Source of the DNA: Somniosus microcephalus
Taxonomy: Eukaryota
Length of the DNA: 64,000 nucleotides
Reading direction: 5' to 3'
Assembly: GCA_052327205.1 (NCBI GenBank)
Contig: CM126204.1
Coordinates: 126,046,001 to 126,110,000, forward strand
This document shows positions 1-64,000 of the stretch, piece after piece. The translations under genes were made by a program, and so were the position numbers. Within the stretch, counting starts at the first letter, position 1. Every line of letters starts with the position of its first letter. The notes beneath the pieces were generated by a model. The model ran no database searches. It was not told the origin of the DNA and was given only the letters and a program-made list of their open reading frames with translations.

Positions 1-951
1 CATGTGTGTTGCCCGTAGAAGGTGGTGACGGGTCTCCCCCTTGAACCGCTGCAGTCCTTACCTTAGTTGCTGACTAAAGAATTTCTCCAATCAGTTTTAG
101 AACCTGCTAATCTTTGCTGTGCATTGAAGTTCAAGCTATCTGGACTGTTGAGATGCCTGATATTAAAGCCCCTGTTTTGAACCTTGGGCAGAAATGCAGT
201 GGTGCTGGCTGAGGGTGCAGACTTGCCTGCACTGGCAATTCACTCCTGATCAAATGAAGGAGTGAATCAAGAAAGATTATTTTCTCTGGTTGGGGAGTCA
301 GTGACAAGGGGTCATCAATTCAAATTGTCACTAAGACAGTGCATAGAGAAAAGTTAGAAAACATTTCTCTATGCAGATGGTTGTTGGAGCACGGAATGCT
401 TTGCCGCAGGGACCACTGCATCTTTAGAAATGCAAGTCTTTGTTTTTTTTACAGTGCCTTTCACGACATCAGACGTCCCAAAGTGCTTTACAGCCAATGA
501 AGTACTTTTGAAGTGTAGGCACTGTTGTAATGTAGGAAATGTGGCAGCCAAATTGCGCACAGCAAACTCCCACAAACAGCACTCCCTCAGCACTGCACTT
601 GAGTGTCAGCCTAGATTTTGTGCTTCAGTCCACTCAGAGGCGAGAGAACTACCAACTGAGCCATGGCTGGCACTGACTAATGGAAAATTAGATAAATAAT
701 TGGAAAGAGCAGGTCAGGGGAATTTGTTTTGGATTGCTCTAGCAAAGTGCTAGCAGAGACACAATGGGCCAAATGGTCTTCTGTGCAATATGGCTCTGCG
801 ATCATAATGATCAGCGCCTTTTCCTTCCACTTTCCCTTCGGAGTTTTTCCGTTTAATTGGCCTGATAGTATTTTTCTTGGTAATTGTAATTTAAAAAAAT
901 AACATTTACAAAACATTGATTTCATCAGAAACAAATAGGTAGCTGCTGTTA

Positions 952-2015
952 TAACAACAGAAAATGCTGGAAAAACTCAGCAGGTCAGGCAACATCTGTG
1001 GAGAGAAATTTGAGTTGACGTTTCGGGTTTGACCCTTCTTCAAAACTGGAGAGAAAAGGAACTAGATCGAAGGCAGGGCTGCGATCGGACAAAAGAATCA
1101 AACACGAGAAGGGAAACTGAAAGTAATGAAGATGAACAAGGTTGAAGAGCCAAACGGAGATCCCGTCGCAGAGAAGAGCAGAACTTCTTCAAGGTAGGCA
1201 TTCCTAGAAGAGGTGTGGCAGTGAACCAAACACTAGTACGATAGCAAAATACTGCAGATGTTGGAAATCCGAAATAACAACAGAAAATGCTGGAAAAACT
1301 CAGCAGGTCAGGCAACATCTGTGGAGAGAAATTTGAGTTGACGTTTCGGGTTTGACCCTTCTTCAAAACTGGAGAGAAAAGGAACTAGATCGAAGGCAGG
1401 GCTGCGATCGGACAAAAGAATCAAACACGAGAAGGGAAACTGAAAGTAATGAAGATGAACAAGGTTGAAGAGCCAAACGGAGATCCCGTCGCAGAGAAGA
1501 GCAGAACTTCTTCAAGGTAGGCATTCCTAGAAGAGGTGTGGCAGTGAACCAAACACTAGTACGATAGCAAAATACTGCAGATGTTGGAAATCCGAAATAA
1601 CAACAGAAAATGCTGGAAAAACTCAGCAGGTCAGGCAACATCTGTGGAGAGAAATTTGAGTTGACGTTTCGGGTTTGACCCTTCTTCAAAACTGGAGAGA
1701 AAAGGAACTAGATCGAAGGCAGGGCTGCGATCGGACAAAAGAATCAAACACGAGAAGGGAAACTGAAAGTAATGAAGATGAACAAGGTTGAAGAGCCAAA
1801 CGGAGATCCCGTCGCAGAGAAGAGCAGAACTTCTTCAAGGTAGGCATTCCTAGAAGAGGTGTGGCAGTGAACCAAACACTAGTACGATAGCAAAATACTG
1901 CAGATGTTGGAAATCCGAAATAACAACAGAAAATGCTGGAAAAACTCAGCAGGTCAGGCAACATCTGTGGAGAGAAATTTGAGTTGACGTTTCGGGTTTG
2001 ACCCTTCTTCAAAAC
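952..2015 (-). mobile_element. Tandem array (3.3 x 323 bp) of a non-autonomous Penelope-derived unit with hammerhead motifs (retrozyme-like)
   Basis: Identical 323-bp units (identical ORFs at 1040, 1363, 1686); TSD AGGTAGCTGCTGTTA at 937-951 and 2016-2030; shares sequence with the Penelope relic at 10560-11830. Confidence 0.8.
1013..1047 (-). ncRNA. Minimal type I hammerhead-like ribozyme motif (also 1336-1370, 1659-1693, 1982-2015)
   Basis: Minus strand reads AGUU-UUGAAGA-A-GGGU(CAA)ACCC-GAAA-C-GUC-AACU: stem I AGUU/AACU, stem II GGGU/ACCC, palindromic stem III, GUC site; C3 is replaced by U. Confidence 0.65.
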
Positions 2016-3499
2016 AGGTAGCTGCTGTTAGTTTTGCTTCCTAATTTTCGAACTACTTTTCAAATTTGTACTGCTACTTTTCACATTTTTAATGCCAATT
2101 CTGGCGCCAACCATTCTCTCCGATTCCTGCCACCTGCTGGAAATGTTAGTACAGTGAAGGGAGGTCGAATGTATTCTTCAGTTGTTCATGGGACACTAGT
2201 TTACACTCAACTTCCAAATCCTTAACCTGATTGAAACCCCCTGATTTAGAGGGAATTAGGTCAAAGGAGCAGGAGGTGGATCTCATGGACAAAATGAGCT
2301 CGGAGAGGGCATGATGGGAGAGAAAGTGGAGCAAGATACGGGTTTGGGGCTAAGTTAAACGGGAGCCTAGTGGCTATGGGAAAGGGGGTAAGCAGCAGAG
2401 GCAGCTGAAGAGATGGTCTCAATTTTAGTAATAAAGAACTCCATGAGGTCCTTGTACTTGTTGGAGGGGGTGAGGGGTTTATAGAGACTGTTGGTAGCGA
2501 AAAGAAGCTGGATGGTATCTTTGCATTCCAGGATAATCCTGGAGTAATAGGCAGTTTGGGGAGAGCAGAGTGCACTGATGGCATTTGATGTGGTCCAGCC
2601 AGATCTGGTAATGGATGTTTAAACCAGTTGTACCAAGCAACCACCACAAGCTCTGACAACAGACCCATTAAGTGTCCTCTTGGGTTGATACAACACGCTC
2701 ATGGGTATTCTCATTACCTATTGTACTTTATATCATCGATATGTGGGAAGGAGCGAATGATAAACTTTTAAGACGAGAGTTTCTCAAAGTGAGGAAACAC
2801 ATTGTAATCTATACTCCTGTTGCAAGACCTGTAACACTTTGAAAGCTTTAACACCGAACTTGCATCATAGAATGATACAGCACAGGAGGGCCATTGTGCC
2901 TGTGTTGGCTCTTTGAAAGAGCTATCCACTGCAGCAACTTGCCAAGTCTTCTTTGACAGCACCTCCCAAATCCATGACTTTTACCACCATGAAGGACAAG
3001 GGCAGCAGGCACATGGGAACACCACCACCTGCAAGTTTCTCTCCAAGTCACACACCAGCCTGACTTGAAAATATATCACCGTTCCTTCATCGTCGCTAAG
3101 TCAAAATCCTGGAACTCCTTCCCCAACAGCACTGTGGAACACCTTCACCTCACGGACTGCAGCGGTTCAAGAAGGCAGCTCACCACCACCTTCTCTGGGG
3201 CAATTAGGGATGGGCTATAAATGCTGGCCTTGTCTGCGATGCCCACATCCCATGAACAAATTTTAAAAAGTTCCACACCCCCTGCTTTTTCCGCATAGCT
3301 ACAGCTACGTGCTTCCTCTACATGTATTTATTTTTGGAAGTTGCTGCTTCCACCACCCTATAAATCTTGGTAAGAATGCAGCATTATTACATAGGAGTTC
3401 TGAGAATGTCTTATGATGCACTTCTTCGGTTACAAAAACACATGCTCTTGCGAAAGTTCTGCTTTAATTGCTTCACTCTGCATCCCACCCCAGCTCTGG

Positions 3500-4230
3500 C
3501 ACTCAGCTCAACTTGCCACGTGTTTACCGATGACGCAATCGGGGCACGTCGCACGGGTGGCGAAACAGGGGAGGGAGAGGAACGTGATAGCGCATGCGTT
3601 GATGATGGAGATGAACGTTACCGCGCATACGGTGATGACCGTTGAAAAACGTCATTGCGCATGGGTGGTGACCGAGCTGCGTTCTGGGGATTGATGTCTT
3701 TTCGGAGCCTGCGGCCGTTGTGTGAGTAGGGCCGGCTGACGTCATCGGCCTCCAACTCCCAGCATGCCGCGGGGCTCCGGCGGCGGCTTGTTATTTCCTG
3801 GTCGGACAGGTCGCCATTTTGGGCTGTGACTGATTCGGCCCGCACCTCGGCCACTCGTAGTTTCGGGCATTTTTTGTCCCCAAGTATTTTTCTTTTATTT
3901 CGACGTTTGGATTAAGAAACCGTTAAAAAAACACAGCTGACAAAAAATCCGGGGTTGAAAGTGATATGTCAACCATGAATCCCGAGTAGTAAGTGTCAGT
4001 TTCTTTTTCCTTTCTGTTTGGTTAAAAGCCGTCACCGAGTGACCGGTGAGCCGGGCCGGGCCTACAAGTTATTGGTTGGTGGGGGGGAAGTGTGAACAAA
4101 CTGCTTGGTTAAAAGCAGAGGTGAGGCGAGAATGAGAGAGAAGGGCGGCGCGCCTCCGGGCTTACCCCCAGCTGGCGGTGACACTCCCTGAGAGCCGGCT
4201 GTGAGCTTTTGGGGAGCCCAGAACAACAGC
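3500..4230 (+). promoter_or_regulatory. RAB1A: RAB1A CpG-island promoter and 5'UTR
   Basis: CpG-rich; GCCACGTG 3515-3522, NRF1-like GCGCATGCG 3590-3598, full CRE TGACGTCA 3737-3744, YY1-like CGCCATTTT 3812-3820. Confidence 0.75.
3966..3988 (+). CDS. RAB1A: RAB1A coding exon 1 (MSTMNPE-Y)
   Basis: ATG TCA ACC ATG AAT CCC GAG TA|gtaagt; matches the Rab1A N-terminus MSxMNPEY; canonical donor; lies in a CpG island. Confidence 0.95.
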
Positions 4231-4449
4231 TAGGCCGTTCAGAGGTGATGTCAGGAAGCACTTCACACAAAGGGTAGTGGAAATCTGGAACTGTTTTTCC
4301 CTCAAAAAAGCTGTTGAGGCCAGGGTTCAATTGAAAATTTCAAACTAAGATTGATAGATTTTTGTTAGGTAATGGTATTAAGTATTACAGAACCAAGGTG
4401 GGTAAATGGAGTTAAGATACAGATCAGCCATGATCTCATTGAATGGCAG

Positions 4450-5518
4450 AAAAGGCTGGAGGGGCAGAATGGCCTCCTCCTGCCCCCGTGTAACGGGCTG
4501 GAGGGGCAGAATGGCCTCCTCCCACCCCCCGTGTAACGGGCTGGAGGAGCAGAATGGCCTCCTCCCCCCCCCCCGTGTAACGGGCTGGAGGGGCAGAATG
4601 GCCTCCTCCCGCCCCCGTGTAACGGGCTGGAGGGGCAGAATGGCCTCCTCCCGCCCCCGTGTAACGGGCTGGAGGGGCAGAATGGCCTCCTCCCGCCCCC
4701 GTGTAACGGGCTGGAGGGGCAGAATGGCCTCCTCCCGCCCCCGTGTAACGGGCTGGAGGGGCAGAATGGCCTCCTCCCGCCCCCGTGTAACGGGCTGGAG
4801 GGGCAGAATGGCCTCCTCCCGCCCCCGTGTAACGGGCTGGAGGGGCAGAATGGCCTCCTCCCGCCCCCGTGTAACGGGCTGGAGGGGCAGAATGGCCTCC
4901 TCCCGCCCCCGTGTAACGGGCTGGAGGGGCAGAATGGCCTCCTCCCGCCCCCGTGTAACGGGCTGGAGGGGCAGAATGGCCTCCTCCCGCCCCCGTGTAA
5001 CGGGCTGGAGGGGGCAGAATGGCCTCCTCCCGCCCCCGTGTAACGGGCTGGAGGGGCAGAATGGCCTCCTCCCGCCCCCGTGTAACGGGCGGGAGGGGCA
5101 GAATGGCCTCCTCCCGCCCCCGTGTAACGGGCGGGAGGGGCAGACCGGCCTCCTCCCGCCCCCGTGCAACGGGCGGGAGGGGCAGACCGGCCTCCTCCCG
5201 CCCCCGTGCAACGGGCGGGAGGGGCAGACCGGCCTCCTCCCGCCCCCGTGCAACGGGCGGGAGGGGCAGACCGGCCTCCTCCCGCCCCCGTGCAACGGGC
5301 TGGAGGGGCAGACCGGCTCCTCCCGCCCCCGTGCAACGGGCTGGAGGGGCAGACCGGCCTCCTCCCGCCCCCGTGCAACGGGCTGGAGGGGCAGACCGGC
5401 CTCCTCCCGCCCCCGTGCAAGGGGCTGGAGGGGCAGACCGGCCTCCTCCCGCCCCCGTGCAAGGGGCTGGAGGGGCAGACCGGCCTCCTCCTGCCCCCGT
5501 GTAACGGGCTGGAGGGGC
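4450..5518. repeat. 42-bp GC-rich minisatellite (~25 copies) continuous with a CR1 3' tail
   Basis: Unit GGGCTGGAGGGGCAGAATGGCCTCCTCCCGCCCCCGTGTAAC; begins inside the tail of the CR1 fragment that starts at ~4240. Confidence 0.95.
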
Positions 5519-7114
5519 TCAAGCCCTGACAATCAATCATTAGCTGCTGACTACCCCCGCCTGTTGCAGGCAGGGCCCAGCTGTGTCCAGCTCTTTTCAG
5601 GCCTGTGTTTGCACGGGAAGAAATTCCTGGCTCCTGGAGATCCTCGTTTTGATGGAAAAAGCGGGTTAGTAAAGATCCAGATTTCAAACCGGGGTTGGTA
5701 GATGAAAGAGAGACACACGGACTGAGAGGAAAATTATATCTGGAGCAGTGTTTTGATCTGCACTTGTATGTAGGTTAGTTATTGACTGTTGGCAAATTTA
5801 GTTCCAGATAGCCAGTCTCTGAGGGTAAACCAATTCATTGCAACTTTTTGTTTTCCTTTATGAAATACAGTTGCTTTGAATGAACATATTAATGGACAAT
5901 CCAAAGTCGTGGCTAGGTTTTCCTGACTGAGTTGCTTAGTCATACTTGGCTATTTTTCAGATAGAAATGTGGAGCAAAGGTCCTCCTTGGTAAAACTAGT
6001 AGATTTCAATCCACATCATACTTGAGAAACTTGTCCTTTTACAGACAAACGAAAACAATTATTAAAATTCCTCTCTAGGGTTTAAGGACTAAAGTGACAG
6101 GTGAACAATCTTGTTGTTGATTTGCAGTTAATGGAAAATCATATATATATGAGCTGGTAAAGGTTTCTTTTAGTTTACTTTCCCTGGCCCATTCCAATGC
6201 GATTCACCCAGTATATTGGTCTAGGTCACATGGACCTTGCAAAATACTGAATACTAAACACAAGCAACTCCAGAATGCCAGCCCTATAGATGGAATTGAA
6301 CAGTAACATTGTAAGTGCTTTTTTGTAGCCTATAATTAAAAACTAGTTTAGCCTCAATATCAGTCAATATATGTCATTTTTTATTCACTACATGGCTAAT
6401 TTTTGGAGAAATGTACAGAGCTTACAAAATGTGCATGCCAGTGATGGGTGAGAGACTGGTTTGTCCATGCCTCTGCTCTCGAGTGGCCTGACAATACAGG
6501 TACTTCGTGTCTAGTCTTGCATAGAATGATGACTCCTTCGATGAGGTACTGGAGGACAGCTGGTGACGTGGATCAGTTCCTTGAAATGAGCCAATTAGAA
6601 AACTGTTTCTAACATGCTTAGTATGTTTAAGCAGTTTATCCAGAATTTGAACTAAGGCCTTTCAATTGTCATTTGGAATGGTTCACAATTAAATGATTAG
6701 CTCCATTGTAAAACAATGGCAGGTTAAGAGTGTTGAAATTTGCAAGTGTCCTGTATTATGTCACAACATCTATTAATACATGTTAAACAAAAGTAATGCT
6801 CCACCCAACAGCATTCATGTATCTTGAGAAATAATTCAAGATGTCTTTCCATTTGAGGCTGGTTTAAAGTTTCATCTCTGGCACTTCTGACAATGTAGCA
6901 CTCCCTCAGTAATACACCAAACAGTCAGCCTAGATTATATGTAAATCCTGGTGTGGGGCATGGAGCTGCAACCTTCTGCTTCAAAAGCTACCAGTGGAGC
7001 CATGCTGACACTTAAATTGAAGTGCTGACCAGTAAATGTGCAGTTGGATGGAAAGTGTGAAATTAAACATATCGGAGGTTTTGCTCTAACCTTTTTCTGT
7101 AACAATTCACAATT

Positions 7115-7876
7115 CAAATCGCTTTATTGGCATGATAAGTTACATCTTATGTTGCCAAAGCATCAAAATACATTTATGGTTTAGCACATAAACGCAGTTC
7201 TATTCATACAGTGTATAAACAGGTATATCCCTGAGTGTATAAATATCCATTCGCATTGTTTATATATATTTTCTTAGTTTACTGGTTGTCCCTCTGTTCA
7301 TGGCAAGCTGTAACATAGTGTGCCGCCAGTGTTACACAGCTTCTCTCCTCTCCCAGTAGGAATGGGAGTTTTTGGTTGTCATTCAGATTTCTGAAATCAG
7401 GGCATATTTGTGAGAATTTTTGGTAGAAATTCTCCCTGATGCCCTGATATTTTCCGCAGGCTGTGAGGAAGTGCATCTCTGTCTCCACTACTCCCTGACT
7501 GCAGTGAGAGCATATCCTGTCTTCTCTTGGCAGCCTGGTCTGCCTTTTTCGATCGCTAGGCTATGTTCGCTAAGTCTGTACCTTGTCAAGGTTCTTCTCA
7601 GTTTGTTATCCTTTACCATGGTCAGGTAATCAGCTATGTTGTATTGTCTGTTTAGGGCCAAGTAGCAATTGAGTTTGCTTTGGGTTTTTGTTGTTTCTGC
7701 CCAATATGTCCGATATTTTTCCTTTTGCTTAGCGACGATTGTGTTGGGTCGAATTCTTTGTGTTACCCTGTCTCTGTCCTGGGGCTGGTTATTGTTAGTA
7801 GTTACTTCACTGAGTCCCAGGACTAGTTGACTGAGGGTATTCTTCTTTATGGTCAGCTCTTGGCATTTCAGTAACA
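7115..7876 (-). mobile_element. 3' fragment of a LINE with a C-terminal CCHC knuckle (tentatively RTE-X-like)
   Basis: YRLSEHSLAIEKGR, ETEMHFLTAC; 3' end CATGCCAATAAAGCGATTTGAATTG; highly similar to 57248-58504. Confidence 0.8.
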
Positions 7877-8490
7877 ATGCCTGTGTCCCCCTGCCTCAGC
7901 CCACTTGCTGCTGAAACTCTCATCCATGCTTTTGTTCCCTCCAGACTCAACTATTCCAGTGTTCTCCTGGCTGACCCCCCATCTTTCACACTCCATAAAC
8001 CTGAGCTCATCCAAAACTTTGCCTGTATCCTAACCTGTACCAAGTCCCACTCGCCCATCACCCCTATGCTCGCTAACTAACATTAGCTCCTCCTCCACTA
8101 ACGCCTCGATTTAAAAATTTTCATCCTTGTGTTCAAATCCCTCCATGGCCTCGCCCCTTCCTATCTCCGTAACCTCCTACAACCCTCAGAGAACTCTGCA
8201 TTCAACTCTTGTGCATCCCCCCCCACTTTCTTTGCCGCACTATTGGCAGCCTGGCTTCAGTCGTCTCGGTCCTAACCTCTGGAATTCTCTCCCTAAACCC
8301 CTCCACCTCTCTCTCCATCTTTAAAAAGCTCCTTAAAACCTACCCCTTTGACCGAGCTTTCAGTCATCCATCCTAATATCTCCTCCTTTGGGTTGGTGTC
8401 AGTATTTGTCTGATTACGCTCAAGTCCTGTGAATAGCCTTGGAACGTTTTACTTCGCAAAGGTGCTGCATAAATGCACGCTGTTGTCCAG
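7877..8490 (+). mobile_element. L2-clade LINE 3' fragment (further relics ~2230-2640 -, 14200-14770 -, 15135-15490 +, 19165-20300 +, 38285-38705 +, 44950-45330 -, 59075-59310 -, 62835-63380 +)
   Basis: AETLIHAFVPSRLNYS...LIQN motif; L2 tail aaaggtgctatataaatgcaagttgttg. Confidence 0.8.
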
Positions 8491-8822
8491 CAGTGTGTAA
8501 AGGTGCTGCATAAATGCACGCTGTTGTCCAGCAGTGTGTAAAGGTGCTGCATAAATGCACGCTGTTGTCCAGCAGTGTGTAAAGGTGCTGCATAAATGCA
8601 CGCTGTTGTCCAGCAGTGTGTAAAGGTGCTGCATAAATGCACGCTGTTGTCCAGCAGTGTGTAAAGGTGCTGCATAAATGCACGCTGTTGTCCAGCAGTG
8701 TGTAAAGGTGCTGCATAAATGCACGCTGTTGTCCAGCAGTGTGTAAAGGTGCTGCATAAATGCATGCTGTTGTCCAGCAATGTGTAAAGGTGCTGCATAA
8801 ATGCACGCTGTTGTCCAGCAAT
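8458..8822. repeat. 41-bp minisatellite (~9 copies) at an L2 3' end
   Basis: Unit AAAGGTGCTGCATAAATGCACGCTGTTGTCCAGCAGTGTGT; first part resembles the L2 tail AAAGGTGCTATATAAATGCAAGTTGTTGT. Confidence 0.95.
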
Positions 8823-10559
8823 GCCAAAGTCTGAATTTGGGGTCATTTCTTGAATGGGTATACTTGGCATACAGATTGCAAATGTTGTATTTAAGAATAA
8901 CAAAATAATGCAGTTACAAAATTAATTTTGTGCAATATTTTATTGAAGTAATCACTTATATAATAAGTGATAACTCCTGCAAGATCTAACGGGAATTATT
9001 AGATAGACATACTAGATGGTCCGATAGTGTTTTCCTACTTGAAGTGTATTATGATATAGTAAATAGCTTGCATTAGAAAACAGGTAGAGATTTTACACAT
9101 TGAAGCAGCTTAATTTTTTTCTGAAAGATCCCTTTAGGGCAAGTAACTGAAATTGCACTTAATCTTTTTTATATTTTCCAAATACAGTACTGCATATTTT
9201 GTGTCGTGATGGCAAACTTTTACATTGACATTTGTTCTGTGAATTTAAGTAACTGAGAAAATGGCTTGTCTTTAACCTGGGCTTTGTGGGGGTGGGTGAT
9301 AGTTTTTTACACTTATGACAATTGCTACTATATTGTATTCATAAGAGACCTGCTTGCCACATGATGCTCATGTGATTTGATGGATTGCATTTATAAGCTT
9401 CAAAATACAGTCCAACTCATCTGAGAGAATTCAAATGGATTTGGCCATATTCTGAAGCTGATGCACGAGCAACATTAGGTGTTATTGTAATGTGCGTGTA
9501 TATATGATGTAACATGAAACCTCTGCACAGTGGATGGATGTCTTTTGACAGTGTTGGGAAAAGATGTATTTGTGTTTGTTTACTGAATGTATCCAGTCTG
9601 AAGCTGTAATCATCAGTTGCTGGGTTGGAGGTCAAGGGCACTTGATTATAAGTCATAACCGATTTGTCTTAACTGTATACTAATAGACCTTATTTGGAAT
9701 ATTTTGGGCACTCTGTGTTCTGGAAGGGCATTGCTGAGGGTTCAGACAAACATTACAAGTGGTTTTGGGACTGAGTTTTAAGATTTGAAGATAAGCTGAC
9801 AATTTATTTATTGAATAAATAAATTGAACAGGGAATGTGTTTAAAAGGATGAAGAGCATGCATATTGTAAAATGTAAACATGTTATTTAATCACTTGATC
9901 ACATAACTGAAGGGTGAGAGTATAAAAGGTCTGAAGTCTGAGTAAGCAAAGGAAGTGAGAGAATTCTATTTCTCCACAAGAAAACTCATCGAATAGACTC
10001 AAAGTTCTTGCTGAGTTGGCAAATTTTTAAAATAAGGATCTGTAATAATATACAGTTAATAGGATTTGGAGATTATAAAGATAGGGGTGTACGCAGACAG
10101 GGTTTAATAATGTTGATTATAATTCATGGTCTGGAAGATTTGTTTTATCTTGGAATTTTTACCTGTGGTCATTCACTATGCTGAAAGTCGATTCTAGCAC
10201 CTATTCTAGATTGGTTGCAAGGAACAGACCAAGGGATAGAAGCATAGTTCTTTGTTATGTAAATAAAGCTATGATGCCTTTTTTTGGTTGGGGGGGGTGG
10301 TGGAAAGAGTGAAAGAGGAGGGAATCAGGTTGATGTGTGCCTAAAATTCAGTGTAGATTTGATTTGCTTTCCCCTCCCTCTTTTTTCCCCACCCCCTTCT
10401 GCCCTTGCCCCACGAATCAATCTATGCATGAACTTGTTCCATAGACTACATGGTATTTTTGATGGCTCTGAACTCTCAAAAAGCAAGTACCAAATCTGGC
10501 ACCAGTAAACTTTTTCATCCATACATCTACTTCAATGTGGAATATACTGTGAACTGTGT

Positions 10560-11830
10560 AGTAAAAAGAGAAAATGCTGGAAATACTCAGCAGGTCAGGC
10601 AGCATCTGTGGAGACAGAAAATAAGTTAATGTTCTGGGTCGATGGCTTTTTGTCAGAACTTGAAAAAGTTGGAGGTTTAACAGGTTTTAAACAATTACAG
10701 AGGCAGGTAAGGGGGAGGGGAAGAAAGAACAAAAAGGAAGATCTGTGATAGGGTGGAAGGCAGGAGAGATTAAGTGACAAAGGGGATAAGAACATAAACA
10801 GGAGCAGGAGTAGGCCATACGGCCCCTCGAGCCTGCTCCGCCATTCAATAAGATCATGGATGATCTTCAACTCCACTTTCCCACCCAATCCCTTGATTCC
10901 CTTAAGAGTCCAAAAATCTATCGATCTCGGTGTTAAAAAGCAGTGACCAAAAGAAATTGATAAAATGTAATGTCTAGAAATTACTGCATGTGATAATGCA
11001 TTAATACCTGAACGAGTCGATGATGGTGCAAGACAAAAGGGGGTGGTAATGGGACAAGTAAAGAAACAAAAGATGGGTCTAGAGGAGGTTGAAATGGGAA
11101 TATCAGAATTATTACCAACAGCTGCTGTCCGGGAAAAAATGGGAGCAGTGGTTGTGACCTGAAATTGTTGAATTCAGCATTAAGTCCAGAAGTCACTTTA
11201 CTGTTGAGTCTGGAAGGCTGTCAAGTTCCTCTGTCTCAACATTGGGATGCTGTTCCTCAAGTTTACGTTGTTTCATTGGGACAGTGTGGGAGGCCGAGGA
11301 CAGAGAGGTCACAGTGGGAGTGGGGTGGAGAATTAAAATGACAGGTGACCGGAAGCTCGGGTCACGCTTGCGGACGGAACAGGGGTATTCTGCAAAGTGA
11401 TCGCCTTGGACAAGGGGAACCTTACCGTGGCTTTGGAAAGGAGGGGAAGGGGTGACAGCAGAAGTGTGGGTAATGCGATGGACACGGTCGAGGGCCCTGT
11501 CAACCACTATGTAGAGGAATCCTCAGTTGAGGACAAAGGGAGACATATCGGAAGCACTGGTATTGCATCATCAGAACAGATGACCGAGAAACTGGGAGAA
11601 TGGAATAGAGTCGGAAGCGAGGTGGGAGGAAGTGTAATCAAGATAGCTGAGGAGTCAGTGGGCTTTTAGTGGATATTGGTCGATAGCCCCAGAGATGGAG
11701 ATAGGAAAAGTTGGAGATGAACCATGTGAAGGCGAGGAAAGGGTAGAAATTGGAAGCGAAGTTGATGAAATTTTCCACTTCGGGGCGAGAGCAGGAAGCG
11801 GCACCGATAGTCATCAATGTACTGGAAAAA
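10560..11830 (-). mobile_element. Degenerate Penelope-like element (RT and GIY-YIG remnants, pLTR); CR1 tail inserted at ~10790-10930
   Basis: Minus-strand fragments LFFQYIDD (RT YxDD) and HFAEY...RKLEEQH...GLNAEFNNF (PLE GIY-YIG C-terminus); pLTR matches the 323-bp unit; decayed hammerhead at ~10622-10662. Confidence 0.75.
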
Positions 11831-14800
11831 GAGAACTGTGCGGGTTAGTTGTGATTTGTGATGGTGTTTGTGCTTACTGGTCACTCTCAAGACCAGGAAC
11901 GCTACAGTATTCCCTGCCATCTGCATTTCATAAACCTATTTCTGAAAAACCTTGATCCCCGTGCCCCGCCCCAAGTTTCACCTGGTTCAGCATGACCCAA
12001 AGTATATACATTGCTGTATTCAGCAGTGCTAAGTTTTGCTAACTGGGCACTGCTGAAACACAGCAATGTATATACTTGGGTGCATGCTAACTCTGATCAA
12101 ATTGCAACATATTCAACCCAGCACTTCCCCCTCATTTTCAGTGTCCATATAAGTTTTCATCTTCCATGTTGGAGATGGAGACAGGCAGCCCGTTTTATGT
12201 CCTTTACCCACACCTGTCAGGGAGATCCACAGACACAGCTTGAACTGACAGTCTCTCCTTTTGTTTTCCTCCTCATATAGAAGCAACTGGGATCTGGAGC
12301 TGGTCCTGAGGCCTATATTTTTAAGACTTCATGTATGTGGCACTGCAGGAAATAGTTGTCATGTGCTATACATGCTGTTCGGTTAATTAAACTTTGAAAT
12401 GTTGCTGGTTAAGTACAACAGAAAGGACACTGTCCTTTCAAAACTAAATCTAATTACATGTAGTTTATTTGTAGCAAACTATTTCCAAGAATTCCACTGT
12501 GGATACATTGTAATCAATTTGTTCTTGAGACAAAACAAACACCATAATCCTTACTTTGCTCAGATGTATATTCAAAATTATTTTTCTAAAGGCCTCCTGT
12601 TCCATCAATGGAAAGGTATAATGAATCGTGTAAGCAAAATATTAAACAAACTGAATTAGAAACAAAAGGAGTCAGAAGGACTGTATTACCAGAAAACTCT
12701 GTTTTGATGTTTGACCTTGTTCATATCCTCCCGAATGTCACAAGATCCTCATACTCTGCAATGTCAGATCAATGTCTGTCTTTGTGAAATTAGTTTTGAC
12801 CCGGGGACAAACGGGTTTTATTGTAACTCATTAAGGATGCTCTGTTGTAGATCACTACTAATCTTAAATATATCCCATTGACTGAGTATTCTCTTGAGAG
12901 GATGTCCGATTGGGGTTAAATGGTAAATTGATCTAAGCGAGGGCATTTTTACAGAATTAAGTATATATACACACAGCAGCTTGGTGTAATTCTGAATATT
13001 GAGAACTTCTGCTTGTGAACCGCAGTTAAGGACATGCTTCGAAAGTAGTTATAAGAACAAAGCTTAAAAAAAAGCTTTTGATGGTCTGCTGGTGTTAAGT
13101 TTAACTTCTGCCAAAAAGTGACTGGAAAAAGGTGATTCTTGGATAAGAATGTGAAAAGGGCTTTGGGGATTAAATACTGCAATTACGTGATGCTAAATTG
13201 TTTTTTTTGTGTTGGGACAGGGGTTTGTAGTTTTGTGTCTGTCAATTCTATTGCACATGAGTAGTATTTTCTCAGGTATGTTCAATGATACTATAAGAGC
13301 AAGGGAGTGGGACTAATTGGATAGCACTTCCAAAGAGCTGACGCAGGCACGATGGGCCAAATGGTCTCCTGTGCTGAGAAACACAATGGATGTCTCATTT
13401 CTAGGAGGGAGATTAAAATACAAAGCTAAACTGATTTCAGAATTAATCTGTGAAGAAATGTTGGTACATCTTTCTTGACAACTTGTCTGAGCAGTGATAG
13501 GCCTAATCAGAAAGCGTCTATTGATACACTTGCATTAATGGGACATTTTAACTTTGAGTAAACTTGGGAGTCAATACATGTTTCTACAGGGCTTCCAAAT
13601 ACATTTTTGGTCTTTTCCATTTTTAGTACTGATACTGCAGTGCGCGCTTAATCTGCTTAAGTATATCAAATGTTGATTTTAGTCCCTAAAGTTTAGTTTT
13701 TGGGCGAAGGGTGTGGAAGAAAGAGATGAGACAATGGGTAAAGATTAAGCAAGAAAGATTTAAAATGAAAATTGCAAAAATATGTTGGATACTAGAGAGC
13801 AAATAATAAATGACATTAGTAAATTTTGTGATACTCAACCATAAATTATTCATTAATGATTCCACCACAGTCCTACAATGATCATCAATGTCTGATTTCC
13901 AGAGTTGCAAAAAAAATCTTTGAACTTTACAGTTTTTAGTGTCGTGTCCTAAGCTTCAAAGTCAATGTAAGACAAAAGTAATTGGCTCAAATTTCCACAA
14001 ACTGTTAACATATTTCATTTGACTAAACTTTCATCCACTAGATAGGTAGGAAAAATTACTAATCGAGTAATGAGCATCACCGACCACCTAATCAAATCGT
14101 TCACTTATTTTCCAAACCTAGAACCAGGGAAATCATGCAACTATTTTTTATCAGACTGCTTTTGGCCACCAGTTTCTTTCCCCGGTGAGTGTACACAGCT
14201 AAATGTAATATTTATAACATAAAACACAAAATCTTTGTGATGAAGGGGATACAGGATTGGAAGCTCAGCTCAGGTTCAAATAGGACACAGAGGTTGCAAA
14301 CTATTTGGTTCAGCCTGAGACAGTGGCCAGGAAAGGGGATGGAGTTGTTGGCTAGAGAACGGAGTTTGAGGCGGGGACCAAAGGCAATGGGTTTGGTCCT
14401 CCCGCTGTTTAATTTGAGGAAATTTCATCTCGTCCAGTTCGGGATGTCAGACAGGCAGTGGAGGGGTCTAGAGAGGTGATTAGGTAGAGCTGGATGCCAT
14501 CAGTGTACACGTGGAAGATGTATGTGACATTGTGTTTTTGGATGATATCGCCATGTAGATGAGAAATAGGAGGGTACCAAGGATAGATTCTTGGACTCCA
14601 GAGGTATCGGGGGGGGGGAGAGGTGAAGAGAACCCATTGCAAGACATTCTCTGGCTGCGACTGGATAGGCAAGAGTGGAACCAGGTCAGGGCAGTTCCCC
14701 TCAGCTGGACAACGGAGGAGAGGTGTTTGAGGATGATGGTGCGGTGAACCGTGTGAAAGGCTGCAGACAGGCGTGGGAACTTGTCAACTCTACCAAGTCT

Positions 14801-15769
14801 GGCCTACATGTGACTCCAGTCCCACACCACATGGTTGACTCAATACCTGCAGGGGAACTAGGGTTGGACAATAAATGTGGCCTTGCCTGCGTTGCCCACA
14901 CCCCAAAAACAAATATACCCCTGTATAAAGATGTATCCTTTTGGCAATCCAGTAACACTTTTTTTTCGAAGTCTTTGCTTATTCTTGGCATCCATCATTA
15001 AATATTTGCGCGTAGAATTCACTGATTGCATCCCGTTACACTACCAGATATACAACCATGCCTTGTACTCTCTCTGGTGTCTATTTTTCAATTGTGATTC
15101 ATGTAAGTCAAATGGATCTCTCTTTATGGATACATTTTGAAATTCTCATCCTTGTTTTCAACGCCCTCAATGGCTCACCCCTCCCGATCTCTCTCTTCTC
15201 CTCCAGCCCTACAACCCTCAGATTTCTGCGCTGCTCCAATTCTAGGCTCTTGCACATCCCTGATTTCCATCGATCCACCATTGTCAGCTGCCTCGGCTCT
15301 AAGCTCTGGAATTCCCCCTCTAAACCTCTCCGTCTCTCTCCTCCTTTAAGACACTCCATAAAACCTACCTCTTTGCCCTAATAGCTCCTTATGTGGCTCG
15401 GTTTCAAATTTTGTTTGATAACATTCCTGTGAAGCACTTTGGGACATTTTACCAAGTTAAAGGTGCTTTATAAATGCAGGTGGTTGTTGTATAGGGAATA
15501 ATTGTTGGTGTCAATTAACAAATTTGAGTCCCGAGGTTCTCAATCACAAGCACTTTACAAAGCAGCTGAAATTCAAGGTTGTGCAGTACAAGCATTTTTT
15601 TCGATAATTTGAATGTGGCTTCCATTTGCTGTTTGTTTTTTCTGCTGTTCAGATTTAGATGATCTACAGTTATGTGTGCCCTTTGTGGGACAGCAGTAGA
15701 GTGCAGGGGGAAATGAAGGATAGGAGGCAGAGAGCAATGGTGAACAGATATTTCTCTGACTGCAGAGAA

Positions 15770-16930
15770 GTATGCCGTGGGGTCCCCAGGGGTCGGAATT
15801 AGGGCCGTTGCTTTTTTCTTTTATATAAATGTCTTGGACTTGAGTATAGGGAGTACAATTTTGAAGTTTGCGGATGATACAAAACTTGGCAACATAGTAA
15901 ATAGTGAGCAGGATAGTATTAGACTTCAGGAGGACATAGAAATGAGCAGACATGTAGCAGATGAAATTTAATTTGGTTTAGTGTGAAGTGATGCACTTTG
16001 GGAGAAGCAACATGGAGAGGCAGTATAATCTAAATGGTTAGTATTGCTGCTATCATTCACACAACATCTAGAGCCATCTTCAGTTTCTTAACTTGTCCCG
16101 TTACCCCTCCTTTTGCCTTGCACGATCATCCCTTTGTCAGTCAATCTCTCCTGCCTATCACAGACTTTCCCTTTGTTCTTTCCTCCCCTCCTCCCTGCCC
16201 CTGCTTAAAAATCTCTCTTCCCAGAACCTTTTCCAGTTCTGACGAAAGGTTCGACCAGAAACGTTGACTCTCTTTCTCTCTCCTCTGCTGCCTGACCTGC
16301 TGAATGTTTCCAGCACTTTGTTATTTCAGATTTCCAGCATCTGCAATATTTTGCTATAATCTAAATAGTGCTATTTTGAGGGGGGTGCACATTCACATGT
16401 CCATGAAGGTGGCAGGGCAAGGTGAGAAGGCAGTTAAGAAAGCGTCTGGGATACTTGGCTTTGTAAATAGGGGCATTGAATACAAAAACAAGGAAGTTAT
16501 GCTGAACCTTAACAAATCACTGGTTGGGCCTCAGCTGGAGTATTGTGTACAGTTCTAGGCACCACACTTTAGGAAGGATGTCAAGGCCTTGGAGGGGAGA
16601 CTAAATAGAGGGATTCAAAATTGAGGGGTTTTCATAGAACGCATAGGGAGAAACTGTTTTCCTCTGACAAGTGGCTCAGTAATCAGAGGTCATGGATTTA
16701 AAATAATTGGCAAAAGAACTGGAGGGGAAATGAGAAATTATTTCACGCAGAGGGTTGTTATGAGCTGGAACGCACTACCTGAAAGGGCGGTGGAATCAGA
16801 TTCCATAGGAACTTTCAAAAGGCAATTGGACATGTATTTGAAGAGAACTAATTTGCCGGGTTATAGGGAAAAAGCTGGGGTGTGGGACTAAATTGGATAG
16901 CTCTTTCGAAGAGCTGTATGATTCTATTCG
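15770..16930 (+). mobile_element. Degenerate CR1 LINE 3' portion
   Basis: KFADDTKLG, PQLEYCVQF, CR1-type tail. Confidence 0.8.
16039..16354 (+). mobile_element. Penelope 3'/pLTR fragment with hammerhead motif, inserted into a CR1 relic
   Basis: AGTT-CTGACGA(16239-16245)-aaggttcgacca-GAAA-CGTT-GACT; TSD TATAATCTAAAT(G/A)GT at 16024-16038 and 16355-16369. Confidence 0.75.
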
Positions 16931-19900
16931 AATGAGGACAATAAGCAGAAAGGATTGGATTTAGATGAAATGAAATGCTAGACAACTTGCTTTAGACATT
17001 CCTGTTTGAAGGGCTAGTAAAGAAAGAACTTGCATTTATATAAGTGCCGTATCACATTCTTAGCAAGTACTAAAACTCAACATAGCCAACTAATGACTTT
17101 TGAAGTGTAGTACTATGATGCTGCATCAATTTCAAGTCGAATTCCTATCATTTACTATCTTGTATACTCCCATGTGATCAACCTGTCACCTTTACAGGTT
17201 AAAAAGCCCAAGTTTCTCCATTCTTCTTCAACTCAGTCCTCTGACACTGGGGATCAATTTCCTGGCTCTTCGCTAAACTGCCCAAAGCTTGAATGTTTCC
17301 CTTGTGTTTTGGTGACTAGAATTGGGCATGGCACTCAAAGTGTGGCCTAACCAGGGCACTGTGCAATGTAGAGTGTGTGTATGACTTCTCCATTGTATAC
17401 TCTACTGTATTAGCTATATAGTTCATCGTTCTGTTTGCTTTGTTGCTTGCTGCTCCAACATGTAAGAGAAAGATTTGTAAGAGGCCAGCTGAGTGAGTAG
17501 ATCTGGCCTGAATAGAAGTGAGTGGGGTAATGTTAAATTATATTGCACGAGTTAGCTGTTTTAGAAGTACTATCACTGTTTTAATTGTCAAATTGTGCTA
17601 ACTGCTGTTTTGAGTGGATTTAAGTAGATTGTACAGGCAAGAGTCAGTGGAGTTGCACGTGCGCAGAGTTTAGCCTAAGCTTTGTTGATTTGGAGGTCAT
17701 TCAGGATACCAACAGGGCTGTGTAAGGTTATTGAGACTCTTCTAACGTGTTACTCGGATTGGGGAGGTTTCTCCAGAAATTAAGTGAGTGTATTTTTGAC
17801 ACTAAAGCTAAGTCTCAATTTTCAGTCTTCAGTCCTTGGTTTAGTTCTAGCTAAGAACATGAGAAATAGGAACATTTGCCATTTGGCCCCTCGAGCCTGC
17901 TCGGCCATTCAATAAGATCATGGCTGATCTACCTCAACTCCACTTTCCTGCACTATCTCCATATTCCTTGATTTTTAGATGCATTTTGTCTAATATATGT
18001 AGAAGGATGTCTGTAAAATCGTAAATTCCGCCTCTGGCAGGCAGACAAGGTTACAAAAAATAAAATTGTATTGCTCTACCAGCTGGGTAGAGGTCGATAG
18101 GAGTGCATCACTTCCTTCCCAGGTCAAAGGAGGTGGGATTTCAGCCAGCTAATCCTGCTATAGCTACTAGTGCAGTAGGTGCATTCACCCAGGAGCAATG
18201 GAAAGCACCTCTACTAGTGCAGGTGGTTCACTTTGAGGTTTTGGGTGAACACCATTCTCCCAGGAGAAGGCAAGGCAATTAGTTCGTCCACACCAGTTCA
18301 TAAGTACAAGGTTGTACAAGTTCTGGAGAAGCATATAGATTTAATAGACTGGCTATCTACAGAACCTAATCCTAAATTAATCTCACCTATTCATATCAAT
18401 CTCGGACACTGATCTCAACTGTAAATTTATAATCACCAAGTAGTTCTAGCTGAATTACTGTGCCATAACTGAACTGTCTTTGTAGCCTCTTATTTTGTCA
18501 ATTAATACTGTCTACTAATTATTTGTATGCTCAATATTTAAGTGCTGCTAATTAGGATTCTAAGGTTAATAAACAGTTAGTTCATGAACTCTAGTCTGGC
18601 TTATTTGATCATTGGCAAGAAAATGTTAATTCATTCAGTAGCTTGTGTGAATCCTGATGGGAAGTTGGCAGTGTAAATACTAATATCGGAACTGGTTGAT
18701 GAAAGGTAGTTTGGCAAACCAAATTTGGACATATTCACTCCTAGGCACAAACTAGGTAGTTAAGCTGAAGGGTTAAGGATTCAACTGGTACCCTTTGATA
18801 TATATCTGTGTTCTTGCAATCATTGGAGATGGAGTGATTATCTTGTACTTGAGAGTGAAGTAATGGTGGGGATGCCTCCCTTCCACAGAGAAAGGTGGAA
18901 GGAGTACCTGAGAAGGAAGTGGAAGAGCGGCTAATGGAGATAAATGTTCAAAAGGACCGTGGGAGCAATTTGAAGCCTTGTTTGCTTTCCTTCAGAGTAT
19001 TCACTCAATTCCAGTTTTATGAAGCCAAAGATTGTTTTAGTGTCCCTTTTTCCCCACTTCTTCCTTCCCCCTCCACACCCCACACCCCCTCCCCCAAAAA
19101 AAGCCTTTGGTGATTATTTTAGTACAGTGCCTGGCATATTTTATTTTTTCAATAATTTATTTGACCCCTCCACTGCCTCTGTTGTCAGACTGCTTGTCTG
19201 ACTGAGTTTTGGGTGAGCCTCAATTTCCACCATTTAAACATTGGAAAGAATGAAGCCATCGCTTTTGGTCCCCACCACAAACCCCGTATCCTTGCCACGG
19301 ATTCCACCCCACTCCGTGGTCTCAGATCTGCCCCTCTGCTTCTGAAACTCTTATTCATGCCTTTGTCACCTCCCACCTTGACTATAATACTCTTCTGGCC
19401 AGCAACTCATCCTCCATGCTCCATAACTTAGCTCATCCAAAACTCTGATGTCTATTCCGTTCCCCATCACCCCTGTGCTCGCTGACAGTGACACACTGAT
19501 TAAGCAAAGCCTCAATTTTAAAATTCTCATCCTTGTTTTCAAATCCCTCCATGGGCCTCACCCCTCCCTATCTCTAATCTCCTCCAGCCCCACAACCCCC
19601 TCAGATCTCTGCGCTCATCCAATTCTGGCATCTTGAGCATCCCCAATTTTAATCGCTCCACCATTGGCAGCCGTGCCTTCAGCTGCCAAGGCCCTAAGCT
19701 CTGGAATTCCCTCCCTAAACACCTCGACCTCTCCTCCTTAAAACCTACCTGTTAGACCAAGGTTTTGGTCATCTGCCCAAATATCTCCTTATGTGGCTGG
19801 GTGTCAAATTTTGTTTGATAATCGCTCCTGTGAAGTGCTTTGGGGCGTTTTGCTACGTTAACGACGCTATCTAAATGCAAGTTGTTGTATCCTATCCTAC

Positions 19901-20670
19901 TCTCCCATTACTCCTGTCCTTGCTGACGTATGTTGGTTCCTGGCCCCCAAAACGCCTCCAATTTAAAATTCTTCTTTGTTTAAATCCTCATAGCCTTGCC
20001 CCCAATTTCTATAACCTCTTCCATCCCTGAAAAGCCCCCCCCCTCTCCAGGACTCTGTTCCTTCTACTATGGTCTCTTGTGCACCACCTCACCTCAATAT
20101 TGGTAGCTGTGCCTTCAGCCATTTAGGCCCAACATTCTGGAATACTCTCCCTAAACCTCTCCACCACCTTCCTTGCTTTATGACCCCCCTTAAAACCCAC
20201 CTCATCGCTCCTGATATCTCTTGCTTTGGCTTGATATCTCTTTTTGCCTGATTACACCTCTTTGAAGCCCCTTGGGGTGCTATATAAATGGAAGTTGTTG
20301 GTATGGTTTACCTTCGCACCACCAGGTTGGGAGAGAAAATCAAATCGGGTTGGAATACTGTTACATGGGAACATCTGACCAGGCATCCGGTGCTGTCTTT
20401 AATGAAGGCTGTTCACTCAAACCCATTGACATACGCTGCCAGGCTTTCGCGTGCAGAACAGTCATTTGGGTGAGGTAGCAGAGACTTGCTGGTGCCTATC
20501 GAAGCATAATTGTTTTCCGGTGAGGAGAGTTCTGTGCTCATGCAGGTACAATAATGGAAGGCGATTCACTGCAAATGAAAATAAACCTTGTTCAGTATTG
20601 TATATTAATAAAGAATGTTAAATACACAATACAATCTTTTGATAACTTCTCTTGCATTTATCTCTTTCAG

Positions 20671-20743
20671 TGACTATTTATTCAAGCTGCTGCTAATTGG
20701 AGACTCTGGTGTTGGAAAATCTTGTCTCCTCCTTAGATTTGCA
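20671..20743 (+). CDS. RAB1A: RAB1A coding exon 2 ([24 protein letters not shown]; P-loop)
   Basis: tctctttcag acceptor, gtaagt donor; 73 nt restores the frame with the 23-nt exon 1; GDSGVGKS G1 motif. Confidence 0.97.
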
Positions 20744-21132
20744 GTAAGTACAGCTTTCACTTGCGACAATTTTTGTGTGATAATTGCCATAAAGACTGGC
20801 CACTTAGTTACATGTAGTATTTTACACTCGTGGGTCTAGAATATCGATTGCACTCCACAATGACACCCAAAGCAGCACACTGAGATCCAAATTTACCTTT
20901 CTCGGATATGTTCACACTGCATTGTTGTCACTAGGATTAGAAAGAAAAACTTGCATTTACTTAGCGCCTTTCATGACCACCGGACATCCCAAAGTGCTTT
21001 ACAGCCAAAGTACTTTTTGAAGTGTAGTCACTTGTAATGTAGGAAATGTGGCAGCCAATTTGCGCACAGCAAGCTCCCACAAATAGCAATGTGATAATGA
21101 CCAGATAATTTGTTTTAGTAATGTTGAGGCAT

Positions 21133-21860
21133 AAACATCCTTCCTGCATCTAGTCTGTCCAGGCCTGACACAATTTTATAGGTTTCGATGAGATCCCCTC
21201 TCAATCTTCTAAACTCCAGTGAGTATAAGCCCAATCGACACAATCTCTCCTCATACGTCATTCCTGCCATCCCAGGTATCAGCCTGGTGAATCTTCGCTG
21301 CACTCCTTCCATGGCAAGAACGTCCTTCCTCAGGTAAGGCGACCAAAACTGCACACAATACTCAAGGTGTGGTCTCACCAAGGCCCTGTACAACTGTAGC
21401 AAGACATCCTTGTACTCGAACCCTCTTGCTACGAAGGCCAACATACCATTTGCCTTCTTAACTGCCTGCTGCACCTGCATGCTTACCTTCAGCGACTGGT
21501 GCACAAGAATACCCAGGTCTCTTTGCACTTCCCCTTCTCCCAATCTATTGCCATTCAAATAATAATCTGCCTTCCTGTTTTTGCCACCAAAGTGGATAAC
21601 CTCACATTTATGCACATTATAGTGCATTTGCCATGTTTCTGCCCAATCACCCAACCTGTCCAAATCGTACTGGAGTTTCACGACATCCTCCTCACAGCAT
21701 ACCCTCCCACCCAGCTTTGTGTCATCTGCAAATTTGGAGATATTACATCCAATTCCCTCGTCCAGATCATTAATATATAGTGAACAGCTGGGGTCCTAGG
21801 ACCGATCCTTGCGGTATCCCACTAGTCATTGCCTGCCACTCGGAAAAAGACGCGTTTATT
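21133..21860 (-). mobile_element. CR1 LINE RT fragment
   Basis: ORF 21115-21681 near-identical to the corresponding part of the 27458-28771 ORF. Confidence 0.9.
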
Positions 21861-22857
21861 AAGGTGAGGAAGAATTGAGTAAAAGGATGCCGTTTGACTA
21901 TTACATTAAGGTAAAAATGGAGCAGGCTGGGTTTATACTTTTTGATCTACAGTATATGGTATAGTATGTAAAGGGGAGAGACAAAATGTTGCTAGTTGCT
22001 TTGGAGCAGCATGCACTTAGTGGTGAAATTCACTCATAATTTGGAAATATTAATATTTGGTTGCCTAATTCTGTGTTTGGGGGAAAAAGTGCTTAGCTTG
22101 TTAAAAGTTTGAAGTGGTTTGGTATATGTGGATTACATTGTTTACTAGATAACATCTTATTGAGAGGAGAAACTTGTCAAATCTTACTTCAGATTCATGT
22201 TTATTCATCAAATTGTTTTAAAAAATGTTAGTAAGTGCATTTTAGGTTTAGAAGTGGCCTATATTTCCACTTTCCCACCCCCTCAGATTTACAAGTGCAC
22301 TTTCATTTGTTACTAGTTGTTTTTCCATTTAAGTATACATTATTGGAACTTTATTTCATGCATGTCAGTAACGCCTCCTCTAAATAGATGAGAGCTACAT
22401 TTTGTCAAGCTTAAGGGGAGGATCTAAGACGTATTGGAAAAAGTTTATGGCAACTGGTAAGTGAATTGGTAACAAAGGAGCACCAACCTAGGATTAGTAA
22501 TAAAAGTATAAAAATTGAAAATAGAAGACATTTTTACAAAGGATTATTGAAATATGCATTACAAATGGTTAAGTCAGTTAGTTGTGATATTTCATGGAAT
22601 TGAAGATGAAAAATTAAAAGGTACTGGAAAATTGGGATTGGAGTACACAGTTAAATGTGGATCTAGCACTGATACAAGCACATTGGCTCAAATGCACCCC
22701 CTCCTGTGCTGACATTTCTTATGCTTATAATTGGTCAGACAACATTCCCCAAAGCAATGTTCCCTCTAATTTTTTTTTGTGCGTGGTCCCTTTAAATTTG
22801 CTGCACAATATCTTCCAGTGGCAACAGCTTGTTGAGTGGCTTGTGCAGGACCTCCCT

Positions 22858-25800
22858 GTAGAGAGGGCTTTAAACTAAATAATGGGGAGGGAGGATCCAG
22901 GTGAGTGGGAATTTAAAAAGTCAGTGAGAAATGAGAAAGCAATAGAGCAGGATAGAGATGGGGGAACTAATAACCAGAGTGTGACAAGAAGGGATAGAAT
23001 GTTTAAAAATCAGAGTGCAACAGAAAATGGGGCCAAAACAAGGAGAAATGGTAAAAAGACAAAGTTAAAAACTTTATATCTGAATGCACGCAGCATTCGT
23101 AACAGGATAGATGAGTTGACGGCACAAATAGATACAAATGGGTATGATCTGATCACCATTACAGAGACGTGGTTGCAAGGTGATCAGGGCTGGGAACTGA
23201 ATATTCCAGGGTATTTGACAATGCGGAAGGATAGACAGAAAGGGAGGTGGGGTGGCTTTGCTGGTAAAGAATGGGATCAGTGCAGTGGTGAGAAGTGATA
23301 ATGTCTCAGAAGATCAAGATGTAGAATTAGTTTGGGTGGAGATAAAAAATAAAGTGAAAAAGTCTCTGGTGGGCGTAGTCTACAGGCCCCCGAACAGTAG
23401 CAATACTGTTGGACAGAGTATAAATCAACAAATAATGGAGGCCTGTAAAAAAAGGTTACGGTAATAATCATGGGTGATTTTAATCTCCATATTGATTGGG
23501 CAAATCCAATTGACCATGGTAGCCTTGAGGAGGAGTTCATAGAGTGTATCTGGGATGGTTTCCTAGAACAGTATGTAATGGAACCAACCAGGGAGCAGGC
23601 TATCTTAGATCTGGTACTATGTAATAAGACAGAATTAATAAATGATCTCATAGTAAAGGATCCTCTAGGAAAGAGTGATCATAGCATAGCTGAATTTCAA
23701 ATTCAGTTGGAGGGTGAGAAAGTTGTATCTCAAATCGGTGTCCTGATCTTAAACAAAGGCAATTACAGTGGCATGAGGGCAGAACTGGCTAAAGTGAACT
23801 GGAAAAATAAATTAAAGGGTAAGACAGTTGAAATGCAGTGGCGGACATTTAAGAAGATATTTCATAAAATCTCTCACTAGAATATATTTTTGTTGAAAGT
23901 TAAGAGAAGGGAGCACCATCCATGGCTAACTAAGGAAGTAAAGGATGGTATCAAATTAAAAACAAAGGCATACAATATTGCCAGGATTGGGAAATTTTTA
24001 AAAAGCAGCAAAGGATGACTAAAAAAATAATAGAGAAGATGAATTATGGGAGTAAACTGGCAGAAACATTAAAACAGATAGCAAGAGCTTCTACAGGTAT
24101 AAAAAGGAAGAGGGTAGCTAAAGTAAGCATTGATCCCTTGGAGGATCAGACTGGGGAATTAATAATGGGGAATGGGGAAATGGCAGAGACTCTGAACAAA
24201 TATTTTGTATCTGTCTTCACGGTAGCAGACACTAACAACATCCCATTAATGGATAATCAAGGGGCCACAGGGAGCGGGAACTAAAGACTATCACTGAGGA
24301 AATAGTACTTGGTAAAATAATGGGACTAAAAGATGACAAGTCCCCATGACCAGATGGCCTGCATCCCAGGGTCTTAAAAGAAGTGGCTGCAGAGATAGTG
24401 GATGCATTGGTTGAAATATACCAAAATTCCCTGGACTCTGGAGAGATCCCAGCAGATTGGAAAACCGCAAATGTAACACCCCTATTTAAGAAAGGAGGGA
24501 GACAGAAAGCAGGAAACTATATACCAGTTAGCCTAACATCTGTCGTTGGGAAAATGCTGGAGTCCTTCATTAAGGAGGCAGTAGCAGGGCATTTGGAAAA
24601 TCATAATGCAGTCAGGCAGAGTCAGCATGGTTTTATGAAAGGGAAATCATGTTTAACAAACTTGCTGGAGTTCTTTGAGGAGGTAACGAGCAGGGTGGAC
24701 AAAGGTGAACCAGTGGATGTGGTGTATTTGGATTTCCAGAAGGTATTCGATAAGGTACCACATAAAAGGTTACTACATAAGATAAGAGCTCACAGAATTG
24801 GGGGTAATATATTAGCATGGATAGAGAATTGGTTAACTAACAGAAAACAGGTAGTCGGGATAAATGGGTCATTTTCCGGTTGGCAAACGGTAACTAGTAG
24901 GGTGCCACAGAGCTCGTTGCTGGGGCCTCAACTATTTACAATCTATATTAATGACTTGGATGAAGGGACCGAGTGTAATGTAGCCAAGTTTGCGGATGGT
25001 ACAAAGATGGGTGGGAAAGCAAGTTGTGCAGAGGACTCAAAGAACCTGCAAAGGGATATAGACAGGCTGAGTGAGTGGGCAAACATTTGGCAGAGGTTAT
25101 ACACTTTTGCAAGTAAAATAAAAAGCAAATTATTTAAATGGAGAGATTACAAAATGCTACAGTTCAGAGGGACCTAGGGGTCCTTGTGCATGAAACACAA
25201 AAAGTTAGCATGCAGGTACAGCAAGTAATCAAAAAGGCAAATGGAATGTTGGCCTTTATTTCAAAGGGGTTGGAGTATAAAAGCAGGGAAGTCTTGCTAC
25301 AACTGTACAGGGTATTGGTGAGACCACACCTTGAGTACTGCGTACAGTTTTGGTCTCCTTATTTAAGGAAGGATATACTTGCATTGGAGGCAGTTCAGAG
25401 ACGATTCACTAGGTTAATTCCAGAGATGAAGGGGTTGACTTATGAGGAAAGGCTGGGCCTATACTTATTGGAATTTAGAAGAACGAGAGGTGATTTTATT
25501 GAAACATGTAAGATACTGAGGGGGCATGACAAAGGTAGCTGCAGAGAGGATGTTTCCCCTTGTGGGGAAATGTAGAACGCGGGGGCACAGTTTTAGAATA
25601 AAGGGTCACCCTTTTAGAACTGAGATGAGAAGGAATTTCTTCTGAGGGTCGTAAATCTGTGGAATTCTCTGCCCCGGAGAGCTGTGGAGGCTGGGTCATT
25701 AAATACGTTTACGGTGGAGATACACATTTTTGCAAGATAAGGGAGTGAAGGGTTATGGGGAGCAGGCGGGGAAATGGCTTTGAGCCCAAGATCAGCCATG

Positions 25801-25870
25801 ATCTTATTGAATGGTGGAGCAGGCTCAAGGGGCCAAGAGGCCTATTCCTGCTCCAATTTCTTATGTTCGT
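22858..25870 (+). mobile_element. CR1-clade LINE, 5'-truncated, frameshifted ORF2 (APE endonuclease + RT) with 3' tail
   Basis: LYLNARSI, ITETWL, MGDFN, SDH, YLDFQKVFDKVPH, LYRVLVRPHLEYCVQFWSP; tail gatcagccatgatcttattgaatgg. Confidence 0.92.
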
Positions 25871-27239
25871 ATGAGTGAATGTTTAAGGTGGTCGATGGGG
25901 TGTCAATCAAGCAGGCTGCTTTGTCCTGGATGGTGTCGAGCTTCTTCTGTTGTTGGAGCTGCACTCATCCAGGCAAGTGGAGAGTATTCCATCACACTCC
26001 TTACTTGTGCCTTGTAGATGGTGGAAAGGCTTTGGGGCGTCATGAGGTGAGACACTCGCTGCAGAATACCCAACCTCTGACCTCTTGTTGCCACAGTATT
26101 TGTGGCTGGTCCAGTTAAGTTTCTGGTCAATGGTGACCCCCAGGATGTTGATGGTGGGGGATTTGGCGATGGTAATGCCATTGAATTAAATATGAAGGCT
26201 ATTGTGTGCAATTGAATTAAAAACAAAGAAAATACAAGTGATAACACTCATACCAGACAAGACCAAAGGTGGAGGGAGAGGTGTTTGTACAGCTCTTCCT
26301 GTGTGGCCAATGAACTTGTTGCCAAGAGATATAGCAGAAGAGTGCTGTGTTGACTTGCTGCACTATTCTCCTTTCCTTGCAGGGAAGTAGATTCTACCTG
26401 CTAACTCAACCAAGCTGTCACAGGAAGATAAAACATTGTTGCCACACCCCGACATTTGTGTTTTAAGTGATGCTGACGTTCTATTCCTCCTTTCCCGCTG
26501 CTCTGGCTGAGATTAACTGATTCAGCACAGGCTGGAGTCAAGTCTTTCAGTGTTATAACACTAAGTATTATTGTGCTGCTTCAAGAAGTGGATTTGCTGC
26601 ATCAGTGCTGCATTGAATTGACTTTTCCTTCTGCTCGTTTTGATATGGATGAAAATTAAACTCATCCAACGTTTAACACCCTCAGTATTGAACGGTGCGA
26701 AGTAAAGGCCTATTTACACAAGTATGACCAGTTAAACCGAGTGACGCTTCTGTAGTGTAGAGCTGCTTCAAGAAGCAGCAGTTTGTAAGTTGAAATTTGT
26801 AACTTTCTGACTCTCTTCCCTGCACACCCCCCCCCCCCCCCCCCCAAGATGCTGGCTCCTTGGGCAGCTGTGGAAACTACCAGGAGCAGCAGAGCAGCAA
26901 AAGTGCTATTAGGGTTGTTTCTGGAAGGATTTTATAGGGTCTGCGTAAGTACTACATGCCAGTGGTTGTATAAATGACAGTTTGTGTCATGGTTGCACGC
27001 GATTATCAACTTTGGTTTCAGCATAAGCAATAGGACATCTTAGATTGCTTTCTTAGTCATAAGTAGCACTCTGATTGTAACCTGGGAATGAACTTCAATC
27101 CCAGTTCCTGACTACTTTCTGTTCGTGGGCAAGTTTAGTTTATAAATGCAAATTGCAGAAGGCAGTACAATATGAATGAGAACACATGAAGAATACAAGA
27201 CAAAACTATTCCAATTCAAAGTAAGCATTATAAAAACCT

Positions 27240-27334
27240 TTTCTGATGAAAGGTCATTGACCTGAAACGTTAACTCTTTCTCTCTCCGCAGATGCTGCCT
27301 GACCTGCTGAGTATTGCCAGCATTTTCTGCTTTT
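27240..27334 (+). mobile_element. 95-bp Penelope pLTR insertion with canonical hammerhead core
   Basis: CTGATGA(27243-27249)-A-AGGTC-ATT-GACCT-GAAA-CGTT-AAC; TSD ATTATAAAAA(A)CCT at 27227-27239 and 27335-27348. Confidence 0.75.
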
Positions 27335-27368
27335 ATTATAAAAAACCTGTTGTCTGGACTAAAAAAAA

Positions 27369-30300
27369 TATAGAAACATAGATAGGAGCAGGAGTAGGCC
27401 ATTCGGCCCCTCGAGCCTGTTCTGCCATTTAATGAGATCATGGTTGATCATCCAAATTCAGTACCCTGTCCCTGCTTTCTCCCCATATCCCTTGATCCCA
27501 TTAGCCTTAAGAAATATATCTAACTCCTTGAATATATTTAATAAATTGGCCTCAACTGCCTTCTGTGGTAGAGAATTCCACAGGTTCACCACTCTCTGGG
27601 TGAAGAAATTCCTCCTCATCTCAGTCCTAAATGACTTACCCCTTATCCTTAGACTGTGACCCCTGGTTCTGGACTCCCCTGCCATCGGGAACATCCTTCC
27701 TGCGTCTAGTCCTGTTAGAATTTTATAAGTTTCAATGAGATCCCCTCTCATTCTTCTAAACTCCAGCGAATATAATCCCAATCGACCCAATCTCTCTTCA
27801 TACGTCATTCCTGCATTCCCAGGTATCAGTCTGGTGAATCTTCGCTGCACTCCCTCCATGGCAAGAACACCCTTCCTCAGATAAGGCGACCAAAACTGCA
27901 CACAATACTCAAGGTGTTGTCTCACCAAGACCCTGTACAACTGCAGCAAGACATCCTTGCTCCTGTACTTGAATCCTCTCGCTATGAAGGCCAACATACC
28001 ATTTGCCGCCTTAACCGCCTGCTGCACCTGCATGCTTACCTTCAGCGACTGGTGCACAAGGACACCCAGGTCTCGTTGCACTTCCCCTTTTCCCAATCTA
28101 TTGCAGTTCAGATGATGTGTCTTCCTGTTTTTGCCACCAAAGTGGATAACCTTGCATTTATCCACATTATACTGCATCTGCCATGTATCTGCCCAATCAC
28201 CCAACCTGTCCAAATCATACTGGAGTTTCTCTGCATCCTCCTCACAGCACACATACCCACCCAGCTTTGTGTCGTCTGCAAACTTGGAGATATTACATCT
28301 AGTTCCCTCGTCTAGATCATTAATATATATTGTGAATAGCTGGGGTCCTAGGACCGATCCCTGCGGTACCCCACTAGTCACTGCCTGCCACTCGGAAAAA
28401 GACGCGTTTATTCCAACTCTTTGCTTCCTGTCTGCCAACCAGTTCTCTATCCCAGTCAGTACCTTACCCCCAATTCCATGTGCTTTAACTTTGCACACCA
28501 ATCTCTTATGCGGGACCTTATCGAAAGCCTTCTGAAAGTCGAAATACACCACATCCACTGGTTCTCCCTTATCTATTCTACCAGTTACATCCTCAAAAAA
28601 TTCCAGTAGATTAGTCAAGCATGATTTACCTTTTGTAAATCCATGTTGACTTTGTCCGATCCTGTCACTGCTTTCCAAGTGCTCTGCTATTACTTCTTTT
28701 ATAATGAACTCTAGCATTTTCCCCACTACCGATGTCAGGCTTACTATAATTCCCTGTTTTCTCTCTACCACCTTTTTTTAAATAGTGGGGTTACATTAGC
28801 TACCTTGCAATCCATGGGAACTATTCCAGAGTCTATAGAATTTTGGAAGATGACCAGCAATGCATCTACTATTTCTAGGGCCACTTCCTTAAGTACCCTA
28901 GGATGTAGATTATCAGGCCCTTGGGGATTTATCGGCTTTCAATGCCGTCAATTTCCCTAACGCCATTTCCCCACAAATACTGATTTCATTCAATTCCTCC
29001 CTCTCATTAGACCCTATGTTCCCCGACATCTCTGGAAGGTTATTCGTGTCCTCCTTTGTGAAGACAGAACCAAAGTATGTATTTAATTGGTCTGCCATTT
29101 CTTTGTTCCCCATTATAAATTCCCCTGATTCTGACTGCGAGAGACCTACGCATGACTTCACCAATCTTTTTCTCTTCACATATCCATAAAAGCTTTTACA
29201 GTCAGCTTTTATGTTCCCTGCAAGCTTACTCTCATATTCTATTTCCCCCCTCTTAATTAATCCCTTTGTCATCCTTTGCTGAATCCTAAACTGCTGCTAA
29301 TCCTCAAGTTTGCTGCTTTTTCTGGCCAATTTCTATGTCGTCTCCTTGGATCTTATGCTATCCCTAATTTCCCTTGTTAGCCACGGTTGAGTCACCTTTT
29401 AAAAAATTTTTATGCCAAACAGTGATGAACAAATTCTGTAGTTCATCCATGCGATCTTTAAATATTTGCCATTGCCTATCAACCGTCAACCCTTTAAGTA
29501 ATGTTCCCCAATCCATCCTAGCCAACTTGTGCATCATACCATCGTAGTTTCCTTTATTTAAATTCAGGACCCATGTCTCTGAGTCAACTACTTCACTCTC
29601 CATCTTAATGAAGAATTCGATCATATTATGATCGCTCCTCCCCAAGGGGCTTCGCACAACAAGATTGCTAATTATTCCCTTCTCATTACATAATACCCAG
29701 TCTAAGATGGCCTGATCTCTAGTTGATTCCTCGACATATTGGTCCAGGAAACCATCCCGTATACACTCCAGGAATTCCTCCTCCACAGTATTGTTACTAA
29801 TTTGGTTAGCCCAATCTATATGTAGATTAAAGTCACCCATGATAACTGCTGTGCACTTATTGCACGCGTCTCTAATTTCCTGTTTAATGCCATCCCCAAT
29901 CTCAGCATTACTGTTTGGGGGTCTGTATACAAGTCCCACTAACGTTTTCTGCCCCTTGGTATTTCTCAGCTCTACCCATACAGATTCCACATCATAGCTA
30001 ATATCCTTCCTTACTATTGTGTTAATCTCTTTAACCAGCAATGCTACCCCACCTCCTTTTTCTTTTTGCCTGTCTTTCCTGAATGTTGAATACCCCTGGA
30101 TGTTGAGTTCCCAGCCTTGGTCACCCTGGAGCCATGTTTCCGTAATCCCAATCATATATCATATCCATTTACATCTATTTACGCAGCTAATTCATCCACC
30201 TTAGGAATGCTCCTCGCATTAAGACACAAAGCCTTCAGGCTTGTTTTTTTAATACTCTTGGTCCTTTTAGAATTCTTATTTACTGTCGCCCTGTTTGATT

Positions 30301-30981
30301 TACACCCTTGATTTCTCTGCCTTCCACTTTTGCTTTTCTCCTTCCTGTCTTTTGTTTCTATCCTTGCTTCCCTTTCATCTGTCTCCCTGCACAGGTTCCC
30401 AACCCCCTGCCATTTTCGTTTAAACCCTCCCCAACAGCACTAGCAAACATTCCCCCTAGGACATCGGTCCCGGTCCCGCCCAGGTACAAACCATCCAGTT
30501 TGTCCTGGTCCCCCCCCCCCCCCCCCCCCCCCCCCCACCCCCAGAACCGGTTCCAATGTCCCAGGAATATGAATCCCCCCCCTTGCACCATTCCTCTTAC
30601 CATGTATTCATCTGAAATATCCTTCTATTTCTACAGCACATGGCACTGGTAGCAATCCTGAGATTACTACCTTTTGAGGTCCTATTTTTTAATTTACCTC
30701 CTAACTCCCTATATTCAGCTTTTAGGAGCTCATCCCGTTTTTTACCTATAACGTTGGTACCTATATGCACCACAACAACTGGTTGTTCACCCTCCCCCTC
30801 CAGAATGCTCTGCAGCCGCCCTGAGACATCCTTGACCCTTGCACCAGGGAGGCAACATACCATCCTGGAGTCTCGTTTGTGGCTGCAGAAACGCCTATCT
30901 ATTCCCCTTACAATAGAATCTCCTATCACTATAGCTCTCCCACTCCTTTTCCTCCCGTCCTGTGCAGCAGAACCACCCATG
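27369..30981 (-). mobile_element. CR1-clade LINE, near full length: ORF1 SGNH/esterase-like part plus ORF2 EN-RT
   Basis: IVIGDSIVRGIDRRFC...CCLPGARVKDV (ORF1); GVPQGSVLGPQLFTIYINDLD, FADDTKL (RT); several frameshifts. Confidence 0.93.
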
Positions 30982-31230
30982 GAAAAAATGCCTGCTTTCT
31001 TCCCAGTGTGTGACTGCAGGAATTATTTCCCAGTATTTAAACTGATCTGTGCACTTTCAGGCAACATAGTTCAATGGTATCAAATATCGGTGGGGAGAGG
31101 GTCTCTACAGATTCCTTAGGATATTGCAAAAGTTTCCAGACATTAGACCCAGAACTGGGTTTTGCAGATATTTTAGTCCAGAAAATGGATAAAGCCACAA
31201 AATCTCAAGATTAGGAACAAAAATTCAGTA

Positions 31231-31569
31231 CAGGAAACTTTTTGATATCCGGCACTGACGGGACCGAGCTGGTGCCGTAACATCAAAAGTGCCGGACATA
31301 CCAGAGTTAATGTTTAAACATACGGAACTGAGAAGCTCCGTGTGAATCAACAAACCCTGTTGCTTAGCAACAGCTTCAAAACAGTCGGCTGCAGCTGCAA
31401 GCGTCTGTAGCTGAAGCTGTTGCTATAGCTACAGACCTTGCAGTGCTTGACTGGGGGGGGGGGGAAAAAGCAACGAGAACTAAAAAAACATATAGAAAAC
31501 GGCTCCTGATTTTTGCCGTTAGATCGAGTATTCCGGACATATAACCTCCGGATAAACCAAAGTTTCCTG
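31231..31569. mobile_element. Tc1/mariner (pogo/Tigger-like) MITE
   Basis: Imperfect 22-bp TIR CAGGAAACTTTTTGATATCCGG / CCGGATAAACCAAAGTTTCCTG; TA on both sides (31229-31230, 31570-31571). Confidence 0.8.
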
Positions 31570-31652
31570 TAATGACTAAATTCGGAATACTGTTACTACT
31601 GTACATTACAATGGAAAGCTATTGCAATTTTCTATATTCTGCTCATTTACAG

Positions 31653-31748
31653 GATGATACATACACAGAAAGTTATATCAGTACAATTGGTGTGGACTTC
31701 AAAATCAGAACTATAGAGCTAGATGGCAAGACCATCAAACTTCAAATC
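31653..31748 (+). CDS. RAB1A: RAB1A coding exon 3 ([32 protein letters not shown]; switch I)
   Basis: tttacag|GAT ... ATC|gtaagt; 96 nt; IGVDF RabF1 motif. Confidence 0.97.
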
Positions 31749-31919
31749 GTAAGTATTTCTAAATACTGGAGCATTGAAATTGTTAAAATACATAGTTGAT
31801 TACAAATTAAAAGGCTGTAAATTTCCAAGATAATATCTATTAATCATTTAAAAAAAAATCTACAATTTGGAAATTTGCCTCAATGTAGATTCTGTGATTC
31901 ATCAAACATCTCCTCCATT

Positions 31920-33305
31920 AAGACATAGGATATACGGCACAGAAACAGGCCATTCAGCCCAACCAGCTCATGCCGGCGTTTATGCTCCATATGAACCTCC
32001 TCCCGTCTTTCCTCATCTAAACCTATCAGCATAACCCTCTATTCCCTTTTCCCTCATATGCTTGTCTAGCCTCCCTGAAATGCATCTGTACTATTCGCTT
32101 CAACCACTCCCTGTGGTAGTGAGTTCCACATTCTCACCACTCTTTGGGTGAAGAAGTTTCTTCTGAATTCCCTATTGGATTTTTTGGTGGCTATCTTATA
32201 TTGATGGCCTCTAGTTATGCTCTTCCCCACAAGTGGAAACGTTCTCTCTCTATCCACTCAACATTTTTCATAATTTTAAAGACCTCTATTGGGTCACCCC
32301 TCAGCCTTTTTTCAAGAGAAAAGAGACCCAGCCTGTTCATCCTTTCCTCATATGTATACCTTCGCATTTCTGGTATTCTTGTAAATCTTCTCTGCACCTT
32401 CTCCAGTGCCTTTATATCCTTTTTATAATATGGCGACCAAAACTGTATGCAGTACTCTTAAGTGTGGTCTAACCAAGGTTCGATACAGGTTTAGCATAAC
32501 TTCCCTACTTTTCAATTCTATCCCTCTTTTATAAAAAAAAACCCTAGTGCTTAGTTTGCTTTTTTATGGCATTGCTAACCTGTGTCGCTACTTTGTGATG
32601 TTTGCATTTGTACTCCGAGATCCCTTTGTTCCCCTTGCACCCTCCAAGTGATGTGGCCTCCCTATTCTTCCTACCAAAATGTAATACCTCGCATTTATTT
32701 GTTTTGAACTTCATTTGCCCATTCTGCAAGTTTATTAATGTCCTCCTGTAACTTGTTGCAGCCCTTCTCAGTAATGACTATCCTCTCTTTCCCCCCCCCC
32801 CCCCCCCACCCAAATGTGGTGTCATCTGCAAATTTAGAAATTGTGTTTTTGATTCCAAAGTCTAAATCGTTAATGTAAATTGTGAACAGCAGTGGTCCCA
32901 GCACTGATCCTTGTGGAACACCACTGCCCACTTTCTGCCACTGTGAATAGCTACCCTTTACTCCTACTCTGTTTCCTTTCTGCCCTGAAGCCAGCCAGCA
33001 ATCCATTCTGCATTTTCTGACCTTGCTCATCAGTCACAGGTAATGGGGTACCTTATTGAAGGCCTTTTGAAAATCCAGATGAATTACATCTACTGCATTA
33101 CCATTGTCTACACTCTCTGTTACCTCTTCAAAAAAATTCAATAATGTCGGTCAAGCAAGACTTTCCTTTTTGAAATCCATGCTAACTATTCATTATTATA
33201 TATTTGGTTTCTAGATGTTCTTCTATTTTCTCCTTTAGTAGGGATTCCATTATGTTTCCTACCACCGATGTTAAGCTGACTGGTCTATAATTCCCTGGAC
33301 ATTCC
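31920..33305 (-). mobile_element. CR1 LINE fragment
   Basis: GVPQGSVLGPLLFTIYINDLD, FADDT, NFFTQRVVRMWNSLP. Confidence 0.88.
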
Positions 33306-33674
33306 TTAAAAAGTACCTCTTTGATCAAGTCTTTAGTCACCTGTCCTAATATCTCCTTGTATGACTGTCAAATTTTGTTTGATAATCACTCCTGTGAAGG
33401 TCCTTGGGATGTTTTACTACGTTAAAGGTGCTATATAAATGCAAGTTATTAACTTCTGAACTTGAGCAAAATAGCACCTTTTAAAAGTATATATGCATTG
33501 TTTTAACTCCCACCACTCGGTTGTGAAATGATCCAAGGCCTGTGGATTGAACTGGGAGATGGAGAACACAAAAAATGGGGCCAGTGGCTCTTGTTATAGA
33601 CTGGCTGTCCATTTTGAAAGTGTTTTTTGAGATTATGCATCATACAAGCTATGACTGTATCAACCCTGACTTAA

Positions 33675-33812
<138 letters not shown>

Positions 33813-34899
33813 TAAATTAAATAGTGGTGGAAAAAAGAAAGCAAATTAGACAGTATAGCTACACCATTAAAACCTAATCTGGTGCTGTAAATGATAAGCT
33901 AATTAAGGTGGCAAAAGAAATAGTGGCGACATGAGGAAAAACTTTTTTAAGTAACGAGTGATTAGGATTTGGAATGCACCCCCTGATAGGGTGGTGGATA
34001 CAGATTCAATAGTAGCCTTCAAAAGGGAATTGGATAAATCATTGAAGGAGAAAAAATTGCAAGGATATAGGGAAAGAGCGGATGAGTGGAACTGACTGGA
34101 TTGCTCTTCGAAAGAGCCGGCACAGACTTGATGGGTCAGATAGCCTCCTTCTGTGCTGTTCTATTCTATGATTCTACTGCTGTCCAGTAATATCTATATA
34201 GATGTATAGATAAATATACCTCCTCTCTTTCCCCCACCCTCCCCTCATTACATTTAATTGCCTAATTTAAATAGCTATTATTCTGTTCTTTAATTTGGGC
34301 TGTCGTACTCTATGAAATGCAATGATTGAAGTCTATTTTTATTACCTTTGGAGCATAGGTTTTTTTTTACAGTATAGGTGGAGGAACTGGGAGTTGTAAA
34401 CTAAGGCATGCCGATGGAGTATGTAACTGCAATTTGACAAGTTAACATGGGTAGTTTCCATTATAAATGTGGACATATTAATTTAAAGTGGAAAATGTTA
34501 ACGCAGTGCGTGCAGATCTAAGATTTTTAATATAGTTGCCTGTTGGTAATCTCATTAATACTTAACGTACAAGTGTAGAACTAATAATGGCCAACTATGG
34601 TAACTTTGCTGTTTTCAGTGTGGTGATTGTAATTCGTGCTGTAAAGGACAATATTTAATTAGTAGAAGGTGCCAAGGGTGGAACAATCACTGTTGGCTCT
34701 GTGGATGAATACACCACCTGTATGAACGAGGAAGGTCATGGTTAAATTCTAGGTCAGTGTTGAGTTAACTGATTGCAGTTGGGGCACCAGTAGAGTCACC
34801 AGAGTTAGTCTCAACTTTCCTCAGCTATTCTAGGAGGTGAGGTTTTGATGGGCAGACTTCCAGTTCCTGTTTGGTGACTTCTACAGTAAGTAACATCAG

Positions 34900-35140
34900 C
34901 TTGGCCCACTTGGCCGAGTCAGAACGTCGTGGATTTAAATCCCACTCCAGGATTTGAGAATATAATCTAGACTAACACTCAAGTACTCCATTGTCTGAGG
35001 TGATATCTTTTCAGGTGATGCATTAAACCAAGCCTGCCTGTTGAAGTAGATGTAAAAGATCCCATGGCACTATTCCGAGAAAAGCAGGGAGGTGTCCTGG
35101 CCAACATTTCTCTCCACCAAAACAACAGATTAGCTGAACA
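34900..35140 (+). mobile_element. Deu-domain SINE (SacSINE1-like) head and body; related tails at ~430-575 -, 20940-21132 -, 46660-46810 +, 50600-50750 +
   Basis: gtaaaagatcccatggcactatt...gtgtcctggccaacatt resembles the Deu core; tails end in an L2-like terminus. Confidence 0.65.
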
Positions 35141-35588
35141 GTCATATGTTTTTTTTTCTTAAAATAGATCTGGTTTGCACTTGGGTAACTCTTGTGTACC
35201 ACGATGTGCTGCCTACCTGCTCACTGGATGCCTTCTGTGATAAGTGGGGACTACATGGTATCTTTGATTTTCTTCGAGCCTACCATTTTTGGTTTTAAAT
35301 TCTGCTTTTGTTTAAAAATCAGTTTGGATGACATATTCCTCCCTGAATCTTTAGTGGTTAAAATTATCAAATAGGAACCCAGTTGGAAGTAAACCTAAGC
35401 AGGTGTCAGCTGAAGATGGGTTTGGCTGTGATTACCCACAGTCAAATAGTCTGCAAACATTCACTGTTCAGGCTTGAACGCATAAAAACCAGGGCTGGAG
35501 AGAGGGGACTGGAGGATTGCCATTTGTGAAACTATCTGAACGTGTCTTTAGGAGAGGAAGGGCGTGAAGCCACACTTTTAATCTTCTT

Positions 35589-35660
35589 TAATAACAACAG
35601 AAAATACTGGAAAAACTCAGCAGGCCAGGCAACATCTGTGGAGAGAAATTAGAGTCGACG
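35589..35660 (-). mobile_element. 72-bp Penelope pLTR insertion just upstream of RAB1A exon 5
   Basis: Near-identical to 951-1023; TSD TTTAATCTTCTT at 35577-35588 and 35661-35672. Confidence 0.75.
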
Positions 35661-35688
35661 TTTAATCTTCTTGTTCCTTTTCCTCTAG

Positions 35689-35820
35689 GAGTCATTCAAC
35701 AATGTAAAACAGTGGCTCCAGGAGATAGATCGTTATGCCAGTGAAAATGTTAACAAGTTATTGGTAGGGAACAAATGTGATCTGACAACGAAGAAAGTGG
35801 TGGACTATACAACAGCAAAG
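35689..35820 (+). CDS. RAB1A: RAB1A coding exon 5 ([44 protein letters not shown])
   Basis: cctctag|GAG ... AAG|gtatgt; 132 nt; GNKCD G4 motif. Confidence 0.97.
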
Positions 35821-36534
35821 GTATGTTATGCAAAGTCAATCTCCAAACACATGAATGTAAAACCAACATTGCTTTGCATTCTCCAGAATAGTTAAGTGAG
35901 CGAAGCATTCCAATTTAAGTATACAAATATGTTAATGAGGAAAGTAACATTGAAGATACTCGGCATACAGAAAAATAAAATGCAAATTCACTTAGCTGTA
36001 ACTTCCCCTTTAAATACTTCAAAAAAAAACTAAAATCTGTCTTAAATGACTGAAAATTTAAATATTGCACCAATAATGGTTTGATTTTTCATTGTGCTTC
36101 TTGGGGTGGAGATTTAAATGCAAGTCCAGTGTTAAATTCAAATGGGAGTTGAATAGTTGATTGGCAAAATAAAACTGCTTGGGTGTATAAGATGGTATTT
36201 TTGAACTTTGGGAGCCTACTAGTGATCTATTTTTGGCCTTTCATACACTTGTATTCCTAAGTGCCAGCTGTGCATGCACAGTAGGGGTGAAGACTCGCGG
36301 AGAATTTGCAAGGAGAGTCGTCTCCAGGCCGCACTCGTGTGCTGCCTGTTGGCAGAAGCAAGTTGTTTGTGGGCCACATGCAACGCATGCTGTAGGGATT
36401 AAATGAGCCATTTCAGAGCCATGTCCTTTTATATAAAAAGCTGTTGATTTCAAATTGTGGAAATATTAAATTACCTTTTGAGCAAAATGAGCTTGTGCAA
36501 CATTACTGGAATTAGTAAAAGGTTGAAATTTAAA

Positions 36535-37765
36535 AATTTGTTTATGGGATGTGGGCGTCGCTGACAAGGCCAGCATTTATTGCCCATCCCTAATTGCCCT
36601 TGAGAAGGTGGTGGTGAGCTGCCTTCTTGAACTGCTGCAGTCCGTGTGGTGAAGGTACTCCCACAGTGCTGTTGGGGCGGGAGTCCCAGGTTTTCACCCA
36701 GTGATGGTAAAGGAATGGCGATATACTTCAAGTCAGGATGGTGTGTGACTTGGAGATGGTGGTGCTCCCATGTGCCTGCTGCTTCTAGGTGGTAGAGGTT
36801 GCAGGTTTGGGAGGTGCTGCCGAAGAAGCCTTGGCGCATTGCTGCAGTGCATCTTGTAGATGGTGCACACTGCAGCCATGGTACGCCGGTGGTGGAGGGA
36901 GTGAATGTTTAAGGTGGTGGATGGGGTGCCAATCAAGCGGGCTACTTTGTCCTAGATGGTGTCGAGCTTCTTGTTGTTGGAGCTGCACTCATCCAGGCAA
37001 GTGGAGATTATTCAGTCACACTCCTTACTTGTGCCTTGTAGATGGTGGAAAGACTTTGGGGAGTCAGGAGGTGAGACACTCGCCGCAGAATACTTAGCCT
37101 CTGACCTGCTCTTATTACCACAGTGTTACCCAGTTAAGTTTCTGGTCAATGGTGACCCCCGGGATGTTGATGGTGGGGGATTCGGCGATGGTAATGCCGT
37201 TGAATGTCAAGGGGCGGTGGTTAGACACTCGCTTGTTGGGGATAGTCATTGCCTGCCATGAATGTTACCTGCCACTTATCAGCCCAAGCCTGAACATCGT
37301 CCAGGTCTTGTTGCATGTGGGCATGTACTGTGCAGTCATCAGCCAACAATGCCATTTCTGACCTTCTGTTGGAGGGAAGGTCATTGATGAAGCAGCTGAA
37401 GATGGTTGAGTCTAGGACACTGCCCTGGGGCTGTGATGTTTGACCTTCAGCCACCACAACCATCTTCCTTTGTGCTAGATATGACTCCAGCCAGTGGAGA
37501 GTTTCTCTTTCCCACCACCCCCCCCCCCGATTCCCATTGACTTCAGTTTTATTAGGGCCCCTTGATGCCACACAGTCGAATGCTGCCTTGATGTCAAGGG
37601 TAGTCACTCACCTCGTCTCTAGAATTCAGCTCCTTTGTCAATGTTTGAACCAAGGCTGTAATGAGGTCTGGAGTCAGTGGTCTTGGCGGAACCCAAACTG
37701 GGCATCAGTGAGCAGGTTATTGGTGAGTAAGTGCTGCTTGATTACACTGTTGATGACACCTTTTA
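36535..37765 (-). mobile_element. LINE of a second CR1-like family (other copies ~2930-3270 +, 25873-26190 -, 60585-60864 -)
   Basis: LDIKAAFD, GSVLDSTIFSCFINDLP; shared 3' end gggcaattagggatgggcaataaatgctggcc. Confidence 0.85.
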
Positions 37766-38111
37766 ATGAGATTCATATGCAGGGAAATCCTCAATCTTTT
37801 GAAATAAATATAAAATAACCTTCCAAGGATACTGTGCTTTTTTTCAGGAATGTACACTCCTTTTAATTTAGTTACTTAATTGTAATCATCTTTGAGAACA
37901 AGTACTGTTAAATAGTTAAAATTGTTTAATTTGAATTTTTCTGCAAAGAGAGATTTTGAATGAGCAGTAGACTTGTGTATACCTGTATAATGCCTGTATA
38001 TAGAGTAAAGGTACTTTGATAGTTAAAAAATTGTGATTATCAGCGCTGGTGTTAATGCAGAAATTTGTTTCCAGTGTAGTTCTTAAACATTTGGTATTTT
38101 GTGGTTGAGAG

Positions 38112-38252
38112 CAACGTTCCTGTGCTCTGAAGGTCCCCCACAGCTGGTGAGCCGGCTTTTCAATAGAAAAACTGTGCAGGCGCAGAATTTTGAATAGCCC
38201 GCGCTGCCTATTAAAGGGGCCGTGCAGGCAAAAAAAATTAGAGGGAACATTG
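38112..38252. mobile_element. hAT-type MITE (a related end starts at 22755)
   Basis: Termini CAACGTTCC / GGAACATTG; 8-bp TSD GTTGAGAG at 38104-38111 and 38253-38260. Confidence 0.8.
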
Positions 38253-39167
38253 GTTGAGAGTATGATGGGCTTTGATGCCATATACTTGGAAATCATCCAA
38301 AATTCTGCTGCCTGTATCCTAACCCGCAGCAAGTTCCATTCACCCATCACCCATGTGCTCACTGACATACATTGGCTCCTGGTCCAGCAACACCTCGATT
38401 TTTAAAATTCTCATCCTTGTTTTCAAATCCCTCCATGGTCTCGCGCAGATCTCTGCGCTCCTCCAATTCTGACCTATTGTGCATCCCCATTTTAATCGCT
38501 TCACCATTGGCAGCTGTGCCTTCAGCTGCCTGGGCCCTAAGACTCTTCTCTCTCTCCCCTCCTTTAAGACACTTCTTAAAACCTACCTCTTCCTGTCCTA
38601 ATATATCCTTACCTGGCTTGGTCAAACTTTGTTTGATAACGCTCCTGTGCAGTGCCTTGGGATGTTTTACTCTGTTAAAGGTGCTATATAAATGCAAGTT
38701 GTTGTATTTGAAAACAGTTGTCCTATTGATGCTGGTAATGTGTGCACTCTCACCCTCCCTATCAAATTAGCTTGAGCACTTTGGGTCTTTCATCCAGTTT
38801 CCTAAGAACTGTTAAATAGTCTTGGTTAGTTTATGTTTGTGCATGTTTTGCAGTAAATCAATTGAAGGAGACATCCTATGGTTAGGCTGTAGCAACTGAG
38901 GTAAATTACAATGTGAAGCCAATTTTCATGGTTGTGTACATGTGTAGCTCTTGGTAATGCTAATCCAAAATGTGGTTATATTGTAGTTGAACATGAGTGT
39001 TCATGTATATTTTTGAAGGATGTGCATTAACAAAATTCAGTAGCAAAAACACTTTGATCAATCTATAATGTTGTAGTAAAATGCGTGAGAAAAACCTAAT
39101 GTACTGGTGTATAAAGTAAACTGGTGGTTCTTGCTGGATAATTAATTCCTCTTTTATTGGTCAACAG

Positions 39168-39365
39168 GAATTTGCCGACTCCCTTGGGATTCCGTTTTTG
39201 GAAACCAGTGCAAAGAATGCAACGAATGTAGAACAAGCCTTCATGACGATGGCTGCTGAGATTAAAAAACGGATGGGTCCAGGAGCGACATCTGGTGGTT
39301 CTGAAAAGTCAAATGTAAATATCCAGAGCACACCAGTGAAGTCGTCCAGTGGGGGTTGCTGCTAA
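39168..39365 (+). CDS. RAB1A: RAB1A coding exon 6 ([16 protein letters not shown]...VKSSSGGCC*)
   Basis: caacag|GAA; ETSAK G5 motif; C-terminal CC prenylation site; TAA at 39363-39365; the six exons total 618 nt = 205 aa + stop. Confidence 0.97.
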
Positions 39366-40510
39366 GAATTTTCATTCTCCTAATAAATTTGATTTAATAG
39401 GCCCAAAAGTAAGAAACGTTGCCTGAATTGTACTGTGTGTAGCCACACTACTGCAGATTTGCCCCCCATTCCCCTTTCCTGCTCCCTTTCAGACACACAA
39501 TCGGGCAGTGAAAAGCCACTATTGGCTGGGATTTCCAACTTGAGACTAACTTCATTTTCAGAACTGTTTTAAACTTTAGAGCGTGCAGGTCATTAATAAT
39601 GTGCATAAATCTCATACCCGTTATCAGACTTCCTTGCGGTTGGTTTATATTATAAAAATTGATTGTTTATAATGGCATGTTTTAAATGTCAACATTGGAC
39701 CTCCTCTGAAGATGAAGTTTAGCCATTTCACATCGAGCAGCACAACAGTGTTTGTCATGTTCATTGACATCAATAAAGTTTAGTGAAATGTTATGTGTCA
39801 GACCTGATTTTGCTAGTACTTCCTGTAGCGATACAAGTGACGTACACTGCATTACCTTCATATTCTCTGCGTATAACTTGTGGCTGCAGGATATTGTAAT
39901 TTGTTGCACATATGTAACATTAAACAACTGAAGAAATGTTTAATAAATATTGTATTTACTAGAATTACTTTAGAACTAACGTGGTGGCTCAGAATGGTCC
40001 ACAAAGCTTCATAGCCTGCAAGACAAAATGGGCTAAATCGCTGCAGAGCTTTAAATGTCTTAATTATTTATTCTGCATATATCTCACTTATTGTATCTCA
40101 ATGTAGATTTGGTTGTGGATGACAGTTTTCAATATGTAGATCACTGGTTGTTAATGATTCCCATTTGCCTTGGAAAACGGCTTGTATTTATAAACTGCAT
40201 ATGTGAGCACAGGGACATTGCTCATTGAACAGGTGCTCTAAACAGGTGACATTTTTACAAGTGAATTTCATTTATTTTTGTGGATTTTTAGAAACTGTAC
40301 ATCTGGATACTGGTGGGTTGTTTTCTCCAGAAAGTTTCGTAAACAGTTACAGTATATCAGGCATGCTAACCATTTCATTTTTTAGAACTAGTCTAGGGAC
40401 CCATATAATTTGAAACAATTTAGTTAAAATATTTTAAGCATGGTTAAGGGTGATTTAATTCAAATTTATTTTTACTCATTCTAAATAAAATGCTTAATGG
40501 CACTTTTTCC
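39366..40510 (+). other. RAB1A: RAB1A 3'UTR with candidate proximal and distal polyA signals
   Basis: Repeat-free AT-rich stretch after the stop; AATAAA at 39942-39947 and 40484-40489, the latter followed by a U/GU-rich tract. Confidence 0.65.
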
Positions 40511-41606
40511 TCCACATTTCTTGGTTTATTTTGTATGTATTCAAATGTAAGTTTTTCCAATAGGTATTCACCGGCTTTTTAATTCCATAGAATTACATAA
40601 ACACCGTTTGACCCAACCAGTCTGTTTATCCTCCACATGGGCCTGCCTCACCAACCGCCCCCCCCCCCCCCCCCCCCCATCTCTAACCTCCTCCAACCCT
40701 AAAACTGAGACCTCTGCTCTCTAATTCTGGCCTCTTGCACATTCCTGATCTGTAAATTCTACTGGATGTTTTGTGCCAAAGCAGTGTTTCCAAATCATAA
40801 TTTCCTTTGTATTTGACTGAAAGACAAAGGGTAATCTTTTATGCAAGAGTAACCTCTGGTGCAGGATCAAACCAGAATCTTAAGTGTTCTTTCAAGTCCA
40901 TCGCTTTCAACTGTACAGCCTCTTTAAATTGATGTAACCTTATAGTGGACATGAACACGATTCTTCAAGCAATTGGGTCTTTGTTTTATTTGGCTTTGGA
41001 GCATCGTGAACGCCACTGTTCTTGGATTAACAGAACATTAATCTTCCTCTTTTGGATCCCTTGCTCCCATCAAGATGCAGGTATTGCTTGATTACTTTTT
41101 CCCTCTTTGCTCCCTCCCTCTCTTTTTGCCAAGTTGCATTATTCTAAAGCAAACTACTTTTTATTCCCAAGATCCACAAACATGCTAAAATAAGTTAAAC
41201 TATTTACACGCTGATTGATTAATAAAGGCAATATTTTAATAAAAATTCACATTACATCACACTACAAATCAATTTTTAGATGCAGCTTCATTTATAAAAG
41301 TAATTTTGAAATGGTTACAAAGACTCGTAACATCTAGCCACTCAATACAACTTGGGCAAGTTATTGTCAAGTTCAGATTTTTTTTAAATTAGCATTTACA
41401 CTACCTGCAGGACTTCATGCAATATTGCAGTAATCCAGTCACAAATTGTGCTACAACACTAGATGCAGAAAATAGATTTGTTGCAGGATATTGTGCTGTA
41501 GCAAATGATTTGCCTTATCAAAACTCACACATTTGGACTCTAGGAAGCTTTCACCACCTTCCTCTCCTTCATGGTGAATGTCAGTGTTGCCTCAAAGCAG
41601 AACTCC

Positions 41607-41950
41607 ACATAGAAGATAGGAGCAGGAGTAGGCCATTCGGCCCCTCGAGCCTGCTCTGCCATTTAATGAGATCATGGTTGATCATCCAAATTCATTACCC
41701 TGTCCCTGCTTTCTCCCCATATCCCTTTAGCCTTAAGAAATATATCTAACTCCTTCTTGAATATATTTAATGAATTGGCCTCAACTGCCTTTTGTGGTAG
41801 AGAATTCCACAGGTTCACCACTCTCTGGGTGAAGAAATTCCTCCTCCTCTCTGTCCTAAATGGCTTACCCCTTATCTTTAGACTGTGACCCCTGGTTCTG
41901 GACTCCCCCGCCATCGGGAACATCCTTCCTGTATCTCGTCTGTCTAGTCC
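41607..41950 (-). mobile_element. CR1 3' end (similar short CR1 ends ~33915-34175 +, 45670-45945 -, 48985-49190 +, 51210-51645 -, 62460-62835 -, 63490-63785 +)
   Basis: Near-identical to 27380-27715 (RRNFFTQRVVNLWNSLP plus tail). Confidence 0.85.
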
Positions 41951-44781
41951 ACAAACTCATGTTTGTGGGGTGGTGCTCTGGGACCGTGTGCCGTGGTTCA
42001 GTCTCTGCAGTTTCTCCTTGGCTAAGTGTCGGACCTTGACCATGTCATTGGGGGTTAGTATGGCGCAGAGGAAGGGAGCAATGGGATGATCCTGTCCCTT
42101 TTTCCTCTAGTTGGACAGAGGGGTACGTAGCCCTTCTGTTTATCCTCTATGGGACTGTGGAGGAGGAAGACTGGTTCTAAACAAAATCTATAGAATCAGA
42201 ATCCCTATTAACGGCCGATTACTCCAGTGCTTTTGAACTTATCTAGTAGCAACCAGCTTGCAGAACTGGAGTGGGGAGGGAAGTGTGCAGTAACACTCCC
42301 ACTTGTGTGGGGACTGATAATGCATCATTGGGAGACCTCAGCAGCAGGGAGTGTATACTAGACTCCCAACTCATGATAATGACAAAATGTCATCCATCTC
42401 GAACCTCAAAATGTACTTCAGGTTATGGGCTACCTATGGACAACGCCACAAGAAATCTACCTGCAATTCAAAATAGTGCAGTTTATAAAGAATGATTTTA
42501 TTCCATTTGCCTCTGGCCATCATGAATTATTTAATAACTTAAATTTGACCAGTTCAAAAGTATAATTAAAATTGTACCAAGTGCAGACTGCATAGTGAAG
42601 AGCTTTAAAAAAAAAAAAATAATAATTGCAGGAAACGTATACACCATTTGCTTGACCAGTACTTTTGTAAAAAAAAAACTGCAAATGCAGACGGACAGTT
42701 TTGTCCCAAACTTGAATTAAAAGGAGTTTCAGCCTCGTTGCTCAACATTAAATTGGATGATCCAAGTTCATGTGGTTTCATGCATCATGATGTTCCTTAA
42801 AGCCACTTGCCATCTTCAGTCTGGAAAAAACAATATTTGCAGTCATCAATTTTCTGTGATGGGTGTAATTTGAAGGTACTATAATATCCTGTAAACAGTT
42901 TTAAATTGAAGACCTCCAAAAGAAATAAGACTCTTAATTAGGTATGTTAATATTGCATTTACCAATTGTGTAATTTATTCATTTCAAACTGCTGATTTCA
43001 AAAATACCCCAGTAATTACCCACTGAGGTGACACTAACATTTTGCTCACATGACAGGAAATACTGGTAAATTGATTCCAACATCCTGTTTTCCACTGACT
43101 AGCAGCTGCACAGGAATGACTAGTTCCAATGCAGTTGACATGTACAGTACTGTGCTTTTTATAGACTACACCTGCAAACAAAACACCACTAAAGCCAGAA
43201 GGATGCAAAGTTAGTTTTAAATTCTTCAAAAAGACTTATGAAAATGTAGAATCCCCCAACTTTGGTGGTGATCATCTAGTTTTAGAAATCTCAAGCCGCT
43301 TCTATTGACATAAGTAATGTGTTTTACTAAGGAAAGGTACGTAGGAGACCAAAACAAGTTAGTGCAACTTTTTCAGGATGGAGATATTTACTCAATAGGT
43401 TTTACATTTTGAAATCCTGAAATCTTCAGTTCACAAAAGCAAAACAAGTAAGTTTTAAGCTCCATGCCCTGGGTCTTTATTAGCATAAAAAATCCTTCCG
43501 TTCACTGGTTTAAGGTTCCGATCATAGAAGACTGATTAAAAGGGGCTGGATTGGGATTTCTCAACTGTATTCAAGAGTTCTAAAAACTTGACTGCATATT
43601 CAAAACAAAATAGCCAAGCATCTTGCAAATGTTTTTGATGAACAAAGAAATTTAGTAAACTCTGTATCTAAATTCCAAACAGCAATCTTCTGACAAAAAT
43701 ATGTAAAAGTTTTAAATCCCAAATCAGATTTAATGCAGCCACATTTACTTGTTTCCTCCTATTCTCATTAGACTATTCCACTGGTTGACTCCGCTCCATG
43801 TTGCCCTCCAGTGGAATAGTTCATATAGTAGGAGGGGAGAAACATGTGTGAAAGTAAAAGCTGGTGTTTTTATTGAGGGAATGATTAGTGGTATAAAACT
43901 TAAAACTACATTTCTATTTTGGGGATTTACTTAAATATTAACTTGGAGGCTGTGATGTCCTGCATGCCACTTCCTGATTGAACATCCTGTACGCCCATTC
44001 ATAATCACCTACATGAATTGCACATTTACTGTTTCTCAGTAATTGTAAGTAAATGGGAGGTCAGGGAAAGGACACAGTAATGTTAAAGTAAGTGCATTTC
44101 AATCACTTTATTGGGTTTTTCTTGCCTGCATGTTTTGTGCTAATTGTTCTAACTCCACCATGACTGCTACCCATAGGTTGCCTAGTGGGAATCCCTCTCT
44201 TTGAGATATTTGGGAAAAAAAGAGGACCAATAGAGTAATGACTGGTACCTTTCGTACAGCCTATCAACTGAGTGGCCACTTCAGAGGGCAGTTTACAGTC
44301 AAGCACGTTGGTGTAGGACAGGAGTCAGAGGCAGGTTTCCTTTCCTAAAAAGGACATTGGTGAACAAGTTGGGTTTTTAATGACAACCTGACAGCTTCAT
44401 GGTTACTTTTACTGATGCCAGGTTTTTACTTCCAGATTTAAACAAAAAACTGAATTAAAATTCAGTGATTGAACAAGTTGGGGCTTTTTGGGAAAAGAAA
44501 GATATGCTGATCGGCTAAGATGAAGTAGGTGGAATGGGAGGAAACTCGTGTGAAGTATAAACACCAGCACAGGCTAGTTGGGCCGAATGGCCTCTTTCTG
44601 CTCTGTATACTCCATGTAATGTAATTCTACGTACAAAATTCTCAAACTGCCATTGAGATTTCAACTTGCATTCTCTGGATTACTAGTCCAATGACATCAT
44701 CTTGTATTTATATAGCACCTTTAACATAGTAAAAACATTCCCATGCACTTCACAGGAGTGTTCTAAAACAAAATTTGACAC

Positions 44782-44953
44782 TGATATACCTATCAATTCA
44801 TCCAATGAAAAGTGACGAGTTAAGATAGTAACTATAGATTTTTATTGGCTAAATGACAGAGCCCACCCTCGTGGGTGATCGGGTCCAACAAGGAGGAATA
44901 CCAGCCAGTCGACCACCTTTATACCTGGGCAAGCAGGCGGAGCCATGGGCGGA
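44782..44953 (-). mobile_element. Partial small LTR (gypsy-like?) inside an L2 relic
   Basis: Minus strand: GC boxes, TATAAAG, AATAAA, ends ...TATATCA; other end and TSD not found. Confidence 0.4.
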
Positions 44954-46308
44954 GGCAGCTGAAGGCACGGCCACCGATGGTGGAGCGATTATAATCAGGG
45001 ATGCTCAAGAGGCCAGAATTAGAGGAGCGCAGGTATCTCTCAGGATTGTGGGGCGAGGCCATGGAGGGATTTGAAAACTAGGATAAGAATTTTTAAATCG
45101 TTGCTTAACCGGGAGCCACTGTAGGTCAGCGAGCAGAGGGGTGATGGGTGAATGGTCTTGGTGCGAGTTCGGACATGGGCAGCAGAGATTTGGATGACCA
45201 AGTTTACGGATGGTAGAACGTGGGAGGCCGGCCAAGAGAGCATTGGAATAGTCAAGTCTAGAGGTAACAAAGGCATAGATGAGGGTTTCAGCAGCAGATA
45301 AGCTAAGGCAAGGGTGGAGTTGAGCGATTACGCTAAAATTAGTGTATATGGAGGCTCTGATTCCTAAAGGAAACTGGGACGACAGATCGAATAGGCACCA
45401 CTAAGATATTTGAATGCCTGACTAACTTTAATGTTGGCTGTCTCCTTAGAAGCACCCCAATCAAATGCTTTCAGTGGTATTACATGAAAGAAGGTATGCC
45501 AAGGTGACCTAGAGGCCAGCACTGCTGGATTTTCTGCATCCACCACAATACCACAACCATCTCTCCAGGAATTGTTACAGCCAGCATGGGGAACTGTCTT
45601 TAGTGTCTGGGCCATCAAAAGAAAATCCAGCCCAATTTCTACTTAAAACAAGAACACTGTTCTAGTTAAGAACATAAGGAATAGGAGTAGGCTAAACAGC
45701 CCCTCGAGCCTGCTCCGCCATTCAGTAAGATCATGGCTGAACTGCTACATCAACTCCACTATCCCTTGATTCACCATGAGTCCAAAAATCTATCGCTCTC
45801 AGGCTTGAATGTACTCAACAACTGAGCAGCCATAGCCTTCTGGGGTAGAAAATTCCAAAGATTCACAACCCTCAGTGAAGAAATTTCTCATCTCACTCTT
45901 AAATGGTCGACGCCTTATCCTGAGACTGACCCCTCGTTCTAGACAAAACAGTAAGTCGTATCGGCGGGAAAAACCAACTGAAATCTCCTAATCTTTAAAA
46001 CTAATTTCCCAGATTCTGATGATCCTGAACCAAGAGGATCGACACTTTCTACATCCAGCTATGTATGAAAATAACTTTAAAAATTTACATCCCAGCTCTC
46101 TGGTTTCAATGCAAAGTCATTTTTTGTAGAACCTTCCTCCCCCTTAAACTAAAATTCATGTAACAAGAGGTCGCTAGTGATGTAAATTAAGCTGAAAAAG
46201 ATGCAACAACACCGTGTGCATATTTTATAGCACTAACACAATAAATAAGCACAGCCCTTATTTCACCACATTCAGCAATTTAGGAAACAACATTCAAGGT
46301 GTAGTTAG

Positions 46309-46487
46309 TTATTTCTTTACCGGTGGTGACCGTCTCCCCAAGCCAGCACTTTCGAGTTCATGTTGCTTGGTCTCCAGGTCATTTTTGACTATGTTCATGG
46401 CTGCGAGGACAGAGGAGTACAGATGTGCAGCATGCCCGTTAAGTTGTTTGGATTGTCTTGCTATCAATTCGAGTGTTTCCTTGAGAA
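46309..46487 (-). CDS. CEP68: CEP68 C-terminal exon (VLKETLELIARQSKQLNGHAAHLYSSVLAAMN...RSPPVKK*); may instead splice at CCG|gtaaag (46321)
   Basis: catttcag|TT completes the codon left by the previous exon; resembles VLEDVLGRIAKQSGELESHADRLYDSILA; TAA at 46309-46311. Confidence 0.8.
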
Positions 46488-47179
46488 CTGAAATGGTAGC
46501 AGAGTGTTCAGAAAATCAGCGCTCAAAACAGCAAACATGACTGATAAGTAATCTCATAGTGCTGGAAAAGTGCCCAGACTGCAAAGGTTGTGCAGATTTT
46601 TGAGAAGTTATTTTAGCCTGTGTAAAAATAATTTATACATTATACAACCAATATCACAAGCAGATGATCTGGTCATCATCACATTGCCGTTTGTGGGAGC
46701 TTGCTGTGCGCAAATTGGCTGCCGTGTTTCCTACATTACAACAGTGACTACACTTAAAGTACTTCATTGGTTGTAAAGTGCTTTGGGACATCCTGAGGTT
46801 GTGAAAGGTACAGTTCGACATCTGCACCACCTCTTATGACTCCTCCATTGCCTGTGTGTTGTCAGATCACTTGCCTTGCAGTCTCCCATAACTCCCTCTC
46901 CTTTAAGACCCTCCTTACAATCCACCTCTTTGACCAAGCTTTTGGCCACCCCGCCGCCTTTGGTTCAGTGTTCATTTTATTTGACTATGCCTCTGAAGTA
47001 CCTTGGGATGTTTTTCTATCTTAAAAAAGGTGCTATATAAAGGCAAGCTGTTGTTATATTAAAAAGAAAAATGGCCATTCTATCTTTTCTTAAAATACAG
47101 ATGCTTGATTTTTATTTAATTATTTTAACAATCTGATCACCTTACTGATTTATTTTTTGTTCATATTTTCAGGATTTTC

Positions 47180-48955
47180 TTTTTATTCGTTCATGGGATG
47201 TGGGTGTCGCTGGCAAAGCCAGCATTTATTGCCCATCCCTAATTGCCCTCGAGAAGGTGGTGGTAAGCCGCCGCCTTGAACCGCTGCAGTCCTTGTGGTG
47301 AAGGTACTCCCACAGTGCTGTTAGGGAGGGAGTTCCAGGATTTTGGCCCAGCGACGATGATCGGTGATATACTTCCAAGTCAGGATAGTGTGTGTGACTT
47401 GGAGGGGAACTTGGAGCTGGTGGTTTTCCCATGCGCCTGCTGCCCTTGTCCTTCTAGGTGGAAGAGGTCGCGGGTTTGGGAGTTGCTGCAGTGCCTCTTG
47501 TAGATGGTACACACTGCAGCCACGGTGCACCGATGGTGGAGGGAGTGAATGTTTAAGGTGGCGGATGGGGTGCCAATCAATCGGGCTGCTTTGTCTTGGA
47601 TGGTGTCAAGCTTCTTGAGTATTGTTGGAACTGCACTGATCCAGGCAAGTGGAGAGTATTCCATCACACTCCTGAATTGTGCCTTGTAGATGGTGGAAAG
47701 GCTTTGGGGAGTCAGGTGGTGAGATACTTGCTGCAGAATACCCAGCCTCTGACCGGTTCTTGTTGCCACAGTATTTATGTAGCTGGTCCAGTTAAGTTTC
47801 TGGTCAATGGTGACCCCCCAGGATATTGATGGTGGGGGTTTCAGCGATGGTAATGCCGATGAATGTCAAGGGGCGGTGGTTAGAATCTCACTTGTTGGAG
47901 ATAGTCATTGCCTGGCACGAATGTTACCTGCCACTTATCAGCCCAAGCCTGAACATCGTCCAGGTCTTGTTGCATGCGGGCATGGACTGCTTCATTATCC
48001 GAGGGATTGTGAATGGCACTGAACACTGTGCAGTCATCAGCGAACATCCCCATTTATGACCTTATGATGGAGGGAAAGCCACTGATGAAGCAGCTGAAGA
48101 TGGTTGGGCCTAGGACACTGCCTTGAGGAACTCCTACAGCAATGTCCTGGGGCTGTGATGATTGACCTCCAACCACTACAACCATCTTCCTTTGTGCTAG
48201 GTATGACTCCAGCCAGTGGAGAGTTTTCCCCCCGATTCCCATTGACTTCAGTTTTACTAGGGCTCCTTGATGCCACACTCGGTCAAATGTTGCCTTGATG
48301 TCAAGGGTAGTCAATCTCACCTCACCTCTGGAATTCAGCTCCTTTGTCTATGTTTGGACCAAGGCTGTAATGAGGTCTGGAGTCAGTGGTCCTGGTGGAA
48401 ACCAAACTGGGCATCAGTGAGCAGGTTATTGGTGAGTAAGTGCTGCTTGATAGCACTGTTGACGACACCTTCCATCACTTTGCTGATGATGGAGAGTAGA
48501 CTGATGGGGCACTAATTGGCCGGATTGGATTTGTCCTGCTTTTTATGAACAGGACATACCTGGGCAGTATTCCACATTGTTGGATAGATGCCAGTATTAT
48601 AGCTGTACTGGAACAGCTTGGCTAGAATCGCAGTTAGTTCTGGAGTACAAGTCTTCAGCACGACAGCTGGGATGTTGTCGGGGCCCACAGCCTTTGCTGT
48701 ATCCAGTGCGCTCAGCCATTTCTTGATATCATGTGGAGTGAATTGAATTGGCTGAAGATTGGCTTCTGTGATGGTGGGGACCTCAGGAGGAGGCCAATAT
48801 GGATCATCCACTCAGCACTTCTAGCTGAAGATGGTTACAAACGCTTCAGCTTTGTCTTTTGCACTCACGTGCTGGGCTCCACCATCATTGAGAATGGGGA
48901 TATTCATGGAGCCTCCTCCTCCCATTAGTTGTTTAATGGTCCACCACCATTCCAA
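47180..48955 (-). mobile_element. LINE of the second CR1-like family, RT region
   Basis: KAVGPDNIP, LDIKATFDRVWH, GVPQGSVLGPTIFSCF, YKAQFRSVMEYSPLAW. Confidence 0.88.
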
Positions 48956-49452
48956 AATCTGTGACATTAACAAACCTCTGGCAGAAAGCTAGTGACATCA
49001 CTCTCCCACAAAAAGCAGTAGATGCTAGCTCAATTAATAATTTTGCATCTAAGATCAATAGATTTTTTTACTAGCCAAGGGTATTAAGGGATATGGAGCA
49101 AAGGCAGGTGGATGGAGTTAGGTCACAGATCAGCCATGATCTCATTGAATAGCAGAACAGACTCGAGGGGCTGAATGGCCTCCTCTTGTTGCATTGTACA
49201 TCATGATTTGGACCAGTGCGCATGAACAGTACCCACTGCAGACTAGGGAGAGGTAAAAAGAACTGTCCTATTTCTTTGGGAAGAACAGTAAATAAAATCT
49301 TTTGTCTCAGAGCCTACTACTAACGACAGGTTTTACGGTCAAAGGATTTTTTGAACTTTTATTTATAACCTTTTTGAAGAGTGGTGCAGATAAAAATAAG
49401 GCATTAAATATGAAGTACTGTGTTGTGTTTTTTACATATTGAGAGATTGTAC

Positions 49453-49549
49453 CTGGGGTGATGTCGGTCACTGACTTGAACAAGATTTCGCCACATTTTA
49501 ATACAGATTCAGTCAGCTCTCGGTGTTCATTAACATCACTCTTAAAAGC
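49453..49549 (-). CDS. CEP68: CEP68 exon ([32 protein letters not shown])
   Basis: cttacag|GCT ... CCA G|gtacaa; 97 nt; resembles FKKDIDEHQSLTESVLQKGEILL. Confidence 0.88.
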
Positions 49550-51047
49550 CTGTAAGTAGAGACACACAAAACTCAACTTTATACACAAGAAAAATCAAAC
49601 GCTGCTTTTATTATACAGCACATAAACTCGTCACTCTAACACAATCTGCTCACTTGGTGACTTTCTGCCCAGTTCCTCTCTGGACCCACCTACCTGTCGA
49701 ACTCACAGCAGGTCAAAGGTCGGTCGTCTCTCCCCCACCCAGAGCAGTATGTATGTATGCATACAATGTTCTTGCACATCCAGGCCATCAACCCCCCCCC
49801 CCAACTGAGACAGTTAGCTTGGCTGATGTCCTAACTCACTCCCCCTCACCCCATCCCGGGGGTTGGCTACAGCAGGAAGACAAGGGGAGGAGTAGGGAGA
49901 GGGGGAAGAGGGAAAGGGGGAGAGGGAAAAGGGAGAAACAGAAAGGGAGAGTTTAGAGTAGGAGTACAAGATGAGGGAGAACATCAAAATGACACCGTCC
50001 CCATCTCTTCCCCCTTGATCTACTCTGTCAACCCTCTCCTCCCCTCGCCCCTTCCCTCCCATTTTCCTGCTCTCCCCTCATCCCCTTCCCTCCTCTAAGC
50101 TCACAACCTAAAAATAACACTTAGAGTTGAGTCCTTATGTGCAACACCACAGGAGACTTCAAGGGCAATTAGGGATGGGCAATAAATGCTGGCCTTGCCA
50201 GCGATGCCCACATCCCATGAATGAATTTTTAAAAATCGACTGGTGATACATTAATAATCTTACACATCGCCTTGCACTTCCCATGTCCATGATTATAGTG
50301 CCACAGCTGGCGGGAGGGTGCATTTACCGAGTGACTTCAGCAGTTTCCGTTATATAAGAACTATATAATGGAATATAAAAATGACAATGTATAACTTTGA
50401 AAAGGGGACTGAATCACATCTGTGCGCCATGGTCCAAATATCCCCTGCCCTCTAACCCTGCTTCACCTGAAGACTACACCTGGTCTTGACTCTCTGTACA
50501 ACACCAAGGGAGATTGATTAGCGATTAATTAATTATCACATCAGTATTGTAAACATACCTGATCGGTTTATTCATAGACTGTTCCAAAGCAGTCGGAACT
50601 ATTGCTGTTTGTGGGAGCTTGCTGTGCGCAAATTGGCTGCCATGTTTCCCACATTACAACAGTGACTACATTTCAAACGTACTTCACTGGCTGTGAAGCG
50701 CTTTGGGATGTCCCGAGGTTGTGAAACGCGCTGTATAAATACAAGTCTTCCTTTTACGATCAAAAAACAAAAAAGTTTTTTTACATTTCTGGCTGATCAG
50801 CTAAGCAACTGGTACGAGTTGAAGAAAGTAAATTGGCCTGAGCAAGACATCAGGATGATACGAAGCACGACGTCAAACAGACAGGGCTAACCAAAAGTCA
50901 GTGCAAGATTCGTGATGGCTCAGGCTCAATGTAGCCGAATGTTTTTAAAAAATCCGTAAAGTATTCTTTCAGGGAAAACAAAAATCTTGAATGGTACAAT
51001 TTACGAAACTAACTTTCAAAAGCAAAAGCATAATGGGAGCCACTTAC

Positions 51048-51170
51048 CAGGCATACATCCAGAGAGGACTTTATGCTTTCCATCTCAGGCTGTGGTGGGA
51101 TCCAGTTGTCCATGGTCTCAGCAGCTTCATACAACCACTGAACCATTTCTTCCAGTTTAGTGCTGAAGTT
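51048..51170 (-). CDS. CEP68: CEP68 exon ([41 protein letters not shown])
   Basis: aaatag|AAC ... CTG|gtaagt; 123 nt, phase 0; resembles the CEP68 spectrin-repeat region (LEELICWLY). Confidence 0.88.
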
Positions 51171-51856
51171 CTATTTGAACAAAACATCTACTCAGCTACA
51201 CAAAATTGCAAAGAAACAGGCCATTCGGCCCAACTAGTCAGTGCTGGTGTTTATGTTCCACACGAGTCTCCTCCCATTCCATCTGCCTCATCTCAGCCTT
51301 TCAGCATATCTTTCTATTCCCTTTTCTCCCATGTACTCGTCTAGTTTCCTTTTGAAAGCATCTAAGCTATTCGCCTCAACCACTTCCTGTGGTAGCGAGT
51401 TCCACATTCTAACCACACTCCTGTAAATAAATGTCTCCTTATTTCCCCGATTAGAATCATTAGTAACTATCTTGTATTGATGGCCCCTAGTTTTGGATTC
51501 TCCCACAAAGGGAAACTTTCTCTCCACATCTACCCTCCCAACCTATTCATCATTTTAAAGACCTCCAGAGAAGAGAAGATTTAGAGGTGACATGATTAAA
51601 GAAAAAATATGCCCAACCTATTCAATCTTTCCCGATAGCTGTAGAGGAAATTGTGGCGAATACAGCAGGCCAGCACACTTCAGATAGATCCTCATTAGCA
51701 CTTTTCTCAGTTTAAAAAAGACAAAACACATTTCAAAATTAAAACCATTGCAACTAGAATTTCATCTATTAATTTGCTTTTGGTTTCCAGATTGCTTAAT
51801 TCAATAATTTTGTGCAAGCAACTTTATTCTGCTTTCAAAGAAATGTAATGTTTTAC

Positions 51857-53401
51857 CTGAATGTGAACCAGAAGACTATCATCATTCTTCTGCTCCTCAG
51901 TGCCTTGTTGGAGCTGCTGGTTGGACATCAATTGAGAACCAGGCCACCTGCCTAGCTTTTCTATAAAGTCATGGGCCCTTTTCAATTCCACGATTGTATC
52001 TTCACTCCCTGGACCCTTGGATGTATTTATGGGGCCACTTTCCAGTTGGCAGGTTGATTGGGCAACTTCAGCACCGCCGACGTGGTCAACGACGGTATCC
52101 TCAGTGCCACCACCTTGAATGTCTGTGTCCTTTGTTGTCTTTACGATCCCCTCTTTTGTGTTGGTCGCGTAGGTTGATTTGTTATCCAAGTGAACGGAGA
52201 TGTTCTCCAATTGCTGAGCTAAAACTTCCAACTCATTCAGTTTGTACGGAAGAGCCAGGTACTCCTCATCGCTCTCCCATTCCTTATTTAAGGGAAGTAT
52301 CTGTGTTGTGGGTATGAAGCCTACAGGGTCTCTTCCTGATATTAAGTGGTTGGAAAATCCTTCATATGAGCTCTTGGATAGAAAACTGGAATCGGCAACT
52401 GAAGTGGCCAAGGAGCAGTCAGATGTGATTGCACGGTTAATCAAACTCTCTGAGAGTTGCGTTTTATTGATTGTGGAACGTTCCACAAAGGGAGTTGGCG
52501 TTACACTAGCTTTATAGGTTGAATGAGAGGTCAAATTGGAAGGCTGGTTATACATGTGCAAAGGACTGGAGGAACGACGAGGAGGGTCCATATTTCCTCC
52601 GTGGCTGTTATAACCCCAGGCTGGGTTAGCAGTGTTGCTGGTACTAGAGTGGTAGGCAGGGAACAACAGCATACTCTTTGATGTTATTGTATTTGACAGA
52701 GAGGGCAAAGAACTGTCAGCCACGATGCCTGAATCCTTTAAACACGAGTCAGAGGACAAATCATCACCATCTAAAGAGTCCTTGGAGGTGTAATGCCCTG
52801 GTCTTAAGGGATATGTAAAATCAAGCAAAGCCTGGTATTCCTCATCAGGGTCCCAATCAGGTAAAGTCCGATCTCTAGATGGTCTGAAAGAATCGGGAGG
52901 TCTACATGCCCAGTAATCTGATATGTAGGGCAGCATCTCTTTTCTATACAGAGGTTTAAGATTAGAGACGGTAGGGGCAAGGCACCCATTAGAAATTTGG
53001 CCCAATGACGTATATTTGTGTAACTTTATATTTTGTATGCTTAATGTGGTCTTTCTTTTTGGCAAACATGGAGAGAAAGTACAAGTATCCCAAGTACTGT
53101 ACCTTGGAGAGGACAGGCACCTTCGACTGTCCGGTCTTTCAACCTCATTGTTCTTTGGTGATGGTGGTGATGAAATGCTAAGTCTCGCCATCTTCTGATC
53201 AAATCTACCACTTAGTTCATTTGTTCGAGAAACTGAAGGTGGCGAAGATTTCAGGTGATCTACAGAATACGAAGACTGGACAGATTCGCAAGGCAGATAG
53301 TTGGTCCCATTGTCACTCACGCTTTGCGATGGTACTACTCTTGATGAATATCCAGAATTTGGGAGGGAAAATCTTTTATTCAGCTCCTGCATATCAACTA
53401 C
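51857..53401 (-). CDS. CEP68: CEP68 large internal coding exon (515 codons)
   Basis: ORF contains YWACRPPDS...WDPDEEYQALLDFTYPLRP, DSGIVADS and ESDEEYLALP, all recognisable CEP68 blocks; acceptor ttttgaag|GTA, donor CAG|gtaaaa; RAB1A-CEP68 tail-to-tail synteny is known in vertebrates. Confidence 0.88.
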
Positions 53402-53621
53402 CTTCAAAAGGAGGTGAAGTGATTATTAAATATGCTTTTCTCTATAAAAAACATCAAATATTCATACGATATTTTCCATTGTTTTTATGTTTACAAGACT
53501 TCTTTCGACATATAATGGTAAACTCAGCAATCACTTGTAGCCAGACTGGGGGGTGGTGGTAAAAGGGCATTAGTGACATTTTTAGAATGTGGCAGCTTTC
53601 GTGGTAATTGACATACTCCGG

Positions 53622-54111
53622 AAGAGAGCGCGCGCGAGACAGAGAGAGAGCGCGAGACAGAGAGAGAGAGCGCGCGCGCGCGAGACAGAGAGAGAGCGTG
53701 CGCGCGAGCGAGAGCGCGCGCGCGAGACAGAGAGAGCGCGCGAGACAGAGCGCGCGAGGCAGAGAGAGCGCGCGCGAGACAGAGAGAGCGCGCGCGAGAC
53801 AGAGAGAGAGCGCGCGAGACACAGAGAGAGAGCGCGCGAGACAGAGCGCGCGAGACAGAGAGAGAGCGCGCGCGCGAGACAGAGAGAGAGCGCGCGCGAG
53901 ACAGAGAGAGAGCGCGCGCGAGAGACAGAGAGAGCGCGCGCGCGAGACAGAGCGCGCGCGCGCGAGACAGAGAGAGAGCGCGCGCGCGCGAGACAGAGAG
54001 AGAGAGCGCGCGCGCGCGAGACAGAGAGAGAGAGCGCGCGCGCGCGAGACAGAGAGGGAGAGCACGCGCGCGCGAGACAGAGAGAGCGCGCGCGCGCGAG
54101 ACAGAGAGAGA

Positions 54112-54154
<43 letters not shown>

Positions 54155-56887
54155 CGAGAAAGAGAGAGAGAGAGAGAGAGAGCGCGGGCGCGCGAGAGAG
54201 AGAGCGCGGGCGCGCGAGAGAGAGAGAGCGCGGGCGCGCGAGAGAGAGAGAGCGCGGGCGCGCGAGAGAGAGAGCGCGGGCGCGCGAGAGAGAGAGCGCG
54301 GGCGCGCGAGAGAGAGAGAGAGAGAGCGCGGGCGCGCGAGAGAGAGAGCGCGCGGGCGCGAGAGAGAGAGCGCGGGCGCGCGAGAGAGACAGAGAGCGCG
54401 GGCGCGAGAGAGAGAGAGAGCGCGGGCGCGAGAGAGAGAGAGAGCGCGGGCGCGAGAGAGAGAGAGAGCGCGGGCGCGAGAGAGAGAGAGAGCGCGGGCG
54501 CGAGAGAGAGAGAGAGCGCGGGCGCGAGACAGAGAGAGAGCGCGGGCGCGAGACAGAGAGAGAGAGCGCGGGCGCGAGACAGAGAGAGAGCGCGGGCGCG
54601 AGACAGAGAGAGAGCGCGGGCGCGAGACAGAGAGAGAGCGCGGGCGCGAGACAGAGAGAGAGCGCGGGCGCGAGACAGAGAGAGAGCGCGGGCGCGAGAC
54701 AGAGAGAGAGCGCGGGCGCGAGACAGAGAGAGAGCGCGGGCGCGAGACAGAGAGAGAGCGCGCGAGACAGAGAGAGAGAGCGCGCGCGCGAGACAGAGAG
54801 AGCGCGCGCGAGACAGAGAGAGCGCGCGCGCGCGAGACAGAGAGAGAGCGCGCGCGCGCGAGACAGAGAGAGAGCGCGCGCGCGCGAGACAGAGAGAGAG
54901 CGCGCGCGCGCGAGACAGAGAGAGAGCGCGCGCGCGCGAGACAGAGAGAGAGCGCGCGCGCGCGAGACAGAGAGAGAGCGCGCGCGCGCGAGACAGAGAG
55001 AGCGCGCGCGCGCGCGAGACAGAGAGAGAGCGCGCCGCGCGCGAGACAGAGAGAGAGCGCGCGCGCGCGAGACAGAGAGCGCGCGCGCGCGAGACAGAGA
55101 GAGCGCGAGAGAGAGAGAGCGAGCGCGCGAGAGAGCGAGCGCGCGAGAGAGAGAGCGAGCGCGCGAGAGAGAGCGAGCGCGCGAGAGAGAGAGAGCGAAC
55201 GCGCGAGAGAGAGAGAGCGAGCGCGCGAGAGAGAGAGCGAGCGCGCGAGAGAGAGAGAGCGAGCGCGCGAGAGAGAGAGCGAGCGCGCGAGAGAGAGAGA
55301 GCGAGCGCGCGAGAGAGAGAGAGCGAGCGCGCGAGAGAGAGAGCGAGCGCGCGAGAGAGAGCGAGCGAGCGAGCGCGAGAGAGAGAGAGCGAGCGCGCGA
55401 GAGAGAGAGCGAGCGCGCGAGAGAGAGAGCGAGCGCGCGAGAGAGAGAGCGAGCGCGCGAGAGAGAGAGCGAGCGCGCGAGAGAGAGAGCGAGCGCGAGA
55501 GAGAGAGAGCGATGCGCGCGAGAGAGAGCGAGAGAGCGAGCGCGCGAGAGAGAGCGAGCGCGCGAGAGAGAGAGAGCGAGCGCGCGAGAAAGCGCGAGCG
55601 CGAGAGAGAGCGAGCGCGCGAGAGAGAGCGAGCGCGCGAGAGAGAGAGAGCGAGCGCGCGAGAGAGAGAGAGCGAGCGCGCGAGAGAGAGAGAGCGAGCG
55701 CGCGAGACCGAGAGCGAGCGCGCGAGAGCGCGAGAGACCGAGAGAGCGAGCGCGCGAGACCGAGAGAGCGAGCGCTGCGAGCGAGAGCGAGCGAGCGCGA
55801 GAGAGCGAGCGCGCGAGACCGAGAGAGCGAGCGCGCGAGACCGAGAGAGCGAGCGCGCGAGACCGAGAGAGCGAGCGCGCGAGACCGAGAGAGCGAGCGC
55901 GCGAGACCGAGAGAGCGAGCGCGCGAGACCGAGAGAGCGAGCGCGCGAGACCGAGAGAGCGAGCGCGCGAGACCGACAGAGCGAGCGCGCGAGACCGACA
56001 GAGCGAGCGCGCGAGACCGACAGAGAGCGAGCGCGCGAGACCGACAGAGAGCGAGCGCGCGAGACCGACAGAGAGCGAGCGCGCGAGACCGACAGAGAGC
56101 GAGCGCGCGAGACCGACAGAGAGCGAGCGCGCGAGACCGACAGAGAGCGAGCGCGCGAGACCGACAGAGAGCGAGCGCGCGAGACCGACAGAGAGAGCGC
56201 GCGAGACCGACAGAGAGAGCGCGCGAGACCGACAGAGAGAGCGCGCGAGACCGACAGAGAGTGCGCGCGAGACCGACAGAGAGAGCGCGCGAGACCGACA
56301 GAGAGAGCGCGCGAGACCGACAGAGAGAGCGCGCGAGACCGACAGAGAGCGCGCGAGACCGACAGAGAGAGCGCGCGAGACCGACAGAGAGAGAGCGCGC
56401 CAGACAGAGAGCGCGCACGCGCGCTGCGCGCACACACAAGAGAAACAGAGAGACGGCGAGCGCGCGCGCGAGACGGAGGGCACGCGCAAGACAGGGAGCA
56501 CGCGCGAGACGGAGCGCGCGCAAGAGAAACAGAGAGAGGGCGCGCGCGAGACGGGGGGGCGCGCGAGGAGAGACGGCGGGCGCGCGCGAGACAGGGAGGG
56601 CGCGTGCGAGACAGGGAGAAGCGCGCGAGACAGAGAGTGTGCGCGCAAGAGAAGCAGAGAGAGGGCGCGCGCGTGCGAGACGAGGGCGCGCGCGAGACGG
56701 GGGCGTGCGAGAGGCGGGGAGCGCTGCGCGCGAGACGGGGGGCGCGCGCGAGACAGGGAGAGGGTGCGCGAGACAGAGGAGCGCTGCGCGCGAGACAGTG
56801 GGCGCGCGAGACAGAGAGAGGGCGCGCGCGAGACAGGGAGAGCGCGCGAGACAGAGAGCGCGTGCAAGAGAAAGAGAGAGAGGGCGC
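53622..56887. repeat. Compound (AG)n/(CG)n low-complexity satellite, ~3.3 kb, running into an assembly gap
   Basis: Blocks such as GAGACAGAGAGAGAGCGCGCGC and GAGACCGACAGAGAGCGAGCGCGC; almost no T on the + strand. Confidence 0.95.
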
Positions 56888-57247
56888 NNNNNNNNNNNNN
56901 NNNNNNNNNNNNNNNNNNNNNNNNNNNNNNNNNNNNNNNNNNNNNNNNNNNNNNNNNNNNNNNNNNNNNNNNNNNNNNNNNNNNNNNNNNNNNNNNNNNN
57001 NNNNNNNNNNNNNNNNNNNNNNNNNNNNNNNNNNNNNNNNNNNNNNNNNNNNNNNNNNNNNNNNNNNNNNNNNNNNNNNNNNNNNNNNNNNNNNNNNNNN
57101 NNNNNNNNNNNNNNNNNNNNNNNNNNNNNNNNNNNNNNNNNNNNNNNNNNNNNNNNNNNNNNNNNNNNNNNNNNNNNNNNNNNNNNNNNNNNNNNNNNNN
57201 NNNNNNNNNNNNNNNNNNNNNNNNNNNNNNNNNNNNNNNNNNNNNNN
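56888..57247. other. Assembly gap (N run)
   Basis: 360 N. Confidence 1.
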
Positions 57248-58504
57248 TCTGCTAGAGTCGTTCTGTCAGACCTGGGCCCTGACAATAAGCCCCCAAAAAA
57301 CCAAAGTCCTTGTGTTCCAGCAAAGATCCAGACATCAGGGACCCAGAATAAACCTCACACTAGGAACAACTAAAATTGAACAAACCACTAACTACACATA
57401 CTTGGGCTTAAAAATCAGTTCTACAGGAAATTTTCACCTGGCTGTGAATGAACTGAAAGAGAAAGCAAGAAGGGCTTTCTATGCCATTAAAAAATCAATC
57501 CAAATAGAAATTCCAATTAGCATTTGGCTCAAAATTTTTTAATCAGTAATTGAACCAATTGCACTCTATGGCAGTGAGGTGTGGGGACCGCTAACACAAC
57601 AAGAATTCGCAAAATGGGACAAACACCCCATTGAGATCCTACATGCAGAATTCTGTAAAAGTATCCTCCGGACTCAAAGGAAAACCGTAAACAATGCATG
57701 CAGGGCAGAACTAGGCCAATATCCATTAATAATTACTATCCAAAAAAGAGCCACCAAATTTTGGAAACACCTAAAAATGAGCAACACCCACTGCTATCAT
57801 TACAAAGCCCTGAAATGCCAAGAGAGGACCATAAAGAAGAATACCCTCAGTCAACTAGTCCTGGGACACAGTGAAGTAACTACTAACACTACTAACAATA
57901 ACCAGCCCCAGGACAGTGACATCGTAGCACAGAGAACTCGACCCAACACAATTGTCACTAAGCAAAAGGAAAAATGTGTCATATTGGGCAGAAACAACAA
58001 AAACCCAAAACAAACTCAATTGCTACTTGGCCCTAAACAGACAATACAACATGGCTGAATACCTGACCATGGTAAAGGATAGCAAACTGAGAAAAACCTT
58101 GACAATGTACAGACTTAGTGAACATAGCCTGGCCATCGAAAAAGGCAGACACAGGCAGACCCGGCTGCCAAGAGAGGACAGGATATGCTCTCACTGCAGT
58201 CAGGGAGTGGTGGAGACAGAGATGCACTTCCTCACAGCTTGTGGAAAATATCAGGGCATCAGGGAGAATTTCTACCCAAAATTCACAAAAATATGCCCCG
58301 AATTCAGAAATTTGAATGACGACCAAAAACTCCCATACCTACTAGGGGAACAGAGAAATTGTGTAACCTTAGCGGCACACTATGTTACAGCTTGCCATAA
58401 ACAGAGGGACAACCGTTAAATCTGAAAAAAAGAGTATATACATATTATATGAGTGTATATTTATACACACAGGGATATATCTGTTTATACACTGTATGGA
58501 TAGA
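57248..58504 (+). mobile_element. LINE ORF2 3' half (tentatively RTE-X-like), between two gaps
   Basis: YTYLGLKI, ALYGSEVWG, NNACRAELGQYPL, RICSHC...ETEMHFLTAC. Confidence 0.85.
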
Positions 58505-59004
58505 NNNNNNNNNNNNNNNNNNNNNNNNNNNNNNNNNNNNNNNNNNNNNNNNNNNNNNNNNNNNNNNNNNNNNNNNNNNNNNNNNNNNNNNNNNNNNNNN
58601 NNNNNNNNNNNNNNNNNNNNNNNNNNNNNNNNNNNNNNNNNNNNNNNNNNNNNNNNNNNNNNNNNNNNNNNNNNNNNNNNNNNNNNNNNNNNNNNNNNNN
58701 NNNNNNNNNNNNNNNNNNNNNNNNNNNNNNNNNNNNNNNNNNNNNNNNNNNNNNNNNNNNNNNNNNNNNNNNNNNNNNNNNNNNNNNNNNNNNNNNNNNN
58801 NNNNNNNNNNNNNNNNNNNNNNNNNNNNNNNNNNNNNNNNNNNNNNNNNNNNNNNNNNNNNNNNNNNNNNNNNNNNNNNNNNNNNNNNNNNNNNNNNNNN
58901 NNNNNNNNNNNNNNNNNNNNNNNNNNNNNNNNNNNNNNNNNNNNNNNNNNNNNNNNNNNNNNNNNNNNNNNNNNNNNNNNNNNNNNNNNNNNNNNNNNNN
59001 NNNN
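58505..59004. other. Assembly gap (N run)
   Basis: 500 N. Confidence 1.
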
Positions 59005-60864
59005 GGGAGTGTAACTGGCAATACATGACTGAACTGCAGAGGCGACTGCATACAAAAAGGAGGCAATGAATCTCTGTAACAACAACTTGCATTTATACAG
59101 CACCTTTAATGTAGTAAAACATCCCAAAGCACTTCACAAAGAGGTATATTTTAAGGAGCGTCTTAAAAGGGGGAGCGAGAGGCAACGAGACGGAGAGGTG
59201 TAGGGAGGGAATTCCAGGGCTTAGGGCCCAGGCAGCTGAAGGCACGGCCGCCAATGGTGGAGTGATGGGGAAAAAAAAAAATCAGGGGCTGCACGAGAGT
59301 CCAGAAGATCCTCAAAGGGAATCTTTAGAGGAAGCTCGGAGAGATCCTACCGTAGTCAAAGTGAGATGTACACCGCAAGTCATTTTAGCACTCATTCCTT
59401 TCCGGCCAACTGTCCACTTCCCCTCCCTCCCCTAGATGGCAAATGGAAATCTGACGTGCAATCATCAGTCAAGACTGGAATATGAACTCTGTTCTCTTAG
59501 TGGAGTCCAGGGCTCGATTGTTTTGTAGCAATAAATCCGTCTCGGGGGAGAAAAGGAGAAAAATTAAAAATTAAATTAAAGTGAATACAAAGGAGAAATT
59601 GAGGTAGTTTCTGACATGCTGCTCTTTTCAAATGCAAAATTACTCTCCACAGAAAGAGGTGACTGTACATTGTTGCAGATTCATGCTTTCACACAACCAC
59701 TATCGGAAGCTTCGTGGCAGTTTCCACTGCTGGTCAACAGTTAACTCCTAGCTAATGAAATGCAGCACAACACCAGCTGCTTGTACATGTGCCAAACTGC
59801 ATCTGGCCCTCATCTATCTTTCAGCCATCTACATTTACCTCAAAATGTACAAAGCAGGCGCTTAGCTCCCAGTCACTACTGAAACACACCAGCCTTTGTC
59901 TAATCAGGCCAGTTCAGAAATTTTAAGCAAATTTAGTTTACAATTTGCCCAACGTCATATAGCGGTAGCATTACGGGAGAAAAAAAATGGGTGGGTGGGG
60001 GGGGAAATGTTAAAAAGAAAAACTCCTATCCACCACCCCATTCTCAAAATCACCGTCAGTAGACCATTTAAAACATTGTTCTGCCTTCAACTGTTACGTG
60101 TGCAAGGATTTTCCACGAGAAGCACAGTGATGCCTGCAGCACTTAGAGAAGGGGTCGGGAAAGGGGAGTCGTGATACTGCTTCTATCTATTTTCTCTTAA
60201 TACAAAAAAGACAATGGCCAACGTCTTCTTACTGTTTCCTGTTATTTTACAATGTTTTCCCTCTCCATAAAATTTCTTGTGCTCAGAAGGAGGTCATTAT
60301 TTAAGCACGAATCTCCATATGTTCCCGCTGCTCAAATATTAGCAGTCAGGACCCCTGCTATACTATACATCATTAGCCATGAGTGCTGAATTCCCTCTGG
60401 AGTTCCACCGACCATGTTATACAGCGCTCCACATTACGTGCTGCGCCGCATCAAATGACAGTGCTTTGCAAACTATAACTGTACAATTGATAAAGCAGCT
60501 AAAGAAAATTTGGGTTACCTAAAAAATTATATGTGCATAGAATGGGAAAAAAATCTTCAGAATTAACTTTCATTAAAAAAAAATTCGTTCCTGGGATGTA
60601 GGCGTCGCTGGCAAGGCCAGCATTTATTGCCCATCCCTAATTGCCCTCGAGAAGGTGGTGGTGAGCCGCCTTCTTGAACCACTACAGTCCGTGAGGTGTA
60701 GGTACTCCCAGTGCTGTTGGGTAGCGAGTTCCAGGATTTTGACCCAGTGACGATGAAGGAACGGCAATATATTTCCAAGTCAGGATGTTGTGTGACTTAG
60801 AGGGGAAATTGGAGGTCGTTATGTTCCCATGCACCTTTTGCCCTTGTCCTTCTAGGCAGTAGAG

Positions 60865-62351
60865 TGAAGGGATAATGACAAGTCCTAGCCCTTTTCGGGC
60901 TACCCCAGATCAGGCGTATTCCCCAGACGTTCACCTTCAACTAAAGTTAGAGATAGCCGAATTCTATAAGACGCTTAAATGGGTCTAAAGGTTCAGGCTA
61001 TCTCTCCCTAAAGGAAAGGAACGACTGAAGATGTTACCGTCCTCCAGATAGCACTTTAAATGAGTTTAACTAGACTGTAACCATCCGGATATTATGAGGG
61101 TCCGGAATACCCCCCAGAATTCTGCAACTCCTTTCAAAGAGTGTACAGAAATTGGGTTTGTGAGATTGATACAGAAATACTCAGACAATTCTAAAAATAT
61201 ATAGATTTATTTAAGAGCCGACATTCATTTAACAGCTGTTGAGTCAGTCGTAACATTAACAGTTCAAAAACAATTAACTTACACAATCTTATTCTCAGAG
61301 ATCCTTATTCTCAAATCTTAACTTCGTTACATTTCCATACTTCTACTTATTCTTAATCCAGAATATCCACCAAAATCAAATAGCTTGATTACCCGAGACT
61401 CCGAGTTGTAGGCTTAGAGTGGTTCTGAAGCTGAGAATTGCTTGCCCATTTCCAGCGACTTGTTTTCCCATTTGAAAATCCTATCTTTTATACTCTTTTT
61501 TAGTGGTTTATTCTTTGAAGATTTCTGCTGATGTAAGCTAATTATCTTATTTATTCTCTCTGTTGACTTCTTTCTATTCTTACTGCCAATTTAGTTGCTG
61601 CATGCATAATTATATCTCTACCTTTAGGTGTTCCAAAAACCATCATAAAATGGCTACAACAGATTTATCTCTTTGATGCCATTCTTATCGAAGATCTTTC
61701 ATTCAATTCTTAATATTGGCTTAACTGGTTTTAACCACAGACGTTGTAACTCCGTGGTGTTCCAAGTTCAATACAAAAACCATGTGATTGCTTGGTGTCA
61801 TCTATTGAAGTCATATCTTCAAAGTGTTCTGCAGGTATCATATTTACTATGTAAATTAAAACCACTTTAACCAGGGTGTTTGCTCGTTTACTAGCTATCT
61901 TAGTTGGTTATATTACCAGACTTCGGGACTCCATATTTCAAGCTTAACATAAAAACTATTTGACCAGCAGGTGTTTCTTTTACTTGATGTCATCTTTTCA
62001 AAGGCACATGCCTCTTTTAATATTCTGTGTTTCTGTTTCACGTGTTAGTTCTTAACACTTTACTTGGGTCATTCCATTGTGTTTCTCCCAAACTCCAGAC
62101 CTTTTGGAAGCGCCAAACTGCTATTTCAATAGGGCCGTTGTTTTAGCATATTTAACCAATTCCCATTTCAAAAGCTTGTGGTGTTTACAACTTTGTTAAC
62201 AACTGATCTTTATCTCAGAAGCCTGTATTTCTGTTTACAGCTTGTGTCTGAGGTTTTTTAGATTTTTAAACCCAGTTTCTCATGTATTAATAATGTCAGA
62301 AATCTATTCATAGGATGGTGTATTTCTTGGAATCTGGCTTATTCCATCACA
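60865..62351 (-). mobile_element. Solo LTR (1487 bp) inserted into a LINE fragment
   Basis: TG...CA termini; 4-bp TSD AGAG (60861-60864, 62352-62355); host LINE resumes after it; minus-strand TATAAAAG 61485-61492 and AATAAA 61206-61211. Confidence 0.78.
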
Positions 62352-64000
62352 AGAGGTCGTGGCAGTTTGGGAGGTGAAAGATTACTGACTGGCAAAATTT
62401 ATATTAGGTACTTTTTAAATATAATATATATAATTTTATACAATTTAAAATACAGCTGAACATAGAAACAGGAGGCCATTCAGCCTCTCAAGCCTGTTCC
62501 GCCATTCAATTAGATCATGGCTGACCGGTGTCTTAACTCCATTTTCTCGCCTTGCTTCTGTAACCCTCAATACCTTGCCTACCAAAAATCTATCAACCTC
62601 AGTTTTGAAATTTTCAATTGAACCCCGGCCTCAACAGCTTTTTGGGGGAAGAGTGTTCCAGATTTCCACTACTCTTTGTGTGAAGAAGTGCTTCCTGACA
62701 TCACCCCTGAACGGCCTGGCTAGAATTTGAAGGTTATGTCCCCTTGTTCTGGAATCTCCCCACCAAAGGAAATAGTTTCTCTCCATCTACCTTATCAACT
62801 CCTTTAATCATCTTAAACACCTCAATTAGTTCACCCCTTGACTATTCCAATGCACTCCTGGCTGGCCTCCCATATTCTACCCTCTGTAAACTTGAGATCA
62901 TCCAAAACTCTACTAGCCGTGCCCATGATGGGTGAAGTCCTGTTCGCTCATCACCCCTGTGCTCGCTGACCTACACTGGCTCCTGGTTAAGCAATGCCTC
63001 GATTTAAAAAAGTCTCAACCTTGTTTTCAAATCCCTCCATCACCTTGCCCCTCCCTATATATGTAATCTCCTCCACCCCTACGAGATATCTACACTCCTC
63101 TAATTCTGGCCTCTTGAACATCCCCGATTTTAATCGCTCAACCATTGGCAGCCATGCCTTCAGCTGCCAAGGTCCCAAGCTCTGGAATTCCCTCCCTAAA
63201 CCTCTCTATCCTCCTTTAAGATGCTCCTTAAAACCTACCTCTTCGACCAAGCTTTTGGTCATCTGCCCCAATATCTCTGTGGCTCGGTGTCACATTTTGT
63301 TTTATAACGCTCCTGTGAAGCACTTTGTGACGTATTTATATAGCACCTTTAACAAAGTAAAACAAGTTCTTGTTGTAGTAGTATTGCAATTTTATGGAGT
63401 ATATTTGAAATAATTAACAAAAAAAATCTCAGCAACGACCTTGATCATGCTTGGATAAAACAGTATTAACAGTGCTTAATTGAATCACTGAAAGTTAACA
63501 TGCAGGTACAGCAAGCAATTAGGAAAGCAAATGGTATGTTAGCTTTTGTTACAAAGGGATTAGAGTATAAGAGTAAAGAAGTCTTACTACAATTATACAG
63601 GGCATTAGTGAGGCCACACCTGGAGTACTGTGTACAGTTCTGGTCTCCTTACCCAAGGAAAGACATACTTGCCCTAGAGGGAGTGCAGCGAAGGTTCACT
63701 AGACTGGTTCCTGGGATGAGGGGATTGCCCCATGAGGAGAGCTTGAGTAGCCTAGGCCTATATTCCTTAGAGTTTAGAAGAAGTTCAGAGGAGTAAATTA
63801 TAGCATTTCTAAAATAGGGAAAGGTTGGAGGCTAGAGGTGACCAAATTTGAGTTGGAATTTCAACCAAGCTTTTGATCACCAGTTAATATCTCCTTTTTT
63901 GGCACAGCATAAATTTTTCCCATGCGTCTCTGTGAAGCACCTGGAGACATTTTTTCTACGTTAAAAGTGCTATAGAAATGCAAGTTGTTGTTGCTGGATA

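Follow-up and report, generated by a model that had tools for sequence, protein, structure and literature searches.

Two groups of described elements lie closest to the locus reported here, animal non-LTR retrozymes and Penelope-like elements (PLEs). A 2026 preprint (10.64898/2026.07.22.740005) ties retrozymes to pLTRs, describes them from one chondrichthyan, gives a mean consensus of 363 bp and proposes local amplification for their arrays, leaving the mechanism open. For tandem PLEs, copying of a circular template was proposed already in 2014. The minimal hammerheads of PLEs are described as cutting weakly even as dimers, and in an in vitro study of a lizard PLE, insertion is reported not to be impaired in hammerhead-dead mutants (PMC11167929). 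How animal retrozymes and PLE tandem arrays originate, and whether PLEs need their hammerhead, are questions on which the genome examined here bears. Here, we report the analysis of a tandem array in a 64,000-nt stretch of Somniosus microcephalus DNA (the window). Our preferred reading, which we hold with evenly balanced confidence, is that the array is a single Penelope-type insertion, in which the element's reverse transcriptase (RT) copied one short RNA repeatedly, jumping from its 5′ end to its 3′ end.

Structure of the array

The array spans positions 951–2015 and comprises 3.3 copies of a 323-bp period with 100% matches (Tandem Repeats Finder). An exact 15-bp direct repeat flanks it at 937–951 and 2016–2030, and the final A of the left copy is also the element's first base. 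A preliminary description had read the head-to-tail identical units inside one exact target-site duplication (TSD) as a single insertion, and this reading stands. The TSD, at 15 bp, is longer than 4 bp, and the array is non-coding apart from a 53-codon remnant. Its left end is the tail-less start site found in many copies of the parent element described below, whereas on the right it is 5′-truncated at unit position 96; the array has 96 nt of terminal redundancy. The features are as follows.

937..951, plus strand: left target-site duplication, 15 bp, last base common to the element
951..2015, minus strand: entire insertion, 3.3 units, the element's sense being the minus strand
951..1273, minus strand: unit 1
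951..1098, minus strand: parent pLTR and 3′ UTR part of unit 1 (parent positions 1–148)
1013..1047, minus strand: minimal type I hammerhead 1, U3–G8 core, predicted cut between 1017 and 1016
1097..1098, and again 1420–1421 and 1743–1744, no strand: unit-forming junction, 2-nt microhomology
1097..1201, minus strand: opening 35 codons of the parent ORF, counted from the likely start, with a stop in frame 18 codons past the junction
1097..1273, minus strand: parent 5′ part of unit 1, with ORF start, leader and tail (parent positions 2974–3150)
1274..1596, minus strand: unit 2
1336..1370, minus strand: minimal hammerhead 2
1597..1919, minus strand: unit 3
1659..1693, minus strand: minimal hammerhead 3
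1920..2015, minus strand: partial unit 4, 96 nt
1982..2015, minus strand: hammerhead 4, stem I shortened by the truncation
2016..2030, plus strand: right target-site duplication, 15 bp

The left junction of the array was recovered on one unbroken contig in both of two DNA runs, one of which may be the assembly's source. The run that carries another organism label (X2) contained 95% of the sampled words together with this junction; if it truly represents another species, the insertion is older than the species split despite its identical units.

Elsewhere in the window, the minus strand holds a 532-codon open frame at 51827–53422 without a Pfam match. This frame is perhaps a large host exon, in which case the array may have inserted in or near that gene. 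Fragments of pLTRs from related Penelope families lie at 10562–10639, 16232–16357, 27241–27337 and 35590–35663, the one at 16.2 kb having a canonical C3 core. Two young-looking minisatellites are present at 4454–5518 (42 bp × 25.3, 97%) and 8458–8820 (41 bp × 8.9, 99%), both of which we take to resemble retroelement 3′ ends.

The unit is a piece of a Penelope-like element

Hammerhead pairs spaced about 3,150 bp apart led to the parent, a PLE of 3,150–3,155 bp. Its copy at locus L064 has an open 955-aa frame with matches to RVT_1 (E 3e-4) and, at the C terminus, GIY-YIG (E 1e-3), both below Pfam's cut-offs, and with a CX4CxxC linker before GIY-YIG. A CX2-5CxxC linker at this place is described as a Neptune/Nematis feature (PMC8557442), and the linker places the parent, a putative EN+ PLE, in the Neptune or Nematis type; searching the PDB with the parent protein gave no match. 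Judged from its sequences, the parent family appears young and autonomous, with intact-looking frames.

Compared with the parent copy L063, the window unit agrees at 323 of 325 nt; it is split at parent positions 148/2974 and omits 2.83 kb of the parent ORF. The preliminary description had envisaged a ribozyme-based non-autonomous family mobilised in trans, which does not agree with a unit that is the autonomous element's own piece (2 differences in 325 nt). The Penelope-type machinery that it invoked is borne out, as the unit is part of a PLE and the array has the sense and start site of ordinary parent copies. The left ends of parent copies lie in the tail (3105–3123) or at position 1, that is, at two start sites with an optional tail of 30–40 bp, and inverted arms are present; two start sites are likewise shown for the lizard PLE (PMC11167929).

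A family-wide U3 hammerhead core

Each whole unit carries on the minus strand a minimal type I hammerhead comprising stem I (AGUU/AACU), the core U3-UGAAGA..GAAA, a 4-bp stem II and an ACGU palindrome. In hammerhead 1, C17 is at plus-strand position 1017 and U3 at 1043, with G at core position 8. The motif thus recurs every 323 nt as claimed, with the exception that only three of the four are whole, the fourth missing the last base of stem I. An Rfam search returned four weak matches here, none of them a hammerhead, and shuffled sequences folded as well as the motif alone (z 0.52 and 0.71). What identifies the motif is therefore its agreement with the consensus pattern, together with its position inside the pLTR of a PLE.

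With U3 facing G8, the Watson–Crick pair is broken and the canonical paired 3–8 core is absent. Positions C3 and G8 are described as paired, and the natural change on record in these sources is the compensated U3–A8 (PMC3088659, PMC4209133); a U3 variant with inserted bases is mentioned in PMC7151607. The C3-to-U change had been noted for the array, where it is indeed present, but it is not specific to it: genome-wide, the exact hammerhead pattern occurs in 11,254 copies with U3 vs 23 with C3, making U3 the fixed state of the parent family, and the remainder of the core and the ACGU palindrome are retained in all 11,254. Because the unit is a piece of the parent pLTR and 3′ UTR, the array inherited its hammerhead and U3 core. 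An apparently young, autonomous PLE family of more than 11,000 copies therefore keeps an uncompensated U3–G8 core, which makes it a test case for whether PLE ribozymes are needed.

We also looked at where copies end. In the U3 family, 39 copies end at the cut site, vs 29 and 25 at control positions (P 0.10, blurred by small indels); the same count in a C3 family is 296 vs 261, without a peak and likewise blurred by indels, so that such counts are a weak test for a cleavage footprint. Second-pass ends adjoin the cut site, at 67–68, in 3 of 38 cases (a post hoc count), a hint that the U3 ribozyme may sometimes cut. Two RNA runs covered the element on both strands and contained mini-type joints (see below) in 3 and 5 reads, with reads from many loci; starts did not peak at the cut site, and neither RNA ends nor a short RNA were observed, in libraries of a type that may lose circles.

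Short units arise repeatedly

The exact junction of the window unit occurs five times in the genome at two loci, three times in the array and twice in L004. L004 has a single forward hammerhead and differs from the array in its allele at unit position 47, so neither locus is simply derived from the other. The idea that a shared allele connects them was rejected, the changes being at different positions (46 and 47). T at position 47 was also rejected as a private mutation, being present in 101 ordinary copies, with 13 both-arm pairs among the 100 matches listed; this allele appears to be inherited from an ordinary parent lineage.

For an unbiased sample, we turned to an ORF-start motif with 1,915 matches. 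Of its first 100 places, 90 were examined, corresponding to 89 loci; the ten left out were three minis already in the set (L029, L043), two second matches in examined loci and five others. The loci comprised 43 full-length-type copies, 38 copies with short joined units, which we denote minis, 4 small deletions and 4 complex cases. The units of minis are 190–561 nt long (median 313), with the ORF-side break at parent positions 2908–3048, and their cores are C3 in 7, U3 in 12, both in 1 and unscored in 18. Among the 38 sampled minis, all junction sequences differ save possibly one pair, although a sample of less than 5% of the genome rules out large junction-sharing families only. If the sampled share holds, we infer several hundred minis genome-wide.

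Where junctions recur, they do so across lineages. L011 and L027 have an identical junction in different parent subfamilies, an assignment for which only the subfamily differences were used, the tree being crude (24 rows dropped, long branches misaligned). The junction of L022, an array of 6.5 units, is found at three loci, all in different parent subfamilies, so that L022 has neither founder nor offspring in its own subfamily. Three pairs of minis have equal structure (L015/L016, L018/L019 and L028/L046), the first two also sharing flanks, and are probably segmental duplicates rather than separate insertions. Splicing or back-splicing was rejected as a source of the junctions: donor-like and acceptor-like sites lie near the ends, yet the junctions miss them and do not follow GT-AG. 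Taken as a population, the minis look like recurrent independent one-off births rather than a spreading family.

Related arrays that were born multimeric

Other TSD-flanked multimers, which the preliminary description had predicted, are present in the genome. Nine arrays (L010, L013, L028, L029, L048, L099, L111, L153 and L154) have at least two junctions in one arm and would have no terminal redundancy if collapsed. Lacking a terminal repeat once reduced to one junction, they cannot have been built by unequal crossover. Eight insertions (L004, L012, L013, L027, L029, L106, L153 and L207) share a junction between both inverted arms. Together, the arrays born multimeric and the junctions shared between arms indicate that the template was short and was read more than once, in agreement with the earlier proposal that one short template was copied repeatedly. 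For the window array itself, given its 96-nt redundancy, we infer multimeric birth from these relatives.

Single insertions can be composite. At L005:440–2182, one 15-bp TSD surrounds a mini arm of 2.2 units and, in inverted orientation, a parent arm of 1 kb; this insertion thus drew either on both kinds of template or on a composite RNA. The older insertion L111 repeats a junction at the cut site but has no hammerhead core; L159 runs on into parent sequence instead. Two jumps through internal ORF pieces are seen in L166, L159, L097 and L190, with the inverted arms of L166 sharing the first jump. Copies at L202:1218 and L152:1051 start directly at parent positions 3020 and 2914, within the range of mini junctions, as if primed at an RNA 3′ end.

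Template jumping and alternative routes

In the mechanism that we propose, the short RNA would span the pLTR–ORF boundary. Its 5′ end, produced by transcription initiation or by breakage, would lie 130–210 nt into the 3′ UTR, and its 3′ end near parent position 2910–3048. The parent protein would bind this RNA, nick the target and start internally at the tail or tail-less site. On reaching the RNA 5′ end, the cDNA would pair by 1–2 nt with the RNA 3′ end and copying would continue, for 3.3 passes in the window array. The hammerhead would be a passenger, mostly uncut. As to a transcription start, the ends of full-length copies spread widely without a clear cluster, and the RNA runs gave no start peak.

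Microhomology favours such jumping. From 36 junctions that passed the alignment filter, we dropped five with apparent insertions and the duplicate L004, leaving 30 clean junctions with microhomology of 0 nt in 7, 1 nt in 9, 2 nt in 12, 3 nt in 1 and 5 nt in 1, the last depending on the chosen parent copy. At least 2 nt are shared at 14 of the 30, vs 6.7 expected from random joins (P 0.003) or 8.8 from permuted ends (P 0.03), and none at 7, vs 14.8 or 12.7 expected, respectively. This excess is modest, the mean not being significant under the stricter permuted-ends null (P 0.10), but an excess at 1–2 nt fits end-to-end template jumping, and non-LTR RTs are described as jumping between template ends, 5′ to 3′, most readily when one base pair can form (10.1101/792986). 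For a PLE enzyme, no demonstration of template jumping was found in the literature as far as it was covered.

The uniformity of junctions within each insertion counts against jumping. All 50 junction copies in 20 insertions are joined at an identical place within their insertion (L045 gave no match, and one chance match was dropped), whereas independent jumps might be expected to vary, and this favours a covalent join in the template. A host ligase could have closed the same short pieces of PLE RNA into covalent circles, joining ends that the ribozyme did not produce, before rolling-circle reverse transcription. Such a circle would account for the perfect repetition of junctions, their independent recurrence and the multimeric births, and L111 joins an end at the ribozyme cut site to a non-ribozyme end. 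Under blunt ligation, however, about half of the junctions should lack microhomology, whereas 7 of 30 did; junctions that do not follow GT-AG speak against closure by back-splicing, and the monomer is not self-paired (z 0.37). On balance we regard a ligase-made circle as unlikely, though a serious competitor.

Less probable still, and in our view improbable, is the retrozyme route of the preliminary description, in which the transcript of a genomic founder with two hammerheads would cleave itself as a dimer, close into a circle at the cut site and serve in trans as a template. The tandem units, minimal hammerheads, TSD and size fit non-LTR retrozymes as described (PMC7229834; 10.64898/2026.07.22.740005), the conservation of the rest of the core and of the palindrome across the 11,254 copies is compatible with function, a second locus (L004) has the same junction, and ends near the cut site are in weak excess. 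Yet the sole other locus, L004, bears a single forward hammerhead and differs in its allele at 47, the 6.5-mer L022 has no founder, and the U3–G8 core, with its broken Watson–Crick pair, differs from the compensated change on record. An independent retrozyme family is further contradicted by a junction that sits 80 nt from the cut site and occurs at two loci only, by a U3 that is parental and by L111, which repeats its junction without a core. As L111 does so, and as hammerhead-dead lizard PLE mutants still insert, the ribozyme is probably not needed.

We judge it very improbable that an insertion of 1.3 units and a single junction expanded in place, with unequal crossover or slippage acting on the 96-nt terminal repeat. 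The window array has the required redundancy, and local amplification is the route proposed in 10.64898/2026.07.22.740005, but two expansions without mutation in 1,065 bp would be required, the nine arrays above cannot have formed like this, and junctions are shared by inverted arms. Duplication of a single unit by the assembly is scarcely credible: the units are 100% identical and their number is taken from the assembly rather than from reads, but the 1.07-kb array lies in a chromosome-scale contig, its left junction is present in read contigs and the units of related arrays differ by point changes.

Returning to template jumping, a broader claim follows, which we put forward tentatively and a little short of even confidence: Penelope RT may synthesise repeats in the manner of telomerase, using short linear stretches of its own RNA and no ribozyme, and may thereby have produced retrozyme-like arrays hundreds of times in this genome; animal retrozymes and PLE-derived satellites may have originated by this route. 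A literature search, mostly of titles and the starts of abstracts, found no report of recurrent end-joined PLE minis or of a family-wide U3–G8 core. What makes the window array valuable is the pattern across its family, from which a mechanism of birth suggests itself. In this genome, a seemingly young parent whose frames look intact is found beside many minis that arose independently and whose ends are mapped, and the core mutation extends through the whole family; three claims thereby become directly testable: that multimers are born at insertion, that the joint is not the ribozyme site and that cleavage is dispensable. Screens that take tandem hammerheads for active retrozymes may count by-products.

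Comparison with known systems

The window array resembles a retrozyme yet lacks three features that we tested: a paired 3–8 core, a self-paired monomer and a multi-copy family of its own. It shares with animal non-LTR retrozymes, as described in PMC7229834 and 10.64898/2026.07.22.740005, tandem non-coding units of a few hundred bp (within 150–450 bp), each with a type I hammerhead (here minimal, with a non-canonical core), long TSDs and homology to pLTRs. In contrast to them, the unit is a two-part piece of a live parent, junctions are mostly one per locus and independently recurrent, the core is U3–G8 and the predicted fold of the monomer is no better than shuffles (z 0.37); the array is known here from DNA sequence. 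As to spread, the window junction is found at two loci and that of L022 at three, in three subfamilies. Arrays of this kind with a C3 core may well be included in the counts of the 2026 preprint's screen.

Neptune-type EN+ PLEs with minimal hammerheads, as described in PMC4209133 and PMC8557442, share with the parent the RT, the CX4CxxC linker and the C-terminal GIY-YIG, a pLTR hammerhead and partial tandems. They differ in that the window unit lacks 2.83 kb of ORF and is repeated, and in the uncompensated U3 core fixed in the parent family. In mechanism, Poseidon PAc (PMC11167929) is described with the same tail and tail-less start sites and inverted arms as the parent. Non-autonomous Chlamys PLEs such as MRC1 are likewise non-coding PLE derivatives with multicopy head-to-tail insertions; the MRC1 clade is described as mostly without canonical hammerheads and its members as spreading families (PMC8557442), whereas the minis here look like repeated one-off births. 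Beyond PLEs, whose RTs are described as the closest kin of telomerase, the concatemeric cDNA of DRT2 and the products of telomerase (PMC12039810) are alike in that an RT returns to the start of a linear RNA and so produces tandem repeats. The analogy is functional only: those systems are described as programmed and as using a dedicated RNA, whereas here the ends vary and the product goes into the genome.
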